Positions 1 to 64,000 of a DNA stretch of 64,000 bases are shown here, in pieces (position 1 is the first letter of the stretch; each line of letters starts with the position of its first letter). Location of the stretch: positions 124,001-188,000 of the forward strand of contig JABVCE010000023.1 in assembly GCA_014905635.1 (NCBI GenBank), read 5' to 3'. The DNA is from Scenedesmus sp. PABB004. Taxonomy: Eukaryota. The position numbers were made by a program, and so were the translations under genes. Under the pieces are notes generated by a model. It searched no databases, was not told where the DNA came from, and saw nothing but the letters and a program-made list of their open reading frames with translations.

Positions 1-2094
1 GCGGGCGCGGCGCGGCGGACGCGCGGGCGCGCGGCGCGGCGGCGTGAGCGGGCGGGCGCGAGCGGGGCGCGTGAGCGGCGGCGCAAGCGCGCGGCGCGGC
101 CCGCGCGCGCGCGCGCGCGCCTGCACGGGCGCCTCGGCGTCGCCCGAGCCCGCGGGGTCGCCCTTGAGGTCGTAGCCGCGCAGGCAGAAGAAGCCGCTGC
201 CCACCAGCTGGGCTGCACGGCGGCGGCGGCGCCGCGGCGCGCGGTGTCGCCGCGCGCGCGCCGCGCGCGTCCCCGCGCGACCACCCCTCCCGCGCTGCCG
301 CCGCCGCGCTGCGCCGCCCGCGCACACCCTAGACCCGCCGCACCGTTGCGCGCGCCAAAGTCGAGCCAGTCGCTCGCGCTCTTCATGCACAGCCCATCCA
401 TGGTCGCGTCGGCGGCGCTGCTGTTGGTGTTGAACTCCTTCATGAGGAAGCACTTCTTGCCGGTCTGGCCAAAGCCGGCGCAGGCGCTCGAGAGCGCGTT
501 GCACGCGACCGCGCACGCGGTCACGCCCTCGTCGCCGGCGGGGACCTCCTTCTGGCTGTGGATCTTGCCGCCGACGTTGTACTGCCGCAGGCAGTAGTAC
601 CGCACCGCCTGCTGCACGACCGCGTCGTCGACCGCGGGCTCGGGCTGGGGGTTGTCCGCGAGCGCGTCGCTCACGTTGCGCGGCCGCGGCGCGTCGCCGG
701 CCGCGGCCGCGGGCGCGGCCGCGGCGGCAGGCGCGGGCGCCGCCGCATCCGCCGCCGCCGCGGCCGGGTCCGCCTCCGCGGGCGCCGCCGCGGCCGCCGC
801 GCCGGCGGGGAGCTTGTCGACCAGGTTGAAGACCACCTTTGCGGTGATCACCTGGTCCGCCTCGGGCTGCAGGCTCGCGACGCTGTTCACCTCGGCCGTG
901 CCCTTGAGCATGGTCACCTGCACGTTGAGCGTGTGCTTGCCCTGCGCGGCCGCGAGAACGCGGGCGCGCACGGCGTCGGCGGGCGGCGTCGGCGGGCGGC
1001 GCCGGGGAGCAGCCGCCGCCGGGGCTGCTCGCGCAGCCCCTCCCTCCCTCCCTCGGTCCGCGCGGCGCAGCCCGCGGCCCGCGCGGCCGGTGCCGGCGCC
1101 GCACCGGCGCGAGCGTGTCGAGCGTGGTGAGGCTGATGTAGGGCGGGCCGGCCAGCGGCATGGTCGCCTTCTTGTCGATGCCGCCGTCGATGTTGTACGT
1201 CACGTCGTACCCCGCCGGCGCCGCGACGGTGGTCAGGCACGTCGCGAGCAGCTGCTTCCCGCCGCCGCCGCCGCCGCCGAGGGGGCGAGCGCGGCGCCGC
1301 CGAAGCCGGCGCCGCCGGCCCAGCCGAGCGCGGCGCCGAGCAGCGCGCCGCCCGCCTGCGCCAGGCGGCGGCGCCCCGCCTTGCCGGGCAGGCAGTCGGC
1401 GGGCACGCACTCGCGCTTGCTGAACAGCGGGTGCTCCGGCTGCACGTACAGCTTGGGCGTGGGCTTGGCCGCGAGCGTGACGGTGTTGAGCGAGCTCGTG
1501 TCCTCGTTGCCCGCCGCCACCTGCGCCTTGCGCGTCCACGCGTCGGGCACGTTGGCGGTGTCCGGGGGGAAAAAGTTGACGGTCAGCGCGGGGCACGCTG
1601 CGTGCGCCGCGCGGCACGCCGCTGCGGGGCGCCGGCGGCGGCGGCGGCGGCGGCGGGCGGGCGGCGGTTGGCGCACGTGCCGCGCCGCGCGCCTGCTGCT
1701 GCCGCCGGCGCCGCGGGCAGGCGCGCCGCGCCCTGCGCTGTGCCCCCCGGCGTGGTGGGGGGACGGTGGGCTGCGCCCGGCCGCGCGCGGTCGCGGCGTC
1801 ACCGGCCGTGCGCCGCTGCTGCTGCTGCGCGGTGCGCGGCGCCGCCGGCTCGCGCCGCGGCCGCCGCCGGCACGCAGCCCCCGAAAGCTGGACTGCCAGG
1901 TCGGGCTGCATCTGGCTGCCCCGCGATGGCCGCTGGCGCCGGGCTGCGTGCGCTCGGGCCCCCCTGCCGCCCGGTGTGTCGCGCCGCGCCGCTCGCCAGC
2001 GACGCCTGGCCTCGCGCACGCCGGGCTCACACTCACCGAGCAGCGCCAGCGCCAGCAGCGGCGCGGCCCGAGCGCGGCCTGTTGTTTGCCGCAT
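1..2094 (-). CDS. Secreted protein with PAN/apple-like Cys-rich repeats (3' end lies outside the window)
   Basis: ATG 2094; signal peptide MRQTTGRARAAPLLALALL/AACRAAHA. Exons ~2094-2037, 1621-1105 (frame change near 1281), 941-~344, ~210-121. YYCLRQYNVGG...TACAVACNALSSACAGFGQTGKKCFLMK has PAN-type Cys spacing; a second repeat starts GFFCLRGYDLKGD. Confidence 0.7.
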   Translation of the reverse strand, partial: MRQTTGRARAAPLLALALLGECEPGVREARRRWRAARRDTPGGRGARAHAARRQRPSRGSQMQPDLAVQLSGAACRRRPRREPAAPRTAQQQQRRTAGDAATARGRAQPTVPPPRRGAQRRARRACPRRRRQQQARGAARAPTAARPPPPPPPPAPRSGVPRGARSVPRADRQLFPPGHRQRARRVDAQGAGGGGQRGHELAQHRHARGQAHAQAVRAAGAPAVQQARVRARRLPARQGGAPPPGAGGRRAARRRARLGRRRRLRRRRARPLGGGGGGGKQLLATCLTTVAAPAGYDVTYNIDGGIDKKATMPLAGPPYISLTTLDTLAPVRRRHRPRGPRAAPRGPREGGRGCASSPGGGCSPAPPADAARRRRARPRSRGRAGQAHAQRAGDHAQGHGRGEQRREPAARGGPGDHRKGGLQPGRQAPRRRGGRGGARGGGPGRGGGGCGGARACRRGRARGRGRRRAAAAQRERRARGQPPARARGRRRGRAAGGAVLLPAAVQRRRQDPQPEGGPRRRRGRDRVRGRVQRALERLRRLWPDRQEVLPHEGVQHQQQRRRRDHGWAVHEERERLARLWRAQRCGGSRVCAGGAARRRQRGRGGRAGTRAARARRHRAPRRRRRRAAQLVGSGFFCLRGYDLKGDPAGSGDAEAPVQARARARGPRRALAPPLTRPARARPLTPPRRAPARPPRRAR

Positions 2095-2468
2095 GGTCCG
2101 GTGTGCGCGCTCAGCTCGACCGCCTCAACAGCTCATGCCGCAGCCGACCGACCCGGCAATCTGGCCGCGCGCGGCCGTCGCTGCTCGGCTGCCGCACGAC
2201 CACAACAGCAGCAACCGTCGGCGGTGGCGGCGGCGGCGCCGCGGCTGGGCCTGTTCGGTCCGGGAGCGGGCTGGGGGGCTTGCCGAGCGCGCTCTCTCGC
2301 CGCACATGACACAGGGCACCGGCGGCGGGGCACCGGCCGCGGTTCTGCCGCTGCGCCCCGGGGCGCGGGGCGCAGAACTCGCGCGCTGCTGAGCCCGCGG
2401 GGCTGGCCGCGCCGCTGGCCGGCGCACGAGTGCCCGAGCCCAGCGAGCGCTGCTCAACTCACGCGCGC

Positions 2469-4185
2469 TCAGTCGAGCTGGTGCACCACAAACTTCAGGT
2501 AGCGCAGCTCGGGGCAGGCCGCGGGGAAGGGGTGGTCCGGCGGCTGCCCGTGCACGCCCAGCACGGTCGCGCAGCGCCGCGCGCGGCCGACCGCGGCGTC
2601 GCAGATGGCGGCAAAGGCCGGGAAGTCCACGTGACTGCTGCAGCTCGCGAGCGCGAGCACGCCGCCGGGCGCCGTCACGGCGGCGGCCTTGGCAAACAGG
2701 CGCTCGTAGCTTGACACCGCCTTGGGCAGCGCGGCTTTGTTGGGCGCGAAGCTGGGCGGGTCGCACACGACGACGTCCCACGCCTCCCTGGCCGACGCCG
2801 CGCGGTCCAGAAAGTCAAACGCGTCGCACGCCACGCCCTCGTGCCGCGCCGGCTGCAGGCCGTTAAGCGCCCAGTTGGCGTCGGCCGCGCGCAGCGCGGC
2901 GTCCGCGATGTCGACCGTCGTGACCGCCGCCGCGCCGGCGAGGCCAGCGTAAACTGAGAACCCTCCTGTGTAGCCAAACAGGTTGAGCACGCGCGCCCCG
3001 CGCCGCGCAAACGGCTGCGCGGCGCGACGCGGCGCGGCGCGGCGCGGCGCGGCGCGGCGCGGCGCGGCGCGGCGTCAGGGCGCCGAGGGCGGGGCTGGCG
3101 CCCGCGCGTGCGCGCATTCGCGCCTGCATGCGATGCCGGTTGTCGCGCTGGTCCAGGAAGAAGCCGGTCTTCTGCCCCGCGACCAGGTCGGCCTCAAACG
3201 CCACGCCGTGCTCCGTGAACCGCACCGGCGCGTCCGGCGGCGGGCCGGACAGCGCGGCGCCGCGGCTCTCCGCGCCCGACCTGGGCGCGTCGGGGGCGCG
3301 GCGCGGCGCGGCACGGGCGTCGGCGCGGCGCGCCGTGCTGCGCGGGCCGCCGCGCGCCCCCGCGCGCCGGGCGCGCGCGCCTGTTCTTCAGGTACACGCG
3401 CTCCAGCCCCGGCAGCGCCGCGCGCAGCCACGCCGCGACGCCGCGCGCGTCGTAGAAGCCCGCCGGCCCCGCGCCGTCGAGCTTGAGCACCGCGCTGCCG
3501 CCGTACACGTCGACGACCAGCCCCGGCAGCTGGTCGCCCTCGCCGTTGACCAGGCGGTAGCCTGGCGGGCCCGGGCGCGGGGGGGGGGGGGAGGGGGGAG
3601 GCGCGGGGCGCGGAGGGGGAGGGCGTGGGGCGGGGAGGGCGGTGAAGGGCGTGGGGAGGCAGGCGGGCGGGCGGGCGCAGCAGCTGCAGGCGGTACGCAG
3701 CGGCCGCGGCGACGCGGGGGCACGGGGCGGCGGCCGCGGCGCGGTGCGGCGCGCCGCGCACCCGTGGTGGGTTCGCCGTCGAAGAGGCGCCGCCGCAGGT
3801 CGAGCGCGCGCGCCAGCCGCGCGTCGACGAGCGCGTCGTCCAGCCGGCGCTCCTTGACCGCGACTGCCCGGAAGGCGAGCTTGCTGCCGGGGTCGTACAG
3901 GCCCTGGCAGGCGCGGCGCGGGGCTCGGCCGGCCTGGCCGCGCGGCCCCGGCGGCGCGGGCGCGAGCCAGCAGCGCCGCGCCGCGCCGCGCACCTTAGCT
4001 ATGATGTCGCCGTCCTTGGTCTTCACGAGCGCGAGGCTGCCCGCCGGCGCCGGCGGCAGCGCCGCGAGCGAGTCGGCGAAGATCCAGGGCGACCCCGCGC
4101 GCAGGCCGGCGACGCGATTCTTTGCGAGCACCAGGTGCACGGGCGGGCCCCGCGCCTGCAGCAGCGCGCCGCCGCCGGCCGCCAT
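2469..4185 (-). CDS. rlmI: RlmI/YccW-family class I SAM-dependent rRNA methyltransferase with PUA-like N-terminus
   Basis: Spliced motifs [75 protein letters not shown]. Four introns, two with GC donors (3380, 3123). Start at ATG 4185 is tentative; an upstream targeting exon is possible. Confidence 0.9.
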
Positions 4186-4751
4186 GCGCCGCGGTGCGGC
4201 GTTCGCCGCCGCCGCCGGCGCCCCCCTGGTGGGACTTGCTGCGCCGGCGCTGGTGCTGTCGGACGGGGTTGCCAGGCCGGGCTGGCGGCGGGCCGGGCGC
4301 GGCTGGCGGCGGCGCGGCGGCAGCGGTGGCGGCACGAGTCGACGTGGCGTGGCTCGCGAGCGGCCGGCGTGTGACGAGGCGGGCTACAGGCCAGCAGGCG
4401 GGACTGACGGGCGGCTTGCCGCAGGCAGCTGGTACGCGTCGCGACGACTGAGCCCTGGCGCCGCCGCCGCTGCTGCGGCAGCCGCAGCTCCTGCCCAGCG
4501 CGCGGCCAGACCGACATCTAGTGAGGCTGCCGCACCGCCTCCCGCCGCGCCCCGTCGGCCGTCGCACAAGCGGCAGCGGCAGCAGCAGCCGCCGGCGCTG
4601 CCGGAGCAAGCGCCGCAGCCCCACTCGACCGCCCGCTCGCCGCCCGTCCCGGGAGCCCGACCGGCGAGGCCCGGGAGCGGCGGCGCTAGCAGCGGCGGCA
4701 GCGGCAGCGGCGAGTGCCGCGCCGGCAGCAGCAGCAGTGAGGGCAGACCCC

Positions 4752-5717
4752 ATGGCGCCGGCAGCGGCGGACCCCGTGGCGGCGGCGCAGGCAGCGGCGG
4801 CGCCGGCGCCAGCGGCAGCGGCGGCGGCGGCGCCAGCGGCGGCGGCGGTCGACGCGCTGATCGACGAGGTGCTCGGCGGCGACTGGAGCGTCCCGGCGCG
4901 GCAGGCGGCGATGGACGACGCGGCGCTGGCCTATTTCGGCGAGCTCCGCGCGCTCGCCGGGGACCGGCTCGATCCCACCACCTCGGCGGGGCTCAACGCC
5001 CTGATGGCGGTGCCACAGGCAGAGAAGGGTGCGCCGCAGGGCAGGAGGAGGGCGGGCTGGCGCGCGCACCCACGCGGCGCGCGCACCCACGCGGAGCCCG
5101 CCCGCCGCCCTCCTGCGCGCGCGCGCGCAGACGCCATCATGGCCCGCACGGACCGCGTCGCCCGCCGCGTGCTGCGGCCGCTCGGGCGCAAGCTGCTCGC
5201 GCTGCAGGGCTTCTCCGACTCGCACGCGGCCGACCCCGCCGCCGTGCGCGCGGCGCTCGAGCGGCCGGCGCTGAGCGCGGAGCAGGAGGCGGAGCTGGAC
5301 GCAGAGATGCAGCGCCTCTTTGCAGAGGCACGCGCGCACACACGCGGCGCGGCGCGGCGCGGCTCCCGCCGCCGCCGCCGCCGACGACGAGCCGCCCGCC
5401 GCTGACGGCGCGCGCGCGCGGCGCGGCCGCAGGTCTATCTGCCCGAGATGCGCGGCGTGCTGGACGACCTGGGCCTGGAGGTGGCCGACCCGGACGCCGC
5501 GTGGGAAGAGTTTGGCCAGGAGGTCATGGCGCGCGCGGCGCCGCCGCCGAAGCCGCCCGTGCGCGCCGCCGCGGTCGCCGTGCCCGCCGCGCTCGCGGGC
5601 GCCGCGGTCGCGCTCGGTGTGAGCACCGCCGCGCGCTGGCTGCGGCGCCGGCGGCGCGCCGCGCGCAGCGGCTCGTGCGGCAGCGTCGCCAGCGACGCGT
5701 CGGCGTACTCGGAGTGA
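4752..5717 (+). CDS. Unknown helical protein with C-terminal hydrophobic segment and Arg-rich tail; may splice on into 6134-7813
   Basis: ATG 4752; exons 4752-5028, 5131-5327 (GC donor 5328), 5433-5717 join in frame. TM-like AVAVPAALAGAAVALGVSTAA followed by RWLRRRRR. Confidence 0.7.
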
Positions 5718-6133
5718 GCCGGGGAGGTTGCTGGCGGCGTGTTACGTTGTGCGCGCGCGGCGGGTGGGGTGCGCCGCCGTCGAGCTCGTAACGCGCCGTG
5801 GTGTCCGCTCTCGAAACAAGAACTCTTCAGGACGGCCGCAAGCGCGCACACGAGCCGAGCAGAGACCCCACACCCCCTAGACACCACCGTCGACCTCACG
5901 GCCCAGCCGGCCCGCAACCTGCGCACGCTCACGCGGTCAGCCGCCGAACCCAGTGTGTGAATTCACTTAAGCAGTGCTCTCGGCACGCGGGAGCGACCAG
6001 CGGAGCACGAGCGAGTCAGCGCGCCGCCATCCTTCGCTCGGTGCCGCCCCCACGGCGCAGACGCCCGTGCGGGTTCGCGCGGGCTCGTGAGCCTTCACTC
6101 AGCCTTTTGAGCAACCACGGAGCCCGCACGCAG

Positions 6134-7813
6134 CTCCTGGCGCGTCGTGACCACGCCCGGCCCCGCGGCGCCGCCTGGCGCGGTGGCGCCGTCGCTGCGG
6201 CCGGCGCGCTCCGCCCAGGGGGAGCTTCCCGCGACGGCGAGCGTGCTGTGGCCGTTCAACCAGCTCAGCGCGGCGGCGCGCGCGGCGGTCGCGGCCGGGC
6301 CGCAGCCTGCCGTGGGGTTCGCCCTGGCCAGCGGCTGGCCTGCACCCGCCGTGGCCTGCAGCTCGGCTGGGCAGCACGCGGCGCCACAGCCGCCGGCGGT
6401 CACCACTGGCACTACCGCGGCGCCAGCGGCACCCGGTGCGAACGGAGCAGAGCAGGGGCAGCTGGTGGGCGGTGACGCGAGCAGCGGCGGCCAGGGCTGG
6501 CAGACGGGCGCCTGCAGCGACGTCGCTGCGGGTGACGGCGGCGGCGCGCGGGCCCAGACCCTGCGCCGCTTTCGACTCAAGCAGAAAACCACGGTGAGCG
6601 AGCGCTGGCACGGCGGCGCGCGGGGCGCCACCGACTCGCCGGCCGACGCACGCCGCCTCGCCGCGCCGCGCCGCCGCAGCTGCACGCGTTGGAGGTTGAG
6701 CGCCAGACCAAGGAGGCGGCCTGCGCGCAGCTGAGCGTGCAGCGAGCGGCGCTGCAGGCAAGGGTGGTGGTGCTCGAGCAGCTGGGCGAGGCGGCCGAGG
6801 CACTCGCGGCCGCACTCGCGGCAGCGCGCCGGCCGCCGCCCGCGGCGGCGGCGCTCCACAGTGAGGCGCCGGCGCTGGCGGCGGTGGCCCTGGCGGGGCG
6901 GCAGCACTCTGCGACCGGCAGCGGCGGTGCCGCGCTGCAGCTTGTCTCGCCGTTTGCAGGCGTGCCAGCCGCCAGCGGGCTGTCAGCTGCCAGCACAGGC
7001 CCCGCCGCGCCGGCCGGCGATCACGCATCGTTCGTCGCCGCACTCGCGCCCCGCCTGGCCGCCTGGCAGCTCCAGCAGCAGCAGCTGCAGCTGGGCGCGC
7101 TGGCCTGGCAGCCGGCAGGCGGCGCGGGCGGCGGCGGGAGCGACCAGGCCCCGCGGGGCATGCCGCCGCTGCTGGCGCTGGCGCAGGAGGATGAGGCGAT
7201 GAGCCGCGCGATCAGCGCGGGCCTCCTGCGGCACCACGCCGCCGCGCTGGCGGGCCCCCTGCCGCTGGCGGACCTCGCGGAGCCCGCCGGCCACGCGGCG
7301 GGCGACGGGCTCTGGGCCGAGCTCGCGCGGCTGGTGCACACCAGGTGAGGCTGCCGAGGGAGCTAGCAACGCCAGCGCCTGCGCTTTGCTGGGCCGTTGA
7401 CCGCTGCGGCAGCGGCCAATCACGCCCCCGCGCCGTGCTGCGCCCCGCGCAGGTGCGAGCCGGAGCTGGTTGAGCGCCTGTGCGTGGCGGACGACCTGTG
7501 GCGCCGCGCCGGCGAGCGCGCCGCCCGCGGCGTGCGCGAGCAGCTGGCCCTCGCGGCGGCGCTGCAGGCGGGCGGCGGCTGGCGCGCGGGGGGCGCGGAG
7601 CTCGACGACAGCCTGGCGGCCGCGCAGCGCGGCCTGCGCGGCGCGGCGACGGCAGCGCGCGTGTGCGAGCTCGCGGTGCTGCGCCTGCTGCCCGGCATGC
7701 TGGCGGCGGAGCTGCTCGTGCGCGCCGCGCCGCGCCGGCTCGACGTGGCGGCGCTGCTCACCGAGCTCGTCGCGCTGCAGAAGGGGCAGCCGCGGCTCGC
7801 GCCGCAGGCTTGA
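6134..7813 (+). CDS. bZIP-like protein exons (basic region, leucine zipper, helical C-terminal region); no AUG of their own upstream of the bZIP
   Basis: Exons to 6593, 6680-7344, 7453-7813 join in frame: RAQTLRRFRLKQKTT/LHALEVERQTKEAACAQLSVQRAALQARVVVLEQL. In-frame stop at 6108; first in-frame ATG at 7160. Confidence 0.6.
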
Positions 7814-8417
7814 CGTGTGGGCGGGCGTGTGCGGTCGACTGGCCTAGGTACTAGCCCCTCTGTTAGCTGCAAGCCGCCCCCCGCCCCCTCTGCGAGCTGC
7901 GCGGCAGCCGCGCCGCCCGGTGCAGGCGCTGTACACGGCACACAGCGACAGCCCACAGCGACACAATCAAATGCTTGAGGTCAGGGCGCCGGACAGGAAA
8001 GCCTGTCAGACCGTGCCGAACGCGCCCGAATCAACCCGCCGCAAGCCGCGGCCCATGCAGGTGCGCGGCACGGCGCGGCGCGGCCGGCCGCCGCGGCGCG
8101 GGGCGCCGTCGTGCGCCGCCGGCAGGCCGTCCGTGCCTGCCTGGTGCAACGCCGGCGGCGGCGCCCACGGGCCCCGCCCCATGCGGTCGACACGCCGTGC
8201 AGCCCGCGGCGGGGGCGCAGCGACGGCGGGGCCACGGCGGCCACGCGCGGCGTCCGGCCCCGCACGGATGGGATAGAGTTTCTGGCTAGCAAAGCCCGGC
8301 GCTGTGCTTCAACACAACCGACCCAGCGAAGCCCCGACACCGCAGGGCGGCGCGCACGCGCAGCTCAGCCGCGTGCCGCCAGGGCCCGCGGCGCCGGTCC
8401 CCGCCCGCGCGCGCAGC

Positions 8418-11400
8418 TCACTGCTGCGCCGCCGGCGCCTCCGCCGGCACGGCGCCCGCCGCGAGCGGCTCCGGGGCCAGCGCCGCGGCGGCGGCGCCGG
8501 CCGCCAGCGCCGCCGCCGCGGCCGCCGCGGCGGGGCGCGCCGCCGCGCCGGCCGCCGCGCTGTCGGCGAGCAGCGTCGCGGGCACCTCCTGCAGCGCGGC
8601 GGTGCCCTCGGTGCCGGGCGCGTCGCCGGACCACGCGCTGTGGTCGGCGAGCGACTCGACGTAGAACGCTCCGTCGGCGGACAGCGCCGCGGGCGTGACC
8701 GGCCCTGCCTGGCTGATGAACCGCACCACGCGGCGCTCGCAGGGGTTCATGCTGAACGCGTTGTCGTCAAAGTGGCCCAGCAGCGGGTGCACCTCGCTCA
8801 GCAGCACGAGCGCGGCGGGGCGCGCCGCCGAGAGCGTGATGTCGGCGGCCTCCGGCCCCACGGGGACGACGTCCTCGATGACCAGCCCCGGCTCGGGGAG
8901 GTCGATGGCCTTGAACGGAGACAGCCAGAGCTGGGAGTAGCTCGGCCCCGCGCCGGGGACGCCCGACGTGCTCGCCGACAGGAAGCAGGTGCTCGGCGTG
9001 CACCCCGGGCGCAGCGCGAACAGCGCGGCGACCGACGACGACCAGACCTTGGACGCAAACAGCCCCGGCACGCGCGCCGCGAGCGACACGACCGTCTGCT
9101 CCGCGACGACCGCGGCCGTGCACGTGTCGGCCGAGTCGTTCAGCGAGACGAGCTGGAGCTTGAGGTCGACCGTCACCGCCGAGGTGAGGTCGGAGACGAC
9201 AAAGATGTCGACCGTGGCGTTGTCCCGGATCGCCTGCACCGCGAGCGGCGCGTACGCGCGCTTCACAGCATAGTGCACGGGCTTGAACCGCCCTGCGCGC
9301 GCGCGGGTTTGCGGACGCGCGGCGAGGGGAGCGCGCGGAGCGGGCGCGGGGGCGTTATTGAGCGCGTGGGCGTTATTGAGCGAGTGGGCGTTGAGGCGCG
9401 CGCGCGCGGGGTGCCGGGGCCCCTGCCCGGCAGCGGAGCGGCAGCGGCGGCGGCGTCGGCGGCGGGCGGCGGCGGCGCCGCACCCGCGACGTCGACGCTG
9501 CTCCAGCTCGCGCCGGCCCAGATGTCGTTCAGCTGCCAGTACATCACGCCCATGGTCAGCGACCTGCGGCGCGGGGCGGGGACGCGCGGCTCGCGCGGGC
9601 GTGTGCGTTTGATTCAGACGAGCGCGGCGAGACGGCGGGCGAGGGTGCGGGCGGCGCAGCAGCCCGCGGCGGCGGGGGCGCTGCGGCGGCGGCGGCGCGG
9701 CGCGCGCACGTGTTGTGGCTGCGCAGGCGGCGCCAGAAGTTGAGCGCGGTCTCGTAGCAGCGCATGTGCTGCATGTGACCGATCCACAGGTAGCTCTGGG
9801 GGGCGGGGGGAGGGCGAAGGCACAGGTTTTAGTGGCGGCACGGGGCGGCGCGGTGCGGCGCGCGCCAGGCGGAGGGAGGGAGCGGGACTGCAGGGCGCCG
9901 CGCGTGCGCGCGCCGCGCGTGCGCGCCTGGAAGCGCTCGAGGCGCTCCGCGGGGTCGTCGGGATTCCAGTCGGCGGGCAGCCTGAAGTGCAGGCCGTATT
10001 GGTGGAGGAACTGGGGCGTCACGTCGGTGCGGCGGTTGCGGAACTCGTTCATCGGGTTGCCCACGCCCCAGTCGTCCTCGGGCCGCATCGACGCCGCGTA
10101 CGTCTCCGGCATCGGGTACGACTGCCACCCTGCGTGCGGCGCGCCGCCGCGCCGCGCGCGCGGGCGCGGCCGCCCGCGGCCCGCGTCGGCGGCGGCGGCG
10201 GCGCAGCGCGGCGTGCGCGCTGCCCTCGCCCTAAACCCTGTTATACATCTTCTTTTTGCGGCGGCTCACCAAACTCGGTGACAAACTTGGCTGTCGGGTA
10301 TGACCTGAAGTCCTCGCAGTCGCTCAGGTAGTCGTAGTGGTGCACGCTGCCGTAGCGCGTGTCGCCGATCCAGCCCCAGCGCAGCACAAAGTCGTCGGGC
10401 GTGTCCACGGCGGGGCCCTTGGTCGGGCTGCTGCTGACAAAGATGTTGCGGGGGTTGACCTGCGCGGGGCGCCGCGGCGACGGGCAGCGCGCGGGTCAGC
10501 GCGGCGCGCGAGCGGGGCAGCACGCGCGGGCGGCAGCGCGCGGGCGGCAGCGGCGGTGGCGGCGTCGGCGCGCCTTTTTGATGGCGTTGCGCAGCGTCAT
10601 GATGTTTGCCATGTAGTCGGAGGTGAACATGTTGCGGTTGGAGCGCACGAGCGTGTTGTTGCCCCACTCGTAGCTCAGCTCCAGCTCGTTGTTGCCGCAC
10701 CACACCGCGACGCTCGGGTGCCAGCTCAGGCGCTCCGCCTGCGCGCGCGCGGCGGCGGCGCGCTCGCGGCGCGTCCCCAGCGCGCCAGGGCGGGCTGCAG
10801 CACCGGCGCGCCGTCGCCGCGCCTGCTGCGTGATCTCCTCGGCCACGTTCTCCAGGAACGCGGGGTTGCGGGGGTAGTGGGACCCCCCGAACATCGCGTC
10901 CTGCCAGATCAGCAGGCCGTTCTCGTCACAGAAATCATAAAACTCCTCCGTCTGCGCGCGTGCGGCGCGGGCGGCGGTGCGGCGGTTCCAGGCGGCGCGG
11001 CGCGCACCAGCTGCGGCAGCCGCGCCGGCTGCCGGCCAGCGGCAGGGCCCCGGCGGCCGCGCGCGCGCCGCGCTGCTGCTGCTGGCGCCGCGCGCGCACG
11101 TGGTAGAGTCCGCCGCCCCACACGCGCAGGAGGTTCTGGTTGCTCTCAACCGCCGCGCGCAGCGTGGAGCGGATGAGCGCGGGCGTGACGTTGGCGGGCA
11201 GCACCGACATGGGGATCACGTTGGCGCCCTGGCGGTGGCGGCGCACGCGTGCGGCGGCGGCGGCGGCGTCAGCGCCGCGCCCTTTTCGCCTGCCCCCGCG
11301 CCAGCGGCTGCGCCTGCGCCACCGGCCCAGCCTCCTCATCCACGAATGGCGCCCGCACCTTCATGAAGATGGGCAGACCGTTGATCCGCAGGTAATAGCT

Positions 11401-13480
11401 CTCAGGCACGGCGCCCTCCACCTGCGGGCGTGCGCGGCGCGCCGCGGCTCAGCGCGCGCGGCACGCGGCCCCGGCGCCGCCGGCGGCGTGGGGCGCGCCG
11501 CAGCTGGGCGCCCCGGCGGCGCCGCACGCACGTCGCTGTCGTTCCCCGGGAAGTGCGTCCAGCGCCCGTCCGCGTCGTTGGCCCACTGGCCCTCGCCGGT
11601 GCGCGTGAGGATGCCGTCAAGAATCTTGGGCCCCTGGGCAAAGGTGAAGCCGGTGTTGTTCCCAAACAGCGCCTCCACCGCGACCGGCAGCGGCTGGCGC
11701 ACGAGCTCGACCGTGCGGAAGCCGGTGCGCTTGCGCAGCACGCTGCAGTCGCTGCGCGCCGCGACGGCGCCGCGCAGCGCGGCGGGCGCCGCGGCGGCGC
11801 CGCCGCCGACGCTGACGTCCAGGCCCAGCGACCCGCCGCCGAGGTCCAGGTCGACGCTGAGTCCCGCGCCCGCCGCGCCCGGCTGGCCGGCGGCGGTGGC
11901 CGCGCCCTCCCCGCAGTCCGCGCCGGCGGGCGCAAAGTCGAGCGTCACGTCGTACAGCTTGTGCGGCCCGTAGTCGCCGCCCGCGGGCCACCAAAGCGTC
12001 ACGTCGCCCGCGGGCGCAAAGAGCTCTGCGCTCGCCTCAAACAGGTCGGCCTCGTTGTCGGGGCTCGCGCCAAACTCGACCTCCTGCTCGCTGACCAGCC
12101 CGAGCTCGGGCAGCGCGACCGTGAGCGCGCCCTCGCCGCCGGAGCCGGGGACGAGGAACTGCGCGGTGACCTTGAGGTTGAAGCCGCCGGGCGCGGGGGC
12201 CTGCGCGACGTACGCACCTGCGCGGCCGCGGCGCGGCGGCGCGGCGGTGGGCCGGCTGCCGCGGCGCGCTCCGCGCTGCGCGCACGGGCGCGATTGGCGC
12301 GCGCCGCCGCGCACCCGCGAGCGTTGGCTTGCTGAAGGCAATGAGCTTGACCGTCCCGTGGATGCCCGACGCGGCAAAGGCCGGCCCCCTGTGCGCGCAG
12401 GGCAAGGTGCGCACGAGCGTCAGCAGCGCGCGGCGGCGGGCCCCCTCTGACGCGCCTGCGCCCGCGCCGCGCCCGCGCCCGCGCGGCGCACCAGTCCCAG
12501 CCAAAGTCGAACGCCGGCTTGCGCACAAAGTTGTAGGCGCCGATGGAGCCGGTGTTCTGCGCCCGGGCGGCCCGCGCGGCCCGCCGCGTGAGCGCGCGCC
12601 GCGGCTGCCCTGGGTCCCCGCCTCGGCCCGTCCGCAGCCCCCCTGTCAGTCAAGCGCCCCCTCCTCCTCATCCCCAATCGAGCCCGCTCAAGCCGCGCAC
12701 GCTCACGTAGAGGGTGGGGATGTAGTAGTCGTGCGCCGCCTGGTACTCGAGGGACTTGTTGTAGGCGGGCTGGATGGTGATGGCGAGCGTGTTGGGCCGC
12801 GACGTCGACAGCAGGCCCTTGACCGGCACCGTCCAGTGCCTGCGCGGCGGCGCCGGCGCGCGCGCGGGGGCTGGTGGGCACGGGGCCAGGGCCGGGAGCG
12901 GGAGCGGCGGCAGCGGCGGTGGGCGGCGGCGCGCCTGTGGAAGTTGTTGGTCTCGAGCACGGGCTGGCCGTTGATCGTGACGTCTGCGATCGTGTCCACG
13001 CCACCCAGGAAGAGCACCACCTGCTCCTGCGCCGCCAGGGCGGCCGCCTCGGCGGCCGAGATCTCGACGGCAAAGCGCCACACCTCGTACGCGACCCAGC
13101 GGCTGTCCTGCTCGCCGTAGCTGCGGCGCGCGCGGCGGTTGCGGGCGGTTGGGCGCCGCGGCGCCGCGCGGGGCCCGGCAGCGGCCCCACGCAGCGGGCC
13201 CCTTGCGTCCGAGACAGGGGCAGGGCCGCCGGCGGCGTGGCGGCGCGGCGGTTGGCGGCCACGCTCGGCGGGCGGCGCACCGGTAGAGCGGGTCGCCGAT
13301 CAGCCCGTTGGCGCGCAGCACCTCCAGCGGGTAGGCCGGGAGCGTGGTGGTGAGGCTGACGGAGCCGTTGCCATTGGTCAGGCGCCACTCCCGGCCGTCC
13401 AGGGGCAGCACGGCCTCGCCTGCTGCCAACGCGAGCAGCAGCGCGCCGACCAGCGCGCCCAGCGCGCTGCGCGAGGCCAT
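8418..13480 (-). CDS. MANBA: Secreted/vacuolar GH2 beta-mannosidase
   Basis: Signal peptide [21 protein letters not shown]; motifs [62 protein letters not shown] (acid/base Glu), FVTEFGWQS (nucleophile Glu), [16 protein letters not shown]. About 14 introns. Confidence 0.95.
9352..9395. repeat. Intronic 18-bp direct repeat (~2.4 copies)
   Basis: gcgttattgagcgcgtgg / gcgttattgagcgagtgg / gcgttgag inside a beta-mannosidase intron. Confidence 0.8.
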
Positions 13481-13920
13481 GGCGGGCAAAAACAGCGCCA
13501 CGAAGCTGAATCCGCCACCCGAGCGGTGTGTGCGCGCCGGGGCGCGGCGGGCGAGGGGCTGGCTCCGGGTGGTTGGCTGGCGCGTGGCTCCCCCCGCTGC
13601 TGGCGGCGTCGCGGCGAACGCGCAGACCCGGCGATCGCGCGATCCGATGGGCGGCCGCGCACGAGGGGCCGGGCAGGTCGCTGGGGCGCAGCGCGGCGGC
13701 GCTACGATGACCGAGCCCCGGCGGCCAGAACCGCTCGTCTCGGCGCCCCCACACAACGCCGGACCGAGCAATGAAGCAAGCAACGATCCGTGCGCACAGC
13801 CGCTGCTCGCGGGCGCGCCGCCACACCCGCAGCCGCCCGCGCGCCCGGCGCCGTAGTGCCGCCGGCGCCATAGTGCCGCCGGCGCCCGCGCCGCCGCGAG
13901 TGCGTGTTGCGAGTGACCAA

Positions 13921-14743
13921 TCACCCCACGCCCCGCTGCAGCTCCTGCTCCCGCTCCGATACGACGTGCAGCAGCGCCGCGTGGCGCAGGGAGAGCAAGT
14001 GCAGCTCCTCGGCGGCGCCCGCGAGCTGCGCGGTCGCGAGCTCGGCCGCGACCTCCGCCGCAAGCAGCGCCTCGCGCAGCGCCACGCAGCCGGCGCAGCC
14101 GGCCGCCCCGTCGCCGCCGCCGCCGCCGCGCCCGCCGCCGTTGCTGTCAGGCGCGGGCGCGAGGCGGCGGCAGAACGCGGCCTCGACCTCCAGCTGCCAG
14201 CTGCTCGCGCAGCCGTCGCTGCCGCCGTCGCTGCCGCCATCGTCGCTGCTGCTGCTGCTGCTGCTGCTGGCGCCGGCGGAGCAGGCCAGCAGCGCCTCGC
14301 AGTTCTCGCGCGCCGCGGCGGCGTCGCCGAGCAGGGCCGCCACGTCCGCGGACGCGCACAGGCTGCTGGCGGCGGTGCTGCTGCCGGCGCGCAGCAGGGA
14401 CGCGGGCGCGGTGGTGGTGGGGCTGAGCAGCAGCGCGGCCGCCCGCGCCGCCGCGGGCGGCGGTGTCGCCACGCGCAGCGGCGGCAGCAGTGGCTCGGCC
14501 GCGGGCAGCTCCGGCGCCGCGCGCGCGTGGCGGCAGGGCGGCGCCGCGGCCGCGCGCTGCAGGCCCCACAGCTGCTGTTGCAGCGCAGAGCGCGCGGCCC
14601 GCTCCTGCCGCAGCTCCTGCGGGCGTGCGCGCGCTGTGGCCGCGGACGCGGCGGCGGGCGCGGACGGGCCGGCCGCGGACAGGGCAGCGCACCTGGTGCA
14701 GCAGCGCCACCAGCGGCGCCTCCGCGGCGGCGCGGCCGTCCAT
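13921..14743 (-). CDS. Hypothetical coiled-coil protein
   Basis: ATG 14743; exon 14743-14693 (MDGRAAAEAPLVALLHQ), GT-AG intron, exon 14616-13921 in frame (ELRQERAARSALQQQLW...LLHVVSEREQELQRGVG*). Confidence 0.65.
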
Positions 14744-14958
14744 TTTGCGCGGCGCGGGCGAGCGCTCGCGCGGCGGGCTGCGTCGTGTGGGGCGCGTGGC
14801 CGTGTGGGTCGGGGCCTGAGGTCGAGAGACCCTTGCGTTGTGCATGCGGCGGGCTAGCTCGAGAACCCTCGCCGGGCGGCGCTGACGACAACGCCCGGCG
14901 CGGCGCCGTCGCCGCCAGAGCAGCACTGCGCGCTCCGCGCCCGCCAGCAGTCGCTCCG

Positions 14959-17022
14959 ATGTCGACGCTCGACGACCTGCCCGGCCCCGCGCTGCGCCGG
15001 GTGCTGCTGGCGCTCGATTCCGCCGACCTGGCAGCGGCGCGACTGGCCGGCCGCGCCCTGCGCTCTGCGTCCGTCAGCTGCGTGCGCTCCTGTTGCCCTA
15101 AGGGAGCTGAAGCCCTCGTCTACGTGGCCAGGGAGCTGGGCGGCGGCATCGAGGAGGTCGAGCTCAGGCGCGCCAACCAACGCCGCCGCGCCGCCACGCC
15201 GCCCTCTGCGCGCCCCGCCAAGCCTCACCAGCCGCCGCCGCCGCCGCGCAGCTACGTGCGCGACATCTCTCCCGACCAGGCCCTGGCGCTGGCGGGCCTG
15301 CGGCGCCTGCGGCGCCTGCGCCTCGCCGACGCGGCGTGCTGGGCGGCGGCGCGCGCGCCGCTGCTGGCGGCGCTGCCGCGCGCCTGCACCGAGCTGTCGG
15401 CCCTGGAGCTGCACGGCGCCACCGACGAGCTCGCGGCCGCGGCGGCGGCGCTGACCTCGCTGCGCGCCCTCGCGCTGTCGGGGCGCGTCAGCGATTTCGG
15501 CATCCTGCGCCTGGGCGGCCTGCCGCTGCTGCGGCGCCTGTCCATCGCCTGCGCCGACGCCGTCACCGACGCGGGCGTCGCCGAGCTGCTGGCGCGGCTC
15601 CCGCGCGTCGAGAGCCTGCAGCTCCACAGCGTGCTGCAGCTCGGCGACGCCGCGCTGGCGACGATCGGCGCCGCGACGACGCTGACGGCGCTGTCGCTGA
15701 GCCACTCGTGCGAGGACGCGAGCGGCGAGGGCCTGCTGCAGCTCTCCGGCCTGCGCTCCCTGCGCGCTCTCAACCTGAGCGCAGTGTCCGAGGGCGGCGA
15801 CAGCGCAGCGCTGGCGCGCCTCGTTGCGTCGCTCAGCAGCAGCAGCCACCTCACGACCCTCGACTTGAGCTTCTGCGAGATCAGCCCCGCCGTGCTGCGC
15901 GCCGTGGCGGGCGTGCCGGGGCTGCGCGAGCTCAAGCTGAGCGGCTGCAGCCCCGGCACGCTGCACGGCCTCGCCGCGCTCACGCGCCTCGGCGGCTGCC
16001 TGGAGCGCCTCGCGCTGCGCTGGACGTCGCGGCTCCGCGACGCGCACGTGTCGTCGCTGCTGCCCGCCCTGGGCCGGCTCACCGCGCTGGACCTCAGCTA
16101 CAGCCGCCAGCTCGGCGCGGCGGGCCTCGCCGCGCTGGCGTGGGTCACGCAGCTGCAGTCGCTCAACCTCATGGCTGCGGTGCCCCCCGGCGCTGAGCTG
16201 GCGTTCCTGCCCGCCCTCGTCCAGCTCACGGGCCTCACGGTGAGCCCGCGGGGGCGCCCCCGCGGCGGTGGCAGCGGCGGCACCCCTCCCCTGCCACGCG
16301 CGCGCGGCACCCCGCGGCGGCGCAGACGCGCGCCCGACGCCGCATCACCCACCGCACCGCAGGTGTCGCTGCTGCCGCGGACGTGCACGTCGTGGGCCCA
16401 CATCGGCTGCCTGACCGCGCTGCGCGCGCTGGCGTTGCGGCGCTGCACGATCACGGCCGCGGCAGACGACGGCGGCAGCGGCAGCGCCAGCGGGAGTGGC
16501 GGCAGCAGCGACGGCAGCGGCGACGGCAGCGGCGACGGCAGCGGCGCCGTTGACTGCAGCGAGCCACAGCCCGTGCTCGCGGGGCCCGCCGCGTTGAGCG
16601 CGCTGCGGCAGTTGACCGCGCTGGACTGCAGCAACAGCTTCCTGGACGCGGCGGGCCTGGCCCTGCTGGCGCGCCTGCCCGCCATGCGGGAGCTCTGCCT
16701 CGCGCGCTGCCACGGCGTGACGAGCGGGGCGCTCGCCGCGCTCGGCGGCTGCACGTCGCTGCGCCGGCTCGACCTTCGCCTGCGCGGCGCGGGGTGCGCG
16801 CCGCAGGAGCCGCGGCACAGCGCTCCCGACCCGTGGAGCCCGCGCAGCCTGCTGGCGCTGCTGGACGCGCTGCCGGGGCTGTCGGTGGTGCTCGTGAGCG
16901 AGGCGCCGGCCGGCCTGCCGGAGCGCGCGGCGGCGCGCGTGCTGGCGGCGTCGACCGAGGCGGTGCCGCTGCCGGTCGCGCGGGACGGCGGCGAGCGGCT
17001 GGGGCCGCCGCGCCTGTTCTGA
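14959..17022 (+). CDS. F-box-like / RNI-type leucine-rich-repeat protein
   Basis: MSTLDDLPGPALRRVLLALDSADLAAARLAGRALR is F-box-like; repeats LRRLSIAC, LTTLDLSFC, LRELKLSGC, LTALDLSYS. Probable in-frame introns 15168-15251 and 16240-16362. Confidence 0.85.
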   Translation: MSTLDDLPGPALRRVLLALDSADLAAARLAGRALRSASVSCVRSCCPKGAEALVYVARELGGGIEEVELRRANQRRRAATPPSARPAKPHQPPPPPRSYVRDISPDQALALAGLRRLRRLRLADAACWAAARAPLLAALPRACTELSALELHGATDELAAAAAALTSLRALALSGRVSDFGILRLGGLPLLRRLSIACADAVTDAGVAELLARLPRVESLQLHSVLQLGDAALATIGAATTLTALSLSHSCEDASGEGLLQLSGLRSLRALNLSAVSEGGDSAALARLVASLSSSSHLTTLDLSFCEISPAVLRAVAGVPGLRELKLSGCSPGTLHGLAALTRLGGCLERLALRWTSRLRDAHVSSLLPALGRLTALDLSYSRQLGAAGLAALAWVTQLQSLNLMAAVPPGAELAFLPALVQLTGLTVSPRGRPRGGGSGGTPPLPRARGTPRRRRRAPDAASPTAPQVSLLPRTCTSWAHIGCLTALRALALRRCTITAAADDGGSGSASGSGGSSDGSGDGSGDGSGAVDCSEPQPVLAGPAALSALRQLTALDCSNSFLDAAGLALLARLPAMRELCLARCHGVTSGALAALGGCTSLRRLDLRLRGAGCAPQEPRHSAPDPWSPRSLLALLDALPGLSVVLVSEAPAGLPERAAARVLAASTEAVPLPVARDGGERLGPPRLF

Positions 17023-17221
17023 GCCCGAGTCGGGCGGGCGGGCGCCGCGGCGGCGCGCTGTACAACGAAACAACAGATTCATTGCACTGGTGATCCCGCG
17101 GTGGCCAATGCGGCCCACGCGCGCGTGTGACGCCCCCCGCCCTGGCATCGATGCCTCCCTCCCTCGCCTCGCCGCATGCGCGCGCACGCGGCGCGCGACA
17201 GCCAGCTGCTGCCGCGCCGCC

Positions 17222-17557
17222 TCACGCCTTGCCCAGCTGCGCCTTCTTGTATGCCTTGAGAACTTCCAGCGGGCTGCGGCTGCTGCTGCTGCCCAGCCCC
17301 GCGCCGCCGGCGCCCGCGGCGCCGCTGGGCCGCGCGCCGCGCGCGCCGCCGCTGCTGCTGCTGCCCGCTGGCCCCGCGTCGCGGCCGCCGCGCGACTTCC
17401 ACAGCAGCCAGCCCCAGAACGCGAACGCGGCACAGTGAACCGCGATGAGCACGACGACGAGGCCCTCAAACTGGTGCCACGGGTCCTTGCTGCTGTGCGC
17501 CGCCGCTTGCGAGGGCGCGCCGAGGCCCTGCGGCAGCGTGACCGTCTGCTTCACCAT
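17222..17557 (-). CDS. Small single-pass membrane protein (111 aa)
   Basis: ATG 17557; coding-like composition; TM GLVVVLIAVHCAAFAFWGWLLW with an intramembrane His; basic C-terminus. Confidence 0.7.
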   Translation of the reverse strand: MVKQTVTLPQGLGAPSQAAAHSSKDPWHQFEGLVVVLIAVHCAAFAFWGWLLWKSRGGRDAGPAGSSSSGGARGARPSGAAGAGGAGLGSSSSRSPLEVLKAYKKAQLGKA

Positions 17558-18474
17558 GCCCGCCTGCGGCCCGTCACGCCCGCGAGACCCCGCCGCCCCG
17601 CGGCGCCCCGGCCGCCGAGCGCAGCCCCTGCGGCGCGCGCGCGGCCGGGGCACGGCGGCGGGCGGGCGTGAGAGGTGACTGGGTGCGGCGAGGGTGGGGC
17701 CAGCAGGGGGGCCCGCCGCCGCTGTCGGCGGCGCGGCCGCGTCGCGCGAGCAGCGGCGGCGGCGCGCGGCGCCGGGCGGGGCCCACCGGTGTGCCCGCAC
17801 GCGCCTCCGGCACGCCAGCGATGGATTGCGGGCGCTGCTGGGCGTTTTCAGGAGCCGCGCAGAGCGAAACCGGGCTGCTGCTGCTCTTCCTGCGTCTGCT
17901 GTGCGTCGCGCCTGGGCGTGGGGCGTGGCTCACGGTCTGGCAGACGGGACTACTAGCATGATGGGACTGGCCACGACGAAGGGGCAGCACGGAGCGCGAG
18001 CAGTCGCGGGTTCGGGCGCGCGCGCCCTGACCCGTGTCGCAGCAGCTCCGGCCGCCTGGCCAACGCTCTGCCTATCGCCTCCAACACCTCACGCCTCGCT
18101 GGCGCAGGCCCAGGGGCGCTGGCCGGCAAGCTGGTTGCGGCGGCGGCGCCTACGGCCGCGCCCGCGCCTCTCGGGGCCCTGCGAGCCTCGACGCCGGGCC
18201 CAGCAGCTCGCGAGCCCTCGCCGCTCGCTCCCTGCGGACTCGCCCGGCGCCGGCGGCGCGGCGCGCGGCGCGGCGCGGAGCAGCGGCGGCGCAGAGCGCT
18301 GGCGGCGGCGGGCTGGCGCCGGCGCGCGCGCGCATGCCGCGGCGCGGGCGCGCGTGAGGCCCCGCCGGCCGGCCCCTGACCGCGCCGCGGCGCGGCCGCC
18401 GGGGCGTCGGCGGCCGCCGCAGCGCGCGCGGCGCGCGCGGCGCAGCGGCAGCGGTGCCGACTGCTGCAAGCGGG

Positions 18475-21400
18475 ATGGCCCGCGACACGACGATACGCAC
18501 GAGCATCCGCATCCGGCCATGCAGCGAGGCGGAGCGGGCGGCCTACCCCGGGCCGCCGCTGGTGGTGGCGGCGCCGCCCGGGGAGGTGCGCCTCTACGCC
18601 AAGCCGCCCCCGGCCAGGCGGCCGGCGACGCCCACGGCAGCGGCGGCGGCCGAGCAGCAGCCGCTCGGGACGGCCTTCCAGTCGTACGCCTTTGGTGAGT
18701 GCGGCACGGCGGCGATTGCGGCAGCGCGGCCCCAGCGGCGTGCCCGCGCCCGGCTGGCAGCTCACCGCGCCGCGCCGCGCGCCGCAGCGCACGTGTTTGG
18801 CCCGGAGGCGGACAATGACACAGTCTTCAGCGGCTCTGGCTGCCGCAGCATCGTGGACTCGGTGCTGGGCGGCTGCAACGGTGCGCGCGGACGCAGCTGG
18901 CAGCAGCGCCAGAGGCGACCGAGGCGCCGGCCGGGCCGCCCACCGCCGCCCGCGGCGCCGCCCTCCGCGCCCCGCGCGCGCGCGCAGGCACCATTCTCGT
19001 CTACGGCCAGACCGGCGCGGGCAAGACGCACACGATGGACGCGTGCGCGGCGCTTGTGCTGGCGCAGCTCTTTGCCGCGGCGGCGCGCGACGAGCCCGGC
19101 GCGGCGCAGGTGAGCATCAGCGTCAGCGCGGTGGAGCTGTACAATGAGGTCCTGCGCTGCCTGCTGAGCGGGCGCGAGAACCTCACGCTCCGCGTGGGCC
19201 CCGCGCCCGGCGGCGGCGCGAGCGGCGTCGTGCTGGAGGGCGCCGACGAGCGGGTGCGGGCGCGCGGCGGGCGCGCGGCGGGCGCGCGGCGGGCGCATGG
19301 CGGGCGGCCGCCGCAGCCGCGGGCGCCCGCGCCCGGCGCCGCCCGTGCCGTCACGCGCGCGCGCACGCCCTGCGCGCGCGCCGCGCAGCCCTGTGGCACG
19401 CTCGAGGAGGCGGCCGCGCTGGTGGCGGCCGCCAAGGCCGGCCGCGCGGTGGGCGAGACCCGGGCCAACGCTCGTAGCAGCCGCAGCCACCTCATCGTAC
19501 GCATAAAGGTTGAGGCCCTCACCCTGCCGAGCGGCGGCGCCGGCGCCGGCGGCGGTGGCTCCCCCAGCGTCACCTTCTCGCTGGTGCGCGGCGCGGCGCG
19601 GCCGGCGCGCGCGCATGCTGCCTGCCGCCCGCCGCCGCCTCACGTGCCGCCGCCGCCGCGGCCAGCTGAACTTGGTCGACCTGGCCGGCAGCGAGCGCGT
19701 CGACAAGTCGGGCAGCGCCGACAGCCCGCTGCGGCTGCGAGAGGCTTTGAACATCAACAAGTCCCTGCTCTGCCTCGGCAACGTGGTCACCGCGCTCGCG
19801 GCGCGCGGCGAGGGAGGCGGCCGCGGGCGCAGCGGGCACGTGCCATACCGCGACAGCAAGCTCACGCGCCTGCTGGAGGACAGCCTCGGCGGCAACGCTG
19901 CGACCGCGCTGCTCGCGTGCGTCACGCCGCTGCCCGACTGGCACCTGGAGCAGAGCCGCGCGACGCTGGAGTTTGCGGCGCGCGCGGCGCGCGTGGTGTG
20001 CAGCCCGCAGCGCAACGTGCTCGCGCTCGCGCCCAGCCCCGCGGCGGCCGACAGCGCGGCGGCGCTGATCGCGGCGCTGCAGGCCGAGGTGGCGGCGCTC
20101 AAGGCGGCGCTCGCCGCCCAGGCGGCGGAGCTGGCGGCGGCGCCGCCGCCGCCGCCGCGGGCGATGCAGAGCGGGCCTTGGGACACCTGCAGCAGCAGCG
20201 GCAGCGCCGCGATGGCCGAGGCGGCGGAGGCGGCCGCGGCGGCCGCCGCGGCAGAGGCCGCCGGCGCGGCGCCGGGCGCCGCGCTCGGCGCGCACGTGCG
20301 CTCGCGCTGGGCGAGCCGGCTGCGGCTGTCGGGCAGCGGCGCGCGCGGCGGCGGCGCCGACGCGGCGCCGGGGCGCTCGGGCGAGGCCTCGCCGGCCAGC
20401 AGCGCCGGCGGGCACGGCCGCAGCGCGTCGGCGATCGGACACGGGTCGCTTCTCTGGAAGTTTTTCCACTCGCGCAGCTCCTCCATCTCCAGCGACCGCC
20501 TGCCCAGCGGCGACGAGCTGGGCGTCCTGCCGAGCCGCGCCGGCGCCGGCGCGGGGCACGGCAGCCTGCGCTCGGCGGGGCTGCTCATGCTCGCCGCGGG
20601 CCGGCCCGCGCCGAGCGGCGGCGGGCACAGCTGCGACGGCAGCGGCGGCGGCGGCAGCCCGCGCAGCCTGTCGCGCTGGGCGACCATGGGTGGCACCTCC
20701 CGGCGCGCCGCCAACGGCGGCAGCGAGGGGGGCCTGGCCTGCGGCTCCGGCGCCGCCGCGCTGCTGAGCGGCGCGTCGGCCGCCGGCGCGGGCGCGAGCA
20801 GCGGCGGCGGCGGCGTGGGGCTGGGCGGCGACCCCGCGTCGGTCGTGGCGGGGCAGCTGGCGGCCGCAGAGGCGGCGCTGGCGCTGCGGGACCACATCAT
20901 CAAGCAGCTGGTCACCGCGCTGCAGCAGAAGAAGGCCGAGGTGCGGGCGCTCAAGGAGGCGTATGCGGCGCTGCAGCGCCAGGCCGACGCGGCGCGGGGC
21001 GACGCGGGCGCGAGCCGCGAGAAGCTGCGCGAGCTGGCGGAGGGCGTGCAGGTGCGGCGGCGGCGGCGGCGGCTGCGGCGGCGGCGGCGGCGGCTGGGGC
21101 GGGGCGTGAGAGCTAGCGGGGCCGGCGCGACGGACGCCGCCTGACGCCCGGCCGCGGTGCTGCGCCACGCAGGCCCTGGCGGCCGCGCGCGAGGAGGAGT
21201 TTGAGCACTGGCGGGGCCACCTGGAGGGCGTGGAGGCGGCGCTGGCAACCGCGCAGCAGGAGGCCCTGACCTATAGGTGTGCACCGCGCGGGGGGGGGGG
21301 GGGCACACTCTCGTGGGCACGCCTGCGCACGGCGGTGCGGCGTGGGGGCATGCTGCGCGCGGCGCGCGCCGAGCAGCGCGCACCCGCTCGCGCGCGCCCT

Positions 21401-22045
21401 TGCTGAGCCGCACCGTGCCGTCGCGCTATGGGGGCGTTGCGCAGGACGGAGGCGCTCGCGCTGGTGCAGCAGCTCACGCACCTGCAGTCGCGCTACCGCA
21501 GCCTGCAGAGCAACCAGCTGCGGCACACGAGCCTCATCCACAGCGCCAGCACCAGCGCGCTGCTGCAGACCGGCTCCGAGGTCTCGGCGCTCCAGGGCGC
21601 CGCCGCGGCGGCGACCGGCGCGCAGCTCGCGAGCTGCCTGGCCAGCCTGCTTGGCATCGAAGAGTGCCTGCGGCAGCTGCTCGCGGCGGCGGCCGCACTG
21701 CTCACGCACAGCGGCGCGCCGGCGGCGCCCGCGCCGGCGCCGCCCGCGGCGGCGGCCGCCGGCGGTGGGGACGGCGCGGCAGAGAGGGCGCCCGCGCCGG
21801 CGGCGGCGGCGGCGGCCGGCGCGCAGCTGCCGCCGCCGCCGCCGCCGCCGCGGCCGGGCGGCGGCGAGATTGCCAGCCACGCCATCGACACGCTGAGCAC
21901 GCGCTACTCCATGAGCTCCGGCCTGCTCACGCGCGCGTCGGGGCTCAGCACGGGGGCCCCGCGCGGCAGCGGCACAATCGGGCTGCACGGCGCGCTGGAG
22001 CAGCTCGGCGCGCTGCTGCCCCTGCTGCGGCGCGCGGCGGCGGCC

Positions 22046-22079
<34 letters not shown>

Positions 22080-23529
22080 GGGGCCTCGCGCCGGCGCCGA
22101 GCGCCAAGGCCGGCCTGCGCACCAGCAAGCTCGGCCTGCGCGGCGAGGGCAGCGACGGCGCGCTGTGCACGATCCGCAGCTGCAGCAGCGGCGGCGGCAG
22201 CTGCGACGCCGACGACGGCGAGCGCATCCCGGCCTGCTACGTGCCTCCCGCCCAGGACGAGCCGCCGCCGCCGCAGCAGCAGCCCGGCGCGGAGCCGCCG
22301 CAGTGTGGCAAGTGCGAGTCAATGCGCCCGCTGATGGCGCTGATGCTCAAGGTGACCCGTGCGATGGTGGCCGGGGCTGGCCTGGGCTCGGCTGGGCGCT
22401 TGCCGCGCCGGCCTCCGGCGCTGGCGGCCGCGCGCTGCCGGGCCTGCCCCAGCTCACCGGCCCCGCCGCCGCCGCCGCCTGGCGCACAGCTCAAGGACGA
22501 GGTGGGGTCGCTCAAGGGCGCGCTCGCGGCCAAGGAGGGCCAGCTCGCTGACGCGGAGGCGGCGGCTGCGGGCGCGCGTGCTGACCTGGCAGAGTCGCGG
22601 CAGCAGGTGCGGGGTCGCGCGCGCGCGCGGGTCGCTCCTGCGCTTGCGAGGCCCGCTCCAGCGGCTCGAGCCCTGGGCGAGCCCCCGCTGCCCTGCCCGC
22701 CCCAGGTCGGCTGCCTGCGTGAGCGAGTGGGCCAGCTGGCGGAGGAGCTCGACGCGGCGCGCAGCGCGGCCGCGTCCGCGGCCGCGGCGGCCATCGCCGC
22801 CGCCGGCGCCGTGGTCGCGCCGCCGCCCGGCGCGGGCGGCACGGCCGCCACGGGCGGCAGCGCCGGCGGCGGCCGCGCCGGCGACGAGTCGCCGGGCGCG
22901 CAGCTGAGCCGCGAGGGCTCGCGCAGCGACTTGCCGCTCATGTCGGACGACGCGCCGCTGGACGTGCTGCATGCACAGATCCTCATCTCCTGGCAGGCCC
23001 TGGCCATGCCGCGCTCGCACCGCGCCGCGTTTGTGCTGGGCGCCGGCGCCCCCGGCGCCGGCGCCCCGGCGCCGGCGCTGGCGGCGGCACCAGCGGCGGC
23101 GCCGGCGCCGGCGCGCCGTGGACCGACCGGCGGCAGTGCCAGGCGCTCGTCGCGCTGTTGGCTTGCCTGCACGACCTGCACGAGCGGCAGCCGGACGTCG
23201 CGGCGACGCAGCGCGCCGTCCTGGCGGAGGAGGGCGCGCTGCTGGAGGCTGGACTGGCCCGCATGCCTGGCGACGAGTTCGCCGCGCTCTGCCAGGAGTG
23301 GGCGCTGCCGGCAGGCGCCGACGCGGCCGCGCAGCACGCCGCGCTGCTGGCGCGCATGTGGGCGCCCTGCGGCGTCGGCGGCGCGGGGCAGCTCGCGGCC
23401 GCGTCGGCGGCGGCGTGCCGGCAGTGCATGGCGGCCGCGCCGCCCGTCGCGCTCGCCTCGTTGACCATACGCAGCAACGCCGCGCTCATGGCTGCGACCA
23501 GCAACGCCCTGGCCGAGGCGGCGGCGTGA
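18475..23529 (+). CDS. Kinesin-like protein (N-terminal motor, coiled-coil/low-complexity tail)
   Basis: SIRIRP, VLGGCNG/TILVYGQTGAGKTHTM (P-loop), VELYNE, NARSSRSH (switch I), LNLVDLAGSER (switch II), INKSLLCLGNVV, HVPYRDSKLTRLLEDSLGG. About 8 introns; frame change near 23064. Confidence 0.93.
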
Positions 23530-23968
23530 GTGCTCAAGGCGGGCGGGCCGGGGGGCAGGCGCGGCGTGGCGGCGGCGCGAAGGGTGTCGGCGGACGGGGG
23601 CAGGTGAGCCACCGACTTGGCTTTTCGCTGGTGTGCGGGGGGGGGGGGGAGAGGGGCGGAGCGGCGCACGCTGCACACGGCGCCCACTGAACGGGCCCGT
23701 CGAGCGCGGCGCGTGCTGTGTGCTGCGTTCTTTGACCGCCCCTGTGGGCGCGTCTGGCGAATACCGCGCCCAATTGCACTGCCTCGCAAGCATCCCGGGG
23801 CCGCTCGCTCGGCTATACACTGTCCCCGGCCCAGACCCGCCCGCCCAGACGCTGCTAGCCCGCAGCCGCGCCTGCAAGGAGTGTGCACCGCCCGCCCCCA
23901 CGCAGGGCTCGCGCGACGCGCCCGCTGCGCCCGCCGCGCCCTGAAATTCAGCGCGGCTGCGCCCCGCG

Positions 23969-26900
23969 TCACCACTCGCTGCGGCGCTGGCCCGGCGACG
24001 GCAGGCCCGCCTGCCAGGGCGCCGCCAGCGCCGCGCCGAGCGCCGCCGGCGAGGCGGGCGCGCTGCCGCCCATCTGCAGCTGCTGCTGCTGCTGCTGCAC
24101 GAGCAGCAGCTGCTGTTGCAGGAGCTGCTGCTGCGCGAGCAGCTGCTGTTGCTGCTGCTGCTGCATGAGCAGGCGCTGGCGCTCCGTCTCCTCCGCCGCC
24201 GCCTGGCGCGCGCGCGCCTCGGCGTGGCGCGCCTGCTCGTCCGCGACCACCCTCTCCCAGCTCAGCCCTGCGTGCTGCCCGCCCGCGTGCCCTGTCAGGC
24301 GCTCGACGATGGCCGCCGCCGCGGCGGCCGCGGGGCCGGTGAGGCCCGGCGCGCCGCCGCCGGCGGCGCCGGCCGCGCCCAGCAGCGCCACGCCGGGCGT
24401 GTCGCAGCCGCCGACGCTCCACGGTGCCTCTGGCGCGCCCACGGCGCTGCCGAGCGAGTTGCCGCCACCCTGGCCGCCCAGCACGGTCCGGATCGCAAGC
24501 GCCGCGATCTGCGCCGCCGCCTCCCGCGCCGCCGCCTCGCTCGCGACCGAGGGCGACGCCGCGCCGCCCGCCGGGCTGCGCGCGCCCGGCGCCGGCGACG
24601 CCGACTGCGACAGCAGCTGCTGCAGCTGCCGCTCCAGCGCCGCCTGCGCGGCGCGCGCGTCGGCCGGCGCCGGCGCGCCGCGCGGGGCCTCCGCGGCGGG
24701 CGCGGCCCCCTTGGGCGCCTGGTGGGCGGTCAGGAAACGGAGGTAGGACTGCCGACTCATCATGTGCAGCGAGCCAGCGGCGGCCACGTCGCTGCCGGTC
24801 GCACGGCGCGGGCTGGCGGCCGCGTCGCTGCCGGTCGCACGGCGCGGGCTGGCGGCCGCGTCGCTGCCGGTCGCACGGCGCGGGCTGGCGCTGCGGGCCG
24901 CCGCCGGGGCGCGCGCGCCGTCAGAGCCGCGGGCCGCTGCCTGGCCCGCCGCCTGGCGCGCGTAGCTGCCGCCCGCGGGCGACGGCCGGGCGCCCGGCGG
25001 CGGCCCCGCATGCCCGCCGCGCTGCGCGCGCGGGACGGCCAGGTCGGCCGTGGTGCGGCGGGCCGCCGCCGGCGCCGTCGCCGCCGCGCCGCCGGCCGGC
25101 CTGGCGAGGCTGGCGCCACGACCGCCGGCGGGCGCCCGGGCGGCGCCGGCCCCCGGCTCGGCGGCGAAGACGGAGTGCGCCGCGGTGCCCGCCGTCTCCT
25201 CGTCCGCCGCCTCGGCCGTGAACTCGCCGCTGCAGGCAAAGCTCTTCTGGCTGGCCAGCCCGCCGCCCCCGGCGGCGCCGTGCCAGGCGACGCCGCCGGC
25301 CTCCGCGCCCCCGTGCTGCGCCTCGGGGGCGCCCGCGCCGGGCGCGGCGCCGTCCGCCAGCATGCCCGCGCGGATGCGGCGGCTGTTGAAGCGCGACGAG
25401 GGGCTGATGAGCACGAGCGGCGCCGGCCGGGGCGCGCCGCCCGCCACGCCGGCGCCGCCGCCGCGCTGCGCCGGGGGCCCGAGCAGCGCGGCGAGGAGCT
25501 TGAAGCTCGAGAACTTGACCACGGCGGCCTTGGGCGACAGCGCGGGGTGGCGGTAGAAGGCGCGGGTGGTCTTGGGCGCGGCGCTCGCGCGCGCGGGCGG
25601 CGCGGCGGCGCCGCCGGCGCGGCGCCGGAAGCTCAGCGAGAGCAGGCCCCGCGGCACGGCAAAGGCGCTCGTGCCGGGGCGGCCGCCGCCCGGGGGCTCG
25701 CGGGCGCGCCGCCGGCGGGGGCGAGGGACGGCAGGTGCAGCACAAAGGGCTGCCCAGGCTTGCGCGGCGGCGCGGCCCGCTGCTGCACGGCGGCCTTGGC
25801 TGCGCGCGCGGCCTGCGCCACGCCGGCCGAGCCCGGGAGCACGCGGGGCGCGCGTGCGGCGCGGCGTCGGCAGCCGCCACGCCGGCGGGCGGGCTGGCCA
25901 GCGCCGCGCAGCCGCCGCCGTCCAGGCTCCTGAGCAGGCTCTCTGCGACGAGGCGCAGCTGCTCCTGCCGCGGGCTGGCACCCACGGCGCAGCTGGGCGC
26001 CGCCGGTCCGTGCTCGGCCGGCGCCGGCGCCCGGCCCCTGGGCGGCGTCGCCGCTCTGCCGCTGTAGCCGCCGCCCGGCCATCCAGCGCTGCCGGGGCTG
26101 GGCCTCGAGCTGCCCGGCGAGCGGGCCGCGCCCGCCGGAGCGCGCCCGGGCGGCGGCGTGCCAGGCGCGGCGCCCGCGCCGCGCGCCGGCCCGCGGACGG
26201 GCGAGGGCGAGCGCGAGCGCATCTGGCGCAGCTGCTCCAGCTGTGCGCGCAGCTGCTGCTGCTGCGCCAGCAGGCGCGCCTCCTCGGCGCGCTGCTTGGA
26301 CAGCACCTGCTCGTGCTGGCTGTGGCGGTGCTCCAGCTGCTGCGCCAGCGTCGTCCAGGACGCCACGCCCGCGCCGCCGCCGAGCCTGCCGCCGCCCGTG
26401 CCGGCCCCGGCGCAGCCCTCCGCCGCGTCCAGCGGCGAGCGCGGCCTGCTGCCGGCCGACGCGCGCGGCGCGTGGCCCGCGGCCTGCGCCCAGCCCGACG
26501 CCGCCTGCTCAGCAGAGCTGGGCTCTGCGGGGCTGGGAAAGGTGAAAACCGCCTGCAGGTCAGGGGACGAGACGCCACCGGCGGCCGCCGACGCCGAGTC
26601 TGCGCCGCGTCGGTGGGCGGCGGCGGCGGCGGGCGGGCGGTCAGGCGGTGGCGCGCCGCGCTCGGGGCGGGCCGGCGCGCAGCGCGCTGCCCAGCCACGC
26701 GCCTGAGGTGCTGCTGCGCATGCGGGAGGCCTGCCGGCTGAAGCGCCGGCCGTGCAGCGCCCGCCGGCTGCCGCCCAGCGCGCGGCCGCTCGCGCCGCCC
26801 AGCGAGGCGCGGGGCGAGGAGGCCTGGGAGTCGATGCCCTCGCTCGCGCGGGCCGCCAGCCCAGCCTGCGCGGCAGGCATGGGCCAGACGAACGCCTGCG

Positions 26901-28402
26901 GCGCGGCAGCCGCGCCCGGGGGCGGCGGCGCCTGCTGCGGCGGGGCGGCGAGGAGGCGTGAGCGTGCCGCGCCGCCATCACTGCCGCGGCTGCGCAGCCC
27001 TCGCCGCGAGGGCAGCTCGCGCGCCTGGCTCACCGCGTGCTGGTGGTGGTGTGCCTTGATGGTGAACCCCGCCCCCGCCCGGGCGACTGCTCCGGCCGGC
27101 CCGCCTTGGCGGCGCCCGGGGCGAGCTCCGCGCCCTTGGGCGCCGGCGCCGGCGCCGGCGGGGCGCCGTCCAGCGCGAGGCCCCAGACCTCGCTGCGCCG
27201 CTCGTCCGCCTGCGGCCGCGCCGGGCCGGGCGGCGGCGCCCCGGCGTTCCGGCCGTCCTCGTCGGCGGCGGAGCCGCGGAAGCAGCAGGCAAACAGCCCC
27301 TTGGGCTTGGCCGGCCTCCGGGCGGCGGCGTGCTGCCCCGGCTGCCTTGGCTGCGGCGACGCGGCCCGGGGCACGTGCTGCTGCTGTTGCTGCTGCTGCT
27401 GCTGTGTGGACGCCGCCGCCGCCCGGCAGGCAGCCTCCTGCCACTGCTGCTCCTGCTGCCACTGCTGCTCCTGCTGCCACTGTTGCTGCTGTTGCCGGGC
27501 TGCCTGCTGCACCAGCAGCTCCTGCTGCGCCAGCAGCTCCTGCTGCGCCGCGACGGCCGCAGGGTCGGCGCCGGGCCGGGGGCCGGGGCTGGCGCGGCCC
27601 GACGGCGGCAGCAGCGGCGTGACCGTCAGGAAGCCGCCGCCGCCCTGCAGCGCCAGCGCCTGCGGCGGCCGGGTCGGGGCGGCTCAGCGCGCGCAGTTGG
27701 CGCTGGCGCTGCCGCGGCGCGCGCGCTCGCTCGGGCCGCGCCGCGCCGCACCCTGTGGTCCGCGGGCGGGCTGCGCGGCGAGAGGCGCGTCGACTCTGCG
27801 GCGCGGGGCGCGTCGCCGTGCGGCACCTGCCACGGCTGCAGGTGGCGCGTCGAGCTCGCGGCCGAGGACGTGCCCTCGCGCGGGCTGCGCGTGTCTGCGG
27901 CCGCGCGGCGCGCGGGCGGCCGTGGGCGGGGCGCGCTGGGCCGCGCCGCGCGCGCGGTCAGCCAGCGGCGGCGGCGCGGCGCGCGCACCGAGCGGCGAGC
28001 GCGCGCCGCTGCGGGGGCTGGCCCTGCCGTCGTCGGGGCTCATGATGCGCGTGAGCGCAAAGGCGCGCGCCAGGTTGGCCTCCGCCAGCGGCGCCGCGTC
28101 GGCGGGCGCCGCCTGCTGCTGCGGCGCGCACCGCGCGCCCCAGTCCCCGGCGAGCGCCGGCTCGCCTGCGGGCGGAGGGCGAGGAGGAGCGTCAACCCCC
28201 CGGGGGAGGAGCGCGGCCTGGCGGGGCCCCCCGGGGCGGGCAGGTGGCGAGCGGCGCGCCGCGCGGCGGCGGCGCGGCGCGCCCGCGGCTCCTCGCCGCG
28301 CGCCGACGCCGCGCTGGCGGCACTCCCGCACCGCGTTACACCCCCGGCGCGCCCCGCCGCACCTGGAGCGTAGCGCTCCGCGAAGCTGGCGGGCTGCAGC
28401 AT
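23969..28402 (-). CDS. Large low-complexity Ser-Pro/Gln-rich protein with coiled-coil patches
   Basis: ATG 28402 (MLQPASFAERYAP); in-frame introns near 28362, 27988, 27751 and 26702 (GC donor). Contains KPKGLFACCF, QQLEHRHSQHEQVLSKQRAEE, ERQRLLMQQQ. Needs three 1-nt corrections at G/C runs to read as one gene. Confidence 0.55.
24779..24886 (-). repeat. Coding tandem repeat, 36 bp x3 (SPRRATGSDAAA)
   Basis: ggcggcc(a/g)cgtcgctgccggtcgcacggcgcgggct three times, one mismatch. Confidence 0.95.
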
Positions 28403-29245
28403 CGCGGCCCCGCGCTGCCGGCCCGAGCGGGCCCCGCGGCCTCAGGCGCGGCGCGGGAGCGGTGTCAGAAGGTCACGCGCGAGCTGTGTGGGGGCCGAGC
28501 AGCACCAGGCGGCGTCGGCCGCGCATGCTGCGGGGGCGCGGGGCGCCGAGCGCGCCAGACGCGAGAGGCTGAGCCGGCGTGTGGCCGGGGGTGTGGCTAT
28601 GAACGCAAGCGGCTCTCGCGCGAGCGGGCGGGGCGTCGCCGCCTCTGCGCCTGGTCGCGGCGGCGGCCGTACAGCCGCGCGCGTTGCCGCCGCGCCCGCC
28701 GTCGCGGCGCCCCGGCCCTCGAGCGTCGCGCCCGCGGGACCGACCTGGCACTGCGAAGCACCGCTCCGAGAGCCAGGCGGACCGGGGCTCGCCCGCGGGG
28801 CCGGCGGCGTGCCGCGCGCGCTGCGCCGGCCGCGCCGGTGCCGCTGCGCCGCCGGAGCTGCAAGGGCATCAAGGATCGTCCTGCGAGCTCCTTGCGCGCT
28901 GTTTCTCGATCCATTGGGATGGTGTTGTTACAAACTAACGGCCACAGACCCTAAGCGCCGCCCTTTAGCCGCCCCTCGCTCGCCCGAGCACGCCTCCCTC
29001 ACTCCCTCCCCGCGCAGCGCCTGTACGGGCGGTGCCGAGCCCGCACCGCGCCAGCAGCAGCCCGCCGGCCTCACAGCCCTCGGCAGCGCGCGCCCGGGCG
29101 CGGAGCGGCCCCGCCCGCGCACCCCCGTGGTGCCCCCGCGATCCCGCGCCCGTGCGCGCGGCGGCGCGGCGCGGTGGCACCGTGCGGCGGCGCGGCGGCG
29201 CGGACCGAGCAGCGCGCTGCTGCGCGGCGGCGCACAACAACGGCG

Positions 29246-30748
29246 ATGCAGGCCGCCGCCACGTTGCCCTACTGGGCGGGCGGGGCGTGGGCGGGCGTCA
29301 ACCTGGGCGCTGTGTACGCCCTATGGACCGCCGCGCGCGCCGTGCCGGGCCTCGCCTGGCTCGCGCGGCTGCTGCGCCCGTTCCTCCCGCCCGAGGCCGC
29401 CGCGCCGCCGTCCCTGCGGCCGGCCGCCGGGCGCAGCGGGCGCGGCAGCAGCTGCGGCGGCGGCGGGCGGCCGCCGCAGGGCCTGCCGGCGCTCGCGCCG
29501 CCGCCGGCGCGCAAGCCGACGACGGGCGTCGTGGTGGCGCGCATCCGGCAGGAGCTGGCGGCGGCGGCAGCGGCAGCGGCAGCGGCGGCCGCGGCGCAGC
29601 CGGGCGCCCAGCCGCAGCAGCGGCCACCGTCGGGGCGCGCCAGCCCCGGGACGCGCCCCCGCCCGCCGCGGCGGTCGCCGTGGCGGGCGACCCCGCCGCG
29701 GCCGCGCCGGCGGGTGCGGCGGCGCAGGGCCTGGAGGAGGCGCTGGCGTCGCTGCGGGGGCAGCTGGCGAGCTTCCCCGTCGACAGCCTGTCGCCCGGCT
29801 CCACCGCCACGGCGCTGTCGCTGCTGAGCGCGCTGCCGCCGGGCGGCCACGCGGACTACGACGCCCCGGCGGCGGAGGGCAGCGGCGGCTACCTCTCGCC
29901 GGTGAGCGCCCGCCCCCGCCTGGGCTGCCGCGGCGGCGTGCGTGGTGGGGCGCCCGTTTGTGGCGGCAGCGGCCGCAGCGGGCCGCCGCGCCGCCCCACA
30001 TCGCCGCCCCGCCCCGCCCCGCCCGCAGCAGGAGGCGCTGGAGGGCGAGCTGGACATCACGCTGCCGCGCCCCGCCGCCGCCGCCGGCGCGTCACCCGGC
30101 TCGCCGGCGCGGCCGGGCCGCGCAGCGGGGGCGGCGGCCAAGCTCCCGCGCAGCCCCGCGCGCGGCTCGCCGGGAGGCGGCAGCCCGCGCCGGCGCGGCG
30201 CCGCCGCCGCGGCTGGTGCCGACGTGGTCCCGCTGAACGACCGCGCGCTGGCGGAGCTCAACCGCCGCAACGACGCCGCGGGCAGCCCGCGGGCGGCTTA
30301 CGCGATCGGGCTGCCGGCCCAGCGCGCCGTCGTGGTGACGCAGCGCGGGCACGGCGGCGGCAGCACGAGCAGCGTCGCGGGCAGCGCGTGCAGCAGCCCC
30401 GGGCGCGCGCAGGCGGCGCCCGCCGCGGCGTCGGGCGCGCCGCGCGCGTGGGAGCAGCGCCAGGCGGCGCTGCAGGCGGCTCTCGCCGCCGAGCCCAGCG
30501 GTGAGGCCGCGCCGCCCGTTGGCGGCACGCGCGCGCGGCTGGCGGACGTGTTCCGCCGGCGCACCACCAGCAGCGCCAGCAGCGGCGGCGGCGCGCCGCC
30601 CGCGCCGCCCGCGCCCGAGAGCGAGGCCAGCGTCAGCACCGTGCGCACGAGCGACAGCGCGGGGACCGTGGAGCGCAAGAAGAAGCGCGGCCTGTTCACG
30701 GCGCTCAAGGCCAAGGCCGGCGTCAAGGGCCGCCAGCAGCTGCGCTGA
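29246..30748 (+). CDS. Hypothetical protein with hydrophobic N-terminus and basic amphipathic C-terminus
   Basis: MQAAATLPYWAGGAWAGVNLGAVYALWTAA; GT-AG intron ~29902-30028; ends KKKRGLFTALKAKAGVKGRQQLR*; frame change near 29644-29650. Confidence 0.6.
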
Positions 30749-31315
30749 GCGGCGGCGGCGGCCGGGGCCGAGGAACGCGCGCCGCGCTGCGTGCGGGGGA
30801 GCGAGCCGGCGAGTCCGAGTGCCTTGCGTGTTTTAGCTGTACCTTGCGCGCACGCGCCCTCTGTGTGTGTGTCTGTCTCTGTTCACCAACCGCGCGTCCA
30901 TCGCGCGCTTGTGCTTGCTTGACCGCAACGTGCAGCACCGACCTGCTTGACCAGAGTGTGTGCGGCCGCAGGCGGCGGCGGGATTGCCGCGCGCCACCGT
31001 AATAAATTCGACCGCCCGCTCAGCGTCGTCCTCAGCTGGCGGCGCGACCGGAGGGCGTGCGGCTGCGCGGCTGCGCGACGCTTCGACTGCCGGACTTCGC
31101 CGGTGCCAGCCGCTGCTTTTTGGGGTTCCGCGCCTCCCTCCCGCAGCTGTCCGGCCATTCACACGGCCCTTCACGGCGCTTGCTCGCACCGACGAGCGCG
31201 GGCGCCGCTGTTGCGCCGCTGCGCCGCGGCTCGCGCTGCGGCCGGCCGAGCAGCTGCTCCAGCCCCCTGGCCCGCTCGCGCAACAGTGCCGTGCAGCGCT
31301 CTGCCCCCCGCGGTG

Positions 31316-33732
31316 ATGGCCGCCCCCGCGGCGCCGGCGCGGCCGCCCGCCAGCAGCGCGTGCGGCGGCGCGCGGCCGCCCGGCATCCTGCGCACGCCGC
31401 GCGGCCCGGCCGACGCGGCCAGCCTCAGCTGCCCCGGCGGGTTCTTCCTGCCCCTGGAGCGGCAGGCCGACGAGCCGGCGCCGGCCGGCGCTGGGGGCGG
31501 CGGGCCAGAGACCGCGCAGGCGGCGTGCGCGGACCCGGCGCCAGCGGCGCGCAAGCGCGCGCTTTTCATCGACCCCGTCTGCCAGGCATCTGAGGAGGGC
31601 GGCGGCGCGCCGACGTTCTCCATGTACGGCCCCGACACCGCCAGCGCCGGCGCCGGCGCCGGCCAGCCCAGCCGCGCGCCGGCCGGCCAGACCAGCCGCG
31701 CGCGGCTGCTCGCGGCGGCGGTCGCGGCGGAGCGGGGCGCGAGCCCCCGCAGCTGCGCGAGCCCCCGCAGCTGCGCGAGCCCCCGCAGCTGCGCGAGCCC
31801 CCGCAGCTGCAGGCCGCAGCTCGGCTGCAGCAGCGGCTGGGACGACGGCAGCGGCGCAGCCCCGCCCGGAGGCGGCGGCGCCGAGGGGCGCGGCAGCGGG
31901 GCGCTGCCGGAGCCGCCCGTCGCTGCCGGGAGCTGGTCGGAGGACGCGGGGCCGAGCTGCAGCAGCAGCGGGCTGGGCGCCAGTCAACACGGCGGCAGCG
32001 GCGGCGGCCACGGCCGCGGCAGTGGCGGCGGCAGCAGCAGCGGCGGCGGCAGCAGCAGCGGCGGCGGCGCGGCCAAGCACTACTACGGTGCTTGGTACCT
32101 GCGGGCCAACGAATGGGGCAGCTGCGCGAGCGCCAACCCCAAGGGCAGCACCTGGTGAGCTTCAGAGGGCGTGGTGGCCAGCTCGGGCCGCACTTGTGCA
32201 ACCAGCGGGGGCCCGCACGCACGCGCAGCTCCTGGCATGCTCACCCACCGCCGCCACCGCCGCTGCAGGCAGCGGCAATCGCTGCAGCTGGAGGGGGTGG
32301 AGCAGCAGCAGCGGTTTGCGCAGCAGGTGGACCAGCTGGTCGAGGCCAGCAGCTGTGGCAGCCCCGGTGCAGGTGCCGGCGGCGTGGCGGTCGCTGCAGC
32401 GCCGGCGCCTGTGGGGCCGAGCACGCCCGGCACGCTGCGGCAGGCCGCGGCGGCGCTGGGCGAGCTGCCGGGCCTGCTGGCCGCGAGCCGCGCCTGGGCG
32501 GGCAGCCTGGCGGGCAGCGGCGCGGCGGACGCGCAGGCCGCGGCCGCTGTCGCGGCGCACTGCCGCCAGCTGGCCGCCGTGGGGCGGCAGCAGGCGGCGG
32601 TCAACGCGCGAGTCAAGGGAAGCTACGGCCTGTGGGCATACAAAGGTGACCGACCGCTCGCAAGACTCGCGGCGCGGCGGCAGCGACCGGCCCCGGCCGC
32701 CCACCCGCCGCCACCGCCGCTGCCGCTCTGTACGTTGCCGCCGGCGCCGCAGAGTTCATGCGCAGCAAAGGCTTCCGCCAGGCGGCCTCGCTGCGCCGGC
32801 TGCCGACGCCGACGCCCGAGGAGGTGCGGCTGGCGGAGATGCGGCAGAGCCAGGCCAAGCAGCAGCAGGCCCAGCAGCTCAGCCGCGGGCGGCGGCAGCA
32901 GGGCGGCCGGGCTTCCGAGCAGGGCGCCGCCAGCAGCAGCGGAGGTGCAGGGCAGGGCCAGCGACGCCCCTCGCTGCCGCCCCAGCCGCCGCTGCAGCCG
33001 CAGGAGCAGCAGCTGCAGGATCAGCAGCAGCAAGGGCCTGCTGAGGCGCCGGCGGGCGCCGGCGGCGGCGGCGCAGCGGCGCGGCGCGCCGCCGTCGTGC
33101 CGCGGCTGGACCTCGCTGCCGTGGGCGGCGCGGCGCAGCAGCTGGCCGAGCTGCGGCGCGCGTGCCGCGCAAAGGCGGGGCTCGGCGGCGAGGACTGGCA
33201 GCTGCTGGAGGCGCTGCTCACGGGCGGCCGCAGCGGCCTGCGCTCGGCCGCCGCGAGCCGCCGCGGCGGCAGCGCCAGCGCGCGCGCCGGCAGCCCCGCG
33301 CGCGGCGGCGACGGTGGAGGCGGCCACGGGTCCGCCGGCGCGGGCGCGGCGCCGCTGCCGCTGGCGGCGCGCGCGGCGGCGGCGCTCGCGGGCGCCCGCG
33401 GCGCCGGCGCGCGAGGGGGCGGCCCGCCGCCGGAGGGCTGGGACGCGGTCGGCCTCGCAGACGCGCGTCCCGCGGGGGAGCGGGCCGCGCCCGCGGTGCC
33501 GCGCCTGGGCCTGCGCTCGCCGCGCCGGGACGGCGGCCGCTCGCCGTCGCCGCCGGCGCGCAGCGCGCGCGCGTGGCCCGGCGGCGCGTGGGCGAGCGCC
33601 CTCGTCGAGCCGGTGCAGGCGCGCGTGCCCTACACGCTGACCAGCGCGCGCAGCGCTCGGTCCGGCGGCGGCGGCGGTGGCGGCTCGCCGCGGCGGGCGG
33701 CGTCGCCGCGGGTGGGATCGCCGCGGCGGTGA
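31316..33732 (+). CDS. Hypothetical low-complexity protein with short aromatic motifs
   Basis: Exons 31316-32154, 32269-32645, 32753-33732 join in frame; motifs KHYYGAWYLRANEW and VKGSYGLWAYKEFMRSKGFR. Confidence 0.7.
31739..31810 (+). repeat. Coding tandem repeat, 18 bp x4 (ASPRSC)
   Basis: gcgagcccccgcagctgc, four perfect copies. Confidence 0.95.
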
Positions 33733-34170
33733 TGGCGCAGGTCAACGCGCACGCGCTCGGCGGGCGGCGCCGCTCACCGGCGCGGCACAGCCACGCACGC
33801 CGGTGCCAGGTCGTTGCGGCGTGATGCGTTGGAGGCGGTGCGCCCGGTTGTGCGCTGCTGCGGGCTGCGTGGCGCGCGTGGCCCGCGGAACGCATCGTGG
33901 TCACGCTGCTGCCGCGCGCGCGCGCCCGCGCGCCGGCTCAGCGCGGCGTCGGTGAATTCGCGGCCCGCTGGCGCACCCGCGACCGCCCACGTCGCGGCCC
34001 GGCGTCGCGCAACGCTTGAATTGCTGCACCTCGCGCCGGACCACAGCGCGCGCCAGCGCTGCTCTCTCTCCCCGGCCGCCCGCGGCGCCGCGCCCACCTT
34101 TGCAGCGCGACGCAGCCCCCCTCGCTGCGCCCCTCCCCCTCGCGCGAGCCCGCCGCCGACGCCAGGCACC

Positions 34171-37100
34171 ATGCAGCACGAGGACAACTTCCTCTTCACC
34201 AGCGAGTCGGTGAACGAGGGCCACCCCGACAAGCTCTGCGACCAGGTGCGGCGGCGCGGGCGGGCGGCCCGGGCGCCGCGAATGGCGCGCGCGGTGGTGT
34301 GATGGCGGGCGCTGGCGCGGCGCAGCGCGCGCGGCGCGGCCTGGCAGCGGTAGCGCGCTCTGGCAGTCCCAGGCCCCTTCCCTGACTGCCGCGCGGCCCA
34401 CGATGGCGCCCAACCGCCGCGCTGCTGCAGGTGTCCGATGCCATCCTGGACGCCTGCCTCGAGCAGGACCCCCTGAGCAAGGTGCGGCGCGGCGCGGCGG
34501 GTCCGGGGTGATGCGCGCTGCCCCTGGCCGGCGGCGCGGGGCTGGATGCTCCCGGCCCGCACGCCGGCGCGGGGCAGCGCGATTGGTCTGCCTTTTCGCG
34601 CCAGCGCGGGCGGCGGCGGGGCCGGGCGGGCCCGGCGCGGCGCCTGTCGTCGGCGGGTGCTGAGATCGCGCGCGGATTGGCGCAGGTGGCCTGCGAGACG
34701 GCCACGAAGACGGGCATGGTCATGGTGTTTGGGGAGATCACCACCAAGGCCAAGGTCGACTACGAGGCCATCGTGCGCAAGACCTGCAAGGGCATCGGCT
34801 TCATCTCCGAGGACGTGGGCCTGGACGCCGACAACTGCAAGGTGCTGGTGCACATCGAGGAGCAGAGCCCGGACATTGGCCAGGGCGTGCACGGCATGGG
34901 CACCAAGACGCTCGAGGAGACCGGCGCCGGTGCGCGCGCGCGCCCGAGGGGGGCGGAGGGGGACTCACGGCGACGGCGGCGGCGCCAGCCGGCGGCGCGC
35001 TGGCAGGCAGGCGGGGGGACGAGCGCTGGCAGGCTGCACGACGAGCCCAGCGCGCGCGCTGGTCGCGGCGCTGGCAGCGGCGGCGGCGACAGCAGCGGCA
35101 GCGGCGGCGGCAGCAGCGGCAGCGGCAGCGGCAGTGGCGGCAGCGGCGGCAGCGGCGGCAGCTCCGGGCCCACAAGCGGGAGCGGCGCTGCCCACAAGCG
35201 GGAGCGGCGCCGCCCGCGTGCGCGGGCTCGCTCGCGCCCGCGCGGCGCCGCCGGGCTGCGCCGCCGCGCTGACGCCCGCGCGCGCCGCCGCCAGGCGACC
35301 AGGGCCACATGTTTGGGTACGCCACGGACGAGACGCCCGAGCTGATGCCGCTCACGCACATGCTGGCCACGCAGCTCGGCTACAAGCTCACCGAGGTCCG
35401 CAAGAACGGCGTCTGCCCCTGGCTGCGCCCCGACGGCAAGACCCAGGTGCGCGGCGGCGGGCGCCGCACGCTCGCCGCGGCGCCCGCGCGCGCGTGCGCG
35501 CCGCACCCGCTGCCGCCGCCGCTCACCGTGCCGCGTGCACGGTGCCGCCAGGTGACCGTCGAGTACCGCAAGGAGGGCGGCAAGGTCATCCCCGTGCGCG
35601 TGCACACCATCCTCATCTCCACGCAGCACAGCCCCGACGTGACCAACGAGACCATCCACAAGGAGGTGCGCGCCCGCGCGCCGCCGCGGCAGCGGGGCTG
35701 TGCGCCGGCGGCGGGGCTGAGCTGCCTGCGCCGAGCGCGGGGCTGAGCCGCCCACGGCTGCGGCGCGGTGCGCGCTGACGGCGGGCCCGCCGCGTCCGCG
35801 CGTCCCTCGCTGCCGTCGCCGCCGCTGCTGCGTGTCAGCTGATGGAGCACGTGATCAAGCCGGTCGTGCCTGAGAAGTACCTCGACGAGCAGACCATCTT
35901 CCACCTCAACCCCTCCGGTGCGCGCGCGCCGCGGCGGCGACCCGGACCAGACCCGGCCCGACCGGACCAGACCGGACTCACGCGTGCCCGTCGCGCCGCT
36001 GCATGCTGTGCGTGCCGTGCGTGCTGTGTGCGTGCTGCGCCGCAGGCCGGTTTGTGATCGGCGGCCCCCACGGCGACGCGGGGCTGACTGGGCGCAAGAT
36101 CATCATCGACACCTACGTGAGACGCCTGCCTGCGCGCAGGGGGGGGGGGGGGAGCCAGCGGGGAGCGGGCTGGGAGGCAGGGAGAGGCAGGGAGAGGCAG
36201 GGACAGAGGCGGCTGCGGCGGGCGGCGGGCGGCGGCGGCAGTCGCGCAGCGCGGCAGTGCGGCCAGGGCGGGGCCGCGGCCGGCGCGCCGGCGCGCCCGC
36301 GCGCTGACGCGCCCGCGCGGACCGCCGGCCGCAGGGCGGCTGGGGCGCGCACGGCGGCGGCGCGTTCAGCGGCAAGGACCCCACCAAGGTCGACCGGTGC
36401 GCTCACGCGGCGCGGCGCGGCGCGCGTGGCTGGCCTGCGCGCAGCGCCGGCTGCCCCCCAGTGCGGGGGCCGCGGAGGCAGAGGGGCGGCGGGCCGGCCG
36501 CGCGCGCGGCCGCGGGCGCGGGGAAGCTGCAGGGCGGGCGCCGACCCGCGCGCCCGCCCGCCGCCGCAGCTCGGGCGCCTACGTCGCGCGCCAGGCGGCC
36601 AAGTCGGTCGTGGCCGCCGGCCTCGCCACGCGCTGCCTGGTGCAGGTGCGGCCCCGGCCCCGGCGCCGCGCCCGCGCTGCCGCGCCGCCACCGCCCGCCG
36701 CGCGCCGCCGCCTGCTGACGCGTGCGCTGCGCCGCCGCGCCGCCAACACCCCAGGTGTCGTACGCCATCGGCGTCGCGGAGCCGCTGTCAATCCACGTCG
36801 ACACGTACGGCACCGCCAAGGAGGGCGTGAACGACAAGCAGATCCTCGCGGCCGTGAAGAAGGCGTTTGACTTCAGGTGACGCGGCCGAATTCGAATTCG
36901 AATCCAGAGCGCAACGCCGGCGGCGGCGCCCGCGCGCGCCGACGCGTGCGAGGCCTCAACCCTTCCAACCCTGAGCCCCGCGCCCGCTGACACGCACGCT
37001 CACGCACGCTCACGCGCGCCGCCGCGCCCGTCCCGTCCCGTCCCGCCCCGTCCCGCCCCGCCCCGTCCCGCGCAGGCCGGGCATGATCGCGAAGAACCTG

Positions 37101-37331
37101 GACCTCATGCGCGGCGGCAACCAGCGCTACCAGAAGACGGCCGCGTACGGCCACTTTGGCCGGTGCGCGCGCCGCGCGCGGCAAGGGAGAGCGGGGCAGA
37201 GAGCGCGGGGCAGAGAGCGCGGGGCGCAGCGGCGCGGGCTGCTGGCTGAGCGTGCGCGCCGCGCGGCGACGCGCAGGGACGACGCCGACTTCACGTGGGA
37301 GACGGTCAAGCCCCTGACCATCGACGCCTGA
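34171..37331 (+). CDS. METM: S-adenosylmethionine synthetase (methionine adenosyltransferase)
   Basis: [105 protein letters not shown]. 12 exons; all 11 introns GT-AG. Confidence 0.98.
35071..35163. repeat. Intronic (GGC/AGC)n microsatellite
   Basis: Imperfect GGCAGC/GGCGGC array in intron 3 of SAM synthetase. Confidence 0.8.
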
Positions 37332-38016
37332 GCGCGCCGGCGGCGCGCCAGGGGCCGGGCGGCCCCGCCGGACCGGCGGGCCGCCTCAGCAGCGGGCGCC
37401 CCCCGCGGGGCGCCCGCTGCTGCGAGCGCGAGGGGGGCGCGCGCCGCCGGCCCGCGCGCCCGCGCCGCAGCCCGCGCGCACGCCGGGGCGGGGCGGGACC
37501 CATTCAGCGGACAGAGCGCTGTATGCCAGTCCCCCTCGCCGCGAGGAGCAGCAGCGGTCGGCTGCGCGTGCGCGCGTGAGCGTGGCGCCGGGCGCCGGGG
37601 GGCGCGGCGGCCGTCGCCGCCCCGGCGGTGGGCGGCATGGTTTTCGTGTGGGGTGGGCGAGCACGCGCCGGACCAGGCTTGGACCGCGCTGTCGCGTCGA
37701 GTGATGCGCAGGGGGGTCGCGCGAGGGGTCGGGCCGCTGGCCCCAGGGTGTGCGCGGCGGCGCGCAGCCGCTGCCGCCGCGCGCAGGCGCGCGGCGCGGC
37801 GGTAACGACGGCCGCACGGCTCTGAACTGGCCTGTTACGCAGCGCGTCCGCGGCAGCACGCACAGCGCGCGACAAGGCGCTGACTGACCCGAGGCGGCGC
37901 GTGTGCAGGCACGCGCGCAGGCAGGCCGAGTGCAGTGCAGCCCCGCGCGGCCGCGCCCGCAGCAGCGGCCCCGCAGGGCGCCGCGCGCAGGCAGCAGCCC
38001 CGCGCGTCACGTCGCG

Positions 38017-41000
38017 TCACGGCACGCGGCGGACCTGCACGCTTCGGATGATGTCCTCCTCGCGCGGCCGCAGGTCACTCACCACGACCACCAGGTCGCC
38101 CGCGCGCACAAAGCCGCGCCCCTTCATCAGCTGGAACGTGCGCCGCACGTTGTCCTGGCGCGGCGGCGGCGGCGCGGGCGCAGGGGCGGCGGCGGAGGGG
38201 CGATCAGCGCGGCGTGCTGGGCATGGCTGGCGGCAGCTGCGCCGCGCGCGATGCCCCCCCCCACACACACACACAGATACACCACCGCCGCCACCACACA
38301 CCCACACACCTCTGGGTCGGCGGAGAAAGGCATGCGGAAGGGCATCACGCCCCACCTGCGTGGCGGGCGGAGCAGAGGCAGGCAGGCGGGGTCGGCGCGG
38401 CGGGCCCGACGCGCGGCGCGGCGGTCAGGCTGCGGCGCCGCGGCGGCTGCGGCGCCGCGCGCACCGCAGGTTGAGGCGCTGCCGCACGCTCTGGTCGTCC
38501 GTGAGGGCAAACACGGGGCAGTCCGGCCTGCCGCGGGGGCGCGCCGGCACGCCGGCGGTCGGCCGCGCGCTGCCGCGCCGGCGGTCGCCCAAGAGGCGCC
38601 GTGAGCCCTAAACCCTACCCCCCAGAACTCCGTTCAGGTTTAAGGTGTTAGTTTTAGTGTTAGCTTAGTCTACACGCGCCCGCCCTCTCACCTGCAGCGG
38701 CTGAGGAAGTGCGCCATGTAGCCGCGGCGCGTGTAGACAAAGACCGCGGCCGCCTCGAGCCGGTTGGCCATGAGCGCGGCGCTGGCGCAGATCTGGCGGC
38801 GCGGCGGCCACGGGCGGGCGCGGGGCGGCGGCGGCGGCGGCGGCGCGTGCGCGCGCGTGCGGGGCGCAGCGGCGGTGAGCGGGGCGCGGCGGGGCGGGGC
38901 GGCGGCGGCGGCCGCGCGCGCGCGCGCGCCGCACCTCCTCGCTGATGCGGCCGTCGGCGGTCTCTGCGATCTGGGGCAGCACGACGCCCCCAAACTTCTC
39001 CTCCCGCACCCACTCCTGTCGCGCGGCGCGGGGCGCGGGCGCGGCGTGTGAGCGCGCGCGGGCGGGCGCGCGGGCGGGCGGGCGCGGTGGCCTGGCCGCA
39101 CCTCCATGCGCGTCGCGACGCTGCGCAGCACGCCCAGCGCCTTCTCTGGGTACGCCCCCATCGCCGACTCGCCTGGCGGCGGCGGCGTTTGAACAGGTTT
39201 GAACAGGCTTGGACGGGCAGCCCCCCCCTCCCACACACAGGCGCAGCCCAAACGGCCAAGCCCGAAAAAGCAGCCGACCGCGCGCCCCGCGCGCCGCCCC
39301 GGCGGCTGCGGCTGCTGCGCCCCTCCCCTCCCCCTGCGCCGCGCGCGCACCTGAGAGCATGAGCGCGTCGGCACGCTGCCGCACCACGTCCGCGACGTCC
39401 GCCACCTCCGCGCGCGTGGGCACCGGGTATTCTATCATGCTATGCAGCAAGTCGTGCGCCACGATGGCCGGCTTGCCCAGCTGCCGCGCGCGCATGACGG
39501 CGTGCTTCTGCACGCTCGGCACCTCCTCCACCGGGATCTGCGGGCATCGGTGCATTGAGGGGGGGGGGGGGTTGAGCAGGCGCGCTGGGGGCGCGCTGGG
39601 GCCGCTGGGCGCGCTGGGCGTGCGGCGGTGCGGTGCGGCGCGGCGCGGTGCGGCGCGGCGGTGCGGTGCGCGGCGCGGCGGTGCGCGGCGGCCGCGCCTG
39701 CGCGCCGAGGTCGCCGCGCGCGACCATGATGCCGTCTGACGCGCTGATGATGGCGTCGAGGTGGGTGAGGCAGTCAAAGGCCTCCAGCTTGGCGATCAGC
39801 TCGATCGACGGCGGCCGCGACCCTGCGGCGGCAGTGCCGGCGGCAGTGATTGCGGCGGCGGCGACGAGGGGGCTTGCGGCAGGGGGCGGCGGGGCGTGGC
39901 GCGGCGCGGGGCGCGTGGGGGCCGCCGGGCGGGGCGCGCGCCGCACCCGCGTCGTCGTCGTCGCCGCCGCCGGCGGTGCGCGTGGCGATGTAGCTGCGCA
40001 GGTTGTTGATGACGTCGGGTGTGCGCACAAAGCTGATGGCAATGAAGTCGACGCCGACCGAGATGGCCCTGCGAGCGCGCGCGGCGCAGCGCGGCGTGAG
40101 AGAGCAGCGGGCGTTGCGTGGCGGGCGCGGCGCGGCGCGCGGCGCGCGGCGCGCGGCGCGCGGGGCGGGGCACGGCGGGGAGCCGCGCAGGCCCGGGCGG
40201 CGGCGGGGCGTGTGTGTGGGGGGGGGAGGGAGGGAGGCACTCGCCAGTCGAGGTCGCGCCAGTCCTTTGACGAAATGACCGGCAGCATCGCCGCGCGGCC
40301 GCGTACGAGCTCGCCGTCGCGGCGGAACGTGAGGTTGGCGCGCGAGAGCAGCAGCCCCTGCTCGATGCTCTCCGCGAGCACGTCCGGCCCCGCCTTGCGC
40401 GTGACCACGAGCTCGCACATGCCGCCGTCCACCACGATGTGGTCGCCCACCTGGCGGCGGCGCGGGCGGGGGCGCACAGCGTGCGTCACGCAGGCGGCGG
40501 CGCGGCCCGGCGCGGGGCGAGGCCCGCAGGCACGGGCACGGGCGGCCCCGCGCGCGCCGCCCCGCCCCGCGTTCCCGCTGCCGGGCGCGCCCCCCGCCGC
40601 GCCGCGCCGCGCCTCGAGGTCGTCTGTGAGGGAGTCGTAGTTGACGCCCACCACGGGCAGGCCGTCGATCGTCGGCGGCGGCGGGGAGCGTATCGTGAAG
40701 AACACGCGGCTGCCGACCTGCGGCCGCGCCGCGCGGGCGCGGACGACGCGCGCGGCGGCGGGGCCGGGGGGCGTCGGCCGCGGCGGCGCGCGCCGCGCGC
40801 CGCGGCGCCCCCCTCCCCTTCCCTTCCGCCCTTCGCCAAGAACCGCCGCCGCCGCGGTGGCTCGGCTCAGCCCAGCTCAGCCCAGCTCAGCCCAGCCCAG
40901 CTCAGCTCAGCCCCGCTCACCTCGATCTTGATCGCCTCGGCCAGCTCGCCGGTGTGGATCTCGCTGCCCTCCGTGTCGACCATCAGCGCGATGCAGTACC

Positions 41001-41806
41001 TGCAGCCACGGACCGCGGGGCGCGGTGCGAGGGGTGAGCGTGAGCGCGCACGACCGAGCGCGCCGCGCGCCGCGCGGTGCAGCCGGCGGCGCCGCGCGCG
41101 GGCCGCGGTGGCCGCGTGCAGCTGCTGGCCCGCGCGCCGGTCCGGCCCGGTCCGGTCCGCACCCCATCTCCCGGTTGAGCTCGCGCACGTTGGCGACGAC
41201 GGCGTCCTGCCACGCGCGGTTGCCGTGCGTGAGGTTGAGGCGCGCCACGTTCATGCCGCCCTGCGCGAGGCGGGCCAGGACCTCCTTGCTCGCGCTCGCG
41301 GGGCCGATCGTGCACACCAGCTTCGTGCGCCGCGTGCTGCGGAAGCCTGGGCGCGGCGGGGGCGCGGCGGGGCGGGTCGCCGGGGGCAGGGCAGCCCCGC
41401 AGCCGGCGGCGCCGCGCGCGGGCCGCGTGCAGGTGCTGGCCCGCGCGCCGCGCAGGCCCGGTCCGGTCCGCGGGGGCAGGGCAGGGCCGGCGGCGCCGCC
41501 GCGCCGTGCGGGTGCGCGCTGCTGCGAGGGCGGCGCACCGTTCTCCGCGAGCAGCGCCGCCTGCAGCTCCTGCTGCGCAGCGGGCGACATCTCCAGCTCC
41601 GGCAGCGCCTGCTGCGGCGCCGGCGCCGGCGCCGCGGGCGCCGCCGCGGGCGCGGGCCTCGGTGGCGCCGTCTCGGCGCTGCGCGCCGGCTGCGCGGTCC
41701 GCCTGGCGGTGCTCCTCTGCAGCGCCCGGAAGCGTCCGGAATGCGGGGAGCCGACGGCGGCCGGCGGCGCCGCCCCGGTGGCGGCGGCGCGCCGCGGCAC
41801 CAGCAT
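38017..41806 (-). CDS. PYK: Plastid-type pyruvate kinase with N-terminal transit-peptide-like sequence
   Basis: ATG 41806; [99 protein letters not shown]. About 13 introns, three with GC donors. Confidence 0.97.
40861..40912. repeat. Intronic pentamer repeat (CTCAG/CCCAG)n
   Basis: ctcggctcagcccagctcagcccagctcagcccagcccagctcagctcag in a pyruvate kinase intron. Confidence 0.85.
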
Positions 41807-42054
41807 CTCGCCGCTGCTGCTGCCAAACGCTTTCGAGCGCGGCCGGGTTCCGCGGCGCGGTGGCGAGCTCTGCGGCTGCGTGGCAGCTGGCCGACAGGGC
41901 GAGCGTCGACGAATCGGCAGCTGGTGCGCCGAGTGCCAACACAACCCCGAGACGCAGGAGACTGCCGCCGAGGCGCCGGCGCGTCGAGCGGTCGCCAGGG
42001 CAGGCTGGAACGCGCACGCGCGCGGGCGGGCGCGGGCTGCGGACACTAAACCAT

Positions 42055-42418
42055 CGTGAGCGCCATCGACTGCGTGCTCCCCGGCCTCGCTAGCGCCGTG
42101 GGGGCGCCGGCCGGTGGGGTCAACACCGGCGGCTGGGGGGATGGGGGGGCTGCCGGGGCGCCGCCCCCAACACCGACCATGGGCAGCCTATCAACGCCGG
42201 CCGCCTGAAACAGGCCACAGCGGCGGAGGCATGACGGTTTGGGACCGGCCCGTCGGTCGGTGCCCCGCGAGGGGTCCCCCCGCACCCGGAACGGGTGACA
42301 AGGCGAGAAACACAACACGCGCACACGCCCGACCTAACCTGGCAACACACAACAGCAAGAGGCCTTTTAACGTCCTGCCCAGGACGGAGAGCGCAGCGCA
42401 CCGCACACACCGCTCACG
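42055..42418. ncRNA. Candidate structured non-coding RNA or 3'-UTR element, family unknown
   Basis: Four nested end-to-end stems plus internal hairpins; no convincing coding frame or intron signals. See findings. Confidence 0.45.
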
Positions 42419-42451
42419 CCGGGGGTCCCACCGCGGCGGCACGCAAGCAAG

Positions 42452-43650
42452 CTATATGCGAATGCATTGTTGAGCACATGATGCACCCGGCCGTTGCGCT
42501 GTCACCTGCTCCCAGGCGCGCCACCCGCGCCCGACGACGTCGCGCCCGGCGCTCCGCCGCCCTGGTGCGGCGCGGCGGGCGCCGGGGGGGGGGGGGGGGG
42601 GGGCGCCGCCGTGGCCGCGCCCGCGCCCGCGGCCGCCCGCGTGCTGCGCGACGCGCGGGCCAGCCGCAGGCAGCGGCACGTATGGCGCGGCGGTCGGGTT
42701 GAGCGCTGCGGGCGCGAGCGGCGGCGGTGGTAGGGGCGGGCGACGGGTGGGCGGGCGTCAGCGGCGCGCGCGGCGCGGGCGCAGGCGCGCATGTGCCGGC
42801 GGGCAGCGCAGCGGCGCGCACGCTCACATGCGGGCGGCGCGGCGCGCGAGACGGCCACAGGCGGGGCCGCCAGCGCGTACGGCGCGGCGGTCGGGTTGAG
42901 CGCTGCGGGCGTGCGGCGGCGGTGGCAGGGGCGGGCGGCGGGTGGGCGGGGCGCCGCGGGCGCGCGTGCAGTGGCAGCACGCGCCACGCTCACCCCCCCT
43001 AGGCGGCGCGGCGCGCTGCGGCTCCAGCGCGTCCTCGGCGGCGCGCTTGGGGGGCGCGGCGCGGGTGGCGGGCCTGCGCGGTGTGTGTGTGTGTGTGGTG
43101 GGGGAGGGGGGGGGAGGTGCGCGCGCGGGTGAGGCGGGGGCTTGCTCCGGGGGGCGGCGCGCGGCGCGGGGGGGGGGGGGGGGGGGGGCCGGCCGCCGCC
43201 CGTCGGGGCGCGCACCGGCGGCGCCGATGGCGCGGGGGTAGGAGAAGGCCGCGGCGCTCTGCGCGGGCGAGACGGGCGGGCGGTGAGCGGGCGCCGCGGG
43301 CGGCGGCGGCGAGACGGGCGCGCGGCGCGGCAGCGGGCTCTCTCTCTCAGCGCAGCGCAGCGCGCAGCGCCTGCCGCTCACCCGCGGCCACGCGCTCGGC
43401 CAGCTGCGGCGTGAGGAAGCGCACGGGAGGAGGAGGAGGGAGGCTGGCCGCGAGGTCGATGTAGGGCAGGCGCAGGGGATGGAAGTTGGCCTCCTCGGGC
43501 GGGGGCGACGCACGCGCGCGATCACAACGCCCGCGCAACGCCTGCCCGCCCGCCCTCACCCGCGGCCACGGGCTCCATCTCCATCTCCTCCAGGTGCGCG
43601 AGCGGGCGCAGCGGCCCGCTGGCCGGCGGATCCACGTCCATCGCATCCAT
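42452..43650 (-). CDS. Pro-rich protein with two PAM2-like motifs and an RG-rich segment (putative PABP-interacting protein)
   Basis: Two exons start LNPTAAPYA and LNPTAAPYVP (PAM2 consensus LNxxAxEFxP); GGRGRGRGHGG follows. Start (ATG 43650), one acceptor and the stop are uncertain because of G20 and G21 runs at 42584-42603 and 43168-43188. Confidence 0.5.
42679..42945. repeat. Tandem duplication (197-bp period) of intron end plus PAM2 exon start
   Basis: 42679-42714 and 42876-42911 are identical at 35 of 36 nt; similarity continues into the adjacent intron sequence. Confidence 0.9.
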
Positions 43651-43743
43651 CTCGCGGAGGTGTCGGCGCGCGGAGCGCGGCGAGCCGCCCTCAGCGTGTA
43701 GGGGACCGGGTCGTCGATCGACCCGCCGGGCCTGGCGGGCAGC

Positions 43744-46700
43744 ATGCGGCGGCGGCGGCGGCTGGTGGCGCTGCTGCTGTCGGCGGTGGCGCTGCAGCTC
43801 GCAGCCGCGGCAGCGGCCGCCGGTACTGCGCGCCACCCCGGCAACGCCGGCGGCGGGCCGACCCGGAGCCTGCAGCAGAGCCTCGCCAGCCGCGCGTCGG
43901 CGGCGGGCGTGCCGACGGGGCTGACTGCGGCGTTTGCGGGCCTAGCGTCGGGCGTGCGCGCGCCGGGCGCCGCCGGCGGCGGCGCCAACCGCAGCGCGAG
44001 CGGCGGGCCCAACGCCACCGCGCTCGCGTGCCCGCCACCGGACGCGCGCCTGTCGGCGGCGGGGTGCATGTGCGTGATGGACACGTCAACCGCCGGCGCG
44101 CCGCGCCGCGGCGGCGGCGACGCCGCGCGGCCCCGTGCCGGGCCTGCCCCGCCGGCTCGCGCTGCAGCCCCTCCGCCGCGGCGGCCATCGTGGCGGCGGG
44201 CTGGGCGCAGCGCGCGGTCGGCGGCGGCGCCGTCAACTTTACTGTCGGCGAGATGGGGTCGGCGGACGCGCCGTTTGGCATCTGCGTCCCCTGCCAGCTG
44301 GGTGCGTGCGGCCCGCGCCGCCGCGCCGCGGGCGGGGGGCCTGACGCGGGCGCGGCCCCCGTTCCATCGCACGCGGCGCGCCGCCGCCCGCCGCCCGCCG
44401 CACCACGAGCCCCCGCCGCCGCCCGCGCGCAGGCGAGTTCTGCCCGGAGGGCACGCAGGAGGAGTCGTGGCTGAGCCTCTCGACGTGCCAGCTCAGCCCG
44501 CAGGCGTTCACGCCCGACGCCGGCGGCGGCGGCGGCGCGGCGCTGTGCAAGGGCTTCAAGGCCTGCCCCGAGGGCAGCTTCTGCCCCAACGCCTCGCACG
44601 CGCAGCCGTGCGAGCCCGGGCGCTGGTGCCCCGAGGGCAGCGTCGCGAGCGAGAGCTGCAACCTCACGGCACGGGGGCAGCACGCGGGCGGGGGCGTGGG
44701 CGGCGGCGCGGCGACGCGCGCGGCGCTGCGCCCTCAGCCCCGCTCTCCTGCCCCCCTCCTCCTCCCCTCTCCCCGCAGAGCGTGCTGGCCTGGAACCCCT
44801 TCCGCATGGTGCGCACCGAGCCCCAGGCCCTGCTGGAGCGCCTCGCCAGCTCCAACCAGCCGCTTGCGGGCAACTCGTGCCCCGCCAACTCGAGCAACCC
44901 CATCGGTGGCTGCCCCGCGGGCAGCTACTGCCCCAGCTCGGCGCACGTCGAGCCCTGCCCGCCCGGCTACTACTGCCCGGGTGCGCGCAGCGCGCAGCGC
45001 GCAGCGCGCAGCGCGCCCGCCGCCGCCACGGCGCCAGCCGGCGCCCGCCCACGCCGCGCGGCGCCGCGCGCCGGCCGCAGGCTTCACGGCGGCGCCGATC
45101 CGCTGCCCCGCGCTGTCGAGCTGCTACGCGCGCGGCGCGGCGGCGCCCAACTGGTCGTGGCTGGGCCTCGGGCTCATGCTGCTGCTGCTCCTGCTGCTGC
45201 TCGCGGGGCTTGAGTACGTGCGAGTTGTCGGCCGCCGTGACCGCATGGGCACCGCGCACGAGGATGAGGTGATGCAGCTGCTCAAGGCAGTCGGCTTCCA
45301 GGTGCGGCGGCGCCGCGCGTGCCGCCGCGGCGCGCGCGGCGGCGGCGCCCGCGGCCGCGCCCGCGCCCGGCCCGCGCCCCGCGCCCGCCCGCGCGCCCAC
45401 GCGGCCGCGCGCCTGCCGCCTGCGCCCGGGCGCAGATGGTGGGCACGGGGGAGGACATGGCAGTGGTCAAACGGGCAAAGAAGGAGCCGGCCAAGGCCCG
45501 CTCCTTTGCGCGCTCGCTCAGCAGCGGCCTCAAGCGCATCACCAGCGGCGGCGGCCGCGGCGGCGACGACGCCGGTGCGCCGGGCAGCCGCTCCTTTGTG
45601 CGCTCGCTCAGCAGCGGCCTCAAGCGCATCGCCAGCGGCACCCGCGGCGGCGACGCGAGTGCGCCGGGCGGCCACGGCAAGCCTCCGGGCGTCCCCGGCC
45701 CGGTGGCGGAGGGGCGCGAGGCGCACGCCGACGTGGAGCTGGGCGGCGCCGGCGGCGGTCCCGACACGCTGCGGCGCGGCAGCGGCGCTGGCGGCGCCGG
45801 CGGCGACCAGGCGGCCCTGTCGCCGGTCGGCAGCACGAGCGGCCGGTGGAGCGTCGACGCGGGCGGCGACGGCGCCGACGGCACGCAGCGCGCGCGCAGC
45901 GCGCGCTGGGCGCGCCTGGGCAGCCGCACCGCGAGCCTGGGCGGCTCGCGCCGCGAGGCCGGCGGCAGCGGCGGCGGCGGCGTTGTCGCTGGCGACGGCG
46001 ACGAGGGCAGCCAGTACCAGGTCAACCCCCGGCTGACCCTGGTCTTCAGCGACGTCTGGGTCGCCGACCGCTCGATGCAGCAGAGCGCCCTCTCACGCGC
46101 GGCCGGCCGGCTGCGCGGCCGCGGGGGCGACAAGGCCGCTGACGGCGGCGCCAAGGGCGCAGACGGGAGCGCGAAGGGCGCCGACGGCGGCGCCAAGGCG
46201 GCGGCCGGCGGCGCCGCGTCGGCCAACGGCAGCGCCAACGGCAGCGGCCACGCGCGGCACCACCAGGGCAGCCACCACCACGGCGGCCACCACCACGCCG
46301 CGGCCACCACCGCCACGGCGGCCACCGCCGGCCACCACCGCCACCACGGCCACCGCCACCACTTCCACCTCCACCACCGCCACTTCCACCTCCACCTCCA
46401 CCGGCGCGGCGGCCGGCACCCGGGCGCGCCGGCGGGCGGCGTGGTGGACGCGGCGCAGCGCGCGCGCGACGCCGCGCTCGACGCCGCGGCGGCGGCGGGC
46501 GCCAAGTTCATCGTGCCCGGCGTGAGCGGGCGCTTTGCGCACTCGAGCCTGCACGCAATCATGGGCCCGAGCGGGTGCGGCAAGACGAGCCTGTGCAAGG
46601 CGCTCGCGGGGCGGCTGCCCATGGAGCGCATCGTCGGCGACATCCGCATGCGCTGCAGCAGCGCGGCCGACGGCTTTGGCAGCGAGAGCGAGGTCGCGGT

Positions 46701-49700
46701 GACCGGCCTCGCGTCGGGTGTGGTCGCAAACCTCGCATACATGACCGGCTTCGTCCCCCAGTTTGACCTGCTCCACGAGAGCCTCACCGTGAGCGAAAAC
46801 CTCGAGGTCGCCGCGCGGCTGCGCCTGCCGAGCGACGCGGGGCTCCCGCCCGCCGCGCAGCACGGCGCGGGGCACAGGTGCAGCGCGGGCGACGGCGCGG
46901 CGGCCGTGCTCGACGCGGCGGCGCACGGCGACGCGCACGGCGCGCACCACGTGCACGAGCACGACTTTGGGCACGGCCACCACCGCGAGCACGTGGTCGC
47001 GGTCGCGGCGGCCAAGGTCAAGCGCCTGCGCGAGCGCGAGGTGCGGAGCGTGGTGGATGAGGTCATTTCGCTCATGGCCCTGGAGAAGATCATGCACTCG
47101 GTGAGCCCCGCGGGCGGACCAGGCGGCGGGAGGGGGGGGGAGAGGTCCAGCGGCAGGGAGGGAGGCGTGGACCAGGCGCCGCGCCGCGCCGCGCCGCGCC
47201 GCGCGCGCCTCCCACGCCGCCGCCGCGACGCGCGCCGCCGCGGCGCGCAGGTCGTGGGGTCGACCGAGTCGCGCAAGATCTCGGGCGGCCAGCGCAAGCG
47301 CGTCGCGATCGGCGTGGAGCTCGTGGCGCGGCCGTGCCTGTTGTTCCTGGACGAGCCGACGAGCGGGCTGGACGCCGCGGTCGCGGCGGACGTGGTCGAC
47401 GCGCTCAAGGCCAGCAGCGGGCGCGGCATGAACGTCCTCGCCGTCATGCACCAGCCGCGGTGCGCGCGGCGCGGCGCGGCGCGGGACGCGGGGCGCGGGG
47501 CGCGGGGCGCGGGGCGCGGGGCGAGCGCCGCGCCGCACACACCGCTGGCCGCTGACACCCCACAAACACCCACACCCACGCCCACGCACACACCACCCAC
47601 ACACCACCCACACCCACACACCTTTGCGCCCACCCATGCGCCCACGCGCCCGCACCCACGCACGACCCCCCTCCCTGTGCAGGTGCTCCATCTTCAACAC
47701 CTTCGACTCCTGCTTCCTGCTGAGCGGCGGGGGCCACGTCGTGTACGCGGGCCCGCAGCGCCTCGCGGGCGCCTTCCTCGACTTCCTCGGCTTCCACTCG
47801 CCGCCGGGGGAGAACGCGGCAGACTTCCTGCTCGACGTCATCACGGGTGCGTCACTTTTTTGTGTTATTTTTGTCATTATCATTGCATGCACGCGCGCGC
47901 GTGTGAGATGACGCCGCCGCCGACCCGCGCTGCCGCGACGGCGGCGTCACGGGCGCGGCCAGCCGCCCGCCCGCCACCGCCGTCGCCCGCGCCCGTGCCC
48001 GCCGCCAGGCACGGTGCGGCGGCCCGGGGACCCTGACTACATTCCCAGCCAGCTCGCGCTGCTGTGGAACAAGTGCGGCGCCATCTGGATCGCCAGCCAG
48101 CTGCGCAAGGAGCGCGCCGCGGCGGCGGGCGGCGGCGCGGGCACGGTCGCGGCGCCCGCCGGCGGCGGCGCGCTCGCGTCCGCGCCGAGCCTGCCCGCGC
48201 CCGGCGGCGAGGGCGGCCCGACCAGCGGCCCGCTCAGCGGCCCGCTGCCGGCGGGCGGCGCGCCGGCGGCGGCCGCGTGCGACTGGCCGTGGCGGCCGCG
48301 CGAGCTCGAGGCGCTGCTGTCGCGCTTCAACCTGCTCGTCGACGCCAAGCGCGCGAGCCACGGCGCGGCCGGGCCCGGCAGCCACCACCACGGCGGCGCG
48401 GACGAGCACGACGACGTGCTCAGCTACGAGGGCTTCCTGGGGTTTTGGGAGCACAGCGGGCTCAACCACATGCTCAGCGAGGTGCGGACGCGCCGGGCGC
48501 GGCGGTCGCGGCGCCCGGCGGCACGGGCGCGGCGCCCGGCGGGGCCCGCGCCGCCGCCTGCCCGGCGTCCGCTGACCGCGCCGCTGCGTCGCCGCGCCGC
48601 CGCGTCGCCCCACGCTGTGCGCCGCAGGCGCAGTATGCCGCGTTCATCGCGGGCGTGTGCGACGACTTTGGCGTGCACCCGGGCACCCACATCAGCCAGG
48701 CTGAGTTTATGGGCGTTATCAAGGCCCAGATGCGCGCCGCGGCGGGCCTGCCGCCCGTGCCCGAGGCGACGCCCGAGCCCGCGGCGCCGGCGCCGGGCGG
48801 CGCGCAGGCGGGCGCCCGCGGCGCCGGCGGCGCGCCGCCCGAGGCCGGCGGCGCGCTGCGGGCGGCGTCGCTGGATGAGGAGGCGTCGCCGTTTGCCGCC
48901 GCGGCGCCGCCGGCCGGCGGCGACGCGGCGGGCGGGCAGCAGAGCGCGGCGCTGCAGCGCTTCCGCATGGCCGGCCGCGCCGTGATCGAGCAGCTGGGCG
49001 GCTCGGTGCGCGACGGCGGCCCCGGCTCGGCGACGCCGGGCGGGGCGGCCGGCGGCGGGTGGTCGGCGTTCCTCGCCAGCGCGCACCTCGGCGCGACGCC
49101 CAAGGACCGCACCATGGGCGCGCTGATGGACCTGCTGCTCCACGAGCACAAGGATGAGCTGGAGCAGGGCGAGCCCGGCGCGCCGCTCCACGCCGCCGAC
49201 GCCGCGGCGTCCGCGGCGCCCGCGGCGGCGGCCGGCGCCGCGGCGGGCGCGCCGGCCGCGCCCGGCGGCGCCGCCGCGACCGCCGCGGCGGCCGCCGCGG
49301 CGGCGGCGGTGTCGTCACGGTCGCTGCCGGGGCTGTGGTACCAGCTCGGCGTCGTCGTGCGGCGCAGCGGGCGCAAGTGGGTGTCCGCGCGCACCGCGCT
49401 GATGACCGACCTCGTGCTCACAGCCTTTCTCGGCCTCGCGCTCGGCGCGGCGCAGGGGCGCACCAACCGCCCCGCCGACAGGTGCGGCGCGGCGGCGGCG
49501 GCGGCGGCGGCGCGCCGCCCGGGCGGCCGGCGTCGCTCGTGGCGGCTCGGGCGCGGCGCGGGGCTGGCGCTCCCTCCAGGCCCCGCCCCGCCTCGGCGCT
49601 CCTGAAACCCCGCTCCTCAACCCCCGCCGCCGCGCCGCCCCCTGCAGCGTGCTGTGGCTGCTGATCATGCTGCTGGCCTTTGGCTGCATGACCCTCGCGC

Positions 49701-51245
49701 GCAGCATCCACACCTTTGGCGAGGAGCGCTTCCTGTACCTCCAGCAGGAGAGCCAGGTGAGGGTTTAGGAGGAGAGGGCAGAGAGGGTTTAGAGGGAGCA
49801 GAGCGAGGGAGCAGAGTCGAGCACACCCGCCCGCCGCACGGCGCGGGGCTGCCGCGCCCGCGCGGGCTGCCCCGACCCGTGCTGAGCCCCCGGCGCGCGT
49901 GTGCCCGCGCCCGCAGGCGGGCGTGTCGGTGACGGCGTGGGTGGTCGGGCACATGCTGTTTGACGTCGTCGGCCTGCTCCTGCACCCGGCGCTCTTCTTT
50001 GCGTGGTGCGCGCCCGCGCCGCCGCCGCCGCGGCCGCCGTCGCGCCGCCGCGGCCGCCGCCGCTGCGCCGACACGCCGCGCCCCTGACACGCCGCGCTGT
50101 GCCGCCGCGTGCGCGTGCCAGGCTGTACGTCGTCACGCTTTCCCCCGTGCCGCCGCTGACCTACTACTCAACCATCGTGGTGGTCGGCTGGTACGCGAGC
50201 GGCATGGGCTACCTGGTGCGCGCCCCCGCGCCGCGCCGCGCCGCGCCGCCCGCCGCCTGCGCGCCGGGGGAGGCGCGAGCGCGCCGCCGCCGCCGCCGAC
50301 GCCCGCCGCCGCGGCGCGGCGCGCAGGTGTCGCTCGCGTGCGCGCCCAAGAACGCGCTCATCGCGGGCCTCGCCGCGGCGCTGCTGCTCGGCGGCGTGGC
50401 CAACGGCGTCAAGCCGGAGCTCTGGCGCCTCCCGGCCTACCACCCCCTCACCTGGCTCGACCAGCTCTCATACACGCGGTGCGCACAGCAGCAGCAGCGG
50501 CGGCGCCTGCGCACCGTGGCCTGCGCGTGGGCGAGCCCCGCTCGGCGGCCCGCCTCGCCGACGCCGCCACCGCGCCGCGCGCGCCGCCCCGTGTCCGCGC
50601 GCGCGCGCAGGTGGGGCCTTCAGGCACTCTACGTCGCGTGGCTGACGCCCGCGCCGGCGGAGCAGGCCCCCGCGACCGCGGCGTTCCTGGCGAGCCTGGG
50701 GTTCTGCGGGCTGGACCCCGCGCTGCTGCAGTCGCTGCAGGCCTCGACCGAGCCCACCGACACCGCGAGCCTCAGCGACAGCAACGGCGGCAGCGGCAAC
50801 GGCACCAGCGGCCTCGAGAACACGGCGCAGTGGTGGCGCCTGAGCAGCGCCGACCGCTCGACCGCCATGGCGGCCGCCGCGCGGCGCGCGCACGCCTCAG
50901 CAAAGGGCGAGGCGCGCACGACCGCTGCCGCCGCGGCCGCGATGACGCAGCTGTGGGACTATTACAACCACCCGGGTGCGGCGGCAACAGGGGCGCAGCG
51001 AGGGAGGCCGCGCCGCCGCCCGCCTGCGCGCCGCGCCTGTGCGGCGCGGCGGTGCCCGCCGCAGCCCCGCCCGTCTCACGCGCCCGCGCCCACCCGCGCC
51101 CGCGCCGCGCGCAGCCAACCTGGCCAATGACTGCCGCAGCGCCGAGCTGCTCGCGTACGGCGTGCTGGTGGCGCTCGGGCTCGGCTGCCGCGTCGGGGTG
51201 TGGTGCCTCGTCAAGTGGAAGGTCGTGCATAAGAGCAACCAGTGA
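43744..51245 (+). CDS. ABCG: ABCG (White-like) half transporter with signal peptide, Cys-rich ectodomain and extra TM before the NBD (plant ABCG24/ABCG28/NAP12-like architecture)
   Basis: Signal peptide; CPEGSFCP/CPAGSYCP/CPPGYYCP repeats; TM WLGLGLMLLLLLLLLAGL; Walker A GPSGCGKT, Q-loop FVPQFD, signature ISGGQRKR, Walker B LFLDEPTSGLD, H-loop MHQPR, ENAADFLLD; C-terminal TM domain with FGEERFLYLQESQAG. Confidence 0.93.
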
Positions 51246-51787
51246 CCTCGGCGTGGCTGTGTCGCGGCGGAGCGCTGCCGGGAGCGTGGGCTGAGCAGGG
51301 CGGGGCGGCGAGAGGAGGGAAAAGGGGGGCATTTTTTGTGGCACGCTGCGCTCCTGAACTGTTGCACGTGCGGGGCCGTGAAACCGCCGCAGCGTCGGCG
51401 GCGGGCAGCACGCACGAGCTGACTGCGCTCGCACCCGCGGCGGCAGGGCAGGACCTTGACGCTCATGCCGCCTGCTGCAGCACGGCCCAGCAGCCACCAC
51501 CACCCTCACCACAGCCCAGCCCGTAGCCAATCCGAGAGCTGCCGCGCGGCGGCGCTGAAACCCTGGCCAAGGGCGCCGCGCGCCGGCGGCGCCCCCGGCT
51601 GGCAATCCCCGCCCCCGCCCCCGTTCACCACACGCACGCGCGCGTTCTGTTCTGTGCAGCCCCCACAGCAGCACGTGCCGTGCGCTCCCGTTCCGCCCTC
51701 CCCGCGCCCCTCGGCTGACGCGCGTCCCCTCCCTCGGCCAGCTGCTGTGCGCTGCCATCCATGCCAGATGGCCGGCCCGCCAGCTCG

Positions 51788-52171
51788 CTAGCTGTACGCG
51801 GCCATCATGTCTGGCCGGAAGCTCGCGACCGCCCACTGCATGCGCGCGACCTGGTTGGGCGTGAACACGAGGCAGCACACGTCGGGGAGGTACGACATGA
51901 TGTTGAACACGTTGTCCACGCGCCCCGGCTGCTTGCACGAGTTGAACGGCAGCAGCTCCGACGGGGGCGGCTTCTTGCCGGTGCGGAAGTCGCTGCACCA
52001 GCCCGCGAGGTCGGCGGTGAGGCCCGCCGCCTCGGCCCAGGTGTCGGTCTGTTCGTTCATTGGCGTGTCGGGCACGCTGTCGGCCTTGCCCATGCCGTCG
52101 CCGTCGCAGGGCGAGCCGTCGGTGGACTCGTGGGTGTGCATGAGGCCCATGTAGTGCGCGAGCTGCGCGGC

Positions 52172-52213
<42 letters not shown>

Positions 52214-54914
52214 TTGGGGTGAGGGTGTGTTTCAATGGTGTGTGAGTGTGTGTGTGTGAGAGTGTGTGTGTGAGAGAGGGAGAGAGAGAGAGGGAGAGAG
52301 AGGGAGAGAGAGGGAGAGCCAGCGCCGCGGGCGCGCGCACCTCGTGCGCGAGCGTGACGCCGCCGCCGTCCCAGAAGCGGGCGCTGTTCTTGATGTTGGG
52401 GTTGAACTGGTCCCAGCTGTGGTGGGTGGGTGTGTGTGTGTGAGGGGGGTGTGAGCGAGGGGAGGGGAGGGGGGCACGGGCCAGGCGTCGCGCCGCGCAC
52501 GCACAGTCTCACGCACAGTCTCACACACGGTCTCACACACAGTCTGCCACACAGTGTCTCACCTGATGAACAGCCAGTTCTCATCCGCCGCGTCCTCCTT
52601 CCACGTGGGCGAGGGGTTAGCAAACCACGGCCCCATCGCGCGGCTGTAGCCCATGTACACGCGCTCGCACACGGGCGGCGCGTTGTCGCCGCAGAAGCCG
52701 GCGGAGGGGTCGGGCGAGCCGCCGACAAAGACGTTGACCACGTGCTTCGCCGAGAGCGCCGCGACCTCCGGGAAGCTGCGGAGACGGGGCGGGGCGCGGG
52801 CGGGCGGGCGCGGAGGCTCAGTCAGGGAGGGAGTGAGGGGAAGGCTCTGGGGCGGCCGAGCGTGCGGCGAGCCTGGGGGCAACAACGCGCGCGTCGGAAC
52901 AGCAGCGCCGCACGCACCGCGCCGACTCTGTGAGGCAGGGGAAGCCCTTGCGCTCCTCGCGCGGGTTGGCGGTGCACATCTGCCAGTCGTCCAGCGAGGC
53001 GAGCATCAGGTATGGATGCTTCTTCACGTCATGACGCACCTCCTGCAGCTTGAACCTGCGGCGGCGCGGCGCGGGGGCGGTGGTCGGCCGCGGGTCAAGC
53101 GCGGGTCGGGCGCGCGCCTGCGCCCAGGGCGGGCGCAGTGCGGCGGGGGGGGGGGCTCACTGGATGCCGGTGTCTGCGTAGAACTTGTTGGTGATGGCGA
53201 TGATGTTGGCCGCCGACTGCTCCGGGTTCCACATCGGCGGCTGCAGCAGCTCGCCCTGCATGAAGCGCTGGCCTGGCGGCGGCAGCCGCGGCGCGGGGCA
53301 GGGGCGGGCGGGGCCAGGGCGAGGGGCGGCAGCGGGTGAGCTGCGGGCGGCGCGCCCGGGCGCGGGCGCCCCGGCGGCGCGGCGCCGCGCTGCGCGCCGG
53401 CGGGCGGGCGGCCGGGCGGGCTGGCGGGTCCGCACAGTGGAAGACCACGGGCACAGTAATGGGCTTGAACACCACGCCGCTGTGCACAAACCGGCCCAGC
53501 TTCTGGTCCTCGCACGACGCCAGGCTGGCCTTGGCGCCCGCCGGCATGGACATGCCTGGCGGCCGGGCGGGTCGGGGCGGGTCGGGTCGGGTCGGGTCGT
53601 GTGCGGTCGGCGCGGCGCGGCGCGGCGCGGCGCGGCGCGCCGGCAGGCCCGCCCGCGCCGCGGCGCGTGCGCTCGCGGTCGCGCACCCGTGAGGCCGGAG
53701 GGGCTGAAGGGCGAGATTGAGCAGAGCATGTTCTGCAGGTCCTCCTCGGGGCTCTTGGTCGGCAGCGGGGCCTTGCCCTCCTCAATCACCGGGATCGCCG
53801 CCGCGGTGCCCGACAGGCGCCGCCCGAGCGCGCCGGCGAGGCGCCACCCGAGCGCGGAGAGGCGGCGCCCCGCGCCGCCGGGGCCCTCCAGCAGCTCCGC
53901 CGTGCTCGCGCCCTGCGTGCGCGCGTGCGCGCGTAGGCGGCGGTGCGCGCCCGGCGCCCGCGCCGCCTGGCCGCGCGGCGGGCCCGCGTGGTGCGAGCGC
54001 TGCCGCGCACCTCGGTCGCGCGCGGCGGCGGCAGGGACTTGAGCCCCGGGTGGTCGTAGGTCGAAATGGTGCTGTACCAGGCGTTGAGGTTTGTGACGTT
54101 GATGAGCCGGTTGACCTCGCCCTGCAGCACGTCCGGGGGGACGTCCGACACCGTGATGACGCCGCCCGCCGCAAACTGGCGCAGCAGGCGCAGCAGCGCG
54201 GTGCTGCGGCTGTAGCGCAGGTACGAGAGCACGTGGCGGCTGACGCGGACGAACTTTGAAAAGTCGACGTCGACGGCAAAGCCGTTTGCGCGCAGCGCCT
54301 CGGCGAGGCGGCGCAGAAAGGCGGCGGTCATGTCGTCGGTGATGAGCAGCGCGTCCTCAGAGAACGTGTAGAAGCTCTTGACCGACCCTGCAGCGGCGGC
54401 GGCCCCGGGCGCGGCGGCACGCGTGAGCGGGGAGCAGAGCGGAACGGGCGGAGGGCGGGGCGGCGGCGGCGGCGCGCGAGGCGAGGCGAGGCGCGGCCGC
54501 CGCCGAGCGCGCACCCGGCGTGTTGGCGGCGGCGATGAGCTTGGCCGCCTCCGGGCTGCCCAGCGGCGGCAGCTGCGTCAGGTTGCGGCCGTTGAGCAGC
54601 GCCGCGCCGCGCGCGCCCGGCTGCGCGTCGCCGCGCTCCGTGGCCGGCGCCGGCGCCGGTGCGTCGCCGCCGCCGCCGCCGCCGCCGCCCTGGCGCGCGC
54701 GCGTGCCGATGAAGTAGCCGGCAATGATGCCCACCGCCACCAGGCTGGCGCCCAGCAGGGCGAAGAGCGCGATGCGCCGCGCCTTGGCGCGCTGCGCCGC
54801 CGTCTCTGCGCGCGGGCAGCGGCGGGCGGCAGCGGCGCCGGTTACGCGCGCGCTCCGCGCGGTTGCAGCCGCCGCGACGGGCCGGTGCGGGCGAGAAGCT
54901 GGTTTGAGCGCCAT
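51788..54914 (-). CDS. Membrane-anchored M43 (pappalysin/ulilysin-type) metzincin protease
   Basis: TLAHE/LAHYMGLMHTHE (HExxHxxGxxH, split by intron 52163-52340), DSVPDTP, Met-turn NIMSY, FTPNQVARM; N-terminal TM IALFALLGASLVAVGIIAGYFIG; ITVPVVFH. Confidence 0.9.
52172..52318. repeat. Compound (TG)n/(GA)n microsatellite
   Basis: Fills most of the intron that splits the zinc-binding motif. Confidence 0.95.
52499..52560. repeat. Intronic ~12-bp tandem repeat (ACACACAGTCTC-like) x5
   Basis: acgcacagtctc acgcacagtctc acacacggtctc acacacagtctg... just inside a donor site. Confidence 0.8.
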
Positions 54915-55330
54915 GCGGGCACCACGCCGCGCCCCCTCCGCGCCAGGCAGAGCGCACCGAAGAGCGCCATGCTGGCTGCGCCGGCTCAGCCGGCCCGCCA
55001 GGCGCTCGCGCAGACGGTCACGCCGATCCGGGCCGCCTCGGCGATTGCGGGAGGCGCGACGGCCGAGCCAAATCCGGGCGATCGCACTCAGTTCTGCGAC
55101 CTTCCTTGCAGCTCCGCGGCGCTGCGCGGGCGCGCTGCAGGCCCGGCACGTCTTCCCGCGCGGCGGTGATCAAACGCGAGTGCGAAGGCCACCGCCGCGG
55201 GCCGCAGTAGGGCGGTCACCGCAGGCGTGCCGCTGCGCCCTACGCCGCCGCTGCTGCCGCGCCGACGCCGCTCAACCCCGGCCCGCCACGCCCGCTTCAG
55301 GCCCGCTTCGGCCTCCTCCAGAACGCCGCT

Positions 55331-58300
55331 TCAGGCCTCCTCCAGGGCGCGCTCGGCGCGCACGAGGCGGGCGCCGGGCGCGACGCGCACGAAGGCCGCC
55401 GCGCGCGCACGCGCGCGCCCGCCCGGCGGCGCCGGCCCGCTGCCGCCGGCCGCCGCCCACAGCCCGCGCGGCGCCTCGGACTCGCACAGCTCCACGAAGC
55501 GCAGCGCGGCGTGGCCGCCGCCCATGAGCGCCCACAGCGCGCGCATGGCCGGCGCGCTGCGCGGCGCGCCGCCGTCGGCCGACGCGGGCGACGGCGGGCC
55601 GCCCTGCTGCTGGCGGCGCCGCTGCTCCGCCTCGACGTGCAGCAGCGCCGCGGGCGGCGCGCCGAGCAGGCGCAGCCGCGCGAGGCCGGGCAGGCCCGCG
55701 CCGAGCGCGGCGACCGCGCCCGCGCTCAGCCGCCGCGCGCTGCCGAGCTCGAGGTGCGACACGCCCGGGAAGGCCCGGCACAGCACCTCCACCAGCGCCT
55801 GCATGGGGTCCGCGCTTACGCCGGCGGCCGCCGCGGCAGCGCTGCTGCCGGCGCCGCCGTCCATGCCGCCGCCGGCGCCGTTCCCGCCGACGCCGCCCCG
55901 CCAGCGCCGGCCGCCCGCCCGCTGCCGCCCGGCCGCCGCCGCTGGCACCGCGGCCGCCGCCGGCTGCGGCTGCAGCTGCGGTGCGGTGGGCCCCGGGACC
56001 GCGTGGCAGCCGGACAGGCGCAGCGTGGTCACGCCCGGCAGCGCGGCGCGCGCGATCCAGGGCCACGCGGAGCTGCCGAGCGTGAGGCAGCCGCCGAGCG
56101 CGAGGCTGCGCAGGTTGGTGAGGCCGGTGAGGTGCGTGAAGCACAGGCCGTTGCTGTCCAGGCAGCCAATCTCCAGCTCCACTGCGCGGCCGGCGGCCGG
56201 CGGCGGCGGCGGCGGCGGCGGCAGCTTAAGTCAGCAGCGGTCGGCGGCGGCGGCCCGTCCCGCGGAGCCTCCCGGCCGCGGGCGCGCACCGAGCTGCGGC
56301 AGGGCGGCGAGGAAGTGGAGGTGCGGCTCGAAGGCGTGCAGGCGCCGGAAGATGTTGGGCGGCGCCTGGCCCTGCGCCTGCGGCTGCTGCGGCTGCTGCG
56401 GCTGCTGCGCTGGCGCGCCGCCCGCGCCGCCCGCCAGCTGCGCCAGGTGGGCCTCCAGCGCCTGCTGCTGCCCCTGCGCGAGCTGCCCCCCGCCGCCCAG
56501 CACCAGCTGCTGGATCGCAGCGATGCCGGCGGCGGCGGGGCCGGCGGCGGCAGCGCCGCCCGCCGGGCCGGCGCCGGCGGCGGCGCCTGCCTCTGGCGCC
56601 GCGCCGCCGTCGTCGCTGGCCTCCCCGCTCTCGCTGTCAGTGCTCCACTCGCCGCTGCTGCCGCTGTCGCTCTCGTCGCCGTCGCTGCCGCCGCCGTCGT
56701 CGCCCGGCTGCTGCTGCGCGGCCCAGCCCCACACGCCCGCGCCGCCGAGGCCGGCCCAGGGCGGAGCATTGGGGCCGAGCTCGGGCGCGCCGCCGCCGCC
56801 GCCGCCGCCCTCCTCGTCCTCGTCGTCCTCCTCCTCCTCGTCGCCCCACGCCGGCCCCGGCCCGCCCGCCAGCGCCGCAGGGACCTCGGCCACGCCCAGC
56901 AGGTCGGCAGCAACGTCAGCAAAGCCGCCGGGGCCGCCGGGGCCGCCGGGGCCGCCGGGGCCGCCACCCCCGGCCGCCGCCGCCGCCTGCTGCTGCTGCT
57001 GCTGCAGCAGCGCGCCCGCCAGCGCTGCCAGGGGCGGGCCCAGGCGCTCGTCCGGGTTGGGCAGGACGCGCAGGCAGGTGAGGAGCGTGAGCGCCGAGAG
57101 CGGGCGGAAGCAGCCGAGCCTGCGCCGGCACGCGCGGGCGGCGGCGGCGCGTCAGCGGCGCCAGGAGCCCCTGCGGCGGCGCCCGCGCCAGCCGGGCGCC
57201 CGTCCGGCGCCTGCCAGGCGCGCGCGCGCCTGCAGGCGTGGGGGAACTCGTGAGCGTTCACGCCCAGCAGCGTGAGGCTGCGCAGGGAGGTCAGATAGGA
57301 GAGATGACCGAGCTGGCGGCGCGGCGGCAGCCGGCGCGGCGGTGAGCGGGCGCGGCGGGCGGCGCTGCACACACGACCGCGGCGGCGGCTGCCTAGAATG
57401 CCAGGCGGGCGCCGCGCTCACCGTCGAGCGCATCATCTGTGCCGCGCAGAGCTGCAGCGACTGCACGGACCGCAGCCCGCCCCCGGGCGGCACGTCGCCC
57501 GCGTTGCCGGCCGCCGCCAGCAGCGCGACCTGCGCTGCCGCTGCCCCAGCGCCGTGCCCCGCCGGCGACGCGGGCGGCGGCACGGGGAGTCCGGCGGAGG
57601 CCATCTTGATGCCTGGCGGCGGGCGCGCGCGCGGGCAACGGGCCGGCGCGTGTGGGCGGGCAGCCGCACCGGTGGCGCCCGCCTGGGGCCGCCGCTGGCG
57701 CCGCCGCGCTCACCGCTGCCCGTGACGGCCACGTCCGGCATGTGCAGCTGCGTGAGCTGCGGGCAGCACCAGGCCAGCTGGGAGAGCAGGTAGTCCCCCG
57801 CCTTGCGCAGCCCCACCTGGCCGTTGACCGACGGCCGCAGCCGGCTGATGGTGAGGCTGGTCAGGCGCGGCATGCAGCGCACGACCTGCACCAGCAGCTC
57901 GTCCTTCGCCGGCCCCGTGAGCCCTATCAGCTCCAGCACCTCCACGCGCTCGCACGCCATGGCGCTGCACACGAGCGGGAGGCTCGCGCAGCCGCGGATC
58001 GCGAGCCGCGTGAGCCCCGCCGCGACGGGCAAGAGGCTGAAATGGTCAAACACGCCGCCGCCGCGCATCGACAGGCCGAGGCTGGCCAGCGCGGTGAGCT
58101 GCGCGATGCCCGCGCCAAAGGCCTCGGGCGCGATCTGCCGCGCGTCGATGCCGCTGCACCGGATGCTCACGCGCAGCTCCTGCCGGCGGCGGCGGCAGCG
58201 GCGGCGGCGGCGCGGGCGCGCGCGTCGCGGGGCGGCCGGCACGTGCGCGCGCGCGCGCCGCGCGGGGCGCGCGGCGGCTCACCGTCAGCGTGGCGCCCAG

Positions 58301-58580
58301 CGCGCCGCACAGCGCGGCCCAGTCGTCCTCGCCAAACACGTTCTCCACGAGGCTGAGGCTGCGCAGCGCCGAGAGCCGGGTGAGCTTGCTCGCGTGGGCG
58401 AGCAGCGGCACGCCGTCCAGGCGGCCCGTGCTGAAGGGGTGGTGGCTGAACGTGGGCAGGTCCTGCAGCGCCGTGGCGACGTCGAGGCTGAGCCGCTGCA
58501 GCTGCGGCAGCAGCACCGCGTCAAGAATGCGTCCCGCGTCGCCGCGCGACAGCCCCGCGTCGTCGGGCACCGGCGGCGGC

Positions 58581-58612
<32 letters not shown>

Positions 58613-59212
58613 GGGCGCCGCCCAGCCGGCCCCGGCGCCGCCCGGCGCCGCCGGCAGGTCGCCCGTGAGCAGCAGGCCGCCCAGGCTGAGGCTGCTCAGG
58701 CGCGTGAGCGCCGTCGCGTCGAGCAGCGCGGCCGCCGGCAGCTCGCAGCCGTCCATGGCGAGCGCGCGCAGGCGCGGCAGGCGCTCGCCCAGCAGGCGCA
58801 GCGCGCCGGCCGGCAGGCGCTGGCTCGTGAGGTCGATCGCCGCGGCGTGCCAGGCGACGCGCACCGAGGCGAGGCAGCCCAGCGGCGCGAGGCTCGTGAA
58901 GCACGCCGCGACGGGGCCCGCGCCGCGCGCGCCCGGCGCCGCGCCGGGCGCGTCGGCCGCCGCGCTGCGCACGAGCGGCAGCGCGAGCGCCTCCAGGCTC
59001 GCCAGCTCCGCGCCCGGCGGCGCGGGCCGGGGCAGGTACGCCGGGCGCAGCACGCGCAGCTGGTGCTGCACCGCGGACCGCAGCTTGTGGCACGCCAGGG
59101 CCGTCGCCTGGACGTCGCCCTCGTCCAGCAGCGGCAGCAGGCGGCCCACCACGTCCTCGCTCAGCGCCGCCAGGCAGGCGCCGCCGCCGCCGCCGCCGCC
59201 ATCGGCCGCCAT
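55331..59212 (-). CDS. F-box-like / LRR protein with a long Gln/Gly/acidic insertion
   Basis: ATG 59212; CLAALSEDVVGRLLPLLDEGDVQATALACHKLR is F-box-like. Six exons join in frame (TLT/ELRV, GS/GIKM, RST/LGHL, ACR/LGCF with GC donor 57229, PQL/VELE). LRRs LTRLSSLSL, LTSLRSLTL, LTNLRSLAL. Confidence 0.8.
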
Positions 59213-59804
59213 CGATCGCGGCGCCGCGCCGCCGCGGCGCCGCTGCTCCCGCTCCTCCCGCGTCGCGGCCGGGACCGTCCGTGCCGCGCCTGCGCGCCCG
59301 CAGAGCACAGATGGGCGTCAGGATCAGGCGTGGCGTGTGTGGCGTGGCTGGCGTGCGCGTGGTGGTGCGGGCGCCCCCGCGAGCAGCGCGCTGCTCGCCG
59401 CCGCCCCGCCGCGAGCGCGCGCTGCAACGCGGGCTGCTGCCGCCCACCGCTCCACACGCGCGCGCGCGCCTCACCCGATCGCGGGTCACGGGCGCCACCG
59501 ACGCCGCGCCGCAGGCGGCACGGTGCGACCGGCGCCGCTGCTGCGAGGTGGCAACGCAAACGCAGCGCCCAACGCCTGTATCCGGCTCTGTCTGTCGCTT
59601 GCGATCGGGCTGGCCGGCCTCTGCGGCACGTCGGCGGGGGCAGCGCCGGCGGGCAACGGGCGGCGCCGACGGCCGAGCGCGACTGCCGCGCCGCGATGCG
59701 CAGGCCCAGCACTGACACCGCAGTGGAGGGCAGCCTGGAGCACGGGACCAAGCGCTGCAGCAGGGCTTTGCGCGGTCGTTAAACCTCTGAACCGCGGTCG
59801 CCGC

Positions 59805-61254
59805 TCACCGCCCCCAGCGCCAGGCCGCCGCGAACGTCTGCAGCTCGGACAGCGCGGCGCGGCGCTGCGCGGGGCTCAGCACGCCGACCGGCCCCAGCGC
59901 TGGCGCGTCGCCGCCCTCGTCGCCGCCGCGCCGCCGCCGCGCCGCCGCCCCGCCCGCGTCCGCCGCCGCGCCCGCGTCGCCGTCCGCCGCCGCCGGCAGG
60001 CGCATGCGCTGCTCGAGCGCCGCCAGCAGCGCGCCGGGCCTGCAGGCCGGAGGCGGCGGCGCGTCCCAGCTCTCACGCGTGTCGCCGCAGCGCGCTGCCA
60101 GCAGCGCGGCCGCGGGCGGCGCTGTGGGCGCTCCTCCTGCGTCCGCGCCGCTGCCGAGGTGCCGGCCGGGCGTCAGGAGCGCCATGGCGGGGTCGGCGAT
60201 GCCGCCGCCGCTGGCGCGGGGCGACCGCCGCACGCTGTCCAGCTGCGCCATGAACGACGCGGATGCCGAGGCGGGGGCGGCGCGCCGCGCGCTGGCCGCG
60301 CTGGCCGGGCTGGTGGCGGGCGCACGCGCCGCGCGGGGCACGCTGCGCGCCCGGCGCAGGCCCGCGGCACGCTGCTCCGGCGCGGCGCTGCCGCGCAGCG
60401 GCGGCGGGCTGCGCCGGTCCCTGCCCGCGCCTGCGCCAGCCGCCGCAGCGGGCCGCCCGCTCGCTTGGCGCAGGCTGCGGCTCCAGAGCGCGAACGCGGT
60501 GCCGGGCGTGGGCTCCGCGTCCTTGGCCGCCGCCGCGGCAGCGGCCTTAAGAAGGTCACGGGCAGTGGGCAGGGCCACCGGCGCCGCCGCGCCCTGCTGC
60601 CGGCGCCGCGGCTGCGGCAGCGCGCCGCCCGTGCTGCGCCGGGTCGCCCCCGCCGGCGTCGCTCCCGTCGGGGACGCGTCCAGCGCCCGGGCCGGCAGGC
60701 TGCGCTGCAGCGCAGGCACGGCGCCGCGGCGGCCGCCGCTGTCCCGCTCCGCCTCCGCTGCTGCGTCGAGCAGCCAGTCAAGCGTTGCAGCGGCGCTGCC
60801 GCTGTCGCCCGCGCGCGGCGAGCCTCCCAGCCAGGTCGCCACCGCGTCGCTGCTCCGCGCCGCGCCGCCGCTGCGCCGCCGCCCGTCGCCGCCAGTCGAG
60901 CGCCGCAGCTGGGCGGCGTAGCCGCGCACGCCGGGCGGCGTGTGCGACGGCTCCGCCCGCGGCGTTCGACTGGCGGCGCTTGCGCAGCTGCCCGCCACGG
61001 AGCGGCAGCCGGAGTGGCTGCGACTGGCGTCGGGGCTGCAGCCAGACTGCTGCTGCGCCGGCGGCGCCGCTGCCATGCGTCGCCACGCCTTGGCGTCCAG
61101 CTCAGCCAGCTCTGCCAGCAGCTCCTGCTCCTGCTCGTCCAGCGACTGCGCTGGCTGCGGCGCCGCGGGCTGCGGCTGCGGCTGCTGTGCTGGCTGCCCC
61201 GCTGGCTGCTGCACTGGTGCCTGCAGCGCGGCCTGGTCGTGCACCGGCAGGTCG

Positions 61255-61308
<54 letters not shown>

Positions 61309-63491
61309 GGCTCCTGCTGCTGCCACGGCTCCTGCTGCCGCTGCTTGGGCTGGCTCGCGAGGCGGGCGCCGCAGTCCCAGCCGCCGTCCGCACGCCCCAT
61401 CTGCAGCCGCCGGCGGGCGCTGCTCTTGAGCGCCTGCAGCCCCGCGCTGCGCGCGCTGGCGCCGCCCTGCTGTGCCGCCGCCGGCTCGGGGCTGGTCGCG
61501 CAGCTGCGGCTGCGCCGCGCGCAGGCCCCCGCCTCAGCAGCAGGCCGCGCCCCTGTGGAGGCCTGGTCGGAGCGATCGCGTGCATGTGGCTGCTGGTTGG
61601 GCAGACGCTCCTGCCATGCTCGCGCGTCGAAGTCCGCCAGTGCGGCGCCACGCACGTCGGCGCCGGTTGTCAGCTGCGGGCTGTGCCAGCGAAGCGGCTG
61701 CTGCTGCGCCTCCTCCAGCTGCTGCTGCTGACGCTTCCACAACTGCGCGTCAACCGAACGGACCGCCCCAGCGCGCCCCTGCTGCTGCGCGCCCGCGGGG
61801 GAGCAGCCAGCCACCGCAGCGTCAGCGGCCTGCGAGGCACGCACGTAGCCGGCCGACGCGGTCGCTGCGCGCGCCAGGGCACGATGCAGCTCGGGCGAGT
61901 GCGCCGGGTGCGGCGAGCCTGGCGCCGCCACGAGCGCGGCGCCCCGGTCGCTCTGGCCGGGCGGCTCCGCCGGCGGCGGCAGTGCCAGCTGCGGGGTCTC
62001 CTCCGCCGCCGGCGCCGCGCCGACGCCGTCGCGTGCCAGGTCGTGCACCGCGTTGACCTCCTGCTGCAGCGCGTTGACCTCCTGCTGGAGCGCCACCTCT
62101 GTGCTGACCAACCGCACTTCCTCCTGCAGCGCGGCGGCCGCCGCCTGCAGCTCCAGCAGCTGCGCCAGGCTGCCGGCGGCCTCGCGCTTGGCCGCCGCCG
62201 CCTCGCCCTCTGCCTCGGCGCAGGCCGCCTCCGCAGCTGCGGCGGCCGCCTGCGCCGCGTGCGCCGCGCGCGCCGCCTGCTGGCCCTGCGCCTCCAGCTC
62301 CGCCAGGCGCGTGCTCGCCTCGACAGCCTGCACTGCCTGCAGCATCTCAGCCGCTGCGCGCGCCGCCTGCGCAGCGTCCAGCTGGCGCTGCAGGTCGGCG
62401 ACCGCTGCGGCCGGCGGCCGCTGCAGGGCGCCGGCCCGCTGCGCCGCCGCGACGGCGGCGGCATCCAGCACCGCCTGGGCCCCTGCGTCGGCCTGCGCCA
62501 CCAGCTGCTCCAGCTGCGCAAGCGCGGCCGTCAGCGGCCCGGCCAGCTGCTCGCGCACCCGCACTGCGTCCGCGCACAGGGCCGCCGCCGCGTCGCCGGC
62601 CGGCGGCGCCGGCGCCAGCTGCGGCGACGCAGCCTGGCGCGCCAGTTGCTGCTGCAGCTCTGCGAACGACGCCTGGATGCGGCGCAGCTCGCCGTCAAAC
62701 TCTGCCCGCGACGCCGCGAGCTGCGCCGCGTGCGTTTCGCCCGCCCGCTGCTGCGCGGCGTCCGCCTCGGCGCACTCCCGCCTCGCCGCGTCGAGCGCGG
62801 CGCGCAGCTGGTGCAGCTCGGCGTCCGCGGCGTCGCGCGCCGCGGCGCGCTCCTGGCGCTCGGCGTGCAGCGCGGCCCCCAGCTGCTCCAGCTCCGCGCG
62901 ATGCTGCGCCGCGGCTGCCGCCAGCTGCGCGGCGAGGCCGTCGGCCCGCGCCCGCTGCTCCGCCAGCAACGACGCGTTCGCCTGCTCCAGCGCCGCCATG
63001 ACCTGCGCCGCCGCCGCCGCCTGCGCGGCCGCCTCGCGCCGCGCCGCGGCCAGCTCGGCCGCCGCCTCCGCCGCCTGCCCCCGCGCCGCCGCCCAGCCGC
63101 GCAGCGCGTCCGCCGCCGCCGCCTCGGCCGCCGACAGCGCGCCCGACAGCCGCGCGCCCTCCGCGACGTGCGCCGCGAGCAGGCGCTTCGCGCGCGCGTA
63201 CTTGGCGACCACGCGCGGCGCGTCCAGCCCCGCGCAGCTCGACGCGCTGCCGCCGCTCGCCGCGCTGCCCGCCGGCGACGGCGGCGCGCGCGGGCTGCTC
63301 ATCTTGCTCAGCGGCGAGCGGCCGCCCCGGGCGAGCGGCTGGGCCATGAGGGGGAGGTCGTCCGGGGCGGCGCCGGCGGCGGCGGCGGCGTCAGCGGCGG
63401 CGGCGTGCGCGCCGCGCCCGCCGCTCGGCGGCGACGGCGGCGCCTGCCCGGACTGGGCTGCCGGCGGTGCGGCAGGCCGGCCGGCCTGCAT
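59805..63491 (-). CDS. Single-exon 1228-aa coiled-coil and low-complexity protein
   Basis: Uninterrupted ATG-initiated ORF; A/E/Q/L heptad-rich N-terminal half, polyQ, Ser/Pro/Arg-rich tail. Confidence 0.8.
61257..61307 (-). repeat. Perfect (CAG)17 encoding polyQ
   Basis: (CTG)17 on the plus strand. Confidence 0.95.
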
Positions 63492-63984
63492 GCGGTGGGC
63501 GCGCCGGCGGGTGTGTTTCGAACAGCCGCGGCGCCGCCGCGCCGCTCTCCTCTTCCTGGGGCTGCAGCGGCGCTGCTGGTCGTGGGTCGCGGGTTACGGG
63601 GAGCATGCCGGCGCTCGCAGTTGCTTGCCGGCACACCAACGCGAGCGGTGAGCCCTTGCACCTCGCCCGGCCGGCTGCCCGGCGCGCTGCGCCGAGCGCG
63701 CCCGGCCCCGGGCAGCGCCCACACACACGCCCGTGGCCCGCTCCCCGCACGCCCGGCACGCCCGTCGCGGCCCGCCGCCCTCCCTGCGCGCGCCCGCCGG
63801 CGGCATTGCATGCCCTGGTCGCCGCATGCCCAGGCTCCGTGCGGCGCGACCTGCAGCAGTCTCCGGCCCTGGCCTGAGACCCTCCATGCGGCTCTGCTAG
63901 CCGGCGGAGGCCCAGCCAGTCGCAGCGGCAGCGAGAGCAGGAGCAGCAGCAGCGGCGCCGGCGCGCCGCCCCGGAGCAGGCGCC

Positions 63985-64000
63985 ATGCAGAACATCGGCG
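63985..64000 (+). CDS. Possible start of the next gene (MQNIG...)
   Basis: GCC-ATG context, divergent from the ATG at 63491; truncated by the window edge. Confidence 0.3.

Follow-up and report, generated by a model that had tools for sequence, protein, structure and literature searches.

The spacer and its pairings

Both genes that flank the motif reported here lie on the minus strand of the window (the whole stretch of 64 kb that was analysed), and the host is an intron-bearing eukaryote with very GC-rich DNA. We take the stretch between them to be a non-coding spacer that separates co-oriented minus-strand genes, namely, an upstream ORF with LNPTAAPY repeats and a gene for pyruvate kinase. 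The features of this region are as follows.

41830..42520, minus strand: non-coding spacer between the two minus-strand genes, with no codon-position GC periodicity; it contains 42055-42418
42452..42454, minus strand: TAG stop of ORF 42452-42757, which carries LNPTAAPY (from the ORF list)
42502-42504, minus strand: stop of an alternative upstream frame, ORF 42502-43377, slightly favoured by GC3
41804..41806, minus strand: first in-frame ATG of the pyruvate kinase exon-1 ORF (second ATG at 41590)

The two copies of the LNPTAAPY-coding repeat start at 42680 and 42877, and the 197 nt between these starts put them in different frames. In ORF 40907-42187(-), the Pfam PK barrel domain begins at residue 286, and a protein search with pyruvate kinase exon 1 returned only three distant matches with 55-65% identity, one of which was from a plant, and no close relative. 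No Pfam family was matched by the ORFs within 41830..42520, and none of the poly(A) signals TGTAA, AATAAA, and ATTAAA was found on the minus strand between 41500 and 42520. The spacer probably contains the 3' UTR of the upstream gene, followed by the promoter and 5' UTR of the pyruvate kinase gene.

A sequence-only reading had proposed that 42055-42418 may be an independent structured non-coding RNA of approximately 365 nt with nested closing stems and a three-way junction. The pairings on which it was based exist. Five nested end-helices were found, of which 42055-62/42411-18 is perfect and three others contain one mismatch each that becomes G-U on the minus strand. The 8-bp repeat 42171-78/42255-62, four small internal hairpins, and the minus-strand hairpin CGUCC-UGGGCA-GGACG (42371-42386) followed by UUAAAA are also present, and the shift in composition was confirmed (GC of 0.67-0.73 in the element versus approximately 0.80 in the flanks). 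Minimum-free-energy folds of both strands use the 8-bp terminal stem, and folding against dinucleotide shuffles gave z = -2.35 (+) and -2.53 (-). However, these z values apply to a segment whose ends were preselected to pair, and genomic controls placed it within the bulk. In a regression on GC of 510 genomic windows of 364 nt, it ranked at the 26th percentile on the plus strand and the 3.7th on the minus strand, and approximately 10 of 62 windows of similar GC folded equally well or better.

The nested stems were at the level of chance. There are 10,042 perfect 8-bp inverted repeats with a span of 50-400 in the 64 kb; the element contains three, and 92% of 350 windows also contain at least three. 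Another 4,050 8-bp inverted repeats could close a segment with a span of 300-430, and in a sample of 2,500 of these, the arm-to-arm duplex energy was at least as favourable as that of the element in 94.5% (+) and 86.4% (-). A cmscan search against Rfam matched no family, the best score being 15 bits against a threshold of 36 bits (E=4.8). A second copy of any part of 42000-42480 was not found in the 64-kb window beyond low-complexity GC runs, and with one copy in this window, the suggestion of a SINE-like element was unsupported. Outside a core of 27-31 nt, nothing recurs in loci L001-L008 or elsewhere in the window. Moreover, the stem 42083-88/42359-64 takes up the GGCC of a local stem 2 that is supported by covariation, and the three-way junction was likewise unsupported. 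We conclude with high confidence that the 365 nt are not one RNA element and that they represent chance pairing in spacer DNA of approximately 79% GC; a single structured RNA spanning all of 42055-42418 is very improbable.

The 27-nt motif and its family

The sole non-random feature of the spacer is a 27-nt motif on the minus strand, which reads from 42386 to 42360. Its parts are listed below, with position p of the motif corresponding to coordinate 42387-p.

42360..42386, minus strand: compact H-type pseudoknot of 27 nt, RNA CGUCCUGGGCAGGACGUUAAAAGGCCU
42383..42386, minus strand: stem 1, 5' strand C1 G2 U3 C4, paired with 42371-42374
42371..42374, minus strand: stem 1, 3' strand G13 A14 C15 G16, paired with 42383-42386
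42377..42380, minus strand: stem 2, 5' strand G7 G8 G9 C10, within the hairpin loop, paired with 42360-42363
42360..42363, minus strand: stem 2, 3' strand G24 C25 C26 U27; G7-U27 is a wobble in the window
42381..42382, minus strand: loop 1, C5 U6
42375..42376, minus strand: loop 2, A11 and variable N12 (G here)
42364..42370, minus strand: A-rich loop 3, U17 U18 A19 A20 A21 A22 G23

A 24-nt degenerate form of the motif matched the window once with no mismatches, whereas none of 100 shuffles matched even with up to three mismatches. The hexamer TTTTAA/TTAAAA of loop 3 occurs nowhere else on either strand of the 64-kb window. An A/T-rich tract that is unique in 64 kb of 79% GC argues for selection or recent arrival. 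For the scanning of such DNA, long nested stems appear uninformative, and a short A/T-containing motif may be the true signal. The sequence-only reading had also proposed that the hairpin loop forms a pseudoknot. The loop does pair; however, it does so with the neighbouring GGCC(U) at 42363-42360 rather than with 42180-85, where a complement of the loop is indeed present.

We defined a pseudoknot family in the present analysis by the pattern GUCCU-RRGY-A-x-GAC-xUU-AAAA-GGCYY; it is uncatalogued. The predicted fold of the window motif comprises stem 1 (N-G-U-C/G-A-C-N), loop 1 (C-U), loop 2 (A-N), loop 3 (UUAAAAG), and a stem 2 in which GGGC of the hairpin loop joins GCCU after the A tract. Exact copies of the 27-mer 42361-42387 were found in four metagenome contigs of 52-60% GC that have no other likeness to the window, and the 26-mer 42361-42386 was found in one bacterial genome of the species collection. 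A form degenerate at one position matched three IMG/VR contigs, and further degenerate patterns matched 44, 51, and 64 IMG/VR loci, and two others over 115 and over 121. Pooled, the matches listed amount to at least 245 unique instances and 197 distinct 28-mers, which come from viral, metagenomic, and bacterial DNA. Members are frequent in DNA phages, and a prophage, an RdRp-bearing contig, and further virus-like contigs carry the motif as well; each record has one or two copies, complete genomes of 38-205 kb included. The window and the loci tested have no similarity beyond 27-31 nt.

Several individual copies have distinctive surroundings. Locus L004 is a contig in which one match to reverse transcriptase, a weak one, and one integrase-like match were found; the motif lies between its ORFs, and one copy follows the integrase-like ORF. 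Locus L218 is a motif-bearing contig with an NCLDV-type capsid domain. Some copies are located directly 5' of tRNA and tmRNA-like genes, and in phage LL-H the annotated stop codon falls inside loop 3.

Both helices of the family covary. Across 149 distinct sequences, 94.5% of pairing cells were paired versus 85.7% in shuffles, and 143 cells were changed on both sides versus 62 in shuffles; neither value was reached in 500 shuffles. Controls with slid strands gave 17-44% pairing. The outer pair of stem 1 (1-16) is CG in 48 sequences, AU in 20, UG in 17, UA in 16, GC in 11, and GU in 6 (n=149). In stem 2, pair 8-26 is AU in 68, GC in 61, and GU in 8; pair 7-27 is GC in 73, GU in 24, AU in 23, and UA in 6; and pair 10-24 is CG in 134 and UG in 15 (n=149 for each). 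Exchanges also affect the inner pairs of stem 1: U3-A14 is replaced by A3-U14 in the Lactobacillus phages mv4 and LL-H, and G2-C15 by A2-U15 in the second copy of record G003. These counts are not independent, since the sequences of the family are related.

Many columns that appear invariant were imposed by the search patterns, including G23, which was fixed in every pattern. Constancy was therefore assessed with positions left free. When the seven positions of loop 3 were free, A19 and A20 were each found in 114 of 114 sequences among the matches listed, A21 in 113, and A22 in 103. With positions 5, 6, 11, and 12 free, C5 and A11 were present in 42 of 42 sequences and U6 in 38, while N12 varied (U 27, A 10, C 3, and G 2). 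The window copy, which is the first row of alignment A1, forms all eight pairs, one of them G-U, and carries C5, U6, A11, A19-A22, and G23 of the family. The 27-mer is very probably a full member. Against the motif, the hairpin at 42371-42386 is missing from the minimum-free-energy fold that was computed for all 364 nt of the minus strand.

The position and strand of the motif follow a clear pattern. Family copies sit on the sense strand in short spacers; both neighbouring genes were on the strand of the motif in 54 of 66 viral instances with usable flanks, and both were opposite in 2. The strand, which had been left open, is thus the minus strand. The distance from the stop codon to the motif was 4-9 nt in 33 of 102 family instances. 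In the window, the motif likewise has the strand of both flanking genes and begins 65 or 115 nt past the upstream stop, in a tract without codon periodicity, and the earlier option of a 3'-UTR element suits this 27-nt core.

The same data bear on whether the element acts as DNA, for example as a hairpin or cruciform, as a site for a recombinase, transposase, or replication protein, or as part of a SINE or MITE. In favour of this, the motif is a short partial palindrome, and one L004 copy follows an integrase-like ORF. However, stem 2 covaries with G-U pairs (8-26 GU 8, 7-27 GU 24, and 10-24 UG 15 of 149), which are a signature of RNA because G-U is an A-C mismatch on the other strand. The strong strand bias relative to genes (54 versus 2 of 66) and the lack of a second copy or a flanking repeat in the window also argue against this explanation, which we regard as highly improbable.

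Other assignments were also dropped. A phage promoter was set aside in view of only one or two copies per record, including complete genomes of 38-205 kb, and an element tied to one gene in view of the diversity of the upstream and downstream PHROG and Pfam families. A CRISPR-repeat mimic, a type III antitoxin repeat, and a riboswitch were dropped, each judged by context or cmscan alone.

Known RNAs compared with the motif

The resemblance of the window hairpin to a pistol ribozyme presumably lies in its 5-bp hairpin with a pseudoknot-forming loop of 6 nt, followed by UUAAA. This outline (P1 hairpin and UUAAA) stands; however, cmscan gave no match to pistol (RF02679) at E≤10 for the 2.5-kb region or the 56-nt core, or at E≤5 for 20 phage loci. 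We rejected a pistol ribozyme because there was no covariance-model match and because nothing past position 28 could provide P2, P3, or a cleavage site. The only match in 2.5 kb was Guanidine-III (RF01763) at 42241-42314 (+), away from the motif, with 15.2 bits against a threshold of 36 (E=4.8), and it was also rejected. The wcaG RNA (RF01761) was not listed at E≤10 for the window core or the tandem copies of L001, or at E≤5 for the 20 phage loci. The remaining Rfam output consisted of a 9.9-bit lncRNA fragment for the 56-nt core, a 10.9-bit snoRNA fragment for the L001 tandem copies, and, for the 20 phage loci, tRNA and tmRNA-like genes beside the motif with weak noise.

The closest described relatives of the family are probably coremin (xrRNA-C) and xrRNA-WCC, a relationship suggested by sequence comparison. 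The available parts of two reports (PMC10520033, PMC10321173) describe coremin as GUCCGAAGACGUUAAACUAC, with an hp1 stem of GUC/GAC, a Y as the first loop base, A-D as the last two, and a spacer GUUAAACUAC that starts with GUUAAA and contains a conserved CUAC. The loop consensus is YGAD, or YGNNAD for 6-nt loops (PMC10520033), and loops of up to 8 nt remain resistant to Xrn1 (PMC10520033, PMC10321173). According to the same parts, coremin-type elements occur in 3' UTRs, in spacers, and around stop codons, and coremin is present in beny-, cucumo-, and many other RNA viruses (PMC10520033, PMC10321173). xrRNA-WCC was selected in a frameshift screen and has natural copies in SPlV5 (Sanxia picorna-like virus 5) and an alphachrysovirus (PMC10321173). 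In vitro, both RNAs stall Xrn1, block scanning ribosomes, and stimulate -1 frameshifting (PMC10520033, PMC10321173). Coremin arrests Xrn1 one base upstream of hp1. According to PMC10321173, the structure of the coremin fold has yet to be solved.

As far as these parts allow a comparison, coremin and the family share the core GUC-C...A-x-GAC-x-UUAAA, in which the stem is GUC/GAC and its closing pair varies, the loop opens with C and ends with A and a mostly non-C base, and loops of up to 8 nt are tolerated. They also share a location in a 3' UTR, in a spacer, or at a stop codon and a proposed small H-type knot of luteovirus size. The window loop C-U-G-G-G-C-A-G fits the coremin rules in its initial Y, penultimate A, and final D, but its second base is U, not G; the family loop is C-U-RRGY-A-N. 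GUUAAA is kept, whereas CUAC of coremin is replaced by AGGCC in the window and by (A)GGCY in the family, which forms a canonical stem 2 of 4 bp. The hosts also differ from those reported for coremin, being mostly DNA phages and, here, a cellular eukaryote.

xrRNA-WCC, judged from the same source, shares the hp1 stem, the A-rich spacer, and a canonical antiparallel stem 2 between the loop and the bases after the spacer. Its copy in SPlV5 lies 8 nt past the last ORF, which matches the peak of 4-9 nt in the family. The loop of xrRNA-WCC is 4 nt long, its stem 2 has 3 bp, and its loop 1 is a lone unchangeable G, whereas in the family the loop measures 8 nt, stem 2 has 4 bp, loop 1 is C-U, and there is an additional loop 2 of A-N. 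The -1 frameshift pseudoknots of luteoviruses such as BWYV also resemble the family in their size of approximately 27-28 nt, a short C-containing loop 1, and an A-rich loop that crosses stem 1. However, the motif lies outside coding sequence, and a slippery heptamer was not noticed upstream when flanks were read, without counting. In the available text, BWYV-type knots do not stall Xrn1 (PMC10321173).

The main departure from both relatives concerns hp2, which, in the available text, is strictly necessary for the Xrn1 resistance of both coremin types (PMC10321173). In 160 family instances, hp2 was not enriched after the motif: the 28 nt downstream had a mean of -2.5 kcal/mol versus -2.8 and -3.5 in controls, and a hairpin started within 4 nt of the motif in 16%. 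The 28 nt that follow the motif in the window reach only -1.7 kcal/mol, and hp2 is absent there. The same source states that xrRNA-WCC without hp2 still stimulates frameshifting (PMC10321173).

Possible roles of the algal copy

We assume that the motif is transcribed in the alga, and we infer that the copy is used there. The knot would lie in the transcript, probably within the 3' UTR that follows the upstream ORF. If it resembles luteovirus-type knots, its loop 3 may run along stem 1 in the minor groove, and C5, which is invariant, may dock on stem 2. In the most likely mechanism, the knot would mechanically obstruct, in one direction, machines through which RNA is threaded 5'→3', either XRN-type exonucleases or ribosomes that have passed the stop codon, and that the RNA downstream would then be protected or insulated. 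This roadblock function in the alga, which is drawn from the virus-type relatives, is tentative, and we place it somewhat short of an even chance. The explanation as a whole, in which a spacer of 365 nt with chance pairing contains a coremin-related knot of 27 nt that acts as a roadblock, is the best available and has in our judgement about an even chance of being correct. Against this explanation, bacteria, which are the hosts of most family members, have to our knowledge no Xrn1. We conjecture that the family blocks RNase J or RNase E in these organisms.

The algal copy may instead be the neutral footprint of an inserted virus, retroelement, or mobile DNA, which folds but has no role in the alga. 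The single copy in 64 kb, the overwhelmingly viral distribution of the family, and the L004 (reverse-transcriptase/integrase-like) copy are consistent with such an origin, and the L218 (NCLDV-type capsid) copy suggests that vehicles reaching eukaryotes may exist. However, the window resembles none of the tested loci past 27-31 nt, and the surrounding ORFs have no Pfam match. Furthermore, none of the eight pairs and none of the conserved unpaired bases has been lost, and the lone TTTTAA of the 64 kb survives, which would not be expected of an old neutral relic in DNA of 79% GC. We consider a neutral footprint fairly unlikely.

Another explanation accepts the pseudoknot and assigns it a role other than an exonuclease block, namely, the binding of a protein or small ligand, or a signal in translation termination or coupling. 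The invariant unpaired C5, A11, and A19-21 are as much in keeping with a binding pocket as with tertiary contacts. The sharp spacing of 4-9 nt past the stop (33 of 102) is typical for knots that act on ribosomes, and the annotated stop codon of LL-H is inside loop 3. The absence of hp2 points in the same direction, given that xrRNA-WCC, in the available text, stimulates frameshifting without it (PMC10321173). Against these points, diverse genes are found on either side of the motif, which makes a gene-specific riboswitch or operator less likely; some copies lie directly 5' of tRNA/tmRNA-like genes and in a position like that of a 3' UTR, where ribosomes would not be expected; and the reading of the flanks, again without counting, revealed no slippery heptamer upstream. 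A role of this type is unlikely in our estimate.

Returning to the roadblock, we know of no description of a cellular coremin-type xrRNA. Searches of the literature outside subscription journals and supplements with motif strings returned only unrelated primers, siRNAs, and one miRNA, and searches of the same scope for xrRNA with bacteriophage or RNase J and for coremin found no paper on phage or cellular copies. It is doubtful that the 3' UTR of a cellular mRNA in a eukaryote contains a working pseudoknot of the virus type that blocks exoribonucleases or ribosomes. If the copy were functional, a coremin-type knot would be placed in a cellular gene, and xrRNA-C and xrRNA-WCC of RNA viruses would be linked to a far larger, uncatalogued family of DNA phages. 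If true, one knot of 27 nt would serve as a universal roadblock in DNA phages, RNA viruses, retroelement-like contigs, and a eukaryotic cell, and would stop 5'→3' machines that are unrelated in their mechanics (XRN1, RNase J, scanning RNase E, and ribosomes) without hp2, on which the coremin types described so far depend.

The 27-nt module may then be useful for RNA stabilisation, and the family would offer hundreds of natural variants for defining the coremin-type fold. Among the matches listed, 10 of 114 family members carry C at position 22, and six of these read A-UUAAAC where coremin, in the available text, reads G-UUAAAC.

Gene setting and the proposed 365-nt structure

The window has a GC content of 79%. 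The features that matter for the element proposed by the sequence-only reading, a 365-nt nested-stem RNA at 42055-42418, are as follows.

Upstream of the spacer, minus strand: ORFs with LNPTAAPY twice (the "PAM2" gene of the sequence-only reading; ORF translation)
42502-42504, minus strand: alternative-frame stop of the LNPTAAPY ORF, in a frame slightly favoured by GC3
42452-42454, minus strand: stop of the LNPTAAPY ORF (ORF reading)
42386→42360, minus strand: window copy of the motif, CGUCCUGGGCAGGACGUUAAAAGGCCU; all eight pairs form and every conserved unpaired base is present
38665-42187, minus strand: pyruvate kinase, several exons; Pfam PK barrel in three separate minus-strand ORFs
41806, minus strand: first in-frame ATG of the pyruvate kinase ORF (sequence scan)

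Since the PK barrel is split over three separate minus-strand ORFs, this is the DNA of an intron-bearing eukaryote. A protein search with pyruvate kinase exon 1 returned one plant pyruvate kinase at 65% identity and two other matches at 55-57%. The Pfam search of the LNPTAAPY ORFs returned neither PAM2 nor any other family. Codon-position periodicity was not found between about 41830 and 42520; this and the gene ends place 42055-42418 within a non-coding spacer that separates two genes of the same orientation. A run of approximately 22 G (42583-42604, plus strand; C on the minus strand) falls just within the ORFs that precede the spacer and reads as a proline run in one minus-strand frame. LNPTAAPY is encoded twice on the minus strand, by near-identical 33-nt direct repeats (42680-42712 and 42877-42909); their starts are 197 nt apart and their frames thus differ, a difference which implies that an intron, frameshift or assembly error lies between the two. 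ORF translations also reveal an apparent plus-strand gene (43700-48036) that starts at about 43.7 kb, divergent from the LNPTAAPY gene, with Cys-rich repeats (CPEGSxCP...) followed by the ABC-transporter ATP-binding motif GPSGCGKTS.

All of the helices proposed within 42055-42418 are present, but genomic controls identified their assembly into one large structure as chance pairing. Folding z-scores against shuffles were modest (-2.35 on the plus strand and -2.53 on the minus strand), and the ends of the element had been selected for pairing. After regression of folding energy on GC in 510 364-nt windows, the element ranked at the 26th percentile on the plus strand and the 3.7th on the minus strand; about ten of the 62 windows of similar GC matched or exceeded its folding. 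The 64 kb contain 10,042 perfect 8-bp inverted repeats with spans of 50-400; the element has three, a number equalled or exceeded in 92% of 350 windows. The most direct test of the nested structure was arm-to-arm pairing energy over spans of 300-430 nt closed by perfect 8-bp repeats, which occur at 4,050 other places in the window. Among 2,500 sampled from these, 94.5% (plus strand) and 86.4% (minus strand) paired at least as strongly as the element. The Rfam check of the element gave no significant family (best, Guanidine-III, which scored 15.2 bits where the threshold is 36, E=4.8). Apart from GC-rich low-complexity runs, no part of 42000-42480 was repeated in the window. Because the element was ordinary against the genomic controls, Rfam gave no significant hit and nothing recurred in the window, we concluded that the large 365-nt structure is chance pairing.

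A compact pseudoknot with comparative support

In contrast, the hairpin plus UUAAAA singled out by the same reading is non-random. These 27 bases (42361-42387) recur exactly in four metagenome contigs of 52-60% GC that have no further similarity to the window; three of them (L001, L002 and L004) carry extra, slightly different copies. The 26-mer of the motif (42361-42386) is also present in Anaeromassilibacillus senegalensis, within a prophage whose DNA is identical to an IMG/VR provirus. Scans of IMG/VR with degenerate patterns retrieved 44, 51, 64, at least 115 and at least 121 loci, on contigs ranging from 33% to 73% GC. The union comprises, among the matches listed, at least 245 unique instances and at least 197 distinct 28-mers. 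Conservation stops sharply at positions 1 and 28. The degenerate motif matches the window once, with zero mismatches; 100 shuffles of the window gave no match even with three mismatches allowed. Even with the most permissive settings, no Rfam model matched the motif, whose strings matched only unrelated oligonucleotides in the papers searched. A candidate identity as wcaG RNA was unconfirmed by cmscan. The sole tandem arrangement noticed is in L001 (148-208 and 652-680), where two copies are separated by 30 nt and a third lies at a distance of about 500 nt.

The motif is read on the minus strand of the window and numbered from the C at 42386. Its stems were assessed in alignment A1, which comprises 149 distinct sequences, the window included.

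Positions 1-4 with 13-16, minus strand: stem 1, the hairpin stem
Positions 7-10 with 24-27, minus strand: stem 2, loop bases paired with bases just past the A tract

Together, the two stems make up a predicted H-type pseudoknot. Four pairs vary as follows in A1: 1-16 (CG 48, AU 20, UG 17, UA 16, GC 11, GU 6), 8-26 (AU 68, GC 61, GU 8), 7-27 (GC 73, GU 24, AU 23, UA 6) and 10-24 (CG 134, UG 15). Paired cells amounted to 94.5% versus 85.7% in shuffles and cells altered on both sides to 143 versus 62, with 0 of 500 shuffles equalling A1 in either measure; many columns are pattern-fixed, the sequences are related, and the shuffles ignore kinship. Sliding the partners reduced pairing to 17-44%. Even positions fixed in the search patterns change in concert: in the Lactobacillus phages mv4 and LL-H, U3-A14 is replaced by A3-U14, and in a second copy in one phage record G2-C15 is replaced by A2-U15. 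When left free in the scan, loop 3 retained A19 and A20 in 114/114, A21 in 113/114 and A22 in 103/114 of the matches listed; loops 1 and 2 retained C5 and A11 in 42/42 and U6 in 38/42, with position 12 variable. The stem 42083-42088/42359-42364 and the loop "pseudoknot" to 42180-42185, both earlier proposals, compete with this comparatively supported pairing.

Viral context of the family

In 66 instances with 900-nt flanks at no more than 55% GC, the longest ORF of both flanks lay on the motif strand in 54 and on the opposite strand in two. Because of this strand bias relative to genes and the G-U pairs, the data point to an RNA rather than a DNA element. The motif occupies short spacers in viruses: the upstream ORF ends with its stop 4-9 nt ahead of position 1 in 33/102 (mode, 5 nt), and a start codon usually follows within 10-60 nt. 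In phage LL-H (L281:2501-2527), the annotated stop of ORF371 is the UAA in loop 3; in mv4 (L282:376-404), the stop of the ORF precedes the motif by 4 nt. Both are named, cultured phages with the motif between minor head and scaffold genes, and in the GenBank record a putative promoter is marked immediately upstream.

The genes next to the motif are of many kinds (scaffold, capsid, portal, terminase, SSB, gp32, ribonucleotide reductase, PhoH and tail fibre). Three copies (loci L019, L040 and L049) immediately precede tRNA or tmRNA-like genes, which begin 5-14 nt from the motif end; in L019 and L040 a tmRNA-like tRNA domain follows (41-42 bits, under the gathering score), and in L049 the gene that opens a tRNA array (71.8 bits). 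Copy number is one in each of five phage records, complete genomes of 38-205 kb among them, except for one with two; a general promoter role was therefore ruled out.

The family extends beyond tailed phages. The 4.3-kb IMG/VR contig L008 (36% GC) encodes an RNA-dependent RNA polymerase (ORF 3-1463, RdRP_3, E=5.7e-9), with the motif (1501-1526) 34 nt past this ORF, near the 3' end of the contig; this 3' untranslated position is typical of coremin in RNA viruses. BLAST identified a copy in a Microviridae record, and one motif contig has an NCLDV-type capsid domain. L004 (190-4799, minus strand of the locus; also L002) has consecutive ORFs of 419, 373 and 688 aa with one motif between each. The second weakly matches a phage integrase (E=2.4e-5) and the third RVT_1 (E=2.9e-4, below the cut-off); a possible interpretation of L004 is a retroelement that employs the knot between its cistrons.

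Relation to coremin and xrRNA-WCC, and possible function

Coremin is given as GUCCGAAGACGUUAAACUAC, with a first hairpin (hp1; stem GUC/GAC, loop YGAD or YGNNAD), a spacer and a second hairpin (hp2) (PMC10520033). Xrn1 resistance is retained with hp1 loops of 7 and 8 nt, and coremin occurs in 3' UTRs, spacers and around stop codons and blocks scanning ribosomes (PMC10520033). A second paper proposes that coremin folds as an H-type knot of luteovirus size and describes xrRNA-WCC as its Watson-Crick variant with a canonical stem 2; -1 frameshift stimulation was demonstrated, and hp2 is required for Xrn1 resistance in both but dispensable for WCC frameshifting (PMC10321173).

Our family has GUC-C...A-x-GAC-x-UUAAA in common with coremin and a canonical stem 2 in common with xrRNA-WCC. 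Position 22 is C in 10/114 of the matches listed, and coremin has UUAAAC there. The family differs in four respects: U as the second loop base, loop 1 as C-U, a stem 2 of 4 bp accompanied by an additional A-N loop, and a lack of hp2 enrichment after the motif. We therefore regard it as a new variant akin to coremin and xrRNA-WCC and a member of neither.

The motif would block 5'→3' exonucleases or ribosomes directionally. The evidence weighs against a simple "Xrn1-resistant RNA" label because hp2 is absent and most members are in bacterial hosts. The tight spacing after stop codons is compatible with a ribosome-directed role.

The window copy is a family member with the same fold, non-coding and on the strand of both neighbouring genes. 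It most likely lies in the 3' UTR of the upstream gene because it starts 65 nt (or 115 nt) past the upstream stop, with its end 553 nt ahead of the kinase ATG. It is presumably transcribed and, by analogy, may act like its viral relatives; it may also be a neutral remnant of a past insertion. Its UUAAAA is the sole such hexamer on both strands of the 64 kb.
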